Shown here: positions 1-11,959 of the stretch, one piece after another | Position numbering within the stretch: the stretch's first letter is position 1 | Layout of the letters: each line of letters begins with the position of its first letter | Origin: a virus | Lineage: Duplodnaviria; Heunggongvirae; Uroviricota; Caudoviricetes | Length of the DNA: 11,959 bases | Direction: 5' to 3' (one strand) | Virus record (IMG/VR): IMGVR_UViG_648276647_000018 | Program-made: the position numbers and the translations under genes | Notes under the pieces: generated by a model | The model's input: the letters and a program-made list of their open reading frames with translations, nothing else | Databases searched by the model: none | Told to the model about the DNA's origin: nothing

Positions 1-1212
1 GTGGCAAGAACGACACGCCCCCTGACCAACACAGAAGTTCTGCGCGCTAAAGCGTTAGAAAAGGATCTAACGTTACATGATGGCGATGGCCTTTTTCTGC
101 TCGTTAAAACGAACAGTAAGAAGTTGTGGCGTTTCCGTTATCAACGTCCAGCAACAAAACAGCGGACAATGATGGGGCTTGGTGCTTTCCCCGCCCTTTC
201 ACTTGCTGATGCTCGACGGTTAAGAGCGGATTACCTTGCTTTGTTGGCTAATGGTATAGACCCACAAGTTCAAGCTGAATTTATCGAAGAACAACAACAG
301 ATAGCTCTAGACAGTATTTTTTCGACTGTTGCGACCAACTGGTTCCAGATAAAAAGCAAAAGCGTTACCCCTGATTACGCTAAAGATATATGGCGCTCAC
401 TGGAAAAAGACGTATTCCCTGCCATCGGGGAGATTCCTGTCCAGCAAATAAAAGCCCGAACACTAGTTGAAGCCCTTGAGCCAATCAAAGCTCGTGGAGC
501 ACTCGAGACAGTGCGCCGACTTGTACAGCGCATTAACGAGATAATGATTTATGCCGTAAACACTGGTCTGATTGATGCCAATCCAGCATCAGGTGTTGGG
601 ATGGCCTTTGAAAAGCCCAGAAAACAAAACATGCCGACGCTGAGGCCAGAAGAATTACCAAAGCTGATGCGTTCTTTGTTCATGTCAAATCTGTCTGTTC
701 CGACTCGCTGTCTCATTGAATGGCAGCTTCTGACTCTAGTGCGTCCTGCTGAAGCTTCCGGTGCTCGATGGGCAGAGATCGATCTCGATGCAAAGCTCTG
801 GATGATTCCAGCCGAACGGATGAAGGCCAAACGAGAGCACATAGTTCCTTTATCCACGCAGGCATTAGAAATTCTAGAAGTGATGCAACCTATTAGCGCA
901 CATCGTGAGCATGTTTTCCCAAGCAGAAATGACCCTAAACAACCAATGAATAGCCAGACTGCGAATGCCGCGCTTAAGCGCATTGGTTATGGTGGGAAGC
1001 TTGTTGCTCATGGATTACGTTCTATAGCAAGTACAGCACTAAATGAAGCTGGTTTTAATCCGGACGTAATTGAAGCGGCACTTGCTCACAGTGATAAAAA
1101 TGAAGTTCGAAGAGCATACAATCGTTCAACTTACCTTGAACAACGTATAGACTTGATGAATTGGTGGGGTGAATTTGTGCACAACCGCCACCGCCTCATG
1201 CAAGCGATTTAA
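1..1212 (+). CDS. int: P4-type tyrosine integrase. The N-terminus is at or just beyond the window edge (GTG at position 1).
   Basis: The ORF is 403 aa. The N-terminal region (LTNTEV..., DGDGLFLLVKTNSKKLWRFRYQRP) is typical of P4/CP4-57-like integrases. The C-terminus carries HGLRS, LAHS and RRAYNRSTY, the catalytic R-H-R-Y signature of tyrosine recombinases. Confidence 0.9.
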   Translation: MARTTRPLTNTEVLRAKALEKDLTLHDGDGLFLLVKTNSKKLWRFRYQRPATKQRTMMGLGAFPALSLADARRLRADYLALLANGIDPQVQAEFIEEQQQIALDSIFSTVATNWFQIKSKSVTPDYAKDIWRSLEKDVFPAIGEIPVQQIKARTLVEALEPIKARGALETVRRLVQRINEIMIYAVNTGLIDANPASGVGMAFEKPRKQNMPTLRPEELPKLMRSLFMSNLSVPTRCLIEWQLLTLVRPAEASGARWAEIDLDAKLWMIPAERMKAKREHIVPLSTQALEILEVMQPISAHREHVFPSRNDPKQPMNSQTANAALKRIGYGGKLVAHGLRSIASTALNEAGFNPDVIEAALAHSDKNEVRRAYNRSTYLEQRIDLMNWWGEFVHNRHRLMQAI

Positions 1213-1239
1213 TAAGATTGCACAGCAAAGGAGTCTTAA

Positions 1240-2598
1240 ATGCCAAATAACTACCATCAATACATCGAAGACGTTAGTGATGATATAAAGACATGTCTTG
1301 AAGGAATGGGATGCCAACCCATACTTTTTGTTGGATCGGGATTAACCAAGAGATATCTTTCTGGCCCAAACTGGGAAGAACTTCTTCAGCAACTTGCTAA
1401 TGAATGTCCTAACATCGATAAAAGATTTGCCTATTATAAACAGAAATACCCCGAGTTGATTGATATCGGCAGTGTATTTTCTGATTCTTATAACGAGTGG
1501 GCATGGGGTGATGGAGAGAAAGAATTTCCAGCAGAGTTATTTGATGCAGGCAATGAGCCAAGTATTTATTTTAAATACAAAGTATCTAGTATTTTCAACT
1601 CATTGTTACAAGAAAAAGAAATCGTAAACAACGGTGAAATTGAACTTCTGAGAAAGATTCACCCTCATTCAATCATCACAACAAATTACGACAAATTACT
1701 TGAATCGATATATCCTGAGTTTACCCCCATTATAGGCCAAAAAATCCTTTACGCTAATCACGGTAGCATTGGTGAAATACTTAAAATACATGGTTGCTGC
1801 TCCACTCCTGAAAGCATAATAATAAACCGCGATGACTACGATGACTTCATAAAGAAGAAGAAATATTTAAGCGCAAAACTGCTTACTTTCTTTGCTGAAC
1901 ACCCTCTTCTATTTATAGGTTACAGCGCAGAAGACTCGAACATAAAAAACATACTATCTGATATTGATGAACTACTTTCAGAAAATGGAGATGTCATTCC
2001 AAATATATACATTTTAGAATGGACGAGCAAACAAAATGAAAGTGAATACCCACGCCGTGAACGGCTGATTCAAGTATCTGCAAACAAAAGCATTAGAATA
2101 AAAAGTATAGTAGCAAATGACTTCTCTTGGGTATTTTCAGCGTTTGGCGCGAACAGAGCACTTGATAACATAAATCCCAAATTATTGAGGGCACTTTTAG
2201 CTCGCACTTACGATCTCGTCAGAACTGATATACCTCGCAATCCTGTCCAAGTTGATTACCGAGTTTTATCAAGCATTAGCGAGTCAGAAGGTGAATTAGC
2301 GAAATTATATGGTATCGCCACATCGTCAGATGGTATGGCATTTAATGCCAGTTATCCTTTTACTTTAACCACGCTAGGGCAATCACTTGGTTTCAAAGGC
2401 TGGCATGATGCGAACAAACTATTAGAAGTAGTTAAAAACATCACGAACGTAGACATCAAGACATTCGATAACAAATACCACTATGCAATAATGAACGGTG
2501 ATGAGATTCAGTCCCATAGATATTCAAACTATCTTCGAGAACTCCTCGAAAAGGTTAGGGATGGAGAGGAGTTTGAGTTAGGAATAAAGGCTCCATAA
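1240..2598 (+). CDS. SIR2-like (sirtuin-fold, SIR2_2-type) protein, 452 aa, with a C-terminal domain of unknown function; candidate single-gene anti-phage effector.
   Basis: Strong SD (AAGGAG) 6 nt upstream of the ATG. Motifs: PILFVGSGLTKRYL (Rossmann Gly-rich loop, aa 27-40), IITTNYDKLLE (putative catalytic Asn149, codon 1684-1686), ILKIHGC (putative catalytic His184, codon 1789-1791) and LLFIGYSAEDSNI. The gene is clearly more AT-rich than the GC-rich P4 backbone. It lies between int and cos. Confidence 0.85.
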   Translation: MPNNYHQYIEDVSDDIKTCLEGMGCQPILFVGSGLTKRYLSGPNWEELLQQLANECPNIDKRFAYYKQKYPELIDIGSVFSDSYNEWAWGDGEKEFPAELFDAGNEPSIYFKYKVSSIFNSLLQEKEIVNNGEIELLRKIHPHSIITTNYDKLLESIYPEFTPIIGQKILYANHGSIGEILKIHGCCSTPESIIINRDDYDDFIKKKKYLSAKLLTFFAEHPLLFIGYSAEDSNIKNILSDIDELLSENGDVIPNIYILEWTSKQNESEYPRRERLIQVSANKSIRIKSIVANDFSWVFSAFGANRALDNINPKLLRALLARTYDLVRTDIPRNPVQVDYRVLSSISESEGELAKLYGIATSSDGMAFNASYPFTLTTLGQSLGFKGWHDANKLLEVVKNITNVDIKTFDNKYHYAIMNGDEIQSHRYSNYLRELLEKVRDGEEFELGIKAP

Positions 2599-2626
2599 TT
2601 ATTCATATAGCCTTACTACTTTTTAT

Positions 2627-2650
2627 GGCCGCTTTAATAGCGGCTTTTTC
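2627..2650 (+). terminator. Rho-independent terminator downstream of the SIR2-like gene.
   Basis: Stem ggccgct (2627-2633), loop ttaat, stem agcggc (2639-2644), then TTTTT (2645-2649). Confidence 0.5.
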
Positions 2651-2785
2651 ACAGCATTATTCATGCTTCTAGCACGATATGATGAACCGCAATAATCATA
2701 GCTAACAGGATTAATTTAAAGCATTACTCCTCGACTGAAGCGTGCTGTCATGCGAAAAAAATTTAAACTACCACGTTAGCGCGCA

Positions 2786-2804
2786 GTGCTTTCCCCGCCT
2801 CGCC
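2786..2804. other. cos site: 19-nt P2/P4 cohesive-end sequence.
   Basis: gtgctttccccgcctcgcc is the exact reverse complement of the P2/P4 cohesive end GGCGAGGCGGGGAAAGCAC as I recall it. Confidence 0.7.
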
Positions 2805-2906
2805 CGCACGCTTTGCGGGGCGGTTTTAATGCAGTTGCACTGACACGCTCAGACCGCGCCGGGAATGGCGCGGTCTGCAGAAAATGAGGCAGGGAAACGC
2901 ATGCAA

Positions 2907-2939
2907 AGCCATGCACCTTATCGATGCATGGCTTTTTTC
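2907..2939. terminator. Hairpin with T-run between cos and the psu stop; possible terminator, strand uncertain.
   Basis: Stem agccatgca (2907-2915) and tgcatggct (2925-2933), followed by TTTTTT (2934-2939) on the plus strand. A second inverted repeat gaccgcgcc/ggcgcggtc lies at 2852-2875. Confidence 0.4.
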
Positions 2940-2968
2940 AGTAAAAACAGGCGGATTTTCGGGAAATT

Positions 2969-3541
2969 TTACACAGACTGACGTGATGCCAGTTGCGCAC
3001 TTTTACGCGAAAAAATCATGTTCTGCGCAGGGGTGAATTTTTCACGGCTGTCGTCCACCGAAGCCGCGTCAGGCCTGAATCCGATGGTCGTTAAAATGTC
3101 GCTATCCTGTGCGGAATAATTAATTTTTTCCCCCTTCGCAAGCCAGGACAGAAGGGCTTCACGCAGGGCATCTGTGGCACGCTGTATGGCACAGTTTCGG
3201 GCAATGGCCGTCAGCTCACTGTAGCCCATCAGCTCCGGTGCCAGTGCCGCCGCCAGTGCTGTGCCGTGCTGCTGCATAAAATCATTCAGCCGGTCGCGGA
3301 TGCTGATGTGCTGAACGGCTTCATGCGAACGAATATAACGACCGGCGGCCTGATTCACCTGCCATTTTCTGACTTCGATAATATTGCGTAATTCGTCCAG
3401 GCGACTGACGTTTCTGCCTTCTCCTGACAGAAGCCGCAGGTATTCCTGTTCGGCCGCTGCCAGCTCATTTTTGCGTTGCAGCCATGCTGCTTTGTTATTC
3501 TGACAGGTGTCAAAGGCCTGCTGTAAGGCTGTGCTTTCCAT
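2969..3541 (-). CDS. psu: Psu, polarity suppression / capsid decoration protein.
   Basis: 190 aa. The translation MESTALQQAFDTCQNNKAAWLQRKNELAAAEQEYLRLL... matches P4 Psu in sequence and length as I recall it. It is the last gene of the sid-delta-psu operon, read toward cos. Confidence 0.9.
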   Translation of the reverse strand: MESTALQQAFDTCQNNKAAWLQRKNELAAAEQEYLRLLSGEGRNVSRLDELRNIIEVRKWQVNQAAGRYIRSHEAVQHISIRDRLNDFMQQHGTALAAALAPELMGYSELTAIARNCAIQRATDALREALLSWLAKGEKINYSAQDSDILTTIGFRPDAASVDDSREKFTPAQNMIFSRKSAQLASRQSV

Positions 3542-3614
3542 CGTTATCTCTTTCTCATCATGCTGAAGAATAAAAATACGGTGTGTGGCGACGGCCGGTG
3601 TTAACCGGCAGCCC

Positions 3615-4115
3615 TCATTCCAGACGCAGCGAATATGATTGTGTTTTTAACCGTACTGGCGGCAGTTCCTGTTTTTCATGCAGGCGTTCTGCCAGTTCGT
3701 CCGGCGTGACCGGGCGGACAATGAAGCGGGTGATGGTCTGAAGCGTTTTAAACACCAGACCACAGCCCGGATCCGTGCACACATAAAAACGCTCGGTGAC
3801 TTCCTGAGACAGACCCCGCGATGTTCTTGACAGCGCAAGGCCTTTACATCTCCGACAACAATATCCGGTAACAAGCATTCTTTTCGGGCGCTTCATGCTG
3901 CCGGAGGCTGACGTCAGTGAATCGCGGTATCTCTGTTTGCCTGAAATGTATTCCATTCCTGAATCTTTACAGTCAGAGAAAAAGCTTTCACTCGCTTCAA
4001 ATGTCGCAGAGCAATAAATATTCCGGCACTGTGCAATCATTATCTTGGTGCCATCGTCCATGAAATGTGCGCGACGGGTGTGAGCAACATGTCCACACGA
4101 CGGGCAGTAAATCAT
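3615..4115 (-). CDS. delta: Delta, Ogr/Delta-family zinc-finger late-gene transactivator.
   Basis: 166 aa starting at MIYCPSCGHVAHTRRAHFMDDGTKIMIAQCRNIYCSATFEASESFF, with a second Ogr-like module (YVCTDPGCGLVFKT). The start is the ATG at 4113-4115 with an AGGA SD. The longer 185-aa ORF in the track is an in-frame upstream extension. Confidence 0.85.
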   Translation of the reverse strand: MIYCPSCGHVAHTRRAHFMDDGTKIMIAQCRNIYCSATFEASESFFSDCKDSGMEYISGKQRYRDSLTSASGSMKRPKRMLVTGYCCRRCKGLALSRTSRGLSQEVTERFYVCTDPGCGLVFKTLQTITRFIVRPVTPDELAERLHEKQELPPVRLKTQSYSLRLE

Positions 4116-4846
4116 GACAGCAGTCCTCTGGCCTTCAGCTCTGCTCCCTGCTGGTCTATTTTGTCCTGCCACACCTTGCGCTGTGCCGGTGTGCCTGCCA
4201 CCTCATAATCCATGTGCGGGAGTGTTGCCGCTGACAGTCCGGTCAGCCGGAGAACCGGCTCGCCGGTGAGGCTGATTTGCATCTGTTTAATTTTCTGTTC
4301 CAGCGATGATTTCACCTGCTGCATGACAGCCTTTTCCGGTGCGACGTAGCCCTGATGGCCGGTGGTGTTGGCGAGCGGATTTTCCTGTACCAGAATGCTC
4401 AGATGCATTGCCCGGACAAGCGCCTCACAGGTTTCATTCAGGGCGTGTTCCAGCTCATGCTCTGCATACAGACTCAGAAGGTGATGATGTGCCTTCCGGT
4501 AGGCGGTGGCCGTGCTGTCACACGCCCCTTTCAGGCGTTCACGTTCGAAATTCAGCACCACGGCCAGATTGTCATATTCCTGTACCAGCTCCCGGCGTGC
4601 CACGCGCTCAATGTGGCGCTGTTTCAGCTCGTCGCTCAGGACACCACCGGCTGCACGAAAGGCCGTGCGCCAGTCGTCAGCGTCATTTCCGTCGGCCTGC
4701 GTCAGCGCATTTTTTTCCTGCTCTGCCCGTTCAATGGCCGTGACGGTCTCATCCATCAGGCGGGCGTTCTCAAGATGAGCGGCTCTGGCCTTTTCCAGTT
4801 GTGCCAGTGCGGGTTGCAGATATTCAGGGATGGTGTTGTCAGACAT
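4112..4846 (-). CDS. sid: Sid, capsid size-determination (external scaffold) protein.
   Basis: 244 aa starting at MSDNTIPEYLQPALAQLEKARAAHLENARL with a GAGGAG SD upstream. The stop at 4112-4114 overlaps the delta ATG (ATGA overlap). The 266-aa ORF in the track is an upstream extension. Confidence 0.85.
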   Translation of the reverse strand: MSDNTIPEYLQPALAQLEKARAAHLENARLMDETVTAIERAEQEKNALTQADGNDADDWRTAFRAAGGVLSDELKQRHIERVARRELVQEYDNLAVVLNFERERLKGACDSTATAYRKAHHHLLSLYAEHELEHALNETCEALVRAMHLSILVQENPLANTTGHQGYVAPEKAVMQQVKSSLEQKIKQMQISLTGEPVLRLTGLSAATLPHMDYEVAGTPAQRKVWQDKIDQQGAELKARGLLS

Positions 4847-4918
4847 TTTCCGGCTCCTCGTCACTTCAGGTTGAGAAAATTGTGACGTACACCGGACAGC
4901 AACACGACGCATTGCAGA

Positions 4919-4936
4919 TGTGCCAGCCCTGACACA
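4919..4936 (-). promoter_or_regulatory. Putative Delta/Ogr activator site (TGT-N12-ACA) of the late promoter Psid.
   Basis: tgtgccagccctgacaca is centred about 82 nt upstream of the sid ATG. A second TGT-N12-ACA lies at 4881-4898. Delta/Ogr/Cox-activated P2/P4 late promoters carry this dyad near -55. Confidence 0.4.
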
Positions 4937-5015
4937 GGAGACTCATCCTCAGACCGGCAAGCCAGGAAAAGGTCGCAGGAAAAACCGGCTTACTGTTTGT
5001 TTTTTTATATTTTAC

Positions 5016-5120
5016 TGTTCACCTCTGTTCACCATAAGAAAAAAGATAAGTAATACAGTAAGTTAAAGGGTGAACAATCGCAGTAATGACTGTTCACCGT
5101 CTGTTCACCACTGTTCACCC
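5016..5120. repeat. Replication origin (ori): six copies of the type I iteron TGTTCACC.
   Basis: Direct copies at 5016-5023, 5026-5033, 5091-5098, 5103-5110 and 5113-5120, plus one inverted copy (ggtgaaca) at 5069-5076. The region is AT-rich. It lies about 4.8 kb from crr, as in P4. Confidence 0.7.
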
Positions 5121-5169
5121 GTTGATGGGCTTTTTGTGCTGTTTATTACTTTTTATTTTTATTAATTCA

Positions 5170-5215
5170 CTGAAATAAATAAGAAAAAACAATTTGTATT
5201 TCACTATAATTTTTT
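5170..5215 (+). promoter_or_regulatory. Possible constitutive early promoter (PLE-like) for the vis-to-alpha operon.
   Basis: Perfect TATAAT at 5205-5210 in an AT-rich tract. I could not pick out a good -35 at 17-bp spacing. Confidence 0.25.
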
Positions 5216-5397
5216 CCAGCTCCTTCCAGAGCGTTTTAAAGCTATCTGGCGCTGATGTACAAAAAATGCACAGCCATTGTAAGGCTGCCGGAACAAATCC
5301 CCCCTGTTGCGTCTGCTGAAAATATTCACAAAATAAAGCGCTACCCGAAGCCGGACGGACTTATCCGGTGCTGTATGGACATTAACGAGGTAGCCCG

Positions 5398-5664
5398 ATG
5401 CAAGCTGTTTTTTCTTCCCCGTCTCCCGCCCCTGTTACGCCACTGATGCCGCTGCCGGACATCACGCAGGAGCGTTTTTTACGTCTGCCGGAAGTGATGC
5501 ACCTGTGCGGCCTGTCACGCTCGACCATCTATGAACTCATCCGTAAGGGGGAATTTCCGCCGCAGGTGAGTCTTGGCGGTAAAAATGTGGCCTGGCTGCA
5601 CTCTGAAGTCACCGCATGGATGGCCGGGCGCATTGCCGGACGCAAACGGGGGTACGACGCATGA
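5398..5664 (+). CDS. vis: AlpA/Vis-family helix-turn-helix regulator (excision and late-gene control).
   Basis: 88 aa with a GAGG SD 7 nt upstream. The core [48 protein letters not shown] is the classic AlpA/Vis HTH. Confidence 0.8.
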
Positions 5665-5756
5665 TGATGCCCGCTCTGCAAAAAGTCCCTTTTTCTGGCT
5701 TGCCTTTTTCCGGCATTTGCGGATATAGTTTTTCCGCTGCCGCAAAATCGGCAGCC

Positions 5757-6047
5757 GGGCGTAGGAACCCGTGTAACTCGAAGGCGACATATGACGCGCC
5801 ATGCGTCTTTTTTTGTGTCGCAATCAACGCCACAGAGCGCCAGATTATGGTGTGGCGTGTGGTTTGCCGTGCAGGTATGATCCTGTTCGCAATCGCATGT
5901 TATGCCACTGAGTCAATGGTAGCTCAGGCGGGGCAGCCTCCGGGCTGGCCGGTATTCTTCGAGGCCGGTATTCCTACCCCCGTCTGGGCTATCGCCATCG
6001 AGCGTAGGAACTCCGGCGATAGCAGTTATTTGCTACTCGAAGGAGAC
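5757..6047 (+). promoter_or_regulatory. CI-RNA-type immunity region: seqA-like and seqC-like direct repeats flanking a complementary seqB-like element.
   Basis: gcgtaggaac...ctcgaagg occurs at 5759-5784 and again at 6002-6043. Between them, cttcgag (5957-5963) and ttcctac (5971-5977) are the antiparallel complements of both halves. A 9-bp inverted repeat gctatcgcc/ggcgatagc lies at 5978-6023. Confidence 0.45.
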
Positions 6048-6053
6048 TGCCTT

Positions 6054-6251
6054 ATGGCTACAACCCTTACCCCTTCACACCCTGAATTTGTCTTTGTGTT
6101 TGCGGCTGTCCGTCGCGCAGACCGTCATCCCCGTATCTGCATGCTTCGCACCGTCGCCGGTGATGAACGCAGCGCCCGCCGTTCCCTTGTCCGTGACTAT
6201 GTGCTCTCCCTTGCTGCCCGTCTGCCGGTGGTGGAGGTGTCCCGTGCGTAA
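6054..6251 (+). CDS. Hypothetical small early protein (65 aa).
   Basis: ATG with an AGGAGA SD 7 nt upstream. It is the 3' part of the long 5616-6251 reading frame, whose upstream portion overlaps vis and the immunity repeats and is probably non-coding. Confidence 0.45.
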
Positions 6252-6531
6252 TAAAAAAGCCCCTCAGACCGTCTCAGCACGTCATGACGCCCGTGAACAC
6301 CTCAGCATTGAGGCTTACCATAAGCTCAACCGCGCCAGCGCCGTATCCCAGTTTGTTGGGGGTGATTTGATTCACCGTGAACTCTCCGGCCTGCATCAGC
6401 TCTACATTCCGCATATTTTCAGCTACCTGAATGAAGATATTGATTTTGTGCTGAATGAGCTGAAAGCCAAAGGCCTGTGCCGCGATTTTCTCGCCCAGCA
6501 GAAAGACCGGGGAGACAGGACGCATGTTTGA
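6244..6531 (+). CDS. Hypothetical early protein (95 aa, GTG start); possibly epsilon-like by size and position.
   Basis: GTG preceded by GGAGGT at 5-nt spacing. The start overlaps the stop of the preceding ORF by 8 nt. The epsilon attribution is from uncertain memory of the P4 map. Confidence 0.5.
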
Positions 6532-6979
6532 TTTTCCCCAGCCCGGTGAGATTTACCGTTCTGCCGGTTTTCCCGATGTGGCCGTGGTCGGCATTCTGGA
6601 AGACGGTATTCCGTGGGAAATGCCGTACCGCTGCCCGGACATTGTCTGGAATCCGTACCGCCGTAAATTCAGTATCCTTGTGCGTATCCTCGCTGACGGG
6701 CGCACCACAGACATCCCGCTGGGGCGTTTTCTGCGGGAATTTACCTGTGACCGTCCTGACCTGTTCAGACGCAGCCCCGTAAACCGGCATGCGGTACTGA
6801 AAGAAATGGCCGGAGACCCGGAATTACAGAAATGGCGGGAGAAATATCTGGATATTTACCCGCAGGACCCTGTTCCGGTCAGCCGGGCGGCACCGGTGGC
6901 GCGGGAATGGCGGGAAATTCCCCGCACGGAGCCTGACCCGGAAATCACCCCGGATAACAGTTACCGCAATTATCTGTAA
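6524..6979 (+). CDS. Hypothetical protein (151 aa); size and position fit P4 orf151.
   Basis: The ATG overlaps the upstream stop (ATGTTTGA). Coding-like composition, same strand as alpha. Confidence 0.7.
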   Translation: MFDFPQPGEIYRSAGFPDVAVVGILEDGIPWEMPYRCPDIVWNPYRRKFSILVRILADGRTTDIPLGRFLREFTCDRPDLFRRSPVNRHAVLKEMAGDPELQKWREKYLDIYPQDPVPVSRAAPVAREWREIPRTEPDPEITPDNSYRNYL

Positions 6980-7114
6980 TTAAAAAACGACACCCGAAAA
7001 ATTAAATGTGCGTATTCGCGCAGGGATACGCACGTCTTCAGGAGACGCAGATATGCCTTATCAGTTAATGCAACCGGCACGGAATGCAGTCATCTGTCAC
7101 AGGGAGGAAAGCAA

Positions 7115-7435
7115 ATGACCCCCCCCTTACCGCCCGTCTTACGCGCAGCCCTTTACCGTCGCGCTGTCGCCTGTGCCTGGCTGACCGTGTGCGAACGTCA
7201 GCACCGCTACCCGCATCTCACCCTTGAATCACTGGAGGCTGCCATCGCCGCTGAGCTGGAAGGCTTTTATCTGCGCCAGCACGGTGAGGAAAAAGGGCGT
7301 CAGATAGCCTGTGCCCTGCTGGAAGATTTAATGGAATCCGGCCCCCTGAAGGCCGCGCCGTCGCTGTCCTTTCTCGGGCTGGTTGTGATGGATGAACTCT
7401 GTGCCCGTCACATAAAAGCGCCGGTACTGCACTGA
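7115..7435 (+). CDS. Hypothetical protein (106 aa) immediately upstream of alpha.
   Basis: GGGAGGAA SD 5 nt upstream of the ATG. It ends 14 nt before the alpha start. Confidence 0.7.
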
Positions 7436-7449
7436 AGGAGAACAACACC

Positions 7450-9783
7450 ATGAAAATGAACGTAACCGCCACCGTCAGCCATGCGCTCGGCCACTGGCCG
7501 CGTATTCTCCCGGCGCTGGGGATTCAGGTGCTGAAAAACCGTCATCAGCCCTGTCCGGTCTGTGGCGGGAGTGACCGCTTCCGTTTTGATGACAGGGAGG
7601 GGCGCGGCACCTGGTACTGCAATCAGTGTGGTGCCGGTGACGGCCTGAAACTGGTTGAAAAGGTGTTTGGTGTTTCCCCGTCCGATGCGGCCGCAAAGGT
7701 GGCTGCCGTGACCGGCAGCCTGCCCCCGGCTGACCCGGCAGTGACGGCTGCCGCCGGTGCTGAAACAGACGCTGCCCGGAAGAACGCCGCCGCACTGGCA
7801 CAAACCCTGATGGCGAAAACCCGTCCCGGAACCGGTAACGCCTACCTGACCCGCAAGGGCTTTCCCGGCCGGGAATGCCGGATGCTGACCGGCACACACA
7901 GAGCCGGTGGCGTGAGCTGGCGCGCCGGTGACCTTGTGGTGCCACTGTATGACGACAGCGGCGAACTGGTTAACCTTCAGTTAATCAGTGCTGACGGCCG
8001 TAAGCGCACCCTGAAAGGCGGACAGGTCAGGGGCACCTGTCACACCCTTGAAGGACAGAATCAGGCAGGAAAACGTCTGTGGATAGCGGAGGGATACGCG
8101 ACCGCACTTACCGTGCATCACCTGACCGGTGAAACGGTGATGGTGGCGCTTTCTTCCGTGAACCTCCTTTCTCTGGCCAGCCTTGCCCGACAGAAGTATC
8201 CGGCCTGTCAGATTGTCCTTGCCGCAGACCGTGACCTCAGCGGTGACGGCCAGACAAAAGCCGCCGCAGCCGCAGATGCGTGTGAGGGCGTTGTTGCCCT
8301 GCCGCCGGTCTTCGGTGACTGGAATGATGCCTTCACGCAGTACGGCGGGGAGGCCACCCGTAAGGCCATTTACGATGCCATCCGGCCACCGGCTGAAAGC
8401 CCGTTCGACACCATGAGCGAAGCGGAGTTTTCCGCCATGAGTACCAGCGAAAAGGCCATGCGTATCTATGAGCATTACGGCGAGGCGCTCGCGGTCGATG
8501 CCAACGGCCAGCTTCTGTCCCGTTATGAAAATGGTGTCTGGAAGGTGCTGCCACCACAGGACTTTGCCCGGGATGTGGCCGGGCTGTTTCAGCGTCTGCG
8601 CGCGCCGTTCTCCTCCGGGAAGGTGGCCTCCGTGGTGGACACCCTGAAGCTGATTATTCCGCAGCAGGAAGCCCCCTCCCGCCGCCTGATTGGCTTTCGT
8701 AACGGCGTGCTCGACACGCAGAACGGCACGTTCCACCCGCACAGTCCGTCACACTGGATGCGTACCCTGTGCGATGTGGATTTCACCCCGCCGGTGGAAG
8801 GGGAAACGCTGGAAACCCACGCCCCCGCGTTCTGGCGCTGGCTTGACCGTGCCGCCGGTGGCCGTGCGGAAAAACGCGACGTGATTCTGGCCGCACTGTT
8901 TATGGTGCTGGCAAACCGCTACGACTGGCAGCTCTTTCTGGAGGTGACCGGTCCCGGCGGCAGCGGCAAAAGTATCATGGCCGAAATAGCCACCCTGCTG
9001 GCCGGGGAGGATAACGCCACGTCGGCCACCATCGAGACGCTGGAATCCCCGCGTGAACGTGCCGCGTTAACTGGCTTCTCACTGATACGCCTGCCGGACC
9101 AGGAAAAATGGAGCGGCGACGGTGCCGGACTCAAGGCCATCACCGGCGGCGACGCGGTGTCCGTTGACCCGAAATACCGGGATGCGTACTCCACGCATAT
9201 CCCGGCGGTGATTCTGGCCGTGAACAATAACCCGATGCGCTTCACCGACCGCAGCGGCGGCGTGTCACGCCGGCGGGTGATTATTCACTTCCCGGAACAG
9301 ATAGCCCCGCAGGAGCGCGACCCGCAGCTTAAGGACAAAATCACCCGCGAGCTGGCGGTCATCGTGCGTCACCTGATGCAGAAGTTCAGCGACCCGATGC
9401 TCGCCCGGTCACTGCTTCAGTCCCAGCAGAACTCAGACGAGGCACTGAACATCAAACGGGATGCCGACCCGACGTTTGATTTTATCGGCTATCTGGAAAC
9501 CCTGCCGCAGACCAGCGGCATGTATATGGGGAACGCCAGTATCATCCCGCGTAATTACCGTAAATACCTCTATCACGCCTATCTGGCCTACATGGAGGCA
9601 AACGGCTACCGGAATGTACTCAGTCTGAAAATGTTCGGGCTGGGGCTGCCGGTGATGCTGAAGGAATACGGACTGAATTACGAGAAGCGCCATACCAAAC
9701 AGGGGATACAGACCAACCTGACGCTGAAAGAGGAAAGCTACGGCGACTGGCTGCCAAAATGTGACGACCCTGCAACAACCTGA
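7450..9783 (+). CDS. alpha: Alpha: bifunctional DNA primase / helicase with C-terminal iteron-binding domain.
   Basis: 777 aa with an AAGGAGA SD. N-terminal zinc ribbon (CPVCGGSDRFRFDD...WYCNQCG). TOPRIM-like motifs (IAEGYATALTV, LAADRD). Walker A GPGGSGKS (nt 8951-8974). The length matches P4 alpha. Confidence 0.95.
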   Translation: MKMNVTATVSHALGHWPRILPALGIQVLKNRHQPCPVCGGSDRFRFDDREGRGTWYCNQCGAGDGLKLVEKVFGVSPSDAAAKVAAVTGSLPPADPAVTAAAGAETDAARKNAAALAQTLMAKTRPGTGNAYLTRKGFPGRECRMLTGTHRAGGVSWRAGDLVVPLYDDSGELVNLQLISADGRKRTLKGGQVRGTCHTLEGQNQAGKRLWIAEGYATALTVHHLTGETVMVALSSVNLLSLASLARQKYPACQIVLAADRDLSGDGQTKAAAAADACEGVVALPPVFGDWNDAFTQYGGEATRKAIYDAIRPPAESPFDTMSEAEFSAMSTSEKAMRIYEHYGEALAVDANGQLLSRYENGVWKVLPPQDFARDVAGLFQRLRAPFSSGKVASVVDTLKLIIPQQEAPSRRLIGFRNGVLDTQNGTFHPHSPSHWMRTLCDVDFTPPVEGETLETHAPAFWRWLDRAAGGRAEKRDVILAALFMVLANRYDWQLFLEVTGPGGSGKSIMAEIATLLAGEDNATSATIETLESPRERAALTGFSLIRLPDQEKWSGDGAGLKAITGGDAVSVDPKYRDAYSTHIPAVILAVNNNPMRFTDRSGGVSRRRVIIHFPEQIAPQERDPQLKDKITRELAVIVRHLMQKFSDPMLARSLLQSQQNSDEALNIKRDADPTFDFIGYLETLPQTSGMYMGNASIIPRNYRKYLYHAYLAYMEANGYRNVLSLKMFGLGLPVMLKEYGLNYEKRHTKQGIQTNLTLKEESYGDWLPKCDDPATT

Positions 9784-9799
9784 CCATCATGACTCATCT

Positions 9800-9825
9800 G
9801 ACCGGCATCTGCCGGTCTTTTTTTA
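9800..9825 (+). terminator. Rho-independent terminator after alpha.
   Basis: Stem gaccggc (9800-9806), loop atct, stem gccggtc (9811-9817), then TTTTTTT. Confidence 0.55.
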
Positions 9826-9840
9826 TCCCTGAATTCCCCG

Positions 9841-10140
9841 AAGGTGAACAATCCACTGTTCACCCTTCACCGTATATTCACCCGTTATCACACTGAAATT
9901 AAAAGAGAAAAATGAAAGGTGAACAGTGTGAACAATCAAATCAAAAAAACTTTTTTTCTTCCGGTGTGATTTCAGCACGGGAAATTAATCCCCTGCACAA
10001 GTCACACCGGCAGAATGCCGGAGGTGAAGAATCGAATGTTCACCCTTCACCCATTATTCACCATCTATCACTCTGAAATAAAAGGAGAAAACAGAAAGGT
10101 GAACAGTGTGAACAGTTCTTTCGAAAAAAATTTTTTTTCC
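9841..10140. repeat. crr (cis replication region): two direct repeats of about 120 bp at a 180-bp period, each with TGTTCACC-type iterons.
   Basis: Repeat 1 (9841-9960) and repeat 2 (10021-10140) align almost base for base, with a 60-bp spacer between them. Each holds ggtgaaca / tgttcacc copies and ends in an A/T run. Confidence 0.75.
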
Positions 10141-10203
10141 TGTACGATATAGCATCAATCCAAGTAAAAATGCGCTTTCATTTCACATTAACTTCCAGCC
10201 ATT

Positions 10204-10296
10204 GGTATACGATTAGGTATACGCACAAAAAATGAATTAAACAAAATCATTAAAAATCAAAGCAATACAATATTTATTCAAACTCCGCCAGCCCAC
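10204..10296 (+). other. Candidate right attachment site (attR): tandem ggtatacg arm-type repeats followed by a degenerate copy of the ssrA (tmRNA) 3' end.
   Basis: ggtatacg occurs at 10204-10211 and 10217-10224. ttcaaactccgccagcccacca (about 10275-10296) resembles the ssrA 3' end (ttcaactcccgccagctccacca, from memory) with three indels. The left repeat is not in the window, so this cannot be confirmed. Confidence 0.3.
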
Positions 10297-10428
10297 CAAA
10301 TAATGATTGGACGGTGTAAGGACTACACCAACAAAAACAGGAAGTTATAAGTCTCAGCAGGACACCGACCAGACGGTGAGGAGACAAAAAAGGATACGCA
10401 ACGGAGTCGCGACTCCCTATGACATTAA

Positions 10429-10452
10429 AGCCCGCTGATGCGGGCTTTTTTA
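10429..10452 (+). terminator. Rho-independent terminator in the flank upstream of csiD.
   Basis: Stem aagcccgc, loop tgat, stem gcgggctt, then TTTTTT. A perfect palindrome ggagtcgcgactcc sits just upstream at 10403-10416. Confidence 0.5.
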
Positions 10453-10882
10453 TTGGTCCTGACCCGCCCTGAATAGAATTCATCCAATTACAGCCCAGAC
10501 ATATACAGTATCCCTCAGCTCAGTATCAGCTTCTCGACAAATGGTCACTGTTATTTACCCGTTGCCAGAAAGAGAATAATTTGCCCCCATAGCCAGCCTT
10601 CCCGGAATCTGTATATTCATTAATATTGTTATCGATTCCATCAAGTAACATAGGTTGGATGCGATTGATCTTACTCACATTAGTCGACACGGAACTCAGT
10701 AAGTCGAACTCTGGAAAAGCAGTTTAAATAGCATTTAAACAAATGCCACCAGTTCGAAAAAGAGTATAAGCACACTTAATATATTGTTTTAATTATTCAT
10801 TTCCTTTCAACCCAATTCTTATCCCTCACATTACTTGTTATTGATTTGTTGTTTTTGATCACAATAAGAAAACAATATGTAA

Positions 10883-11959
<1,077 letters not shown>

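Follow-up and report, generated by a model that had tools for sequence, protein, structure and literature searches.

Phage P4 (NC_001609 / X51522; 11.6 kb, attachment site leuX) is the reference for a well-known family of satellites. The P4-like satellites of Type A possess seven core components in a canonical order (Moura de Sousa & Rocha, PMC8628076), and the psu-int interval is a defence hotspot with SIR2-domain genes among its contents (PMC9122126). The cryptic prophage CP4-57 of E. coli K-12, which encodes IntA and AlpA and occupies the tmRNA gene ssrA, excises experimentally, leaving ssrA deltaT357 and an inactive tmRNA (PMC10107115). It comprises 22 kb, and its intA-proximal part contains yfjH, alpA and yfjI, not P4 genes. 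CP4-57 is not known to carry cos, psu, delta, sid or alpha in any part. The P4-like retronphage phiR73 is reportedly heteroimmune to P4, as Sabbattini et al. are said to have described in 1996. phiR73 is a precedent for the element described here, since on a P4 backbone its integrase, integration site, cargo and CI/seqA/seqC immunity specificity all depart from those of P4; it differs from the element in its retron cargo and its selC site.

Positions 1-10298 of the window (the whole stretch of DNA analysed, 11,959 nucleotides of IMG/VR record IMGVR_UViG_648276647_000018) are, with a probability of about 0.8, an almost whole P4-like satellite prophage integrated at the 3' end of ssrA. The element adjoins the E. 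coli tmRNA gene and has its right end at 10298; leftward of the window only about 185 bp, the P' arm and attL, are missing, and the full length, inferred to be about 10.48 kb, falls some 10% short of that of P4. All seven Type A components are present at full length (7/7; tblastn to P4 and Pfam), and their order is canonical: int, variable hotspot, cos, psu-delta-sid, alpA, epsilon, alpha, att. Judged by its sequence, this is a real, intact and ordinary member of the P4 family; the kind is already known, and the current view of the family is unchanged by it. The first-pass annotation had described an intact P4-type satellite ending at 10300. The end was essentially right, and the description as intact stands, the backbone being colinear with P4, its proteins full length and the cis sites kept; the term "P4-type" applies to the backbone, whereas the int/att module (CP4-57/IntA, ssrA), the cargo and the immunity specificity differ from those of P4.

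Four modules make up the element, which is a mosaic and not "P4". The first is the backbone for hijacking, replication and packaging, which shares 97% identity with reference P4 (cos, psu-delta-sid, ori, vis, CI RNA immunity region, epsilon, orf151, cnr, alpha, crr). The second is an int/attP cassette that belongs to the CP4-57 IntA lineage and has arm-type repeats of its own, replacing the leuX-specific cassette of P4; the third is a single candidate defence gene of the SIR2_2 (PDC-S25) type, placed beside cos in the psu-int hotspot; and the fourth is an immunity allele unlike that of P4.

Backbone genes and cis-acting sites

In blastn against P4 (NC_001609), window 2805-10137 corresponds to P4 11624-4291 as one colinear block, and window 2775-2804 to P4 30-1, with 97.0% identity, 6 gap openings and 21 gap columns over about 7.3 kb. 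Global alignment placed all indels in non-coding DNA, the largest being 11 bp at 5879/5880 and 9 bp at 9786-9794. The backbone proteins are 97-99.5% identical to those of P4 (tblastn with P4 proteins), with 5 substitutions in Delta and 8 in Alpha. The following backbone features were identified, apart from those of the immunity region.

2779..2851, minus strand: cos packaging site; exact P4 19-mer, similarity to cos of P2-like phages
2969..3541, minus strand: psu, 190 aa; 99.5% to P4 Psu over 190/190, Pfam Psu 1e-88
3615..4115, minus strand: delta, 166 aa, transactivator of helper late genes; 97.0% to P4 over 166/166, two Ogr_Delta zinc fingers
4112..4846, minus strand: sid, 244 aa, external scaffold setting capsid size; 99.2% to P4 Sid over 244/244
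4919..4936: Psid TGT-N12-ACA dyad, Delta/Ogr target; identical to P4 9493-9510
5016..5119: ori, six type-1 alpha-binding octamers; 6/6 identical to P4, invariant in five other elements
5278..5295: PLL late promoter TGT-N12-ACA dyad; TGT and ACA arms kept, 3 internal differences from P4
5398..5664, plus strand: vis/orf88, AlpA-family excision/regulatory protein, 88 aa; 99% to P4 orf88, Pfam Phage_AlpA 7e-21
6054..6251, plus strand: Icd-like small ORF; RefSeq annotation of homologous ORFs in the relatives L002 and L006
6244..6531, plus strand: epsilon, 95 aa, derepresses helper prophage; 99% to P4, Pfam Derepression 8e-51
6524..6979, plus strand: orf151; 98% to P4
7115..7435, plus strand: cnr/orf106, copy-number control; 98% to P4, Pfam DUF5375
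7450..9783, plus strand: alpha, 777 aa, primase-helicase and ori-binding protein; 99.0% to P4, 776/777 aligned, Zn-ribbon, Toprim, D5_N and Pox_D5
9800..9824, plus strand: alpha terminator; identical to P4 4604-4628
9838..10137: crr, two 120-bp direct repeats (9838-9957 and 10018-10137) with five type-1 octamers each; P4 match

Psu, Delta, Sid, Vis, Epsilon, orf151, Cnr and Alpha match their P4 counterparts in size. The tblastn alignments span 2972-3541 for Psu, 3618-4115 for Delta and 4115-4846 for Sid, each on the minus strand. The lengths given for Psu, Delta, Sid and Alpha in the first-pass annotation were correct with the P4 starts; the longest mechanical ORFs of Delta and Sid comprise 185 and 266 aa. 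Vis is 36% identical to K-12 AlpA, and the frame around the Icd-like ORF is open throughout from 5661 to 6251, as in relatives; the ORF list gives this open frame as 5616-6251. No IS element was found in the window, which is informative because two relatives, L006 (ISEc12) and L007 (ISCro1), do carry insertions in the backbone. The whole-element alignment to P4 that had been proposed as a check is colinear, with int, alpha and sid undisrupted. The P4 genes gop, beta and cII were absent from the window in tblastn with P4 proteins.

The 19-nt cohesive end GGCGAGGCGGGGAAAGCAC lies at 2786-2804 on the minus strand and matches P4 exactly, and the region of about 2776-2851 is 90-94% identical to cos of P2-like phages. 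On the cargo side, conservation ends about 7 nt (GCGCGCA) from the 19-mer, the same boundary being found in 15 other elements. The type-1 iterons of ori and crr are identical to those of P4 (16/16), including all ten crr octamers, the crr repeats themselves showing 3 mismatches (9838-9957) and 2 mismatches (10018-10137); the cos 19-mer, ori iterons and crr noted in the first reading of the sequence are present. Across the window there are 11 copies of the octamers TGTTCACC and GGTGAACA, none of them outside ori/crr, whereas chance would give about 0.4. The three type-2 ori decamers of P4 are not conserved (window 5223-5252). At the level of sequence, the genes and cis sites within the window are all intact.

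Attachment site, cargo and immunity region

The element is attached at ssrA, not at leuX as in P4, and the features that set its left and right parts apart from P4 are these.

1..1212, plus strand: tyrosine integrase, 403 aa, GTG start at window base 1, IntA/CP4-57-type, ssrA-specific; Pfam Arm-DNA-bind_3, Phage_int_M and Phage_integrase
1240..2598, plus strand: cargo gene, SIR2_2-domain protein, 452 aa, candidate anti-phage NADase; Pfam SIR2_2 4e-27
10138..10276: P arm, tandem arm-type repeats GGTATACG at 10204-10211 and 10216-10223; P4 homology stops at 10137
10277..10298, plus strand: attR core TTCAAACTCCGCCAGC-CCACCA, resembling the ssrA 3' end, without T357; compared with the empty site (L004) and attL (L002)

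The integrase is complete, with R/K/H-x-x-R/H/Y motifs evident; it is 63% identical to IntA of K-12 CP4-57 and 35% to P4 Int, and differs from RefSeq WP_000124718.1 by one residue. The ssrA/attL junction with the P' arm lies about 185 bp upstream, outside the window, and attL is seen in the relatives L002 and L032; upstream of int, the L002 P' arm has four copies of the repeat GGTATACG, two of them direct and two inverted, whereas the arm repeats of P4 are of the GGGGGCAT type. The attL/attR identity block CCGCCAGC is intact at 10285-10292. The 14-nt attR core CCGCCAGCCCACCA equals the "psaA" feature of K-12 CP4-57 and is in the same deltaT357 state, one nucleotide shorter than the TCCACCA form of L003 and L012. 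With an IntA-like integrase and a crossover in the CCGCCAGC(T)CCACCA terminus of ssrA, the module is of the CP4-57 type, and attB/attP PCR primers must therefore target ssrA and not leuX. The attB site is defined exactly by the empty site in 711 genomes, which, compared with attL and attR, gives the geometry of integration.

Since attR has no counterpart of T357, ssrA deltaT357 is the chromosomal product predicted for excision of the element, as with CP4-57, and an IntA-type excision would leave an inactive tmRNA; this predicted 1-nt deletion is a point for experimenters. Such an outcome is demonstrated for the cryptic prophage CP4-57 only, not for a bona fide satellite. One natural empty site with the same flank allele, that of SK0832, bears the predicted deltaT357, and this scar shows excision from this site type.

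The cargo gene stands in place of gop-beta-cII of P4 and has a GC content of 37% versus 55.5% for the backbone. Its product matches PADLOC PDC-S25 (single-gene SIR2_2; E = 2e-84, profile positions 10-358 of 517), is 100% identical to WP_001133507.1 and contains TTNYD and KIHG motifs.

The immunity region has the CI RNA architecture of P4 with different target boxes.

5700..5813, plus strand: putative PLE-like promoter (TTGCCT-N18-TATAGT, 5700-5729) and leader with seqA (5751-5793); near-identical to P4 outside two target boxes
5912..5999, plus strand: CI immunity RNA (C4 antisense RNA family); Rfam RF01695, 74.4 bits versus a gathering score of 45
5996..6057, plus strand: seqC, second CI RNA target; same GTAGGAA and CTCGAAG boxes as seqA

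Rfam matches above gathering scores were also obtained for c4-a1b1 (5723-5775) and isrK (5736-5813). Two loops of the CI RNA, CUUCGAG and UUCCUAC, complement seqA and seqC. The boxes read GTAGGAA/CTCGAAG versus GTGAGAA/TTCACAG in P4, and the five nucleotide changes have their match in CI, seqA and seqC alike. Such a three-way compensation would be expected only under selection for function and argues for ongoing selection on satellite functions. The cognate CI-seqA duplexes are stronger than the cross duplexes (-37.8/-41.0 versus -29.4/-32.9 kcal/mol). Because the loops differ from those of P4 by fully compensated changes, the element is probably heteroimmune to P4, and cross-reaction of P4 immunity reagents, such as P4 lysogens, should not be taken for granted.

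Mobility and alternative readings

By homology with P4, the CI RNA would pair with seqA and seqC and terminate PLE transcription, keeping the satellite silent. In the presence of a P2-like helper, Epsilon, Delta and the helper Ogr/Cox would cross-activate, Int and Vis would excise a circle of about 10.5 kb, and Alpha would replicate it from ori and crr; Sid would shrink the helper capsids, Psu would decorate them, the helper terminase would cut at cos, and the SIR2 gene would be transduced along with the element. Helper-dependent excision, packaging and transduction are predicted from this homology, on the assumption that the element is active, that Vis is compatible with its Int, that a helper is available and that attL is intact in the host genome. 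The value of the element is mainly one of annotation, as a sequence-intact P4-like satellite with a SIR2 candidate defence gene; if a helper mobilises it, this gene could move between E. coli strains meeting P2-like phages.

The nucleotide identity of 97% across 7.3 kb and the similarity of the backbone proteins could also be taken to indicate a normally integrated phage P4, or no more than a trivial strain variant. However, P4 sensu stricto is refuted by the low identity of Int, the attachment at ssrA and the absence of gop, beta and cII, to which are added the different arm repeats, the missing type-2 decamers and the 5 nt by which CI, seqA and seqC each differ from P4, and the probability of this reading is close to nil. 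A CP4-57-type cryptic prophage, with which the element shares ssrA, an IntA-like integrase, an AlpA-family gene and the 14-nt attR core, is very improbable, since the interval from int to attR is all P4 backbone (cos, psu, delta, sid, alpha, ori, crr) and the intA-proximal genes of CP4-57 differ from those found here; for the whole element this assignment is refuted by the P4 backbone, and it holds for the int/att module alone.

It is less improbable, but still unlikely, that the element is a grounded (domesticated) defence island, intact in the window yet bound to the chromosome and retained only for its SIR2 cargo. Possible causes would be a damaged attL/P' arm outside the window, a weaker deltaT attR, or a mismatch between a P4-type Vis and an IntA-type Int; no Vis-box shared between P4-type Vis and CP4-57-type Int/att was found. 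In most of the relatives sampled the attR core is eroded by nested deletions of 3-10 bp (12 of 18 loci, mostly of IMG/VR origin, and 23 of 27 metagenome contigs), and some carry IS insertions, so that grounding is common at this site. The same reading is favoured by the lack of an excised attP junction in IMG/VR, JGI/ENA metagenome contigs and GTDB genomes, and by reports of defective P4 remnants retaining intact defence genes (PMC13586616). The attR of the element, however, is in the mildest state (deltaT only), identical to that of the excision-competent CP4-57 (PMC10107115); its backbone genes and cis sites are all intact, and both the covariation in the immunity region and the scar at the empty site speak against grounding. 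An almost whole, integrated P4-like satellite is the preferred reading. Weighing against it are the position of attL, the P' arm and ssrA beyond the window edge, the 1-nt deletion in attR, the lack of an excised attP junction in the collections named, the pairing of a P4-type Vis with a CP4-57-type Int/att, the substitutions in Delta and Alpha, and a size below that of P4.

For such a satellite one may speculate, tentatively and with some doubt, that its loss or mobilisation is coupled to a switch of host phenotype via tmRNA inactivation, and that the nested attR deletions in relatives, all anchored directly after GCCAGC, are grounding scars made by the integrase which fix the defence cargo. 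If this were true, the element would be among the minority of copies still able to move.

The P-arm/attR/glaH junction of the element is found in 1,099 genomes, about 1,100 of 5,426 complete E. coli genomes having a satellite there. The relative L002 (E. coli 2022H047, NZ_AP029605.1 1125706-1135964) has an integrase differing by 1 aa and a backbone 99.2-99.7% identical, and it shares the SIR2 protein without change, the ssrA site and the P arm; unlike the element it has a swapped immunity segment (window 5815-5914 unaligned, box 2 = CTTCAAGG) and a more truncated attR (GCCAGCCCA), which abuts another island and IS100. The identical SIR2 protein with a near-identical int occurs in strains from cattle, soil, humans and a bear, and in two att contexts, in L002 together with another immunity allele; this distribution fits horizontal spread and modular exchange.

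The P4 backbone and its cis-acting sites

The comparison with phage records by megablast showed that the satellite P4 (NC_001609/X51522) matches window positions 2805-10137 with 97% identity; cos of P2-like phages gave short matches at about 2776-2851. The whole-element alignment to P4, which the first-pass annotation had proposed as a check, gave by blastn a single colinear block in which window 2805-10137 corresponds to P4 11624-4291. The block continues at 2775-2804 with P4 30-1, which shows a closed cos junction, the state expected of a prophage. In the global alignment 227 columns differed between the two sequences and the indels were few: 1 bp at 5168, a 2-bp insertion with an 11-bp deletion at 5875-5880, 1 bp each at 6024 and 6051, and a 9-bp insertion at 9786-9794, located 3' of the alpha stop codon. 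Every indel avoids conserved coding sequence.

The P4 proteins, used as tblastn queries against the window, gave full-length and gap-free matches with which the Pfam assignments were concordant. The annotated sizes of Psu, Delta, Sid and Alpha, the presence of cos, ori iterons and crr, and the absence of frameshifts and IS elements were thus all borne out.

Proteins (identity to P4 by tblastn) and cis-acting sites of the P4 backbone in the window
Psu, 190 aa, 99.5%
Delta, 166 aa, 97.0%
Sid, 244 aa, 99.2%
Vis/orf88, 88 aa, 98.9%
Epsilon, 95 aa, 98.9%
orf151, 98.0%
Cnr/orf106, 98.1%
Alpha, ORF of 777 aa, 99.0% over 776 residues
2786-2804, cos cohesive-end 19-mer, exact P4 match
4919-4936, Delta/Ogr-responsive dyad of Psid, TGT-N12-ACA, identical to P4
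5278-5295, Delta/Ogr-responsive dyad of PLL, TGT-N12-ACA, arms kept

The ori octamers (6 of 6), the crr octamers (10 of 10, in both 120-bp repeats) and the alpha terminator were P4-identical and placed as expected. The octamers TGTTCACC and GGTGAACA occur in 11 copies in the window, exclusively in ori and crr, against a chance expectation of about 0.4. In 15 other elements the conserved sequence on the cargo side of cos ends about 7 nt (GCGCGCA) from the 19-mer, and there the window has the majority sequence. P4 contains three "ori type 2" decamers (CTTTAAGTGG and variants), whereas the window has an unrelated sequence at 5223-5252. Decay of ori was considered as the reason and rejected, as five other natural E. 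coli elements carry the window's version, which makes the reference P4 the outlier; the type-1 iterons are invariant in all of them.

No IS element was found in the window. This is a real distinction, since the backbone of two relatives is interrupted by IS elements, ISEc12 between sid and alpA in one (L006, 3516-5818) and ISCro1 between orf151 and cnr in the other (L007, 7849-10464). IS100 or IS1 lies just past attR in the satellite of E. coli 2022H047 (L002, 13587-15388), the closest relative, and in L003 (13640-14337). IS insertions are frequent in the relatives, at ssrA and at other sites, and some relatives are arrayed in tandem with other islands that bear integrases.

At the level of sequence, each gene and cis element that P4 requires to control lysogeny, excise, replicate, manipulate its helper and be packaged was shown to be present and undamaged within the window, and in every feature that can be tested on sequence the element conforms to Type A of the P4-like satellites (PMC8628076). 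Following P4 biology, the CI RNA would silence PLE, Epsilon and Delta would engage a P2-like helper, and Int and Vis would release a circular form of about 10.48 kb (the size being taken from the L002 geometry). Alpha, acting at ori and crr, would replicate this circle, the helper capsids would be remodelled by Sid and Psu, and cos would be cut by the helper terminase. Differences in the int/att module, in the cargo and in the specificity of immunity set the element apart from P4 sensu stricto. With CP4-57, the cryptic prophage of K-12 at ssrA, which was compared in its intA-proximal part, it has only the integration module in common. RefSeq genomes already contain near-identical elements, and publications describe the family, the hotspot and the integrase exchange; of some value are the predicted coupling between excision and the loss of T357 from ssrA and the eroded attR cores of the relatives.

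Immunity region

The PLE region is nearly P4-identical, and the segment 5750-6060 showed the greatest divergence from P4 in the global alignment. Three RNA features in this part of the window scored over the Rfam gathering score.

RNA features of the immunity region
5723-5775, c4-a1b1, the upstream target module of CI
5736-5813, isrK
5912-5999, CI immunity RNA, C4 family (74 bits)

The boxes of the CI targets seqA and seqC read GTAGGAA and CTCGAAG in the window and GTGAGAA and TTCACAG in P4; the CI loops are UUCCUAC and CUUCGAG in the window and UUCUCAC and CUGUGAA in P4. All five nucleotide changes with respect to P4 are therefore compensated in CI, seqA and seqC alike. The cognate CI-seqA duplexes were predicted by RNAduplex to be 5-12 kcal/mol stronger than the cross duplexes. 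The CI-seqC energies were uninformative, the seqC segment overlapping the CI 3' end, and the direct box comparison was used instead. The compensated changes indicate from sequence that the immunity circuit is functional and that its specificity is probably not that of P4. Changed specificity of CI and its targets is known as a principle from P4 and phiR73.

Other compensated box pairs were GTAGGAA/CTTCAAGG in L002 and GTGAGAA/GTTATCGG in L006. The two boxes of 7-8 nt differ independently between elements and are always compensated in CI and in both targets, giving four combinations in n=4 elements; such variation resembles a combinatorial code for immunity. The L002 satellite, closest overall to the window, differs from it essentially in the immunity segment only. 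The immunity allele of the window is common, one copy being 100% identical and 142 records having at least 99% identity.

Integration module, attR and excision

The window begins at the GTG start codon of the integrase gene (base 1) and ends with the glaH/csiD stop codon (base 11959). The left attachment site lies outside it because the window was cut at these exact gene boundaries, and not for a biological reason; no tRNA or tmRNA gene was found within the window. In L002 a stretch of 184 bp separates the end of ssrA from the same int start downstream, which places ssrA, attL and the P' arm (upstream of int) just beyond the left edge of the window. The order in L002 is ssrA ending GCCAGCTCCACCA, then CTTGCTCTTCCGG, then four repeats of the GGTATACG type. 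The junctions were defined by a three-way comparison of attB (strain SK1144), attL and attR.

Attachment sites (junction marked by a slash)
attB (SK1144), ...CCCGCCAGCTCCACCA/AATAATGATTGG
attL, ...CCCGCCAGCTCCACCA/CTTGCTCTTCC
attR, window 10277-10298, TTCAAACTCCGCCAGC-CCACCA/AATAATGATTGG

The element end annotated at 10300 was essentially right and is corrected to 10298. The empty ssrA-glaH site was found in 711 of 5,426 complete E. coli genomes, and the junction of P arm (the crr side of attR), attR and glaH in 1,099 of them. The adjoining segment 10299-10457 is native DNA 3' of ssrA, including a terminator hairpin at 10430-10452. Phages LLS and Ayreon match the segment at about 85% identity in their "tmRNA pseudogene / attP" region, and hence a copy of this ssrA-distal segment is also carried by other temperate phages, which presumably use the same site.

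The integrase (403 aa) contains the arm-binding, central and catalytic domains (Pfam) and is 63% identical to IntA of CP4-57, compared to 35% for P4 Int. Homology with P4 ends at 10137, directly after crr, and the next 139 bp hold two tandem GGTATACG repeats, at 10204-10211 and 10216-10223; the P' arm of L002 has this repeat in four copies, while the P4 arm repeats are GGGGGCAT-like. A non-P4 integrase with its own arm repeats means that the whole int-attP cassette was exchanged, which fits the frequent swapping of integrases among P4-like elements (PMC8628076). Vis is 36% identical to the K-12 regulator AlpA. A search for Vis-binding or other motifs common to the att region of the window, the P4 attP region and PLL gave only AT-rich 8-mers of chance quality.

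The attR of the window is without the T matching ssrA T357 (deltaT). The 14-nt core of the K-12 CP4-57 attR, annotated psaA (NC_000913.3 2777972-2777985), is identical to it, and CP4-57 excision, which is inducible with AlpA, is reported to delete T357 and inactivate the tmRNA (PMC10107115). This deletion places the crossover left of T357, within the 8-bp identity block CCGCCAGC. The alternative that attR is a decayed ssrA copy with the crossover in the 6-bp CCACCA was dropped, given the identical CP4-57 core and the loss of T357 on its excision. The CP4-57 case shows that IntA can excise a prophage whose attR is in the deltaT state, and the attR of the window thus belongs to a type for which recombination is known; it also predicts that exit of the satellite would leave the same deltaT357 scar in ssrA. 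E. coli SK0832 (NZ_AP046542.1 1315274-1315346) has an empty ssrA-glaH site with an ssrA annotated as 362 nt and without T357. It carries the flank allele of the window and is the sole exact full-length match among the matches listed for that allele. As judged from its sequence, this site is the exact scar predicted for an excised IntA-type element with a deltaT attR.

Among the relatives (L009-L062, K-12) attR is a hypervariable junction, the ssrA-end remnant taking several forms after the invariant ...CTCCGCCAGC. Nested deletions of 3-10 bp after GCCAGC occurred in 12 of 18 loci, mostly of IMG/VR origin, and in 23 of 27 metagenome contigs; lineages in this sample are not independent of one another. 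Pristine TCCACCA was found only in L003 and L012 among the sampled loci; deltaT CCACCA occurs in the window, in K-12 CP4-57 and in few others. As the attR of the relatives is far more eroded, the window represents the mildest damaged state. The anchoring of all the deletions at one left edge suggests damage made by the integrase. Of this ssrA-specific integrase of the P4 subfamily, Williams (2003, J Bacteriol 185:1059) reportedly remarked that it seems to promote attachment-site damage. The attR variants gave no matches in GTDB representative genomes.

The attP junction (P arm, 0-8 nt, CTTGCTCTTCCGG) was not found in viral, metagenome and genome contigs, which is weak negative evidence, since those collections hold mostly integrated copies. 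A metagenome-derived IMG/VR contig of 10.8 kb (L032) was rejected as an excised genome; it is an integrated copy extending from ssrA into the next island.

SIR2 cargo

A single gene lies between int and cos, at 1240-2598, and encodes a 452-aa SIR2_2 protein (Pfam, 4e-27). This protein is the same as RefSeq WP_001133507.1 (100% identity) and contains the motifs TTNYD and KIHG. The GC content of the gene is 37%, compared to 55.5% for the backbone. The best PADLOC model was PDC-S25 (2e-84), a candidate single-gene system, followed by weaker matches to the SIR2 domains of ThsA, LmuA and Dsr. The C-terminal residues 377-452 (about 75) lie beyond the PDC-S25 match, and 267-452 are without Pfam match. 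The position of the cargo is the psu-int hotspot beside cos described by Rousset et al., who listed SIR2 among the uncharacterised defence-associated domains there (PMC9122126).

The exact mosaic was absent from the 5,426 complete RefSeq E. coli genomes, the best matches having 95% coverage at 98.0% identity and 85% at 99.5%; thus this SIR2 cargo and this immunity allele are not combined in that set, and each module is there. The same int and SIR2 pair was found in strains from cattle, soil, humans and a bear. It stands directly beside ssrA in 2022H047, where it is joined to a different immunity allele, and downstream of another island in E47. This distribution fits a spread by horizontal transfer and modular recombination.

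What the first reader, a model, noticed from the sequence alone, without database searches (positions are those of the whole stretch)
1240..2598. Stand-alone SIR2-like gene in the P4 int-cos defense hotspot: candidate single-gene NAD-targeting anti-phage system
The 452-aa product has a sirtuin-like N-terminal domain with the Gly-rich loop (aa 27-40), TTNYD (Asn149), KIHG (His184) and LLFIGYS, the same motif set as defense SIR2 domains such as ThsA and DSR. It sits in the variable slot between int and cos, where P4 carries gop/beta/cII and where P4-like satellites are known to swap in anti-phage cargo. No partner gene is present: no TIR protein (Thoeris), no HerA, no short Argonaute, no STAND NTPase, and it is far shorter than DSR1/DSR2. 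It therefore does not match any SIR2 system architecture I recognise and may be an undescribed or poorly characterised single-protein system.
Basis: partly seen in the sequence, partly recalled or inferred. Interest (0 to 1): 0.85.

Follow-up and report, generated by a model that had tools for sequence, protein, structure and literature searches.

The report
Catalogued lone SIR2 gene on P4 satellite
A P4-like phage satellite carries one sirtuin-like gene, probably an NAD-destroying enzyme, in its variable cargo slot; the identical gene was already listed as a candidate anti-phage system in 2022 and gave no protection when tested, so it is real but not new.

Summary
Window 1240-2598 (+) encodes a 452-aa protein with a SIR2_2 domain (Pfam E 4e-27). 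The predicted fold matches the defence NADases ThsA, KomC and DSR2. It is the only gene between the P4 integrase and an exact cos site, and no conserved partner appears in 38 related loci.

It is not undescribed. The identical protein (WP_001133507) is system #39 ("SIR2_2, 40 occurrences, likely a NADase") in Rousset et al. 2022. They cloned window 1119-3090 as pFR88 and list it only among the "additional tested systems", not the validated ones. The panel was eight coliphages plus five P2-like phages.

What I add:
- True PDC-S25 proteins share the SIR2 and linker but have a different tail.
- The gene starts 27 nt after int with no promoter-like site upstream, so pFR88 may have expressed it poorly.

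Best reading: a self-contained, abortive-infection NADase whose trigger is unknown (confidence about 0.55). Interest is low to moderate.

The parts
1..1212 (+). P4-type tyrosine integrase (int), 403 aa; left border of the hotspot
   Evidence: ORF. Annotated as an integrase domain protein in an identical locus. A homolog carries Arm-DNA-bind_3, Phage_int_M and Phage_integrase domains.
1228..1233 (+). Shine-Dalgarno AAGGAG, 6 nt before the ATG. The gap between the int stop and the SIR2 start is only 27 nt, with no sigma-70-like site on the + strand in 1-1240.
   Evidence: Sequence; promoter scan.
1240..2598 (+). SIR2-like gene, 452 aa (WP_001133507; Rousset 2022 system #39; the pFR88 cargo)
1240..2139 (+). 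SIR2 catalytic domain, aa 1-300: Gly-rich loop at aa 27-40, N149 (nt 1684-1686), H184 (nt 1789-1791)
   Evidence: Pfam SIR2_2 covers aa 144-266. AF2 pLDDT is mostly 80-95. Foldseek top hits are ThsA 8bto (E 1.7e-11), SeThsA, KomC and DSR2.
2155..2328 (+). Conserved Arg-rich linker, aa 306-363 (..PKLLRALLARTYDLVRTDIPRNP..). It is strongly conserved but poorly modelled in the monomer.
   Evidence: L316, R317, A321, R322, Y324, R328, D330, I331 and P332 are invariant. pLDDT is below 50. The PDC-S25 profile match extends to aa 376, so this region is shared with that family.
2332..2574 (+). C-terminal small winged-helix-like domain, aa 365-445 (MerR/excisionase type); putative sensor
2627..2650 (+). 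Intrinsic-terminator-like hairpin (7-bp GC-rich stem, 5-nt loop) followed by UUUUU, 29 nt after the stop codon
   Evidence: RNA fold -11.9 kcal/mol, z-score -2.2; sequence.
2786..2804 (-). P4 cos site GGCGAGGCGGGGAAAGCAC, exact; right border of the cargo slot
   Evidence: One match, none in 200 shuffles.
2969..3541 (-). psu (polarity suppression protein); conserved flank of the hotspot
   Evidence: ORF; annotation; Psu Pfam domain in a homologous element.

Best explanation
The gene encodes a self-contained, defence-type SIR2 NAD+ hydrolase carried as the single cargo of a P4-like satellite's hotspot.

Shown:
- A SIR2 fold closest to ThsA, KomC and DSR2, with the catalytic Asn and His invariant.
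- A family-specific C-terminal module, a conserved linker plus a small winged-helix-like domain, that always travels with this SIR2.
- No conserved partner gene.
- Homologs sit in satellites, at prophage accessory-gene positions and in defence islands.

Inferred: the protein is kept inactive until its C-terminal module recognises an infection cue. The fold suggests a nucleic acid or a phage protein. Activation, probably by oligomerisation as in ThsA, DSR2 and KomC, then lets SIR2 hydrolyse NAD+. The infected cell stalls and the invader cannot replicate (abortive infection).

Also inferred: the gene is probably co-transcribed with int, because it starts 27 nt after the int stop and has no promoter-like site of its own.
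For: - Domain and fold: Pfam SIR2_2 E 4e-27. PADLOC PDC-S25 2e-84, ThsA 1e-20, LmuA, Dsr1 and Dsr2. The best sequence matches in PDB are SeThsA, DSR2, ThsA and KomC, and H184 aligns with DSR2 H171. Foldseek top hits are all defence SIR2 NADases.
- Conservation: the full length is conserved, and N149 and H184 are invariant from Escherichia, Pseudomonas, Vibrio and Cohnella to Methanoperedens.
- C-terminal module: found only in this family and modelled as a winged helix.
- Genomic contexts: the P4 hotspot in E. coli and E. kobei; between GmrSD and DarTG in P. putida; beside Eco57I-like, SNF2, Mrr and toxin-antitoxin genes in Thioalkalivibrio; at the edge of a Pf prophage in P. aeruginosa; between the lysis cassette and HNH/terminase in a prophage.
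- No partner: no shared neighbour in 38 loci.
- Foreign origin: GC is 0.35-0.39 against 0.52-0.64 for the satellite backbone.
- Prior annotation: Rousset et al. call it 'likely a NADase'.
Against: - The only direct test I found is negative. pFR88, which is exactly window 1119-3090, is not among the systems that protected MG1655 against 8 coliphages. Only the TIR-NLR system protected E. coli C against P2-like phages.
- NADase activity has not been measured for this protein.
- The domain is near neutral in charge (median pI 7.9) and its invariant residues are aromatic or polar rather than basic. DNA binding is therefore not assured.
- The gene is rare: 7 of 5426 complete E. coli genomes.
Confidence: 0.55

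Rival explanations
1. It is an orphan effector. Like ThsA, the protein is an NADase switched on by a small-molecule signal, but the signal is made by a protein encoded elsewhere in the host or helper phage. Alone it is inert.
For: ThsA is the closest known structure and PADLOC family after PDC-S25. The cloned single gene gave no defence. The invariant W388, H389, D410, N411, Y413, H414, Y428 and S429 are aromatic or polar residues that could form a ligand pocket.
Against: There is no SLOG or Macro domain: the ThsA profile matches stop at the SIR2 part, and the C-terminal fold is a winged helix. No TIR or other conserved neighbour appears in 38 loci. The gene moves alone on satellites and prophages across phyla, which argues against dependence on a chromosomal partner.
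Confidence: 0.12
2. It serves the satellite's own life cycle or competition between mobile elements rather than general phage defence. One possibility is an NAD-dependent modifier or regulator, co-expressed with int, that binds DNA through its winged helix.
For: The gene is operon-like with int, with a 27-nt gap and no promoter-like site. The C-terminal fold resembles excisionase, MerR and partition-protein DNA-binding domains. No anti-phage phenotype was seen in the published panel.
Against: The same full-length family occurs outside satellites, in chromosomal defence islands and in unrelated prophages. There is no match to the canonical sirtuin family or its zinc ribbon; Pfam gives only SIR2_2. 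All the nearest structures are NADases, not deacylases. The hotspot slot is otherwise filled by defence cargo.
Confidence: 0.13
3. It is a functional defence gene with a narrow spectrum, or one that was poorly expressed in the published test. The negative result would then be a false negative.
For: The pFR88 insert starts only 121 bp before the ATG, inside int, and that stretch has no sigma-70-like promoter. Purifying selection acts over the whole length. A preprint reports that a different or unidentified ~440-aa 'sole-Sir2' was also negative at first, while a close homolog protected against T2 and T4 and the protein hydrolysed NAD+ in vitro.
Against: Expression from pFR88 was never measured, so this is untested in either direction. 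Vector read-through may have been enough. I could not show that sole-Sir2 belongs to the same family: no sequences are available, and its Sir2 domain is described as C-terminal.
Confidence: 0.4

Closest known systems
Rousset et al. 2022 P4-hotspot system #39 ('SIR2_2, likely a NADase'; plasmid pFR88)
   Same: The protein sequence is identical over the roughly 400 residues shown in the paper's tables, and the locus type is the same. The pFR88 primers match window 1119-1138 and 3071-3090 with no mismatch.
   Different: Nothing differs: it is the same entity. The paper gives no mechanism or domain analysis and lists it as tested but not validated.
PADLOC candidate PDC-S25 (prophage and satellite SIR2 proteins of 512-547 aa, e.g. 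in Lactococcus phage BK5-T and Bacillus phage phBC6A51)
   Same: The SIR2 domain and the conserved linker are shared: aa 12-376 match profile positions 10-358, E 2e-84. Both are single-gene and carried on mobile elements.
   Different: True PDC-S25 proteins match the whole 517- or 528-position profile. They end in a different tail of about 150-190 aa, where this protein has its ~80-aa winged-helix-like domain. Identity is 26-39%.
Thoeris ThsA (SIR2-SLOG NADase)
   Same: It is the closest solved structure for the SIR2 domain (8bto E 1.7e-11, 7uxt, 6lhx) and has a similar total length of about 470 aa. The catalytic Asn and His are conserved.
   Different: There is no SLOG domain and no ThsB/TIR neighbour. 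The ThsA profile matches cover only its SIR2 part, positions 81-217 of 478.
DSR2 (defence-associated sirtuin 2)
   Same: It is a single-protein SIR2 NADase with the sensor on the same chain. H184 aligns with the catalytic H171.
   Different: DSR2 is about 1000 aa, with a long helical-repeat C-terminus that binds the phage tail tube (established knowledge). This protein has 452 aa and a small winged-helix-like C-terminus. The NCBIfam Dsr2 score is 14.6 against a cutoff of 1400.
Kongming KomC, SIR2-HerA (Nezha) and SIR2-type LmuA
   Same: They have a related SIR2 NADase fold.
   Different: All need partner proteins (KomA/KomB, HerA, LmuB/LmuC), and none is present here or conserved in related loci.
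'sole-Sir2' (bioRxiv 10.1101/2024.12.27.630466) and lactococcal AbiH
   Same: Both are precedents for a small stand-alone Sir2-like protein acting as a one-gene defence. Sole-Sir2 hydrolyses NAD+ in vitro, and a homolog protects against T2 and T4. AbiH is reported to resemble sirtuins.
   Different: Sole-Sir2 is described with a C-terminal Sir2 domain and no sequences were available, so I could not test family identity. No AbiH model was among the PADLOC matches.

Membership tests
SIR2_2 / defence-type SIR2 NADase superfamily | Significant match to Pfam PF13289 above its gathering score | tested here: met
   95.4 bits against a cutoff of 24.5, E 4.3e-27.
SIR2_2 / defence-type SIR2 NADase superfamily | Catalytic Asn and His in the TTNYD and K[IV]HG motifs, plus the Gly-rich NAD loop | tested here: met
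   N149, H184, G32 and G34 are invariant in 42 homologs. H184 aligns with DSR2 H171.
SIR2_2 / defence-type SIR2 NADase superfamily | Sirtuin-like Rossmann fold | tested here: met
   The AF2 model matches ThsA, KomC and DSR2 SIR2 domains: E 1e-11 to 1e-8, probability 1.0.
SIR2_2 / defence-type SIR2 NADase superfamily | NAD+ hydrolase activity | not testable with these tools
   This needs a biochemical assay, and I found none published for this protein.
Rousset 2022 P4-hotspot system #39 | Same protein, as the single gene between int and cos/psu of a P4-like satellite | tested here: met
   Identical sequence over the residues shown in Tables S1B and S2B; accession WP_001133507 appears in Table S1A.
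PADLOC PDC-S25 | Full-length match to the PDC-S25 profile (517 or 528 positions) | tested here: not met
   Only profile positions 10-358 of 517 are matched. Real members match positions 8-515.
Thoeris (ThsA) | C-terminal SLOG/STALD signal-binding domain | tested here: not met
   ThsA profile matches are confined to the SIR2 part. The C-terminal fold is winged-helix-like.
Thoeris (ThsA) | Adjacent ThsB (TIR) gene | tested here: not met
   None in the window and none in 38 related loci.
DSR1 / DSR2 | A protein of about 1000-1200 aa with a long C-terminal sensor, and a match at the NCBIfam or PADLOC threshold | tested here: not met
   452 aa. NCBIfam Dsr2 scores 14.6 bits against a cutoff of 1400. 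PADLOC Dsr1 and Dsr2 give E 1e-5 and 2e-3, over the SIR2 part only.
SIR2-HerA, SPARSA, Kongming, Lamassu-SIR2, Avs5 | An obligatory partner or fused domain (HerA, pAgo/APAZ, KomA/B, LmuB/C, STAND NTPase) | tested here: not met
   No such gene or domain is in the window or conserved next to homologs.
Canonical sirtuin deacylases (CobB/Sir2, Pfam PF02146) | Match to PF02146 and a Cys4 zinc-ribbon module | tested here: not met
   Pfam reports only SIR2_2 at E<=1. The sequence has no paired CxxC motifs.
sole-Sir2 (CRISPR-supervised candidate) | Sequence homology to the published sole-Sir2 proteins | not testable with these tools
   No sequences or supplementary files are held for the preprint. Its described domain order differs.
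Validated anti-phage defence system | Protection of a naive host against at least one phage | tested here: inconclusive
   I did not test this. In the literature, pFR88 is among the 'additional tested systems' and not the validated ones, with 8 plus 5 phages. Expression was not verified, and the insert carries only 121 bp upstream.

The most novel reading that the evidence does not exclude
The 452-aa protein is a one-chain sensor-effector. A MerR/excisionase-like winged helix and the conserved Arg-rich linker would directly recognise invading nucleic acid, or a DNA-bound phage protein, and switch on SIR2 NADase activity by oligomerisation. That would be a SIR2 architecture not yet described. 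The gene would be transcribed with int, so it would be expressed on the integrase's schedule. The published negative test would then reflect a missing promoter or a narrow phage range.
Probability: 0.15. Interest if true: 0.6.

Novelty: already known. Interest (0 to 1): 0.27.

Why it matters
As it stands, this is a correct re-identification of a published candidate. It confirms that reading raw sequence can pick defence cargo out of a P4 hotspot, but it adds no new system.

The remaining value lies in what is still unexplained. The family is strongly conserved and widely transferred between organisms, yet it has no shown activity, trigger or role. Its family-specific C-terminal module offers a concrete handle for finding the trigger. 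The int-SIR2 operon arrangement gives a specific, testable reason why the one published assay may have been a false negative.

Tried and rejected
- **Partner gene in the window.** ORFs of at least 20 aa in 2560-2980 are all short, overlap cos or psu, or lie inside the SIR2 gene. Rejected.
- **Conserved neighbour.** I clustered 898 neighbouring ORFs from 38 loci. The only recurrent clusters were the P4 backbone or closely related prophages. Unannotated neighbours from six genomes gave no convincing cross-matches.
- **Promiscuous sensor domain.** A full phmmer scan of 1.84 billion cluster representatives with aa 296-452 found only this family, with 161 hits, nearly all at the same position or fragments.
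- **Sequence-level identity of the C-terminus.** Pfam at E<=10 gave only a noise hit to Toxin_YhaV (E 0.18). An hhalign comparison with the window's own AlpA/Vis-type HTH protein gave nothing. The viral structure library gave no significant match. The afdb50 library was unavailable.
- **Later characterisation.** Searches for the accession, PDC-S25, sole-Sir2, and SIR2 with winged helix found no paper on this family. The SIR2 mentions in the papers concern SIR2-HerA or known systems.
- **Own promoter.** No sigma-70-like site lies on the + strand in 1-1240.
- **Window RNA and tRNA features.** No tRNA was found in the window. Rfam finds only the P4 immunity RNAs, far from the gene.

Full report
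**1. What is in the sequence**

The window is an integrated P4-like satellite. Its genes, in order, are int (1-1212, +), the gene in question (1240-2598, +), psu (2969-3541, -), delta, sid, the immunity region and the alpha primase-helicase (7450-9783). The chromosomal gene glaH follows from 10982. Rfam finds the P4 CI (C4) antisense RNA and its targets at 5723-5999.

The 19-nt P4 cos sequence GGCGAGGCGGGGAAAGCAC occurs once, exactly, at 2786-2804, where none is expected by chance. The ORF therefore fills the int-cos/psu slot alone. The 370 bp between its stop codon and psu hold no other credible ORF.

A terminator-like hairpin with a U-run sits at 2627-2650. The gene's GC content is 0.35-0.39, against 0.52-0.64 for the satellite backbone, which marks it as imported cargo.

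**2. The protein**

The product has 452 aa.
- PILFVGSGLTKRYL at aa 27-40
- TTNYD with N149
- KIHG with H184
- LLFIGYS at aa 223-229

All the key residues are invariant in an alignment of 42 homologs of 52-96% identity. Pfam gives SIR2_2 at E 4e-27. NCBIfam gives no equivalog: Dsr2 scores 14.6 bits against a cutoff of 1400. PADLOC's best model is the candidate PDC-S25 (E 2e-84), followed by ThsA (1e-20), LmuA, Dsr1 and Dsr2.

By sequence, the nearest solved structures are SeThsA, DSR2, BcThsA and KomC, and H184 aligns with the catalytic H171 of DSR2. An AlphaFold2 model (mean pLDDT 76, SIR2 part mostly 80-95) matches ThsA, KomC and DSR2 SIR2 domains at E 1e-11 to 1e-8. The sirtuin fold is therefore confirmed, and it is of the defence-NADase type. 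There is no match to the canonical Sir2 family and no zinc ribbon, so it is not a deacylase-type sirtuin.

**3. It is already catalogued and has been tested**

RefSeq calls the protein WP_001133507, 'SIR2 family protein'. That accession appears at least 21 times as a one-gene 'SIR2_2' arrangement in the portion of Table S1A of Rousset et al. 2022 that is held as text (PMC9122126).

Table S1B lists it as system #39: 'SIR2_2, 40 occurrences, likely a NADase'. Table S2B lists plasmid pFR88 ('SIR2, P4, 1 gene, E. coli M605') with the same protein. Its two primers match window 1119-1138 and 3071-3090 without mismatch.

The paper states that validated systems are in Table S2A and 'additional tested systems' in S2B. 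Seven of the P4 systems protected MG1655 against at least one of eight coliphages. Of the 18 systems moved into E. coli C, only TIR-NLR protected against P2 and four P2-like phages.

A second group re-derived the hotspot catalogue (PMC11754643). Its one-gene 'Sir2-like (likely a NADase)' cluster corresponds to Rousset system #9, a different and longer SIR2 protein. I found no paper that characterises the #39 family.

**4. What I can add: architecture**

The protein has three parts.

- **SIR2 domain, aa 1-300.**
- **Linker, aa 306-363.** It is very strongly conserved (PKLLRALLARTYxLVRxDIP, with L316, R317, A321, R322, Y324, R328, D330, I331 and P332 invariant). Even so, it is modelled with pLDDT below 50 in the monomer. 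That combination fits a segment that only folds in an oligomer or on a ligand.

A phmmer scan of 1.84 billion cluster representatives with aa 296-452 found 161 hits, nearly all at the same position in proteins of about 450 aa or in fragments. The module therefore belongs to this family and is not a shuffled sensor domain.

**5. Relation to PDC-S25**

The PADLOC match covers only profile positions 10-358 of 517. Prophage proteins of 512-547 aa, including those of Lactococcus phage BK5-T and Bacillus phage phBC6A51, match the whole profile. They share the SIR2 domain and the linker with the window protein but end in a different tail of 150-190 aa. The two are sister families built on one SIR2-plus-linker core with alternative C-terminal modules. 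This is the pattern expected of an effector joined to interchangeable sensors.

**6. Is it really stand-alone, and where does the family live?**

Full-length homologs of about 450 aa occur in Enterobacteriaceae, Pseudomonas, Xenorhabdus, Vibrio, Thioalkalivibrio, Cohnella, other Firmicutes and Methanoperedens. The contexts I examined:
- P4-like hotspots in E. coli and Enterobacter kobei.
- Between GmrSD and DarTG in P. putida.
- Beside a 1673-aa Eco57I-type enzyme, an SNF2 helicase, Mrr and toxin-antitoxin pairs in Thioalkalivibrio.
- At the edge of a Pf filamentous prophage in P. aeruginosa.
- In an integrase-bounded island in Cohnella.
- In a prophage, between the holin-lysozyme-spanin cassette and HNH/terminase.

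IMG/VR holds 31 loci with matches over essentially the full length of the query. Clustering 898 neighbouring ORFs from 38 loci found no neighbour shared beyond closely related elements. Unannotated neighbours from six genomes are not related to each other.

**7. Expression, and a caveat on the negative test**

The ATG lies 27 nt after the int stop codon, behind a good Shine-Dalgarno sequence. No sigma-70-like promoter is found on the + strand anywhere in 1-1240. The E. kobei element has the same 26-nt spacing. Co-transcription with int is the simplest reading, though it is an inference.

pFR88 begins only 121 bp upstream of the ATG, inside int. It may therefore have lacked the native promoter. 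Expression was not reported, so the negative result is weak evidence against function.

A preprint on a ~440-aa 'sole-Sir2' had a similar experience. The first constructs were negative, yet a close homolog protected against T2 and T4, and the protein converted NAD+ to ADPR in vitro. That protein is described with a C-terminal Sir2 domain and no sequences are available, so I cannot say whether it is the same family.

**8. Most likely mechanism**

The best-supported explanation is a self-contained abortive-infection NADase. The C-terminal module senses an infection cue, the protein assembles, and SIR2 destroys NAD+. My confidence is about 0.55.

The fold, the catalytic residues, the single-gene status and the mobile-element and defence-island contexts are shown. 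The activity, the trigger, the oligomerisation and the operon are inferred.

The rivals:
- An orphan ThsA-like effector needing a signal made elsewhere (0.12). The absence of a SLOG domain and of any conserved TIR neighbour argues against it.
- A satellite life-cycle or DNA-bound regulatory role (0.13). The family's presence outside satellites argues against it.
- A qualifier compatible with the main reading: the published negative is a false negative caused by expression or phage range (0.4).

**9. Verdict**

The gene is a correct call of defence-type cargo, but it is an already published, already tested and still unvalidated candidate. Interest is low to moderate. What remains open is the trigger and the role of the family-specific C-terminal module.

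Noticed in passing
window 5723-5999 (+): Rfam finds the P4 immunity RNAs: the C4 (CI) antisense RNA at 5912-5999, isrK at 5736-5813 and the c4-a1b1 target at 5723-5775. This confirms an intact P4-type immunity region.
   Followed up: no
NZ_CM149565.1 1180502-1183060 (hit H7): In E. coli strain MEI4BO-21 the same SIR2 gene (99.5% identity) is split by an IS5-like ISKpn26 insertion. This is a natural knockout of the cargo.
   Followed up: no
L013 8457-9353 (-): The Enterobacter kobei P4-like element carries the 96%-identical SIR2 gene plus one more gene between it and psu, on the opposite strand. It encodes a 298-aa protein with hydrophobic N-terminal segments that look like transmembrane helices (not tested with a TM predictor) and no significant Pfam match. 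It may be a second cargo or an accessory gene.
   Followed up: partly
L002 9387-10157 (+): In P. aeruginosa the 73%-identical SIR2 gene lies beside a Pf-type (Zot) filamentous prophage. It is followed 34 nt downstream by a gene for a 256-aa protein with a hydrophobic N-terminal stretch and no Pfam match. That protein is not convincingly related to the E. kobei 298-aa protein (E 0.004 in a 12-sequence database).
   Followed up: partly
L001 1-10337: In E. coli strain E47 the P4-like element sits directly next to a P2-like prophage and an annotated anti-phage dCTP deaminase. Helper, satellite and another defence gene are therefore adjacent in one locus.
   Followed up: no
L046-L083 (IMG/VR contigs); phage records MZ417522, NC_004820, NC_002796: A sister family of 512-547-aa prophage SIR2 proteins forms the true PDC-S25. 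Members include proteins of Lactococcus BK5-T, Bacillus phBC6A51 and Mycolicibacterium phage J1. They share the SIR2 and linker core but have a different, uncharacterised C-terminal tail of about 150-190 aa.
   Followed up: partly
L020 4670-10543: In an enterobacterial-type prophage the 53%-identical homolog sits between the holin-lysozyme-spanin cassette and the HNH endonuclease and terminase genes. This is a typical position for prophage accessory genes. The gene functions were read from the translations, not from a domain search.
   Followed up: partly
window 3615-4172 (-) and 4112-4912 (-): The longest ORFs for delta (185 aa) and sid (266 aa) overlap by about 60 nt and are longer than the RefSeq calls in the identical locus (166 aa and 244 aa). 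The upstream start codons are probably not the ones used.
   Followed up: no

Follow-up and report, generated by a model that had tools for sequence, protein, structure and literature searches.

Single-protein SIR2 effectors are models of how one polypeptide couples the recognition of infection to NAD+ depletion. ThsA of Thoeris is a SIR2-SLOG protein of 476-497 aa whose NADase is under the control of its own C-terminal domain. The non-SIR2 part is reported to be the sensor in both ThsA and DSR2, and in DSR2 it recognises a phage protein. Ligand- or protein-induced filaments or oligomers are reported for ThsA, KomC, DSR2 and Avs5, and in the solved cases of ThsA, DSR2 and Avs5 the sensor is either large or reliant on a second-messenger partner.

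Rousset et al. 2022 (PMC9122126) described the int-psu hotspot of P4-like satellites, where seven of 19 tested cargoes made cells robustly resistant to one or more phages of a panel of eight coliphages. Their Table S1A includes WP_001133507 as a single-gene "SIR2_2" hotspot locus. The clone pFR88 (from E. coli M605), which carries the SIR2 system, gave no robust protection in the panel of eight coliphages and is placed in Table S2B ("additional tested systems"), not in the validated-systems Table S2A (PMC9122126). In the Domainator paper, the same cargo is cluster 12, Rousset system 9, "Sir2-like (Likely a NADase)".

Here, we analysed this gene in a stretch of 11,959 nucleotides of viral DNA (hereafter the window). 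The published 399-nt excerpt of pFR88 is identical to positions 1119-1517 of the window, and the SIR2 system of Rousset et al. is the same gene, its C-terminal region being without description there (PMC9122126). In the literature searched, we found no characterisation, C-terminal description or biochemistry for any member of the family of the window protein. As the gene has been catalogued before, what is new is confined to the C-terminal module, a distinct one on a SIR2 scaffold of the PDC-S25 type.

The one-gene cassette of a P4-like satellite

The window is a P4-like satellite. A P4-type integrase (1..1212, + strand), encoded by a 403-aa ORF, forms the left border of the hotspot; a record with a 100%-identical SIR2 gene names it "integrase domain-containing protein". 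The right border is the ORF of psu (2969..3541, - strand), and in L001 the ORF in the corresponding place is annotated as "phage polarity suppression protein". According to the ORF list, delta and sid are also located on the minus strand alongside psu, and the alpha primase lies further on at 7450-9783. Rfam models place the P4 immunity RNAs C4, isrK and c4-a1b1 at 5723-5999, with the C4 antisense RNA at 5912-5999. The SIR2-family gene (1240..2598, + strand; 452 aa, WP_001133507), identified by the ORF list, Pfam and its homologues, is the sole gene of the hotspot and lies between the P4-type integrase and the psu/cos side, the position that defines cargo of the int-psu hotspot.

A Shine-Dalgarno sequence, AAGGAG (1228..1233, + strand), can be read off the sequence 6 nt before the ATG of the SIR2 gene. 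On the other side, 29 nt past the stop codon, a GC-rich, terminator-like hairpin is followed by a T run (2627..2649, + strand); its RNA fold has an energy of -11.9 kcal/mol (z = -2.0), and it is absent from the list of the consensus scan. Since the SIR2 gene has its own ribosome-binding site and a downstream hairpin with a T run, it forms a cassette by itself, flanked by int and by the cos/psu side.

The 452-aa ORF at 1240-2598 is real. Its full-length homologues reach E=1e-296, and the identity is at least 52% throughout the homologues from Pseudomonas, Vibrio, Xenorhabdus, Cohnella and Methanoperedens. The DNA of the gene is 100% identical in five complete E. coli genomes. In E. coli H1, the one inspected of the five, the flanking gene annotations are the same and the ORF is annotated as "SIR2 family protein" (WP_001133507). 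Some alleles of the SIR2 gene are truncated by frameshifts and others are interrupted by insertion sequences, which shows how easily the gene is lost.

Boundary of the SIR2 domain and fold of the C-terminus

The SIR2 NADase-type domain comprises aa 1-305 (1240..2154, + strand), as judged from Pfam SIR2_2, Foldseek and the invariant motif columns. Pfam SIR2_2 (PF13289) matches aa 144-266 (E=4e-27, 95.4 bits against a cutoff of 24.5). GSG at 32-34, TTNYD (N149 and D151) and KIHG (H184) are invariant, and in alignments with ThsA and DSR2, N149, D151 and H184 fall on their catalytic motifs, TTNYD and HG. By these motifs the SIR2 domain is catalytically intact, and the protein is likely an NADase. 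ThsA has the nearest solved SIR2 domain, whether sequences (7uxt, E=1.5e-10) or folds (8btp, E=2e-10) are compared; the SIR2 domain of DSR2, likewise a single-gene SIR2 protein, aligns at E=5e-9. Classical sirtuin chains are absent from the PDB sequence matches and from the 50 Foldseek matches listed.

The earlier note had put the end of the SIR2 core at aa ~235-250, leaving an orphan C-terminus of ~200 aa. The core extends further. Beyond the end of the Pfam match, phmmer alignments to ThsA extend to aa 300. Foldseek matched the SIR2 domains of ThsA, KomC and DSR2 at E~1e-10, with ~300-340 alignment columns against ThsA and against complete SIR2 domains (264-277 residues) from KomC and DSR2 fragments; TM values for these fragments are 0.57-0.67 on the target. 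In the AlphaFold2 model of the full-length protein (39-sequence alignment, mean pLDDT 77.6), the strands 256-261, 274-280 and 283-292 and the helix 296-303 all precede a connector of low confidence. The reach of phmmer, the predicted elements and the Foldseek span together indicate that the SIR2 fold ends at ~aa 305, and thus the orphan region is shortened to ~aa 306-452 (nt 2155-2595), or ~147 aa; positions 1987-2598, to which the earlier estimate referred, encode aa 250-452 and the stop codon.

The claim that this C-terminus has no domain recognisable by sequence holds. No Pfam or NCBIfam family matched aa 250-452, PHROGs gave nothing significant (best E=0.08), and the best matches among PDB sequences were at E>=0.03. 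SLOG/STALD, TIR, HerA, APAZ and STAND, which had been judged absent, gave no profile match beyond the SIR2 part in Pfam, PADLOC and NCBIfam. Pfam matches to YhaV toxin, DUF6139, Bro-N and REase-like families (E>=0.045, at most two of 31 members) were taken as noise, and a match of the C-terminus to the designed protein 9ytq (E=0.028) is not meaningful.

These results separate the window protein from the described SIR2 systems. It is similar to ThsA in size but lacks SLOG/STALD, the ThsA profiles matching aa 117-251 and, for one model, aa 221-291. The PADLOC profiles for ThsA, Dsr1, Dsr2, LmuA and Ago-associated SIR2 are confined to about aa 117-300, and those for ThsA, Dsr1, Dsr2 and LmuA to aa 117-258 apart from the one ThsA model that reaches aa 291, so that Dsr1 and Dsr2 match the SIR2 part only. 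For the Dsr2 equivalog of NCBIfam, the protein scores 14.6 bits, where 1400 would be required. Unlike DSR1 and DSR2, which are proteins of ~1000-1200 aa with a large C-terminal sensor, the window protein has 452 aa. Unlike in Thoeris, there is no ThsB/TIR gene in the cassette and no conserved neighbour in eight loci, and unlike in SIR2-HerA (Nezha), there is no HerA (DUF87) gene and no second gene between int and psu.

The orphan region consists of a conserved helical connector (aa 306-363; 2155..2328, + strand), a compact domain (aa 364-445; 2329..2574, + strand) and a variable tail (aa 446-452 with the stop codon; 2575..2598, + strand) with a mean pairwise identity of 0.20. Two independent AlphaFold2 runs, on the full-length protein and on aa 296-452 alone, agree on the secondary-structure elements. 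In the connector, which contains the pattern NPKLLRALLARTYxLVRxDIPRNP...GELAKLYGI, helices are predicted at 313-327/330, 340-347 and 352-356, at a pLDDT of 33-67 and mostly below 50, the confidence being low in both runs. It is nevertheless the best-conserved non-catalytic segment of the protein: column conservation in aa 311-330 is 0.86, on par with the catalytic motifs, and L316, R317, A321, R322, Y324, R328, D330, I331 and P332 are invariant among 39 sequences down to 52% identity. The orphan region is not free of motifs and holds 20 positions that are invariant among the aligned homologues, including these and N369, P373, G384, W388, D410, Y413, Y428 and S429 in the compact domain. The mean pairwise identity is 0.51-0.61 for the C-terminal region, against 0.59 for the SIR2 domain; it is 0.51 for the C-terminal domain, which is not hypervariable within the family.

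The compact domain is predicted at a pLDDT of 80-94 by AlphaFold2, in the order alpha-alpha-alpha-beta-beta-alpha (helices 365-371, 376-382 and 389-402, strands 414-419 and 422-428, helix 430-440). On the basis of this model, it is probably winged-helix-like and closest to the MerR/excisionase class. The fold comparison returned the N-terminus of P1 ParA (6.3; 82; 4.1 Å), the DNA-binding domain of RacA (5.7; 55; 2.0 Å), Vibrio cholerae ParA2 (5.5; 78; 4.8 Å), the DNA-binding domain of pSK1 Par (5.4; 51; 2.2 Å) and, as the fifth match, Xrn1 (5.1; 90; 5.4 Å). The stretch HRYS-x3-L-x2-LL recalls the MerR signature 'YRxY(S/T)...L..L', which we take to be a lead. The earlier note would have taken a confident structural match to a known ligand-binding domain as a refutation, and the present resemblance is no such match; the fold is nevertheless probably a familiar, winged-helix-like one.

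In sequence, the compact domain stands apart from the winged helices of MerR, excisionase and ParA N-termini, to which it has no detectable similarity. HTH and MerR Pfam families are unmatched, even weakly, in 31 of 31 family members; Foldseek of the C-terminal model against the PDB gave no match below E=1; and hhalign found no match between the C-terminal profile and the HTH regulator ORF of the window (5398-5664), which we take from its sequence to be of the AlpA/excisionase type. The compact domain is fused to an enzyme, whereas proteins of the MerR, excisionase and ParA types have a dimerisation coil or an ATPase instead. Nor is it basic: its net charge is -3 here and 0.2 on average in the family, with a pI of 5.5 (5.1 for the whole protein), which weakens a simple DNA-binding reading.

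Distribution of the module and its swap relative to PDC-S25

Among 1.84 billion representative proteins, only 218 matched a profile of aa 296-452 at E<=1e-3. All full-length matches are proteins of 440-600 aa that match at about residues 295-460. When 10 matches of odd length or odd position were scanned with Pfam, SIR2_2 was found upstream in all eight that had any match (one weakly), and the two shortest were without a Pfam match. The remaining short matches are most likely metagenomic gene fragments. The low number of matches and their fusion to SIR2_2 show that the module is confined to a single SIR2 clade rather than being a portable domain. Members of the family occur widely on the satellites, prophages and plasmids of Proteobacteria and Firmicutes, and one homologue is archaeal.

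The closest described relatives are those of the PADLOC candidate system PDC-S25 (for example BC1912; PHROG 2695), which are likewise single-gene SIR2_2 proteins on mobile elements. Canonical PDC-S25 proteins have 517-540 aa and match the whole profile, as do BC1912 from the Bacillus prophage phBC6A51 (538 aa, profile positions 9-515) and a protein of the Mycolicibacterium phage J1 (531 aa). The window protein, in contrast, matches PDLC04968 (E=2e-84) only at positions 10-358 of 517. What it has in common with PDC-S25 is the SIR2 domain together with the first helix of the connector (aa 20-338, 31% identity); BC1912 and the J1 protein align to it over these residues only (31-33% identity). Profile comparison with the C-termini of BC1912 and J1 recovered only the first connector helix, KLLRALLARTYDLVRTDIP vs KTMRQIKSQIYELVKTNDP, and hhalign detected no similarity beyond ~aa 338, leaving the last ~110 residues of the window protein without a detectable counterpart. 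The C-terminal module is thus swapped relative to canonical PDC-S25 past ~aa 338, a modular pattern as expected of a specificity domain.

The neighbourhoods of the homologues are typical of defence genes. In P. putida, the homologue has GmrSD on one side and DarTG on the other; in Thioalkalivibrio, an Eco57I-type enzyme, Mrr and toxin-antitoxin genes lie alongside; and in Candidatus Methanoperedens, the homologue stands beside Mrr in an MCM/PolB element. A reverse transcriptase gene is found near the Vibrio homologue, the Xenorhabdus homologue adjoins phage-type genes (NinG, Tad2-like), that of P. aeruginosa adjoins a Pf-like filamentous prophage, and that of Cohnella is inside an integrase-flanked island. 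Plasmid-borne homologues occur in Vibrio, Photobacterium, Bacillus and E. coli; the carriers of the family include conjugative plasmids as well as prophages. All-against-all BLASTP of the ORFs within 5 kb (E<=1e-5) revealed no conserved partner gene in eight diverse loci; the protein works by itself or together with factors from the host or the phage. The lack of a conserved partner that could sense instead supports a regulatory or sensor reading of the C-terminus.

Possible roles of the C-terminal module

We consider that the gene may well encode a self-contained, single-polypeptide SIR2 NADase of the defence type, carried as the sole cargo of the hotspot, with a C-terminal module that controls its activation. 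Its three parts would be the SIR2 domain (aa 1-305), the helical connector (aa 306-363) and the winged-helix-like domain (aa 364-445). We infer an NADase activity, a defence function, a sensor role of the C-terminus and an activation driven by oligomerisation. By analogy with ThsA, DSR2, KomC and Avs5, the connector and the winged-helix module would hold the enzyme inactive until an infection-specific cue binds the module and changes the oligomeric state; this change would turn on NAD+ hydrolysis, the infected cell would no longer support phage growth, and the infection would abort. The connector, highly conserved yet poorly modelled as a monomer, fits an inter-subunit or switch element, and the distal domain, specific to the subfamily, fits a specificity element. 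As to the cue, a phage protein is slightly favoured over a nucleic acid, since the compact domain is not basic and the conserved residues at its surface are aromatic and polar.

The sensor module proposed in the earlier note thus gains from a conservation near that of the catalytic domain, from a fusion found only in one SIR2 clade, from the swap relative to PDC-S25 and from the missing partner gene. The negative result of pFR88 stands against it, and sensing itself is argued from analogy; that the C-terminus regulates or senses is the best inference. Several points count against the preferred scheme as a whole. pFR88 is found only among the additional tested systems and not among the seven that protected against the coliphages; the C-terminal domain shows no hypervariability, although a domain in an arms race with phage triggers might be expected to vary more; and the truncated and interrupted alleles speak for a gene that is easily lost.

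The structural neighbours of the compact domain keep a nucleic-acid cue as the main rival. The winged helix might bind nucleic acid, making the protein a DNA-sensing NADase triggered by the DNA of a phage, by DNA ends or by DNA of an unusual kind, or else serve as a DNA tether or as a repressor of its own promoter. The alpha-alpha-alpha-beta-beta topology, the conserved wing (K407, D410, N411, Y413, H414, R/K427, Y428 and S429) and the three invariant connector arginines R317, R322 and R328 would fit such a function. We regard it as rather unlikely, because the charge of the domain lies between neutral and acidic, most of the residues conserved in its presumed recognition helix and wing are aromatic or polar instead of Lys or Arg, and neither the HTH/MerR families nor Foldseek gave a match. 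The same connector could also be read as part of a scaffold: the C-terminal module would serve for oligomerisation and autoinhibition, with sensing elsewhere, for example in the helices inserted into the SIR2 domain at aa ~40-130, or through a general metabolic change. That the connector is the best-conserved non-catalytic segment, is common to distant PDC-S25 relatives with other C-termini and is poorly modelled as a monomer agrees with this, as does the lack of hypervariability in the C-terminal domain. However, a module swap past aa ~338 between subfamilies would rather be expected of a specificity module than of a core scaffold, and the non-SIR2 part is reported to act as the sensor in ThsA and DSR2. 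A pure scaffold seems improbable.

The SIR2 fold supports deacylation and ADP-ribosylation besides NAD+ hydrolysis, and this versatility leaves room for a role outside defence, in which a sirtuin-type deacylase or ADP-ribosyltransferase of the mobile element would act on a target of the host or of the helper phage, with the winged helix providing the targeting. The main argument for it is the failure of pFR88 to protect against the eight coliphages; in addition, relatives go under the name "NAD-dependent protein deacylase" in some database records. On the other hand, the closest relatives by sequence and structure, ThsA, DSR2 and KomC, are all defence NADases, no classical sirtuin appears among the PDB sequence matches or the Foldseek matches listed, the homologues sit in defence islands, and other cargoes of the same hotspot did protect against phages in the published panel. 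We consider a non-defence role very unlikely.

Returning to the NADase controlled by its C-terminal module, a small, uncharacterised regulatory domain on a SIR2 protein would not surprise a specialist, and a module that proved to be only a scaffold would be a routine result. A stronger version is that the arginine-rich connector and the ~85-residue winged-helix-like domain form a minimal receptor for the trigger, of a kind not described before, with direct control over the assembly of a SIR2 NADase. This is a long shot. If it were true and the cue were a nucleic acid, no simpler NADase activated by nucleic acid would be known, as the protein does without an Argonaute, HerA or STAND partner. 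The negative phage panel would then mean that only a narrow set of phages is recognised, such as P2-like helpers or competitors of these.

If the sensor reading is true, the regulatory module of this family, at ~145 aa, would rank among the smallest in single-protein SIR2 effectors. The naturally swapped C-terminus of its closest relatives provides a ready-made chimera, and the small size makes for a tractable system. The identity of the trigger would explain why a frequent cargo of the P4 hotspot scored negative in the coliphage panel.

P4-type backbone and right end of the window

Three RNAs of the P4 immunity region were identified with Rfam in the window: the C4 antisense RNA at 5912-5999 (74 bits), isrK at 5736-5813, and the c4 a1b1 target at 5723-5775. 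Since these immunity-region RNAs are present at 5723-5999, they confirm that the window has the backbone of a P4-type satellite. Past the alpha primase gene, the window continues with approximately 1.2 kb of low-GC DNA (9784-10981, GC 0.37-0.43), in which neither a long ORF nor a tRNA was found. The adjoining ORF at 10982-11959, which judging by its sequence we take to be csiD/glaH-like, continues past the right end of the window. In NZ_AP021894, the same element is flanked by ssrA on one side and ypjA on the other.

Broken alleles of the SIR2 gene

In some alleles, the connector and the winged-helix-like domain of the SIR2 protein are lost through recurrent inactivation of its gene. The homologous protein P0083, with 42 member sequences, is a frameshift-truncated allele of 289 aa, and P0085 from Pectobacterium is a second such allele; in both, the frameshift has removed all sequence beyond aa ~288-296. 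In E. coli MEI4BO-21 (genome match H7, NZ_CM149565.1), the SIR2 gene is split by an IS5-like ISKpn26 element.

Surroundings of homologues in other hosts

The Pseudomonas aeruginosa homologue (loci L004, L005, and L006), which shares 73% identity, adjoins a Pf-like filamentous prophage with Zot and DUF2523. At L004, an unannotated ORF of 256 aa (8387-9157) lies on the same strand, 34 nt downstream of the SIR2 homologue, and all-against-all BLASTP among eight loci showed no conservation of this ORF across the other loci compared. Tad2 proteins are anti-Thoeris sponges. In Xenorhabdus sp. KJ12.1 (locus L013), the SIR2 homologue is followed 2 kb downstream by a Tad2-like domain gene (10361-11224), which is surrounded by phage-type genes (NinG, DUF1133).

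The homologue encoded on a Candidatus Methanoperedens contig (locus L012) is archaeal; it shares 55% identity and has the full architecture. It adjoins an Mrr-type nuclease, and MCM and PolB-exonuclease-like proteins are encoded in the same region. This archaeal homologue suggests that the whole protein has been transferred between domains of life.

Follow-up and report, generated by a model that had tools for sequence, protein, structure and literature searches.

A P2/P4-type cos Site beside the SIR2 Cargo of an ssrA-Integrated P4-like Satellite

Satellite P4 is packaged from covalently closed circles, which are cut at a 55-bp cos to yield 19-nt cohesive ends, into P2-derived capsids; both the 10-kb P4 del22 and cosmids of 5–8.7 kb have been packaged in this way (PMC2231350). 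The terminase that P4 uses is that of P2 (PMC9122126), and the cos core is described as the only stretch in which helper and satellite are homologous (PMC9122126, PMC9594776); the passages of PMC9594776 and PMC2231350 that cite Ziermann & Calendar (1990) put the length of cos at about 55 bp. Rousset et al. (2022, PMC9122126) published the neighbouring int–psu interval of P4 as a defence hotspot "adjacent to cos", which was taken up again in PMC8628076 and PMC13586616. The cos-adjacent hotspot, its prevalence, and the particular SIR2 cassette considered below are already published (PMC9122126, PMC8628076, PMC13586616), and current understanding is unchanged by the cos site that we describe. What is now given are base-level boundaries for cos, cargo, and att sites, together with a rare cos variant and an apparent linkage between int allele and cargo, both of which bear on how hotspot cassettes get swapped. 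The DNA examined (hereafter the window) is the whole stretch of 11,959 nt, and its features point to a complete and probably mobilisable P4-like satellite of ~10.5 kb, located at ssrA beside the Escherichia coli tmRNA gene.

The cos 19-mer and its core

The 19-nt P2/P4 cohesive end, GGCGAGGCGGGGAAAGCAC, occurs in the window as a single exact copy on the minus strand, at 2786–2804, without any mismatch in a scan of the whole window on both strands. The preliminary description had placed its reverse complement at precisely these positions, and the coordinates proved right. Elsewhere in the window, a pattern scan found no second or partial copy with up to three mismatches. By arithmetic, an exact 19-mer is expected ~9e-8 times (roughly 1e-7) in 2 x 11,959 positions; dinucleotide-preserving shuffles gave a mean of 0.01 matches at ≤3 mismatches, with any match at all in 1 of 200 shuffles. 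A chance match was rejected on both grounds. The proposed identity with the P2/P4 cohesive end stood up equally well to database comparison, as GGCGAGGCGGGGAAAGCAC corresponds to bases 1–19 of P4 (NC_001609) and to the feature "cosL; left cohesive end" at 1–19 of P2 (NC_001895). In a megablast alignment, window 2805–10137 matches P4 11624–4291 in reverse orientation with 97% identity, and this homology stops at window 2805, opposite P4 11624, where the linear P4 record ends; P4 1–19 therefore follows as the adjoining 19 bases of the window, as on the circular map. Read along the minus strand, the junction is ...AAAACCGCCCCGCAAAGCGtGCG / GGCGAGGCGGGGAAAGCAC / tGCGCGCtAAC... in the window and ...AAAACCGCCCCGCAAAGCGGGCG / GGCGAGGCGGGGAAAGCAC / CGCGCGCAAAC... 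in P4. From the ends of the linear P4 and P2 records, staggered nicks are predicted at 2804/2805 on the minus strand and at 2785/2786 on the plus strand. The 19-mer lies 165 bp from the psu stop codon, at the junction between the end of the late operon (psu) and the non-essential region of the satellite. Its placement between cargo and psu, another point of the preliminary description, is borne out by the gene map, where the SIR2_2 gene occupies 1240–2598 on the plus strand and psu 2969–3541 on the minus strand.

We aligned ±170 bp around the 19-mer for the window, P4, a P2 assembly, and five ssrA-integrated sibling satellites. With the first base of the 19-mer numbered 0, the cos core common to P2-like helpers and P4-like satellites takes up columns −35 to +25, running from window 2839 down to 2779 (2779–2839, minus strand). 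Within this core, the window departs from P4 at two positions, −4 (G>T) and +19 (C>T), and from P2 at three (−12, −10, and −4), with 59 of the 62 positions from −35 to +26 identical to P2; the T at +19 is the majority state among satellites and also the P2 state. Outside the core, resemblance depends on the system compared. The P4 cos (NC_001609 / X51522) has the identical 19-mer, a psu-side flank ~98% identical for >170 bp, the same location, with psu to one side and the non-essential, int-adjoining region to the other, and a core kept through +25; yet past about +26 to +30 the sequences are unrelated, because the P4 genes gop-beta-cII are replaced in the window by a single SIR2_2 gene. The cos of P2 and P2-like Peduoviridae (NC_001895 cosL; fiAA91-ss cosR) also has the identical 19-mer, but nothing is common outside the core, where one flank in P2 is occupied by the portal gene Q and the opposite flank by a gpA-Q hotspot of its own.

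To place these differences in a wider sample, IMG/VR was scanned with a pattern made of the 19-mer and eight flanking positions, which yielded at least 148 sites (47 satellites and 101 P2-like). Among the matches listed, satellites and P2-like sites alike share the core; YGCGCRY is retained at +19 to +25 in the 47 satellites, whose sequences are unrelated from +26 on, while columns −13 to −7 read CAYGAAG in P2-like sites and CGCAAAG in satellites. The substitution at −4 (window 2808; T for G, or A for C on the plus strand), four bases outside the nick, is a rare variant of the core: among the matches listed, −4 is G in 101/101 P2-like and 45/47 P4-like sites, in a census whose pattern held −8 to −5 and −3 to −1 fixed, variation at those columns being invisible to it. 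The only listed sites with T are L047 and L050, the latter with the same cargo-side sequence as the window and the former with a different one. Of 5426 complete E. coli genomes, 2422 contain the 63-nt core, and the exact 63-nt variant of the window was found in 6 of the 2427 matching E. coli records. Judged by its sequence, the cos core is intact, with one rare substitution near the nick. Folded as single-stranded DNA, it does no better than shuffles (z = −0.7 for the window, −0.6 for P2), with no sign of a hairpin or cruciform in the core; cos therefore looks like a duplex protein-recognition sequence and not a structured element. A consensus terminator scan flagged two weak sites overlapping the core, which we regard as not meaningful.

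Satellite backbone and integration site

The gene order of the element is int, cargo, cos, psu-delta-sid, immunity RNAs, epsilon, alpha, crr, and attR, followed by host glaH. At the left, int (1–1212, plus strand) encodes an ssrA-specific tyrosine integrase with the Pfam domains Arm-DNA-bind_3, Phage_int_M, and Phage_integrase (arm-binding, central, and catalytic, respectively); it is 35% identical to P4 Int (BLASTP) and, unlike the latter, targets ssrA and not the P4 attachment site. Between cos and the psu stop, two hairpins can be read at 2852–2933 (minus strand), which are shared with P4, are kept in all siblings, and are presumably the late-operon terminators. The late genes, all on the minus strand, are psu, for polarity suppression and capsid decoration (Pfam Psu E=1e-88; 99.5% aa identity to P4 Psu), delta, an Ogr/Delta late-gene activator (3615–4115; 97.0%), and sid, the capsid size determination scaffold (4112–4846; 99.2%), each matching its P4 counterpart over the full length. 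On the plus strand follow orf88, a vis-alpA-type HTH regulator (5398–5664; 98.9% aa identity to P4 ORF88), the immunity RNA region (5723–5999), where the C4/CI antisense RNA, the a1b1 targets, and an isrK match score above the Rfam gathering score, epsilon, for helper derepression (6244–6531; 98.9% to P4 Epsilon), orf151 (6524–6979; 98.0% to P4), orf106 (7115–7435; 98.1% to P4), and the primase-helicase gene alpha (7450–9783; 99.0% to P4 Alpha over 776 aa). They end with crr, two ~120-bp direct repeats at 9838–10137 (plus strand) homologous to P4 4291–4590, annotated as crr. Host glaH/csiD (Pfam CsiD) runs from 10982 to the window end on the plus strand. In tblastn searches with P4 proteins, psu, delta, sid, orf88, epsilon, orf151, orf106, and alpha are full length at 97–99% aa identity, with no pseudogene among the satellite genes, and nothing in the window corresponds to gop, beta, or cII of P4. 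Neither the ORF list nor the RefSeq annotation of the sibling locus contains capsid, tail, or terminase genes in the element. The set and canonical order of int, psu, delta, sid, alpA, epsilon, and alpha, with att sites next to int and alpha and a size in the ~10–11 kb range, are those of the Type A P4-like satellites defined in PMC8628076.

Against a backbone otherwise ~97–99% identical to P4, identity dips to 70–83% at 5136–5334 and 5835–5975. The former dip covers the ori type-2 repeat area, and the latter the CI/C4 immunity RNA, where a 9-bp deletion occurs at 5877 and the historical "cI ORF137" is 82% identical in aa. The two dips suggest an immunity specificity differing from that of P4, and perhaps a different origin specificity as well. 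The Rfam match to isrK, an Hfq-binding sRNA, lies at 5736–5813 (72 bits), overlapping the c4-a1b1 target match and just upstream of the C4 antisense RNA (5912–5999), consistent with the P4 immunity leader; members of the isrK family are evidently P4-like immunity-region transcripts. Directly after the alpha stop, in the terminator region before crr, the window has a 9-bp insertion relative to P4 (9786–9794).

The integration target lies just outside the window. In AP021894, a RefSeq sibling, int starts at the codon corresponding to window base 1, and there, as in the sibling locus L003, an intact ssrA ends 184 nt upstream of int. ARAGORN detected no tRNA or tmRNA gene inside the window, where only a degenerate ssrA 3' fragment is present, at attR, and an integration-target gene within the window was rejected. 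This attR (10201–10292, plus strand), recognised by words shared with the attL side of L003, comprises integrase arm-type repeats, ATTGGTATACGNTTAGGTATACG, found on both att sides and located in the window at 10201–10223, and an 8-bp common core, CCGCCAGC, at 10285–10292, within the degenerate copy of the ssrA 3' end; identity between attL and attR is limited to the core and the arm repeats. Recombination between them is predicted to release a circle of ~10,483 bp, 90% of the size of P4, which falls within the packageable range since the 10-kb P4 del22 and the 5–8.7 kb cosmids are packaged. Past the attR core, the stretch 10277–10457 includes a degenerate copy of the ssrA 3' end (TTCAAACTCCGCCAGCCCACCA), has a hairpin resembling a terminator (10427–10451), and shows ~85% similarity to what phages LLS and Ayreon carry as a "tmRNA pseudogene / attP" region. 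Some neighbour genomes stay homologous to 10295 only and others as far as 10450, a pattern that suggests tandem att sites, or what is left of an older element that targeted ssrA.

Probable packaging of the element and the alternatives

Taken together, positions 2779–2839 are very probably the cos packaging site of an intact, ssrA-integrated P4-like satellite of ~10.5 kb. We infer on good grounds that packaging would be by a P2-family terminase, given the cos core, the intact set of helper-exploitation genes, the lack of structural and terminase genes, and the mechanism established for P2 and P4 (PMC2231350, PMC9122126); the T at −4, seen in none of the P2-like sites listed, is the one caveat. 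By analogy with the P2/P4 literature, excision, cleavage, and packaging of this element would begin with the integrase recombining attL and attR, so that the element leaves the chromosome as a circle, which Alpha would then replicate from ori/crr. A P2-type helper would provide capsid, tail, and terminase, while the satellite's own Sid and Psu would reshape the capsid, and Delta and Epsilon would control the helper late genes. The helper terminase would recognise the shared cos core, ~55–60 bp, on the closed circle and introduce staggered nicks around 2786–2804. Cutting would be expected to yield a linear molecule whose cohesive ends are 5' and 19 nt long. Its outermost "left" part would be the SIR2 cargo, with the 3' end of the SIR2 gene ~190 bp inside the left terminus of the virion DNA, and psu would occupy the "right" end. 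A single SIR2 cargo gene would in this manner travel in P2-type virions. More generally, since cos abuts the variable int–psu hotspot, any cargo inserted there would be packaged and moved with the satellite.

An alternative, which we judge unlikely but worth weighing, is that this cos is authentic by descent but inactive or crippled, the element being a domesticated, immobile island owing to the −4 G>T change, a degenerate attR, or the lack of a helper. In line with this reading, T at −4 appears in 0/101 P2-like sites and in just 2/47 satellites among the matches listed, the exact core variant is confined to 6 E. coli records, and the att sites share only the 8 bp and the arm repeats. Further, AP021894, the nearest complete genome with an identical cos core, has one cos-core match only and therefore no resident P2-like helper with this cos. 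Satellites, however, often lack a co-resident helper and depend on an incoming phage. Their helper dependence is discussed in PMC8628076. Other observations speak against a crippled site: the satellite genes are all intact at 97–99% aa identity to P4, which argues for ongoing selection for a satellite lifestyle, and the T at −4 stands beside two different cargo-side sequences (L047 and L050) and is also carried by SIR2-encoding elements whose strains come from bovine, soil, human, and bear sources, suggesting persistence and recombination. There is next to no probability that the 19-mer is a chance match, in view of the expectation and shuffles given above, or part of a P2-like helper prophage instead of a satellite, since, although P2-like phages carry the same 19-mer, nothing else favours such a prophage, no portal (Q) or gpA gene is nearby, and the flanking homology, which is satellite-specific on both sides (psu-delta-sid, 97% to P4 up to the junction, versus the int-linked hotspot), rules out a helper-prophage origin.

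Cargo and its exchange between int and cos

The cargo under discussion is a single gene (1240–2598) for a 452-aa protein with a SIR2_2 domain (Pfam E=4e-27), matching the PADLOC candidate PDC-S25 (E=2e-84) and weakly similar to the SIR2 domains of DSR2, ThsA, and KomC (PDB); this domain-level evidence makes it a candidate anti-phage gene. After the gene, a terminator-like GC-rich hairpin and T-run, which the consensus terminator scan did not report, can be read at 2628–2649 on the plus strand (GCCGC-TTTAATA-GCGGC, then TTTTT). The siblings L006–L009, at the same ssrA-glaH position, carry other genes here: an ABC-three-component (ABC-3C) system with DUF2326, a restriction endonuclease, an AAA ATPase together with an HNH nuclease, and hypotheticals. 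In BLAST comparisons with these four siblings, homology is lost at window ~1170–1185, within the final ~10–14 codons of int, and regained at ~2774–2780, about 6–12 bp past the 19-mer. The variable segment thus delimited agrees with the preliminary description, which had fixed the cargo in the int-cos interval. Differing cassettes at the same cos-adjacent position of near-identical backbones (L006–L009), in the order int, variable cargo, cos, and psu, are what is expected of the int–psu defence hotspot of Rousset et al. (2022; PMC9122126).

Identity among the siblings is distributed unevenly. It amounts to 95–100% from ssrA up to roughly nt 100 of int, falls to ~80–90% in the rest of int, where every sibling pair differs by 8–17%, and is ~98% in the backbone from cos onward. 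The int allele seems to travel with the cargo, so that the swapped module would effectively be most of int plus the cargo; a discordant integrase phylogeny was noted in PMC8628076, but not the local gradient of int identity. Considering the sharp breakpoint, only ~7 bp past the cohesive end in each satellite examined, and an int allele that is ~15% diverged among siblings and seems linked to the cargo, we tentatively raise the possibility, itself rather doubtful, that the cargo is swapped as a unit of the int 3' part plus cargo, by recombination that would start at a cos end, either cut by terminase or newly injected, and be resolved in the int 5' part or attP. If so, the −4 G>T change would represent a cos variant linked to cargo, and might alter cleavage efficiency or helper preference.

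The same cassette can be traced to the collection of Rousset et al. (2022). The insert of pFR88 ("SIR2", E. coli M605, GCA_000176555) equals window 1119–1517 over the part shown (399/399 nt), and the other (reverse) primer anneals at window 3071, the matching segment being 1119–3090; the window may originate from M605 or one of its close relatives. The plasmid is listed in Table S2B with the "additional tested systems", and the seven validated defence systems do not include it (Rousset et al. 2022, PMC9122126). WP_001133507, the SIR2_2 counterpart in a 98%-identical sibling locus, has at least 21 entries in Table S1A of that study. We find no substantive difference from the M605 pFR88 locus, and the window appears to be the same locus or a near-identical copy.

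Follow-up and report, generated by a model that had tools for sequence, protein, structure and literature searches.

The origin of satellite phage P4 and its type I iterons in a mosaic P4-like prophage of Escherichia coli

Among described replication origins, the closest counterpart of the locus analyzed here is that of satellite phage P4, for which an origin, ori, and a second region, crr, have reportedly been characterized. The minimal P4 origin, ori1, is said to measure about 123 bp, to comprise six iterons and a 35-bp AT-rich region, and to be sensitive both to deletion of iterons and to insertions; binding of the P4 alpha protein to the type I iterons, and looping, have reportedly been described as well. 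[quoted passage not shown] In the record of the complete P4 genome (X51522), six features named ‘ori type 1 repeat’, in the order +,+,-,+,+,+, are placed inside a rep_origin feature (‘origin of DNA replication’), three tandem 10-bp ‘ori type 2 repeats’ (CTTTAAGTGG) are placed to the right of the iterons, and ‘crr (cis required region for replication)’ is annotated as a direct repeat of 120 bp, present twice and carrying five type 1 repeats in each copy.

With these descriptions we compared a stretch of 11,959 nucleotides (the window; IMG/VR record IMGVR_UViG_648276647_000018), in which a preliminary description had interpreted a cluster of short repeats at 5016-5120 as an alpha-dependent origin of the P4 type. 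X51522 annotates the six homologous sites inside its rep_origin, which supports that interpretation at the level of sequence. The six octamers are very probably the type I iterons of a P4 ori (ori1), carried by a P4-like satellite prophage at ssrA and operating through the alpha/crr mechanism proposed below.

The iteron origins of plasmids (such as pSC101, R6K gamma, F oriS and P1 oriR) share with the window locus phased direct repeats, an element-encoded initiator and an adjoining A/T-rich segment, as well as a second iteron cluster elsewhere on the replicon. They differ from it in that their iterons are roughly 17-22 bp long, compared with 8 bp in the window, and in that the window initiator is itself a primase-helicase, the tract is without DnaA boxes, and the P4 annotation gives crr, the distant cluster, a required and not an inhibitory role in replication. 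The window origin works like an iteron origin, yet it is not a member of the classical plasmid families, in which DnaA boxes adjoin the iterons and the Rep initiator has neither helicase nor primase activity. In the Rep-ori systems of SaPI/PICI satellites and the RepA-ori system of Vibrio PLE, the initiator is encoded by the satellite and the iterons flank or adjoin an A/T-rich region, as in P4; these initiators belong to families unrelated to alpha, and their origins adjoin the rep gene, whereas the P4 ori lies about 2.4 kb upstream of alpha, with crr downstream.

The prophage that carries the array

The window is a P4-like satellite that has integrated as a prophage. Its positions 2805-10137 match the complete P4 genome, in reverse orientation, with 97.1% identity, and the genes follow the order int, cargo, psu-delta-sid, ori, vis...cnr-alpha, crr, attR. 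Open reading frames in the P4-like stretch match Psu, Delta, an AlpA-type regulator (P4 ORF88/Vis, with 87 of 88 residues identical to P4 Vis), ORF106 and the alpha primase-helicase, the last two being encoded as follows:

7115-7435, + strand: ORF106, identical to P4 ORF106 at 104 of 106 residues and immediately upstream of alpha; presumably cnr, the P4 copy-number regulator
7450-9783, + strand: alpha, with primase (zinc ribbon and Toprim), SF3 helicase (D5_N, DUF5906) and C-terminal origin-binding domain (Pox_D5), from Pfam and comparison with P4

Alpha is identical to its P4 counterpart at 768 of 776 residues (99%), and residues 671-770, the origin-binding domain, are 100% identical to the crystallized P4 domain (PDB 1KA8).

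The ends of the window are not P4 sequence: they hold a tyrosine integrase gene (1-1212), a gene for a SIR2-family protein (1240-2598) and the host gene csiD/glaH (10982-11959). The integrase (+ strand) differs from P4 Int. The SIR2_2-domain protein, of 452 aa, is likewise encoded on the + strand, between the integrase gene and cos/psu, at the place taken by cII-beta-gop in P4. PADLOC matches it best to the candidate defence family PDC-S25 (2e-84) and more weakly to ThsA-like proteins, and its gene is probably anti-phage cargo in the known P4 hotspot. A search of the window with ARAGORN gave neither a tRNA nor a tmRNA gene. The same element is present in E. coli 2018-10-1CC directly downstream of smpB-ssrA, and positions 10276-10299 of the window (TTCAAACTCCGCCAGCCCACCA), an imperfect, short copy of the ssrA 3' end, are likely attR. 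Rfam models of the isrK leader and a1/b1 targets and of the C4 antisense RNA match at 5736-5813 and 5912-5999 (+ strand), and the P4 CI RNA immunity system is intact in the window element. With another integrase, integration at ssrA and other cargo, the element differs from P4, and the feature studied here is one already known, the P4 origin, within an otherwise mosaic P4-like prophage.

The iteron array, crr and the proposed mechanism

The preliminary description had counted six iterons, five direct and one inverted, and had called for a motif scan of the whole window. An exact scan for the octamer recovered precisely this set:

5016-5023, + strand: iteron 1, type I (TGTTCACC), exact match, equal to P4 ‘ori type 1 repeat’ L001 2212-2219 (L001 being the P4 locus)
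5026-5033, + strand: iteron 2, type I, exact match, P4 counterpart annotated
5069-5076, - strand: iteron 3, type I, inverted, exact match, P4 counterpart annotated
5091-5098, + strand: iteron 4, type I, exact match, P4 counterpart annotated
5102-5109, + strand: iteron 5, type I, exact match, P4 counterpart annotated
5112-5119, + strand: iteron 6, type I, exact match, P4 counterpart annotated

The iterons follow one another at start-to-start steps of about 10, 43, 22, 11 and 10 bp, in the orientation +,+,-,+,+,+, and the end given for the array, 5120, lies one base beyond the last of them. In a pairwise alignment with P4, where the set spans L001 2212-2315, all six iterons and every spacing are base-identical, in the same order and orientation, and the only differences within the array are two spacer bases, 5034 and 5038. 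Over the whole window, TGTTCACC occurs in 11 copies, compared with a mean of 0.42 in 200 dinucleotide-preserving shuffles, none of which reached 11 (the largest count was 3), and the exact scan found no copy outside the ori and crr clusters. A full-text search of the literature with the octamer returned unrelated primer sequences only.

The five exact copies in crr lie at 9843(-), 9857(+), 9918(-), 10037(+) and 10098(-), spanning 9843-10105. When one mismatch is allowed, five more octamers appear in this cluster, and the ten are divided between two repeats that are 82% identical to each other:

9838-9957: first 120-bp direct repeat of crr; its five type I iterons are at 9843-, 9857+, 9875+ (1 mismatch), 9918- and 9927- (1 mismatch)
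10018-10137: second 120-bp direct repeat of crr; its five type I iterons are at 10023- (1 mismatch), 10037+, 10055+ (1 mismatch), 10098- and 10107- (1 mismatch)

All ten crr octamers are unchanged with respect to P4. The octamer had been said to recur in crr 4.8 kb away, in keeping with the bipartite ori/crr architecture of P4; the two clusters indeed start 4827 bp apart, and both regions agree with the annotation of X51522, crr lying directly downstream of alpha.

The AT-rich tract in which the array had been placed is equally evident, with a GC content of 0.29 for 5000-5215 versus 0.51 for the whole window. Two segments within it are candidates for the site of unwinding:

5034-5068: A/T-rich spacer of 35 bp in the iteron array (GC 0.20) and candidate element for unwinding; in 10 diverged copies, 30 of its 35 columns do not vary
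5120-5215: A/T-rich flank on the right side of the array (GC 0.21) and another candidate region for unwinding, from duplex stability and the composition profile

Apart from the two substitutions, the spacer is that of P4. Duplex stability in the P4-homologous core is lowest for two 30-mers, one starting inside the array at 5039 and the other just to its right at 5153, the latter being the least stable of the core. Within 5000-5215, neither a DnaA box with at most one mismatch nor an IHF consensus was found, which fits an origin independent of the host initiator.

From the identical protein domain and the identical sites, we infer that alpha, a fused primase, SF3 helicase and winged-helix protein, would bind the iterons with its C-terminal domain. 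With a phasing of approximately one helical turn between iterons, the bound proteins would be aligned on one face of the DNA. Alpha would also bind the ten related iterons of crr, 4.8 kb off and just past its own gene, with looping probably joining the two sites. It would then open the neighboring A/T-rich DNA, in the 35-bp spacer, the right flank or both, and would prime synthesis and unwind the template with its own primase and helicase. For alpha binding, looping, the site of unwinding and DnaA independence, this scheme leans on published work on P4.

Neighboring promoters and conservation of the array

The array is flanked by the sid-delta-psu late operon on the - strand and by the vis...alpha operon on the + strand, and the closest promoter elements on either side are two dyads:

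4919-4936: TGT-N12-ACA dyad located upstream of sid and presumably the delta/Ogr site of Psid, from a pattern search
5278-5295: TGT-N12-ACA dyad located upstream of vis and presumably the delta/Ogr site of PLL, from a pattern search, conserved in the alignment

We take these dyads as marks of Psid and PLL, the late promoters activated by delta/Ogr. About 400 bp further to the right, near 5736 and about the start of the isrK match, is the early promoter PLE. The preliminary description had located the iterons between divergent late and early operons; the operons are divergent, but the opposition of late and early holds only roughly, because both of the nearest promoters are of the late type and PLE is farther off. 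A sigma-70 promoter scan of 4800-5450 gave no match and is uninformative, as activator-dependent promoters would give none.

A position between two activator-dependent promoters could also suit sites that are mainly regulatory, acting either as operators of the divergent late promoters or as partners of crr in copy-number ‘handcuffing’, and the second iteron set 4.8 kb off recalls plasmids that pair origin and control iterons. However, X51522 has a rep_origin at this place and terms crr ‘cis required’ for replication, a positive role, and the array holds A/T-rich, low-stability segments of its own that are typical of an unwinding site. We therefore regard a mainly regulatory function as improbable, noting that regulatory and origin roles are not mutually exclusive.

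Of 5426 complete E. coli genomes, 1007 have a match to the ori tract; identity ranges from 86 to 100%, all matches are on chromosomes, and none lies under an annotated feature. When 10 diverged copies from E. coli and P4 were aligned, identity to the window averaged 97.7% over the 48 iteron columns, compared with only 53% over a patch at 5210-5255, and the most divergent copy, NCTC9041, has kept all six iterons between flanks that can barely be aligned. Three natural variants of ori were also seen: 23CRST013 (L003) has a 10-bp deletion by which one iteron is lost, a7 (L004) has iteron 1 changed to TGTTTATC, and PEC422 (L010) has iteron 3 changed to GGTGAATA. Either some of the sites are non-essential or ori is defective in these prophages; if the published deletion data hold, the three may have a defective ori1.

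Such losses and mutations, together with the abundance of P4-like prophages, not all of which need be active, would be expected if the window prophage had kept a correct P4-type origin sequence but had ceased to replicate. We consider such a relic very improbable, since the ori-crr parts examined are all intact and near-identical to those of P4 (six and ten iterons; alpha 99%, cnr 98%, vis 99%), and since reading frames for psu, delta and sid are present along with the C4 RNA.

For comparison beyond E. coli, 80 alpha-encoding loci from other species were collected, with alpha 57-99% identical, of which 64 could be evaluated. In many genera, exact octamers cluster upstream of alpha and approximately 53 bp past its stop codon. 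A de novo search for a 7-mer clustered on both the ori and the crr sides yielded the iteron core in 27 of the 64 loci and, in 7 others belonging to the Pantoea group, a form with one mismatch, CTTCACC. In this group (L055-L059, L063, L085), the iterons drift to T/C-C-TTCACC with the P4 geometry retained, and the crr of P4 itself also contains the variant TCTTCACC, at window position 10023. With the motif reduced to the core TTCAC, we found the complete six-site P4 geometry in 38 of 64 alpha loci from many Enterobacterales genera, including 10 of the 21 loci in which alpha is 57-61% identical; shuffled sequence never gave more than two sites in this geometry. At least four sites were found in 55 of 64 loci, but partial matches of this kind are weak evidence by themselves, because a control on real DNA 1-3 kb past alpha reached four of six sites in 8 of 140 tests. 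The conservation of six sites across genera, set against the two sites at most in shuffles, indicates that site number, orientation and spacing are under selection, as would be expected of an initiator-binding array. With this geometry conserved across genera and the shuffles described above, the idea that the octamers cluster by chance or as a low-complexity artefact, which has only the shortness of the motif in its favor, is refuted.

Some loci in this set stand apart. Among distant P4-like elements, four (L049, L078, L080, L084) have kept most or all of the six-site ori array and one (L089) has two ori sites only; in none of the five were iterons found in the 420 bp downstream of alpha, and in these lineages crr may be elsewhere or absent. 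Four short contigs from metagenome bins labelled Clostridiales, Ferruginibacter and Ruminococcus (L011, L012, L013, L047) carry crr and an alpha that is 98-99% identical, and are most likely E. coli satellite DNA that was mis-binned.

The variable patch beside the iterons

A difference from the P4 origin region lies to the right of the iterons, where unrelated sequence takes the place of the type 2 repeats:

5210-5255 (P4 L001 2417-2449): variable patch replacing the ‘ori type 2 repeats’ of P4, from alignment and Cox-box scoring

Read on the opposite strand, the type 2 repeats of P4 form three 10-bp-phased P2 Cox boxes, TTAAA(G/C)NC(A/C), with scores of 7/8, 8/8 and 8/8. They are missing in the window, where the patch contains a single weak Cox box in the other orientation and is still made of 10-bp units (TTCCAGCTCC TTCCAGAGCG TTTTAAAGCT ATCTGGCGCT). 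A third allele occurs in TB21-1, PEC422 and 07_3636, and all three alleles are built of 10-bp units. The alleles were typed in the E. coli and P4 copies; on the cross-genus loci, the P4-specific pattern for extracting the patch matched the window only. The patch is probably outside the origin proper: we take the type 2 repeats to lie outside the minimal ori1, and their absence therefore leaves the membership of the iteron array in the P4 ori unaffected.

Two other roles for the patch were considered and rejected. For integrase arm-type sites, CTTTAAGTGG is unlike the arm repeats of P4 attP (GGGGGCA-type), and no meaningful 9-mer is common to the window patch and the att region. For co-variation with Vis, the protein is near-identical to that of P4 despite the different patch, and one Vis accession accompanies two patch alleles.

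Cox is known to bind upstream of the P4 PLL promoter (PMC3936717). It is plausible, though less likely than not, that the patch is a swappable helper-sensing module, of which the at least three unrelated alleles among P4-like satellites would be tuned to the Cox or Apl-like protein of different helper phages, the Cox-box array of P4 being the helper's derepression signal upstream of PLL. In that case, the helper to which the satellite in the window responds would not be P2.

There is nothing new in the iterons themselves, and they carry little weight as a discovery: they form the textbook P4 origin, which has been in GenBank annotation for decades and of which every iteron is identical here. 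Their practical value lies in annotation. In RefSeq records of the same element, the tract is without any annotated feature, and the comparison across genera shows that origins of P4-like satellites can be recognized by their six-site geometry, even at an alpha identity of about 60%.

Follow-up and report, generated by a model that had tools for sequence, protein, structure and literature searches.

Among the systems described so far, the one closest to the locus presented here is the immunity region of the satellite phage P4. In the P4 lysogen, the CI RNA is processed from the primary transcript and acts as an antisense RNA at two targets, seqA and seqC, resulting in premature termination of transcription (PMC4825925). 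The seqA and CI RNAs of the P4 literature are the RNAs also described as IsrK-like and C4-like, respectively (PMC3632133, PMC4825925), and the work on them (Ghisotti 1992, Sabbattini 1995, Forti 1999 and Briani 2000) is summarised in PMC4825925, PMC3632133 and PMC10111431. The constitutive promoter of the system is internal to the eta gene (PMC10111431, summarising Forti et al. 1999). Kil is a truncated form, translated after read-through, and is the first gene translated from transcripts of this constitutive promoter, PLE. Translation of full-length Eta, by contrast, requires transcripts of the late promoter further upstream and is coupled to that of the alpA homologue; ribosomes moving along eta prevent termination (PMC10111431).

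Similar modules have been described in other elements. In the immI region of P1 and P7 (c4, icd, ant), the same a'/b' logic is found, with an a1b1 site upstream and an a2b2 site over the ribosome-binding site of an Icd-like gene, and c4 is cut from the transcript that it controls. Matched changes in these boxes also set P7 apart from P1. For the P4-like retronphage phiR73, Sabbattini et al. (1996, in Virology) reportedly showed that heteroimmunity to P4 is due to the CI, seqA and seqC sequences. RNase P and PNPase have roles in excising the CI RNA of P4 from its transcript, and an acceptor-like helix with a 3' CCA is a feature reported for the recognition of C4 precursors by RNase P. As for termination, the P4 Rho-dependent site timm depends on the lack of translation, while Briani et al. 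2000 reportedly observed more termination at t1 when the CI RNA was added in vitro, with no host factors needed, and a further site, t4, that is Rho-independent. Structurally similar systems are present in N15 (PMC3632133), and one survey of P4-like satellites comes without any treatment of the RNA immunity system (PMC8628076).

In this work, we analysed a window of 11,959 nt, the whole stretch of DNA of the IMG/VR record IMGVR_UViG_648276647_000018. A comparison to phage P4 matched window positions 2805 to 10137 with 97.1% identity, on the minus strand of P4, and on this similarity the window is a P4-like satellite prophage. The gene order psu, delta, sid, ori, orf88, immunity module, kil, epsilon, orf151, orf106 and alpha is common to the window and P4, and all of the P4 core genes are present as full-length ORFs. 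As in P4, the replication genes (epsilon, orf151 and the alpha primase) are located downstream of the module, as judged from synteny and from Pfam matches for alpha, DUF5375, Psu and Ogr/Delta. The segment from 5400 to 6300, which holds the immunity region, has 93.3% identity to P4 and is therefore less conserved than the rest of the element. This region is very probably the immunity (lysogeny-maintenance) module of a P4-type satellite prophage, judging by its sequence features (Table 1). P4-type antisense RNA immunity is already known, and the window, a textbook case, adds little that is new when taken alone. The promoter, leader hairpins, terminator, CI scaffold, box positions, overlap with the kil ribosome-binding site, nested eta/kil frames and flanking genes are all as in P4; the differences are found in the specificity boxes, described below, and in the t1-cI spacer, where the window has a 9-nt deletion and further substitutions.

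Some other sites were evaluated in the surroundings of the module. A TGT-N12-ACA dyad located about 400 nt upstream of the PLE start is a candidate box for the activator of the late promoter PLL, as suggested by the consensus and spacing of P2/P4 late promoters. A second match to this pattern, at 5772-5789, overlaps b1 and was considered a coincidence because it is missing in P4. At the right end, where a tmRNA fragment was sought, there was no Rfam match at E <= 0.01 within positions 10100 to 11000.

Table 1. Positions of the features of the immunity module and of its genomic neighbours in the 11,959-nt window.
Feature	Position	Strand	Basis or remarks
Integrase	1-1212		Pfam
SIR2-like protein	1240-2598		Pfam
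Psu	2969-3541		Pfam
Ogr/Delta protein	3615-4172		Pfam
Candidate delta/Ogr activator box of late promoter PLL, TGT-N12-ACA dyad	5278-5295	+	Pattern match
orf88, AlpA-family gene	5398-5664	+	Pfam Phage_AlpA, 74 bits; P4 ORF88 annotation
eta	5661-6251	+	196 codons from ATG 5661; ends as kil, spans the entire RNA module
PLE-type constitutive promoter, TTGCCT, 18-nt spacer, TATAGT	5700-5729	+	Consensus scan
c4-a1b1, RF03163	5723-5775	+	Rfam, 49.1 bits (threshold 46.7)
Leader RNA, IsrK-like "SeqA RNA"	5736-5813	+	Rfam isrK RF01394, 72.3 bits (threshold 50)
a1 box of seqA, GUAGGAA	5761-5767	+	Loop of hairpin 5756-5771; 7/7 complementary to a'
b1 box of seqA, CUCGAAGG	5777-5784	+	8/8 pairs with b', one G-U included
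Intrinsic terminator t1, GACGCG-CCA-UGCGUC (GACGCGCCAUGCGUC) then U7	5793-5814	+	Terminator scan
CI RNA, C4 antisense family RF01695	5912-5999	+	Rfam, 74.4 bits (threshold 45), E = 2e-13
b' box of seqB, UCUUCGAG	5956-5963	+	12-nt loop of hairpin 2
a' box of seqB, UUCCUAC	5971-5977	+	Single-stranded junction before closing stem
9-bp hairpin, arms 5988-5996 and 6015-6023, a2 in loop, then AGUUAUUUGCU	5988-6023	+	Inverted repeat
a2 box of seqC, GUAGGAA	6004-6010	+	7/7 complementary to a'
b2 box of seqC, CUCGAAGG	6036-6043	+	8/8 pairs with b'
kil, Icd-like, 65 codons, nested in eta	6054-6251	+	NCBIfam NF033153 phage_ICD_like, 76 bits (threshold 25)
DUF5375 protein, equivalent of orf106	7115-7435		Pfam
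alpha primase	7450-9783		Pfam

The first-pass annotation had described direct repeats with a complementary core in this region, and both copies as well as their inverted complements were located, between 5759 and 6043. The sequence GCGTAGGAAC is present at 5759-5768 and again at 6002-6011, and the repeat grows to 13 nt if one mismatch is allowed (5756-5768 and 5999-6011). Likewise, CTCGAAGG is present at 5777-5784 and 6036-6043, and here too a single mismatch brings the repeat to 13 nt (5776-5788 and 6035-6047). Between the copies, their reverse complements are found in inverted inner order, CTTCGAG at 5957-5963 and TTCCTAC at 5971-5977. The arrangement was evaluated by searching for pairs of collinear 7-mers in which each 7-mer occurs within 320 nt as a first copy, a reverse complement and a second copy, the inner order being inverted. 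When all 11,959 nt of the window were simulated 1000 times with a first-order Markov model, such a double triplet turned up, at any position, in only 5 of the runs, and chance is therefore an unlikely explanation. In the window, the four contacts between the boxes of seqB and those of seqA and seqC are perfectly complementary, a1:a' and a2:a' over 7/7 positions each and b1:b' and b2:b' over 8/8 each. The second copy of CTCGAAGG enters the sequence AAGGAG (6040-6045), which lies 8 nt upstream of the ATG at 6054, and the last two bases of b2 are the first two of GGAG (6042-6045), the ribosome-binding site of kil.

The same copy, complement and copy arrangement was also observed in the crr region (9818-10133), where it derives from the crr repeat GGTGAAC and from A/T runs; GGTGAAC also makes up the ori repeats at 5016-5113.

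Relatives of the module were gathered using the 65-aa protein encoded at 6054-6251 as query. This search gave 85 further loci, 5 from Kosakonia, Enterobacter, Phytobacter, Kluyvera and Mixta and 80 from IMG/VR, and the 86 sequences, including the window and P4, comprised 48 distinct ones. Scanning genome contigs with a fixed DNA pattern of the CI scaffold resulted in 0 matches, because the relatives in other species carry CCTTCGGG instead of CCTCCGGG in hairpin 1. The Kil protein is 97 to 100% identical in most of the 80 IMG/VR loci (two are at 89%), and despite this near-identity the 341-nt immunity region of these loci ranges from 71 to 100% identity. We identified 17 box combinations among the 86 loci, made from 5 a-types and 8 b'-types, and in 13 of these 17 all four contacts are perfect (7/7, 7/7, 8/8 and 8/8).

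Across the 48 distinct sequences, a1:a' is paired in 99.7% of the cells and a2:a' in 100%, with 6/7 pairs changed on both sides in either contact; the corresponding values are 98.2% for b1:b' and 99.0% for b2:b', with 6/8 pairs changed on both sides in each. Hence, both seqA:seqB and seqC:seqB have 12/15 pairs changed on both sides. The observed covariation score was reached by 0/500 shuffles, and sliding the partner by 1 to 3 columns made the pairing fall to 32-48%. Moreover, the CI RNA varies at 15 positions among the 37 alleles of E. coli type, and 10 of these belong to the 15 box positions. Compensatory mutations in the paired segments had been proposed in the first-pass annotation as a way of checking the antisense reading, and natural variation, in the alignment to P4 and in the 48 sequences, passes this check. 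Its suggestion that the seqC-like copy overlaps the Shine-Dalgarno sequence of the ORF at 6054 also holds, since the overlap of b2 and GGAG is kept in 48/48 distinct relatives. The comparative data amount to a clean natural compensatory-mutation series for a three-partner RNA-RNA interaction.

The promoter at 5700-5729 was the sole sigma-70-like site identified by the consensus scan between 5600 and 6300. Its -10 hexamer is identical in P4 and matches the "-10 consensus" annotated in the P4 record X02534 (1985). The leader contains a hairpin at 5736-5755, the hairpin at 5756-5771 that presents a1, the b1 box and the terminator t1, and its helices are 99-100% paired across the 48 sequences. As seen in Table 1, the leader is assigned to the RNA family of the Gifsy-1 IsrK/STnc1160 locus of Salmonella, and it matches the isrK model end to end. 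IsrK has been termed a structural homologue of the P4 SeqA RNA (PMC4825925). It differs in being a reported trans activator of orf45-anrP translation, and no such role is known for the leader of the window. The terminator t1, which adjoins seqA on its downstream side, was likewise the sole terminator-like site found by the scan of 5600-6300; it corresponds to the 3' hairpin of the isrK model and is conserved in 48/48 sequences. In a ViennaRNA calculation on the nascent leader of one allele, the predicted probability of the t1 hairpin was 0.44 with a1 and b1 free and 0.96 with both blocked. Favouring t1 when the two boxes are blocked would explain a CI-dependent termination at t1 and, hence, autoregulation. 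In this thermodynamic model of one allele, free seqA would act as an antiterminator.

Downstream of the leader, the C4 model was matched over its full length (positions 1-87), and the C4, isrK and c4-a1b1 matches all lie above the curated Rfam thresholds, in the expected order and on the + strand. Together with the 93% identity to the P4 immunity region, these matches bear out the likeness to the P4 CI RNA arrangement that had been noticed at first pass. The CI RNA has a closing stem of 17 bp (5917-5933 with 5978-5994), a GC-rich hairpin 1 (5934-5947) and a hairpin 2 (5948-5969). Folded alone, the RNA has a minimum free energy of -48 kcal/mol, with a z score of -4.7 against shuffles. The closing stem is 100% paired in the 48 sequences, with 3 covarying pairs, and a CCA at 5995-5997 that overlaps or directly adjoins the 3' end of the closing helix is present in 48/48. 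As in P4, a CI RNA of about 80 nt (~5917-5997) would be excised from the primary transcript as a stable species, for which the acceptor-like closing helix with its 3' CCA is indirect evidence.

Several details of the first-pass annotation had to be adjusted to this fold. The RNA had been placed at 5930-6050, and its actual span runs from about 5912/5917 to 5997/5999. The duplication of ggccggtatt is present, as GGCCGGTATT(C) at 5947-5957 and 5963-5973, one base off the positions originally given, and these GGCCGG/CCGGT copies form hairpin 2. The suggested tRNA-like fold is only partly correct, the RNA being a 17-bp closing helix that bears two hairpins and has the CCA described above. A tRNA-like gene was rejected, as ARAGORN called no tRNA or tmRNA anywhere in the window and the structure lacks the four arms of a cloverleaf, having a long single stem with a pair of hairpins. 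Finally, the 9-bp inverted repeat exists, spanning 5988-6023 rather than 5978-6023, and is not part of the RNA fold as had been suggested; it forms a separate downstream hairpin that presents a2.

In the relatives, this downstream hairpin is 98.8% paired and has 3 pairs changed on both sides, indicating that it is a selected structure. The nucleotides of its 5' arm are also those of the basal 3' strand in the CI closing stem, so that the two structures are mutually exclusive, and the hairpin therefore lies outside the mature CI RNA. It is followed by AGUUAUUUGCU and is a candidate for the Rho-independent site t4 that Briani et al. 2000 reportedly described. We also considered a fold in which the kil start is sequestered in cis, since the minimum free energy structure of 5986-6062 pairs CUCC with GGAG and CCAU with AUGG. 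This fold was rejected for want of support from covariation: pairing reaches 87.5% of the cells, a result equalled by 499-500 of 500 shuffles.

The module is also crossed by an open reading frame. The eta frame is open from 5607, with its first ATGs at 5616 and at 5661-5669, and the TGA stop of orf88 (5662-5664) overlaps the ATG at 5661 in the sequence ATGA (5661-5664). RefSeq annotates a 196-aa "Icd-like protein" in this frame and no RNA feature, and the region might be read as protein coding only, that is, as the N-terminal two thirds of an Icd-like protein of 196-211 aa in which the repeats are incidental. In agreement with a coding function, the frame is open across the module in 46/48 alleles from six genera, including all five of the other genera, with 3 stops over the 48 sequences versus 272 and 119 in the other two frames; in addition, the stretch from a2 to the kil ATG has three configurations of single-base indels, and the frame is kept in every one of them. 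However, coding alone accounts neither for changes that are matched at three separate sites, with Watson-Crick pairing retained, nor for three Rfam matches above threshold, and it would leave a promoter and a strong intrinsic terminator inside an ORF. The Icd-like family signal is confined to the last 65 codons of eta, and the encoded amino acids vary freely at the box positions. Hence, we give almost no weight to a purely coding origin of the pattern. The conserved frame is that of eta, a known gene that includes kil, and the literature presents the translation of eta across the module as a means of overriding termination rather than as something that replaces the RNA (PMC10111431). At first pass, conservation of a coding signature over the repeats had been expected to speak against the antisense module; the eta frame does cross the repeats, yet it coexists with the RNA function (PMC10111431), and because the coding and RNA layers coexist the signature does not refute that function. 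For annotation purposes, the region should be entered as the immunity RNA CI/C4 together with the targets seqA and seqC, all lying within eta/kil.

As described above, the antisense reading accommodates the RNA elements and the frame, and the module would work in the following manner. Transcription would start from the constitutive promoter at ~5736 and run through a leader with the seqA target, with a1 in a hairpin loop and b1 just after it, before reaching the intrinsic terminator t1. Transcripts that read through t1 would contain the structured RNA of ~80 nt (~5917-5997), which would be cut out to give the stable CI RNA, exposing b' in the loop of hairpin 2 and a' in the junction beside the closing stem. 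By pairing in trans with a1 and b1, the CI RNA would favour the t1 hairpin and limit its own synthesis. By pairing with a2 and b2, it should both occlude the kil ribosome-binding site and favour premature termination ahead of the replication genes epsilon, orf151 and alpha. As a result, the prophage would be silent and an incoming element with the same boxes would be shut off; premature termination and superinfection immunity are the functions that P4 homology and covariation lead us to infer for the CI RNA. When the late promoter upstream of orf88 fires, ribosomes translating eta through the module would override termination.

A different balance between the two targets is also conceivable, in which the RNA acts in the manner of P1 c4. 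In that case, only the kil ribosome-binding site would be blocked, termination would be secondary, through Rho acting on untranslated RNA, and neither the hairpins nor the contact at seqA would take part in it directly. The RNA families RF01695 and RF03163 are common to immI and the window, both have an Icd-like gene downstream, the overlap of b2 with GGAG is seen in all alleles, and the dependence of the Rho site timm on lack of translation would suit this route. Nevertheless, seqA is far from any ribosome-binding site and yet covaries with seqB as tightly as seqC does, and it is immediately followed by a canonical intrinsic terminator that is predicted to form more readily once a1 and b1 are sequestered. 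The host-factor-free enhancement of t1 and the Rho-independence of t4, as reportedly observed by Briani et al. 2000, also stand against it. As a system, immI of P1 differs from the window in that an antirepressor is the product under control, and the route documented there is polarity that follows repression of translation. The window has replication genes under control, a terminator directly after seqA and the overlapping eta as an override. Two recombinant loci, L062 and L076, have lost the seqA match and still have a seqC matched to their CI RNA, suggesting that seqC is essential but not that seqA is functionless. Altogether, we consider a mechanism restricted to the kil ribosome-binding site unlikely.

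To what extent this immunity would be specific can be addressed from the boxes themselves. In the alignment to P4, substitutions cluster in the boxes and are compensatory at seqA, seqB and seqC. The a1 and a2 boxes are GTAGGAA in the window and GTGAGAA in P4 (GUAGGAA and GUGAGAA as RNA), and a' is TTCCTAC and TTCTCAC, respectively. The b1 and b2 boxes are CTCGAAGG in the window and TTCACAGG in P4 (CUCGAAGG and UUCACAGG as RNA), with b' being TCTTCGAG in the window and CCTGTGAA in P4. For the CI RNA of the window, the predicted duplex energies are -24.6 kcal/mol with its own seqA and -30.6 kcal/mol with its own seqC, in comparison with -9.3 (seqA) and -15.7 kcal/mol (seqC) for P4-class targets. 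Given the weak predicted pairing with non-cognate targets, the element and P4 should be heteroimmune, a prediction from base pairing and duplex energies; with the a and b boxes setting the specificity, the element would be immune to itself and not to P4. The window resembles phiR73 in having a P4 scaffold with altered, mutually matched specificity sequences, phiR73 being compared here by description and not by sequence, and it differs from it in carrying a SIR2-like gene, not a retron, in the cargo position. DNA identity of 77-80% to window positions ~5713-6024, from seqA to a2, was also found in the telomere phages phiKO2 and PY54 and in related Klebsiella phages, which differ in being temperate phages with a linear-plasmid prophage context and in the genes that are controlled. 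N15 was absent among the BLAST matches to the immunity region.

If any part of this system is under-described, it may be the population picture, namely, the reassortment of a two-box code and the rare recombinants in which seqA is unmatched. We regard it as about an even bet that the two boxes form an independently reassorting two-part immunity code in natural P4-like satellites. If so, the box pattern would point to diversifying selection in which satellites competing for shared helpers gain from heteroimmunity, and the pattern of L062 and L076 would mean that the contact at seqC is essential, whereas that at seqA is autoregulatory and dispensable. The combinatorial code hinted at by these data could serve for typing P4-like elements and for predicting their ability to coexist.

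It could be argued that the module is a relic within a defective prophage, its sequence intact and no longer in use. Many P4-like elements in E. coli are cryptic, and a few of the relatives collected here have decayed, with b2 deleted in L021 and L066 and the eta frame broken in L083 and L066. By contrast, every element of the module in the window is intact and perfectly matched, the full set of core genes described above accompanies it, and its 341-nt immunity sequence recurs at an identity of at least 99% in 142 E. coli records; E. coli 120899 (NZ_CP025916) is one strain with this element. An inactive relic is thus a very improbable reading. Of 5426 complete E. coli genomes, 2116 have the module in one version or another. 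Two genomes with two co-resident elements were also observed in the sample, one pair with different boxes and the other with the same boxes.

An open frame in phase with kil, the Icd-like gene, was identified at 5607-6251; it spans the promoter, the terminator, the CI RNA and both target sites, and its ATGs are listed in the table below. This long frame is the known eta gene, and its openness was kept across six genera. In RefSeq, the eta frame is annotated as a 196-aa Icd-like protein, and the RNA feature is absent from the annotation. Between box a2 of the downstream target seqC and the kil ATG (window about 6024-6053), 1-nt indels gave rise to three different configurations, located at columns 321, 329 and 350 of A2, the alignment of related immunity regions. 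The total length was unaltered in each configuration, and therefore the eta frame was unchanged.

Among the relatives' immunity loci gathered with the Kil protein as query, L062:858-1207 and L076:858-1207 are natural recombinant alleles. In both, seqC still matched the CI boxes perfectly, but the leader target seqA had lost its match to them: b1:b' scored 6/8 in L062, and in L076 the a contact scored 6/7 and the b contact 5/8. The crossover appears to lie within the spacer between the terminator t1 and cI. Three other alleles, L021:870-1207, L066:869-1207 and L083:869-1207, show signs of decay. Internal deletions of 1-2 nt were found in b2 of L021 and L066, and the eta frame was broken in L066 and L083, leaving 43 and 57 open codons, respectively, compared with about 150 in most alleles.

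Related immunity regions were also found in other replicons. Those of phiKO2, PY54 and several Klebsiella phages, that is, telomere phages and related Klebsiella phages, exhibited 77-80% DNA identity to about 5713-6024 of the window, and the similarity covered seqA, CI and the start of seqC, through the a2 box. In addition, plasmids of E. coli accounted for about 890 matches, annotated there as "ash family protein". Moreover, each of two genomes harbored two P4-like elements, L010 and L080 in IMG genome 2531839450 and L031 and L032 in IMG genome 2529293142; one pair differed at both boxes and the other had identical boxes, a sample of two genomes being too small for a heteroimmunity trend.

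Outside the immunity region, the heptamer clusters correspond to the type-1 repeats of the P4 ori and to the crr region, and the dyad may serve as an activator box for PLL, the late promoter. The SIR2-like gene was flanked by the integrase and psu genes, and this slot is the one in which the cargo of P4-like satellites varies. The E. coli 120899 element, otherwise similar to that of the window, carries a different SIR2 protein, of 915 aa, in this position.

Features located in the window outside the CI pairing boxes
Feature	Position	Strand	Remarks
SIR2-like protein, 452 aa	1240-2598	+	Pfam SIR2_2; assigned by PADLOC to PDC-S25, a candidate defence family (E = 2e-84)
Heptamer TGTTCAC/GGTGAAC clusters	5016-5113 and 9843-10108		both orientations
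TGT-N12-ACA dyad	5278-5295		about 400 nt upstream of the start of PLE, the constitutive promoter; about 100 nt before orf88
ATGs of the eta frame	5616 and 5661-5669		in phase with kil

The DNA similarity to P4 ended at 2805 and 10137, leaving the flanks (1-2804 and 10138-11959) outside, and the integrase (1-1212) had no megablast match to P4. At the right end, 10277-10457 resembled a phage LLS region annotated as "tmRNA pseudogene / attP", although Rfam detected no tmRNA in this part of the window, and a csiD-like gene started at 10982. Given these similarity limits, the unmatched integrase and the right-end content, the element seems to use an integration site different from that of P4.

Follow-up and report, generated by a model that had tools for sequence, protein, structure and literature searches.

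The window, by which we mean the whole stretch of 11,959 nt that was analysed, is an entire prophage of the P4 type, inserted at the ssrA site of E. coli. In a sister genome, E. coli 2022H047, which is 99.2-99.7% identical over window 1-10295, the gene order is ssrA, integrase, SIR2-family protein, psu, delta, sid, immunity genes, alpha and crr, and therefore the window was read as a complete prophage beginning at the integrase (1-1212). The host gene glaH is found at 10982-11959. From the cos end to the last base of crr (window 2805-10137) the sequence is collinear with P4 at 97.1% identity, and P4 was the sole match in the phage collection for a 600-nt query around the crr repeats. The main features are as follows.

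5016-5119, no strand: ori iteron cluster, six exact TGTTCACC, corresponding one to one to the 'ori type 1 repeats' of P4; cis partner of crr
7450-9783, + strand: alpha, a 777-aa primase-helicase-origin binding protein, intact; trans-acting partner of crr
9800-9826, + strand: rho-independent terminator of alpha (hairpin 9800-9817 and a T run), between alpha and crr
9838-10137, + strand: crr as a whole (repeat 1, spacer, repeat 2), ortholog of P4 X51522 4291-4590
9838-9957, + strand: crr unit 1, 120 nt, 97.5% identity to P4 unit 1 and 81.7% to unit 2 of the window
9958-10017, no strand: crr spacer, 60 nt, 78.3% identity to P4, not conserved
10018-10137, + strand: crr unit 2, 120 nt, 98.3% identity to P4 unit 2; P4 homology stops at its last base

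The preliminary description had correctly placed the repeats downstream of alpha, since the alpha ORF ends at 9783, the terminator hairpin follows at 9800-9817 and crr starts 55 nt past the alpha stop codon. The interval it gave, 9841-10140, had the right length (300 nt) but a register 3 nt too far to the right. The repeat search of the window returned a single family of direct repeats with 2 copies, the 120-nt units listed above, spaced 180 nt from start to start in a 120 + 60 + 120 nt layout, in agreement with the two repeats of about 120 bp at 180-bp periodicity that had been described. These units have the same base at 98 of 120 positions (81.7%), as against a best 120-nt self-match of at most 55/120 in 20 shuffles of window 9000-11000 at any offset. 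To call the repeats near-identical was nevertheless an overstatement, as 81.7% is also the value found within P4 itself.

The exact octamer TGTTCACC occurs 11 times in the window against an expectation of 0.42, a number reached in 0 of 200 shuffles, with 5 copies in crr, 6 at ori (5016-5119) and none elsewhere. On allowing up to 1 mismatch, 5 sites were found in each crr unit, 3 on the - strand and 2 on the + strand, which agrees with the P4 annotation and with the earlier statement that each repeat contains octamers in both orientations. The sites, along with a partial sixth site and the terminal tracts, are listed below.

9843-9850, - strand: unit 1 site a, TGTTCACC, exact
9857-9864, + strand: unit 1 site b, TGTTCACC, exact
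9865-9871, + strand: unit 1 site x, CTTCACC, partial sixth site, conserved, absent from the P4 annotation
9875-9882, + strand: unit 1 site c, TATTCACC, 1 mismatch
9918-9925, - strand: unit 1 site d, TGTTCACC, exact
9927-9934, - strand: unit 1 site e, TGTTCACA, 1 mismatch
9943-9957, no strand: unit 1 terminal A7-C-T7 tract, conserved across the family (1.51 bits/position)
10023-10030, - strand: unit 2 site a, TCTTCACC, 1 mismatch
10037-10044, + strand: unit 2 site b, TGTTCACC, exact
10045-10051, + strand: unit 2 site x, CTTCACC
10055-10062, + strand: unit 2 site c, TATTCACC, 1 mismatch
10098-10105, - strand: unit 2 site d, TGTTCACC, exact
10107-10114, - strand: unit 2 site e, TGTTCACA, 1 mismatch
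10123-10137, no strand: unit 2 terminal A/T tract, AAAAAAATTTTTTTT

In both units a 35-nt segment of 26-29% GC separates the + sites (b, x and c) from the - sites (d and e), and the tails beyond this segment and the - sites have a GC content of 13-17%. The ori iterons, 4719 nt away from crr, likewise flank a segment of 20% GC that is comparable to the AT-rich segment of the crr unit. It may be noted that the iterons of P4-like satellites come in variants, TGTTCACC versus TGTTCACT.

Correspondence with P4 and the end of the replication module

The definition of crr in P4 dates from the 1980s, and its published name is "cis replication region". The unit pairing between the window and P4 is 1 with 1 and 2 with 2. 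In P4 (X51522 4291-4590 / X05623) crr also lies after the alpha terminator and before att, with the same 120 + 60 + 120 nt layout, five type I octamers per unit in like orientations and the same 81.7% identity between its own two repeats. The partners are the same too, namely alpha and an ori with six octamers, and in P4 the type 1 repeats fall within the annotated "origin of DNA replication". Residues 671-770 of alpha, its C-terminal origin-binding domain, are 100% identical to PDB 1KA8, the crystallised P4 alpha origin-binding domain. The identification as crr is thus upheld by the identity of the units to the annotated P4 crr (97.5% and 98.3%), the intact alpha and the one-to-one mapping of the ori octamers. 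By its sequence, crr of the window is a known element, annotated in the P4 reference, and an ordinary near-identical copy of it in a common E. coli prophage; "replication enhancer", the term used earlier, may serve as a fair functional shorthand, with the role in the prophage taken over from P4 by orthology. Also, RefSeq P4 (NC_001609 4096-4431, about window 9998-10152) carries P4p05, a GeneMark 'hypothetical protein' that overlaps attP and crr unit 2. This prediction is unlikely to be a real gene, because the window, with its different downstream sequence, leaves only 45 aa of the frame.

The window differs from P4 in its spacer, which is 21.7% diverged and has a strong hairpin that P4 is without, and in its downstream flank, which is another integration module with an ssrA-type att and an integrase (1-1212) of only 35% identity to P4 Int. 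The homology to P4 ends exactly after crr unit 2 and the integration module begins right there (10138-10300), which places the mosaic breakpoint at the end of crr. Within this module we found the following.

10201-10223: arm-type sequence CATTGGTATACGATTAGGTATAC, 23 nt, holding GGTATACG twice
about 10279-10300: attR core, a degenerate copy of the ssrA 3′ end

The arm-type sequence is found again at the opposite end of the prophage, in the interval from ssrA to int (seen in L002, a twin of the window). The attR core was located by visual inspection and a BLAST comparison with the ssrA gene of the sister genome, and lies about 140 nt from the end of crr. The order is therefore alpha end (9783), terminator, crr (from 9838), att arm and attR core. 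From the att arm, the attR core and the 35% integrase it follows that crr is part of the ori-alpha replication module rather than of the integration module; it travels with alpha and not with the integrase. The crr marks the right-hand limit of the replication module and is a useful annotation point.

The spacer was compared with the neutral rate given by third codon positions of alpha, and its divergence of 21.7% from P4 stands against 3.6% at those positions (P about 2e-7), which suggests that the spacer of the window may be a replaced patch. It can form an imperfect hairpin with 27-nt arms (DNA MFE -15.1 kcal/mol, z about -5), as against -3.9 kcal/mol and a z of 0.6 for the P4 spacer. This strong hairpin is present only in the window and in L002, and the spacers of other lineages, 46-61 nt long, are unrelated and show no significant structure. 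A functional hairpin formed by the spacer inverted repeat was considered and rejected on these grounds, namely strength in one lineage and unrelated spacers of variable length elsewhere. The spacer is hence not a conserved functional part, because its hairpin is lineage-specific and the spacers elsewhere are unrelated.

Conservation and variants of the crr unit

Homologs of crr were found in 1153 of 5426 complete E. coli genomes, and in 1034 of the 1153 the match spans 80% or more of the query; among the E. coli genomes listed, the RefSeq feature at crr is 'none' or a flanking gene only. About 3,400 P4-like satellites have been catalogued (PMC13586616). For a broader view we used a sample of 80 alpha loci from Enterobacterales, with alpha identities of 57-99%. 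A 120-nt unit profile detected a crr unit in 69 of the 80 loci, spread over many Enterobacterales genera, and no unit in about 11. All profile matches are on the alpha strand and the near-full-length ones are all downstream of alpha; three short partial matches lie upstream of alpha, at the expected ori position. Many alpha loci have one unit, or have units displaced 0.7-2.3 kb from alpha. Therefore, the exact two-unit layout with 180-bp spacing is not obligatory, since loci with no detectable unit, with one unit and with displaced units exist. Most loci with an alpha identity of at least 81% show enrichment of the core GTGAACA both past the downstream end of alpha and, at the ori position, in a cluster 1.7-2.6 kb upstream. 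Counts of the exact octamer under-detect crr in distant alpha loci, for which the 7-mer and the profile are needed. Four loci with an alpha 98-99% identical to that of this E. coli satellite (L003, L004, L005 and L039) are filed under MAGs of Clostridiales, Ferruginibacter, 'bacterium' and Ruminococcus; these are most likely mis-binned Enterobacteriaceae contigs.

Information content was calculated over 95 unique units, which were aligned with a profile built from P4-type units, the same units included, so the values below are to be read with that overlap.

Unit positions 6-13, 20-27, 38-45, 81-88 and 90-97: the five annotated sites, 1.33-1.67 bits/position
Unit positions 28-34: sixth, unannotated site CTTCACC, 1.47 bits/position
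Unit positions 106-120: terminal A7-N-T7 tract, 1.51 bits/position
Unit positions 1-5: first five bases, CCGGA, 1.54 bits/position
Between the sites of the crr unit: 0.5-0.96 bits/position

The CTTCACC site directly abuts site b and, like the A7-N-T7 tract, matches the annotated octamers in its degree of conservation. Conservation also extends to a TGAAAT motif (unit positions 57-62), which is missing from the P4 annotation. Between P4 and the window alone, the repeats are 2.1% diverged against 3.6% at the third codon positions of alpha (P = 0.13); the constraint on crr is therefore visible only in the broad comparison of 95 units, because the P4-window divergence of the repeats is not significantly below neutral.

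On comparing the two units position by position, unit 1 of nearly all two-unit loci of other genera matches unit 1 of the window at 10-15 of 22 diagnostic positions and unit 2 at only 3-6 of 22, and the reverse holds for their unit 2. This unit-specific matching implies that the duplication predates these lineages and that the copies were not homogenised, and the two crr units are, on this pattern, old paralogs. Two loci depart from it: in Edwardsiella hoshinae (L052, 5386-5828) the units are 96% self-identical with a spacing of 330 nt, and in Serratia (L079, 5570-5845) they are 88% self-identical with a spacing of 165 nt, indicating independent recent duplication or conversion. From these two cases it follows that the two-unit state arose more than once. 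Unit spacings of 166-168 and 176-181 nt gave no clean fit to a single helical phase.

The unit number also varies within the lineage of the window. Locus L003 (4115-4234) has a single hybrid unit, of repeat-1 type for about 19 nt and of repeat-2 type thereafter, and is the product of recombination of one repeat with the other, which removed exactly 180 bp. Two further E. coli matches (H63 and H64) resemble this single-unit crr. One-unit variants are consistent with the sufficiency of one repeat that is reported for P4. In some other loci the crr units are split by 1-2 kb with ORFs in between (L028, 5385-6900; L029, 5385-7684; L035, 5383-7323), and therefore cargo can lie inside crr. The cargo of the split loci includes a 495-aa protein with no Pfam or PADLOC match, a DUF1883 protein with a small membrane protein, and a 440-aa multi-pass membrane-like protein. 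A cargo hotspot between primase and att has been published, and its relation to the crr units is not described there.

Role of crr and competing explanations

Taking together the anatomy of the locus, its orthology to P4, the presence and identity of its partners and the conservation of its sites, all of which were observed directly, we consider it highly probable that crr of this P4-type satellite prophage is a non-coding two-unit cassette that is bound by the prophage's own alpha and acts with ori. Across the family crr co-occurs and is co-oriented with alpha, its motif is shared with ori only, and the sites are the most conserved positions. The requirement in cis, the binding by alpha, the looping and the sufficiency of one repeat would carry over from the P4 literature: P4 crr is reportedly required in cis and bound by alpha, and ori and crr are said to be brought together by looping, with one repeat said to suffice. 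In the proposed mechanism each unit would offer five or six sites for the winged-helix origin-binding domain of alpha around an AT-rich core, and would end in the A7-N-T7 tract. After excision or infection, alpha would occupy the TGTTCACC-type octamers at ori (5016-5119) and at crr alike, and alpha-alpha contacts would bridge the two clusters, 4.7 kb apart, into a loop. Without the crr cluster in cis, alpha would not open ori or load itself as helicase-primase; with it, host DNA polymerase III could then start theta replication at ori. The presence of crr together with an intact ori and alpha suggests that the prophage may be replication-competent.

It may be asked whether crr is instead mainly a negative copy-number or incompatibility locus, which titrates alpha or handcuffs ori (with Cnr) in the manner of P1 incA or of the iteron clusters that control F and R6K. 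An iteron cluster outside the origin with the same sites as ori is in line with this, and a unit number of 1, 2 or 3 in nature, with collapse to one unit, fits a dosage-type element. However, deleting P4 crr reportedly abolishes replication rather than raising copy number, and we find this explanation distinctly unlikely. The P4 record also annotates crr as the cis required region for replication, and a recent preprint calls it essential for P4 DNA replication; negative copy control as the sole function conflicts with that status, but it is possible as an added one, as the roles are not mutually exclusive. Iteron plasmids also offer a parallel. There, the R6K gamma-ori enhancer (bound by pi protein), P1 incA and F incC are auxiliary iteron clusters, and such clusters are initiator-binding repeats away from the initiation site, have the same iteron as the origin and act in cis via initiator-mediated DNA looping. 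They differ in having Rep iterons of about 20 bp, as opposed to the 8-bp P4 sites for a winged-helix domain fused to a primase-helicase, and incA and incC are negative regulators, whereas crr is described as positively required. To our knowledge there is no sequence or protein homology between these clusters and crr. Each crr unit could also be a small secondary origin made of inverted iterons flanking an AT-rich core, given that + sites face - sites across the 35-nt segment of 26-29% GC much as at the 20% GC segment of ori. This has very little probability in our view, as P4 replication is reported to start at ori, which is still needed when crr is present, and the unit profile matches ori weakly or not at all, so that crr cannot be regarded as a mere copy of it.

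The closeness of crr to the attR core (about 140 nt) would suit repeats that form part of the integration module as integrase/Xis arm-type sites of attP/attR. Yet crr is about 98% the same as in P4 where the integrase is 35% identical and the att site is different (ssrA), separate arm-type repeats exist outside crr in both P4 and the window (10201-10223), and the crr octamers are found again at ori, which is 4.7 kb away from any att site; such a role is scarcely credible. The lowest standing, close to nil, goes to a CRISPR array, a small gene or an sRNA locus. A direct repeat with a unique middle segment is common to crr and CRISPR arrays, and P4p05 has been predicted over unit 2. But the crr repeats differ in holding octamers of the initiator-binding type, and the preliminary description was right in setting a CRISPR array aside, as crr has no more than two units, each 120 nt long, with a single non-conserved spacer of 60 nt, and the genes of the element (int, SIR2, psu, delta, sid, immunity genes and alpha) include no cas gene. 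A CRISPR array as such was rejected, since it needs at least three near-identical repeats of about 23-50 nt, with unique spacers of like length and as a rule cas genes alongside, and crr has two of 120 nt that are 82% identical. As regards a gene or an sRNA, no credible ORF covers crr (the longest has 54 aa, and the P4p05 frame is cut short as described), the Rfam scan matched no RNA family in or beside crr, and the tRNA/tmRNA scan returned nothing there.

Returning to the cassette bound by alpha, the refinements beyond the known crr are modest and consist of the extra motifs, the old paralogy, the free spacer and the copy-number and split variants. For P4 cosmid and phasmid engineering, the parts of crr that are likely dispensable become clearer (sites versus free spacer, one-unit variants, cargo between units). 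A more speculative extension, which we put forward tentatively and hold to be rather doubtful, is that crr is a modular cassette in which two anciently diverged units are kept distinct, the extra motifs serve a host factor or a bend for ori-crr looping, and the units act as points of recombination and of cargo entry, in view of the split loci with unknown ORFs between their units. If the last were true, replication control and cargo acquisition would be physically coupled in this satellite family.

Other features of the prophage

Just outside attR, window 10277-10457 is 84.9% similar to the 'tmRNA pseudogene | attP' of Escherichia phage LLS; neither ARAGORN nor Rfam found a tmRNA in this stretch, which is closed by a strong terminator-like hairpin (10427-10448). 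Towards the other end of the prophage, a 452-aa SIR2-like ORF (1240-2598, + strand; Pfam SIR2_2, E 4e-27; PADLOC candidate PDC-S25, E 2e-84) stands in place of the P4 genes gop-beta-cII. It sits in the int-psu interval, which is a known defence hotspot of P4-like satellites. The sole stretch in which the window differs from L002 is 5815-5914, about 100 nt here versus about 64 nt there, in the immunity region just upstream of the C4 antisense RNA (Rfam match 5912-5999), and it may be an immunity-specificity variant.

Follow-up and report, generated by a model that had tools for sequence, protein, structure and literature searches.

A very probable right attachment site of an ssrA-integrated P4-type satellite prophage, with predicted loss of T357 from ssrA upon excision

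Where an integrated satellite prophage ends on its right side, and what its departure would leave in the chromosome, are the questions raised by the DNA preceding glaH (csiD) in the window, as the whole stretch of 11,959 nucleotides analyzed here is called. The element concerned is a P4-type satellite prophage of about 10.3 kb, located in the 3' end of ssrA directly upstream of glaH/csiD, with the order int, SIR2_2 gene, Psu, Ogr/Delta, AlpA-family gene, Ash, Derepression-family gene, DUF5375, primase-helicase, crr and attR. The P4 gene set of the window was recognized by the Pfam domains Psu, Ogr_Delta, Derepression, Phage_AlpA and DUF5375 and by those of the primase, in addition to int, and epsilon-like and ORF106 homologues were also found among the P4-like genes. 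The ORF in the sid position (4112–4912) gave no match in Pfam; its counterpart in related genomes is annotated as sid. The parts of the element that matter for its ends are the following.

1–1212, plus strand: tyrosine integrase gene of the P4 type, ssrA-specific, forming the left end of the element (Pfam Arm-DNA-bind_3, Phage_int_M and Phage_integrase).
1240–2598, plus strand: gene for a SIR2_2-domain protein of 452 aa, between int and psu (Pfam).
5398–5664, plus strand: gene for an AlpA-family helix-turn-helix protein (Pfam Phage_AlpA, E = 7e-21; positional counterpart of P4 ORF88).
7450–9783, plus strand: gene for the P4 alpha primase-helicase, the last before crr and attR (99% identity to P4 alpha over 776 aa; Pfam domains).
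9800–9817: terminator-like hairpin after the primase gene (terminator scan).
9838–10137, plus strand: crr-like replication region, bounding the P arm on the left (repeat analysis; size and spacing of P4 crr).

The Arm-DNA-bind_3 domain of the integrase was detected with E = 5e-22, and the protein was found to be 63% identical to IntA of CP4-57 from E. coli K-12 and 35% identical to P4 Int. On sequence grounds, the element is a P4 backbone in which the integration module has been exchanged for an ssrA-specific one. The AlpA-like protein (5398–5664) is likely to act as the directionality factor, since its positional counterpart, P4 ORF88, is annotated in the P4 record as an 'excisionase and transcriptional regulator'. 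The crr-like region consists of two 120-nt direct repeats (9838–9957 and 10018–10137) that are 82% identical, are spaced by 180 nt and contain TGTTCACC/GGTGAACA iterons and inverted iteron pairs. In relatives of the element, the slot between int and psu was occupied by HamA with a DEAD/DEAH helicase, by a restriction endonuclease, by an AAA ATPase or by a DUF2326 protein; it is probably a variable slot for anti-phage cargo.

To the right of crr, the original prediction had recognized tandem repeats and an ssrA-like core as a tentative attR, and both components were found to be present. Positions 10202–10298 read as arm-type repeats, an AT-rich spacer and an ssrA-like core, and the order over 10200–10300 is cattGGTATACGattaGGTATACGcac, an AT-rich stretch, TTCAAACTCCGCCAGCCCACCA and then aataatgattggacgg. 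The site and the DNA that follows it are divided as listed here.

10202–10225, plus strand: arm-type repeats of the P arm, putatively integrase-binding (the only two exact copies of GGTATACG in the window; the P4 counterpart is annotated).
10226–10276, plus strand: AT-rich spacer leading from the arm repeats to the core (direct reading; length, AT-richness and a TGAATT motif kept in related attRs).
10277–10298, plus strand: attR core, a copy of the last 23 nt of ssrA minus T357 (alignment, shuffles and comparison of the attB, attL and attR junctions).
10277–10284, plus strand: TTCAAACT, the element-side T-loop variant (junction comparison).
10285–10292, plus strand: CCGCCAGC, identical in attL, attR and attB and holding the putative crossover (junction comparison).
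10293–10298, plus strand: CCACCA, corresponding to ssrA 358–363 and probably belonging to the chromosome side (junction comparison).
10299–10981, plus strand: native DNA (B' side), comprising the ssrA 3' trailer and the ssrA-glaH intergenic region (colinear with island-free ZH063 and SK0832).
10427–10454, plus strand: native rho-independent terminator of ssrA, a hairpin with a T-run, now orphaned (terminator scan; about 130 nt after CCA in empty-site strains).
10982–11959, plus strand: glaH (csiD), the nearest chromosomal gene on the right side of the insertion (Pfam CsiD, E = 7e-151; RefSeq annotation in matching genomes).

An exact pattern search of the 11,959 bases returned GGTATACG exactly twice, at 10204–10211 and 10216–10223, and the tandem units TTGGTATACGAT and TAGGTATACGCA, with a period of 12 nt, span 10202–10225. 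The spacer that follows is AT-rich and about 51–53 nt long; in related attRs its sequence has otherwise diverged outside the TGAATT motif, and it is a candidate binding region for bending or accessory proteins. A gapped alignment of the 22-mer TTCAAACTCCGCCAGCCCACCA at 10277–10298 with the last 23 nt of E. coli ssrA, TTCAACTCCCGCCAGCTCCACCA, required three single-base indels and no substitutions. Its local score of 30 was equaled in none of 300 Markov-shuffled windows (20.5 ± 2.1, maximum 28), and the second-best place in the window scored 23. The displaced ssrA 3' fragment lies in direct orientation at the int-distal end of the island, on the same strand as int. An ungapped search of the window for the ssrA end, allowing up to three mismatches, found no match because the differences in the core are indels, and Rfam (in E-value mode) and ARAGORN called no tmRNA or tRNA at the site because the ssrA fragment is too short. 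An ORF of 69 aa on the minus strand (10274–10483), running across the core and the native trailer, had no Pfam match and is almost certainly not a gene. The prediction of an ssrA 3' end terminating in CCACCA was upheld by the alignment, with its end moved from 10296 to 10298, where the CCA stops.

The right side of the core was defined by comparison with the empty site. In the island-free strain ZH063, ssrA reads ...GCTCCACCA|AATAATGATTGG..., ending ...CCCGCCAGCTCCACCA and continuing directly into AATAATGATTGGACGG..., with glaH 683 nt further on, and window 10281–11959 aligned with this locus at 99.05% identity over 1,681 nt. The direct junction of ssrA with the native trailer was present in about 2,643 of 5,426 complete E. 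coli genomes. Since the DNA from 10299 onward is colinear with island-free strains, it is shown by this comparison to be native chromosome, and the insertion has displaced the native trailer about 10.3 kb from ssrA. In the window, CCA is directly followed by the base with which the native ssrA trailer starts in island-free strains, and in this sequence comparison it is the position of the core against that trailer, rather than the alignment score, that is decisive for its identity. The placement of the element at the ssrA-csiD locus was thereby borne out, the trailer beginning at 10299 and being followed by glaH/csiD.

The left end was studied in relatives, as the window starts at the start codon of int and attL lies outside it, as had been recognized from the start. 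The element of strain 2022H047 is 99.5% identical to window 1–10295, and in it a complete ssrA lies upstream of int, with 184 nt separating its end from the same start codon as in the window. This is the flank that the original prediction had called for; the same distance of 184 nt between ssrA and int was measured in EC67 and in strain 4/4. The interval between ssrA and int in 2022H047 contains a replacement terminator followed by TTGGTATACGTTTAGGTATACG-GTAGGAT-GTATACCTAAACGCGTATACCAA, which amounts to four copies of the arm repeat, two direct and two inverted (the P' arm of attL). The element thus brings its own replacement ssrA terminator in the P' arm, outside the window. On the right side of 2022H047, identity to the window ends at 10295 and is followed by the P' arm of a second, CP4-57-like island. 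Because the identity stops there in a different right-hand context, the mobile unit, as read from these sequences, ends at the core. In the same strain (L004, 12760–15259), the satellite is followed by this CP4-57-like island, whose int is split by IS100.

Between ssrA and glaH, EC67 and strain 4/4 have elements of the same family that differ in cargo, and strain E47 has a 98%-identical copy as the second member of a tandem array, behind an ssrA fragment. Tandem arrays are common at ssrA. In another of them (L005, 2060–2300 and 12740–14840), an island carrying a dCTP-deaminase gene lies ahead of the satellite, and its junction retains the ssrA 3' end perfectly over 45 nt; a third integrase and IS1 lie beyond the satellite. 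The breadth of the family was scanned with one genome per species, which gave 79 loci with integrases 71–99% identical, from many genera of Enterobacterales. A complete tmRNA gene lay at most 600 nt upstream of int in 65 of these 79 relatives, and a further 11 were found behind an ssrA 3' fragment, that is, at a tandem-array junction. The repeats of the P' arm are conserved among these loci; at 23 of them, every copy reads GGTACACG rather than GGTATACG, and the variant was concordant between the two ends in all ten scorable elements, five of each type. Concerted change at both ends is expected of arm-type sites read by the N-terminal domain of the integrase, and the repeats are accordingly considered putative arm-type sites, two in the P arm and four in the P' arm. 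The attL regions showed a different kind of variation, in which the first 10–50 nt after the CCA of ssrA occur in several unrelated versions (CTTGCTCTTCCGG, AATCATGATCCGG, CATTATGTACCGG, AAATTCTCCATCGG and others) joined to a conserved block of terminator and arm repeats; some versions resemble the native trailer AATAATGATTGG, and the arrangement is a mosaic.

The layout of the site was compared with that of P4 (NC_001609), where alpha is followed by a terminator, crr (two repeats of 120 bp), two tandem 12-nt 'attP arm sequence repeats', an AT-rich gap of 53 nt, the core, further arm repeats (two direct and one inverted) and int. The same order and spacing result when window 9800–10298 is joined to the attL of 2022H047. 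The likeness extends to the core, which in both is a copy of the target gene's 3' end, to alpha (99% identical) and to crr, which has the same size, spacing and place. The differences are an integrase that is only 35% identical, the arm repeat (GGTATACG here, GGGGGCA in P4), the target (ssrA here, the tRNA-Leu gene leuX for P4), the splitting of the present site as attR, and a SIR2-family gene next to int in place of P4 cII/gop/beta. The empty site, the left ends of the relatives and the P4 attP layout are in agreement, and window 10202–10298 is very probably the attR of an ssrA-integrated P4-type satellite whose excision is predicted to produce ssrA deltaT357.

The position of strand exchange determines which side of the site carries the missing base. 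The attB and attL junction reads TTCAA-CTCCCGCCAGCTCCACCA, and the attR junction in the window reads TTCAAACTCC-GCCAGC-CCACCA. The blocks common to attB, attL and attR are CCGCCAGC (10285–10292) and the 6-bp CCACCA (10293–10298), and window 10286–10298 is CGCCAGCCCACCA, i.e., CGCCAGC-CCACCA without T357. Upon excision of CP4-57, only deltaT357 was reported to be transferred, and not the T-loop differences (PMC10107115), which places the exchange between these differences and T357, within CCGCCAGC. In junctions of unrelated elements, similarity to ssrA starts only at (C)GCCAGC, which narrows the exchange to about CGCCAGC. By sequence comparison and by analogy with experiments on an integrase that is only 63% identical, strand exchange would occur in CGCCAGC (10286–10292), a typical 7-bp overlap. 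A crossover in the T-loop was also considered and rejected, as T-loop indels were present in every attR, including that of the T-containing strain 4/4, and are not in the published CP4-57 excision product.

In the proposed sequence of events, the element would have entered the 3' end of ssrA through the action of the tyrosine integrase, and glaH/csiD would be its neighbor on the right. The T-loop differences, to the left of the crossover, would travel with the element, and CCACCA without T357, to its right, would stay with the chromosome. Because the T357-less CCACCA stays chromosomal, excision driven by Int and the AlpA-like protein would restore an ssrA lacking U357, the U of the G3.U wobble pair. 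The resulting ssrA deltaT357 is predicted to encode an inactive tmRNA, by analogy with CP4-57 (63% integrase identity, identical core). The predicted products are an attP of the form ...TTCAAACTCCGCCAGC T CCACCA CTTGCTCTTCC... and an attB in which ssrA minus T357 is joined to AATAATGATTGG. The core had been described as degenerate, and it does differ from the exact ssrA end; the differences are not random decay, being made up of T-loop changes borne by the element and of a known deletion of T357.

Free forms of the site were searched for in several collections. With a contiguous attP assembled from the P arm of the window and the P' arm of 2022H047, phage and plasmid collections gave only partial matches to the P' arm and ssrA. 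Exact attP junction patterns, with or without T357, found none for this element in IMG/VR or in metagenome contigs, and a pattern for a T-loop crossover matched only an unrelated 39-kb phage with an ssrA-type attP of its own. In the 39-kb viral contig IMG/VR UViG_3300014607_000013 (L006, 6860–7080), an intact ssrA-type attP is arranged as an AT-rich arm, TTCAACTCCCGCCACCTCCACCA, a terminator, repeats and int.

A competing account accepts the same attR and moves the exchange into the terminal CCACCA (10293–10298). The element would then bear the whole of the degenerate stretch, missing T included, as a core-type integrase site, and excision would restore ssrA. This account draws on CCACCA being a 6-bp block common to attL, attR and attB, and on the string ACTCCGCCAGC-CCACCA, which E. 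coli, Mixta, Enterobacter and Morganella have in identical form. The T357-less core was also found at internal tandem-array junctions in several genera, beside the P' arm of another element, which is simplest if the string moves with the element. However, CP4-57, which has the same core, leaves a chromosomal ssrA deltaT357 (PMC10107115), as CP4So does (PMC5148205), and both cases assign the missing T to the chromosome side. Attachment sites with and without T on identical P arms, and deltaT357 in one natural empty site, that of SK0832, also argue against exchange in CCACCA, and the account is considered improbable.

The base beside the putative crossover shows a clean polymorphism in nature. 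T357 is present in the attR of strain 4/4 (L087, 13100–13120) and of five other genomes with the same satellite family, and four genomes (H192–H195) have an otherwise identical region of 221 nt without it. Since T and T-less attRs share this identical background of 221 nt, the T357 allele is, as far as these sequences tell, tied to neither flank. A linkage of T/deltaT to a SNP in the P arm seemed real in five examples and was discarded when four genomes were found to combine the P arm of the 4/4 type with deltaT. The island-free strain SK0832 (NZ_AP046542.1; L089, 899–1260) has ssrA minus T357 followed by the same trailer (129 of 129 bases), with ssrA annotated at 362 nt. It was the only match to the predicted scar among the 5,426 complete E. 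coli genomes. The strain may be a natural excisant whose tmRNA gene is dead; otherwise, the missing T is an assembly error.

Larger deletions were found at the same position. A loss of four bases (GCCAGC----CCA, deltaTCCA) was observed at the right ends in 2022H047 (L004, 12740–12760) and in an Enterobacteriaceae MAG (L051), and the form CCCCAGC----CCA was also present in a Y. pestis locus (L066). Table 1 of PMC10107115 gives CGCCAGC-CCACCA for CP4-57 and CCCCAGC----CCA for Y. pestis. All the deletions observed or published start at T357, which suggests a mechanistic or selective cause and not random decay. It is conceivable, though rather unlikely, that these deletions arise when the integrase cleaves at the right edge of CGCCAGC, or that they are a selected 'retention scar', as opposed to neutral decay. 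If this were true, the scar would make loss of the satellite cost the host its tmRNA, and would thereby stabilize P4-like satellites with defence cargo at ssrA; retention of the satellite would be coupled to ribosome rescue, and an incoming ssrA-targeting element with a good 3' end would be strongly favored once the scar was present.

The block could also be viewed as a fossil, namely the decayed attR of an older ssrA island related to CP4-57, which the satellite merely abuts and which it cannot use. The imperfect match of the core to the ssrA end, and the frequency of tandem arrays and IS-disrupted integrases at the ssrA locus, would be in keeping with such a history. Against it, the arm repeats match those upstream of the element's own int and not those of CP4-57, the spacing of arm, spacer and core is as in P4, more than 100 E. 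coli genomes share the conserved block, and a T357-less core is excision-proficient in CP4-57 (PMC10107115). A fossil origin is thus very improbable. Chance resemblance of AT-rich intergenic DNA to a tmRNA 3' end, for which a match of only 22 nt with three indels and the silence of Rfam and ARAGORN might speak, can be dismissed, as none of the 300 shuffles reached the score, no base separates the match from the native ssrA trailer, and the element boundary falls at the same place in another genomic context (2022H047).

The reading preferred here, an attR that carries the T357 deletion, has its closest parallel in CP4-57, the cryptic prophage of E. coli K-12 with IntA and AlpA (Kirby 1994, Wang 2009, Onodera 2022). 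Its attR shares with the window the ssrA 3' end as target and the core TTCAGACTCCGCCAGC-CCACCA without T357, and its trailer and terminator are homologous to those of the window (89% identity over 175 nt). The integrases belong to the same subfamily (63% identity), and an AlpA-family gene is present. The CP4-57-type arm repeats occupy the same positions and are different in sequence (GGCCCA/GGACCA in K-12, TAGGCACC in relatives), and CP4-57 is a decayed island of about 22 kb from which the P4 genes for replication and hijacking are absent. In K-12, its attR is followed by ypjA, whereas that of the window is followed by glaH; the analogy with K-12, which had been drawn for a matching order of ssrA, integrase and csiD, is thus only approximate. 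Excision and tmRNA inactivation were demonstrated for CP4-57 and are predicted for the element of the window. Excision of CP4-57 yields ssrA deltaT357, in which the U of the G3.U wobble pair is gone, trans-translation is inactive and rescue proceeds via ArfA/RF2 (Onodera et al. 2022, PMC10107115). Similarly, CP4So of Shewanella oneidensis is an ssrA island with a P4-type integrase and an attR without the same U; its sequenced excisants carry a one-base deletion (Zeng 2016, PMC5148205), and cold induces its excision by way of H-NS and AlpA (PMC5148205). CP4So differs from the present element in being a 36-kb mosaic island from a distant genus without the P4 satellite gene set. In tDNA islands (Williams 2002, 2003; Islander, PMC4383910), int lies beside the regenerated target and the displaced 3' fragment lies at the far end; the displaced fragment is present in the window and the regenerated target in relatives of the element, which is, without material difference, a standard instance of that arrangement.

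The site is therefore an ordinary case of classes already described, namely the P4 attP architecture, the ssrA islands and the CP4-57-type attR with deltaT357. Its identification fixes the right boundary of a P4-like satellite with a SIR2-family gene and helps to delimit the mobile unit and its cargo. The natural T and deltaT alleles on an identical E. coli background constitute a ready-made test system. Loss of the satellite is predicted to inactivate tmRNA, which would extend the published prophage switch to widespread, active-looking satellites.
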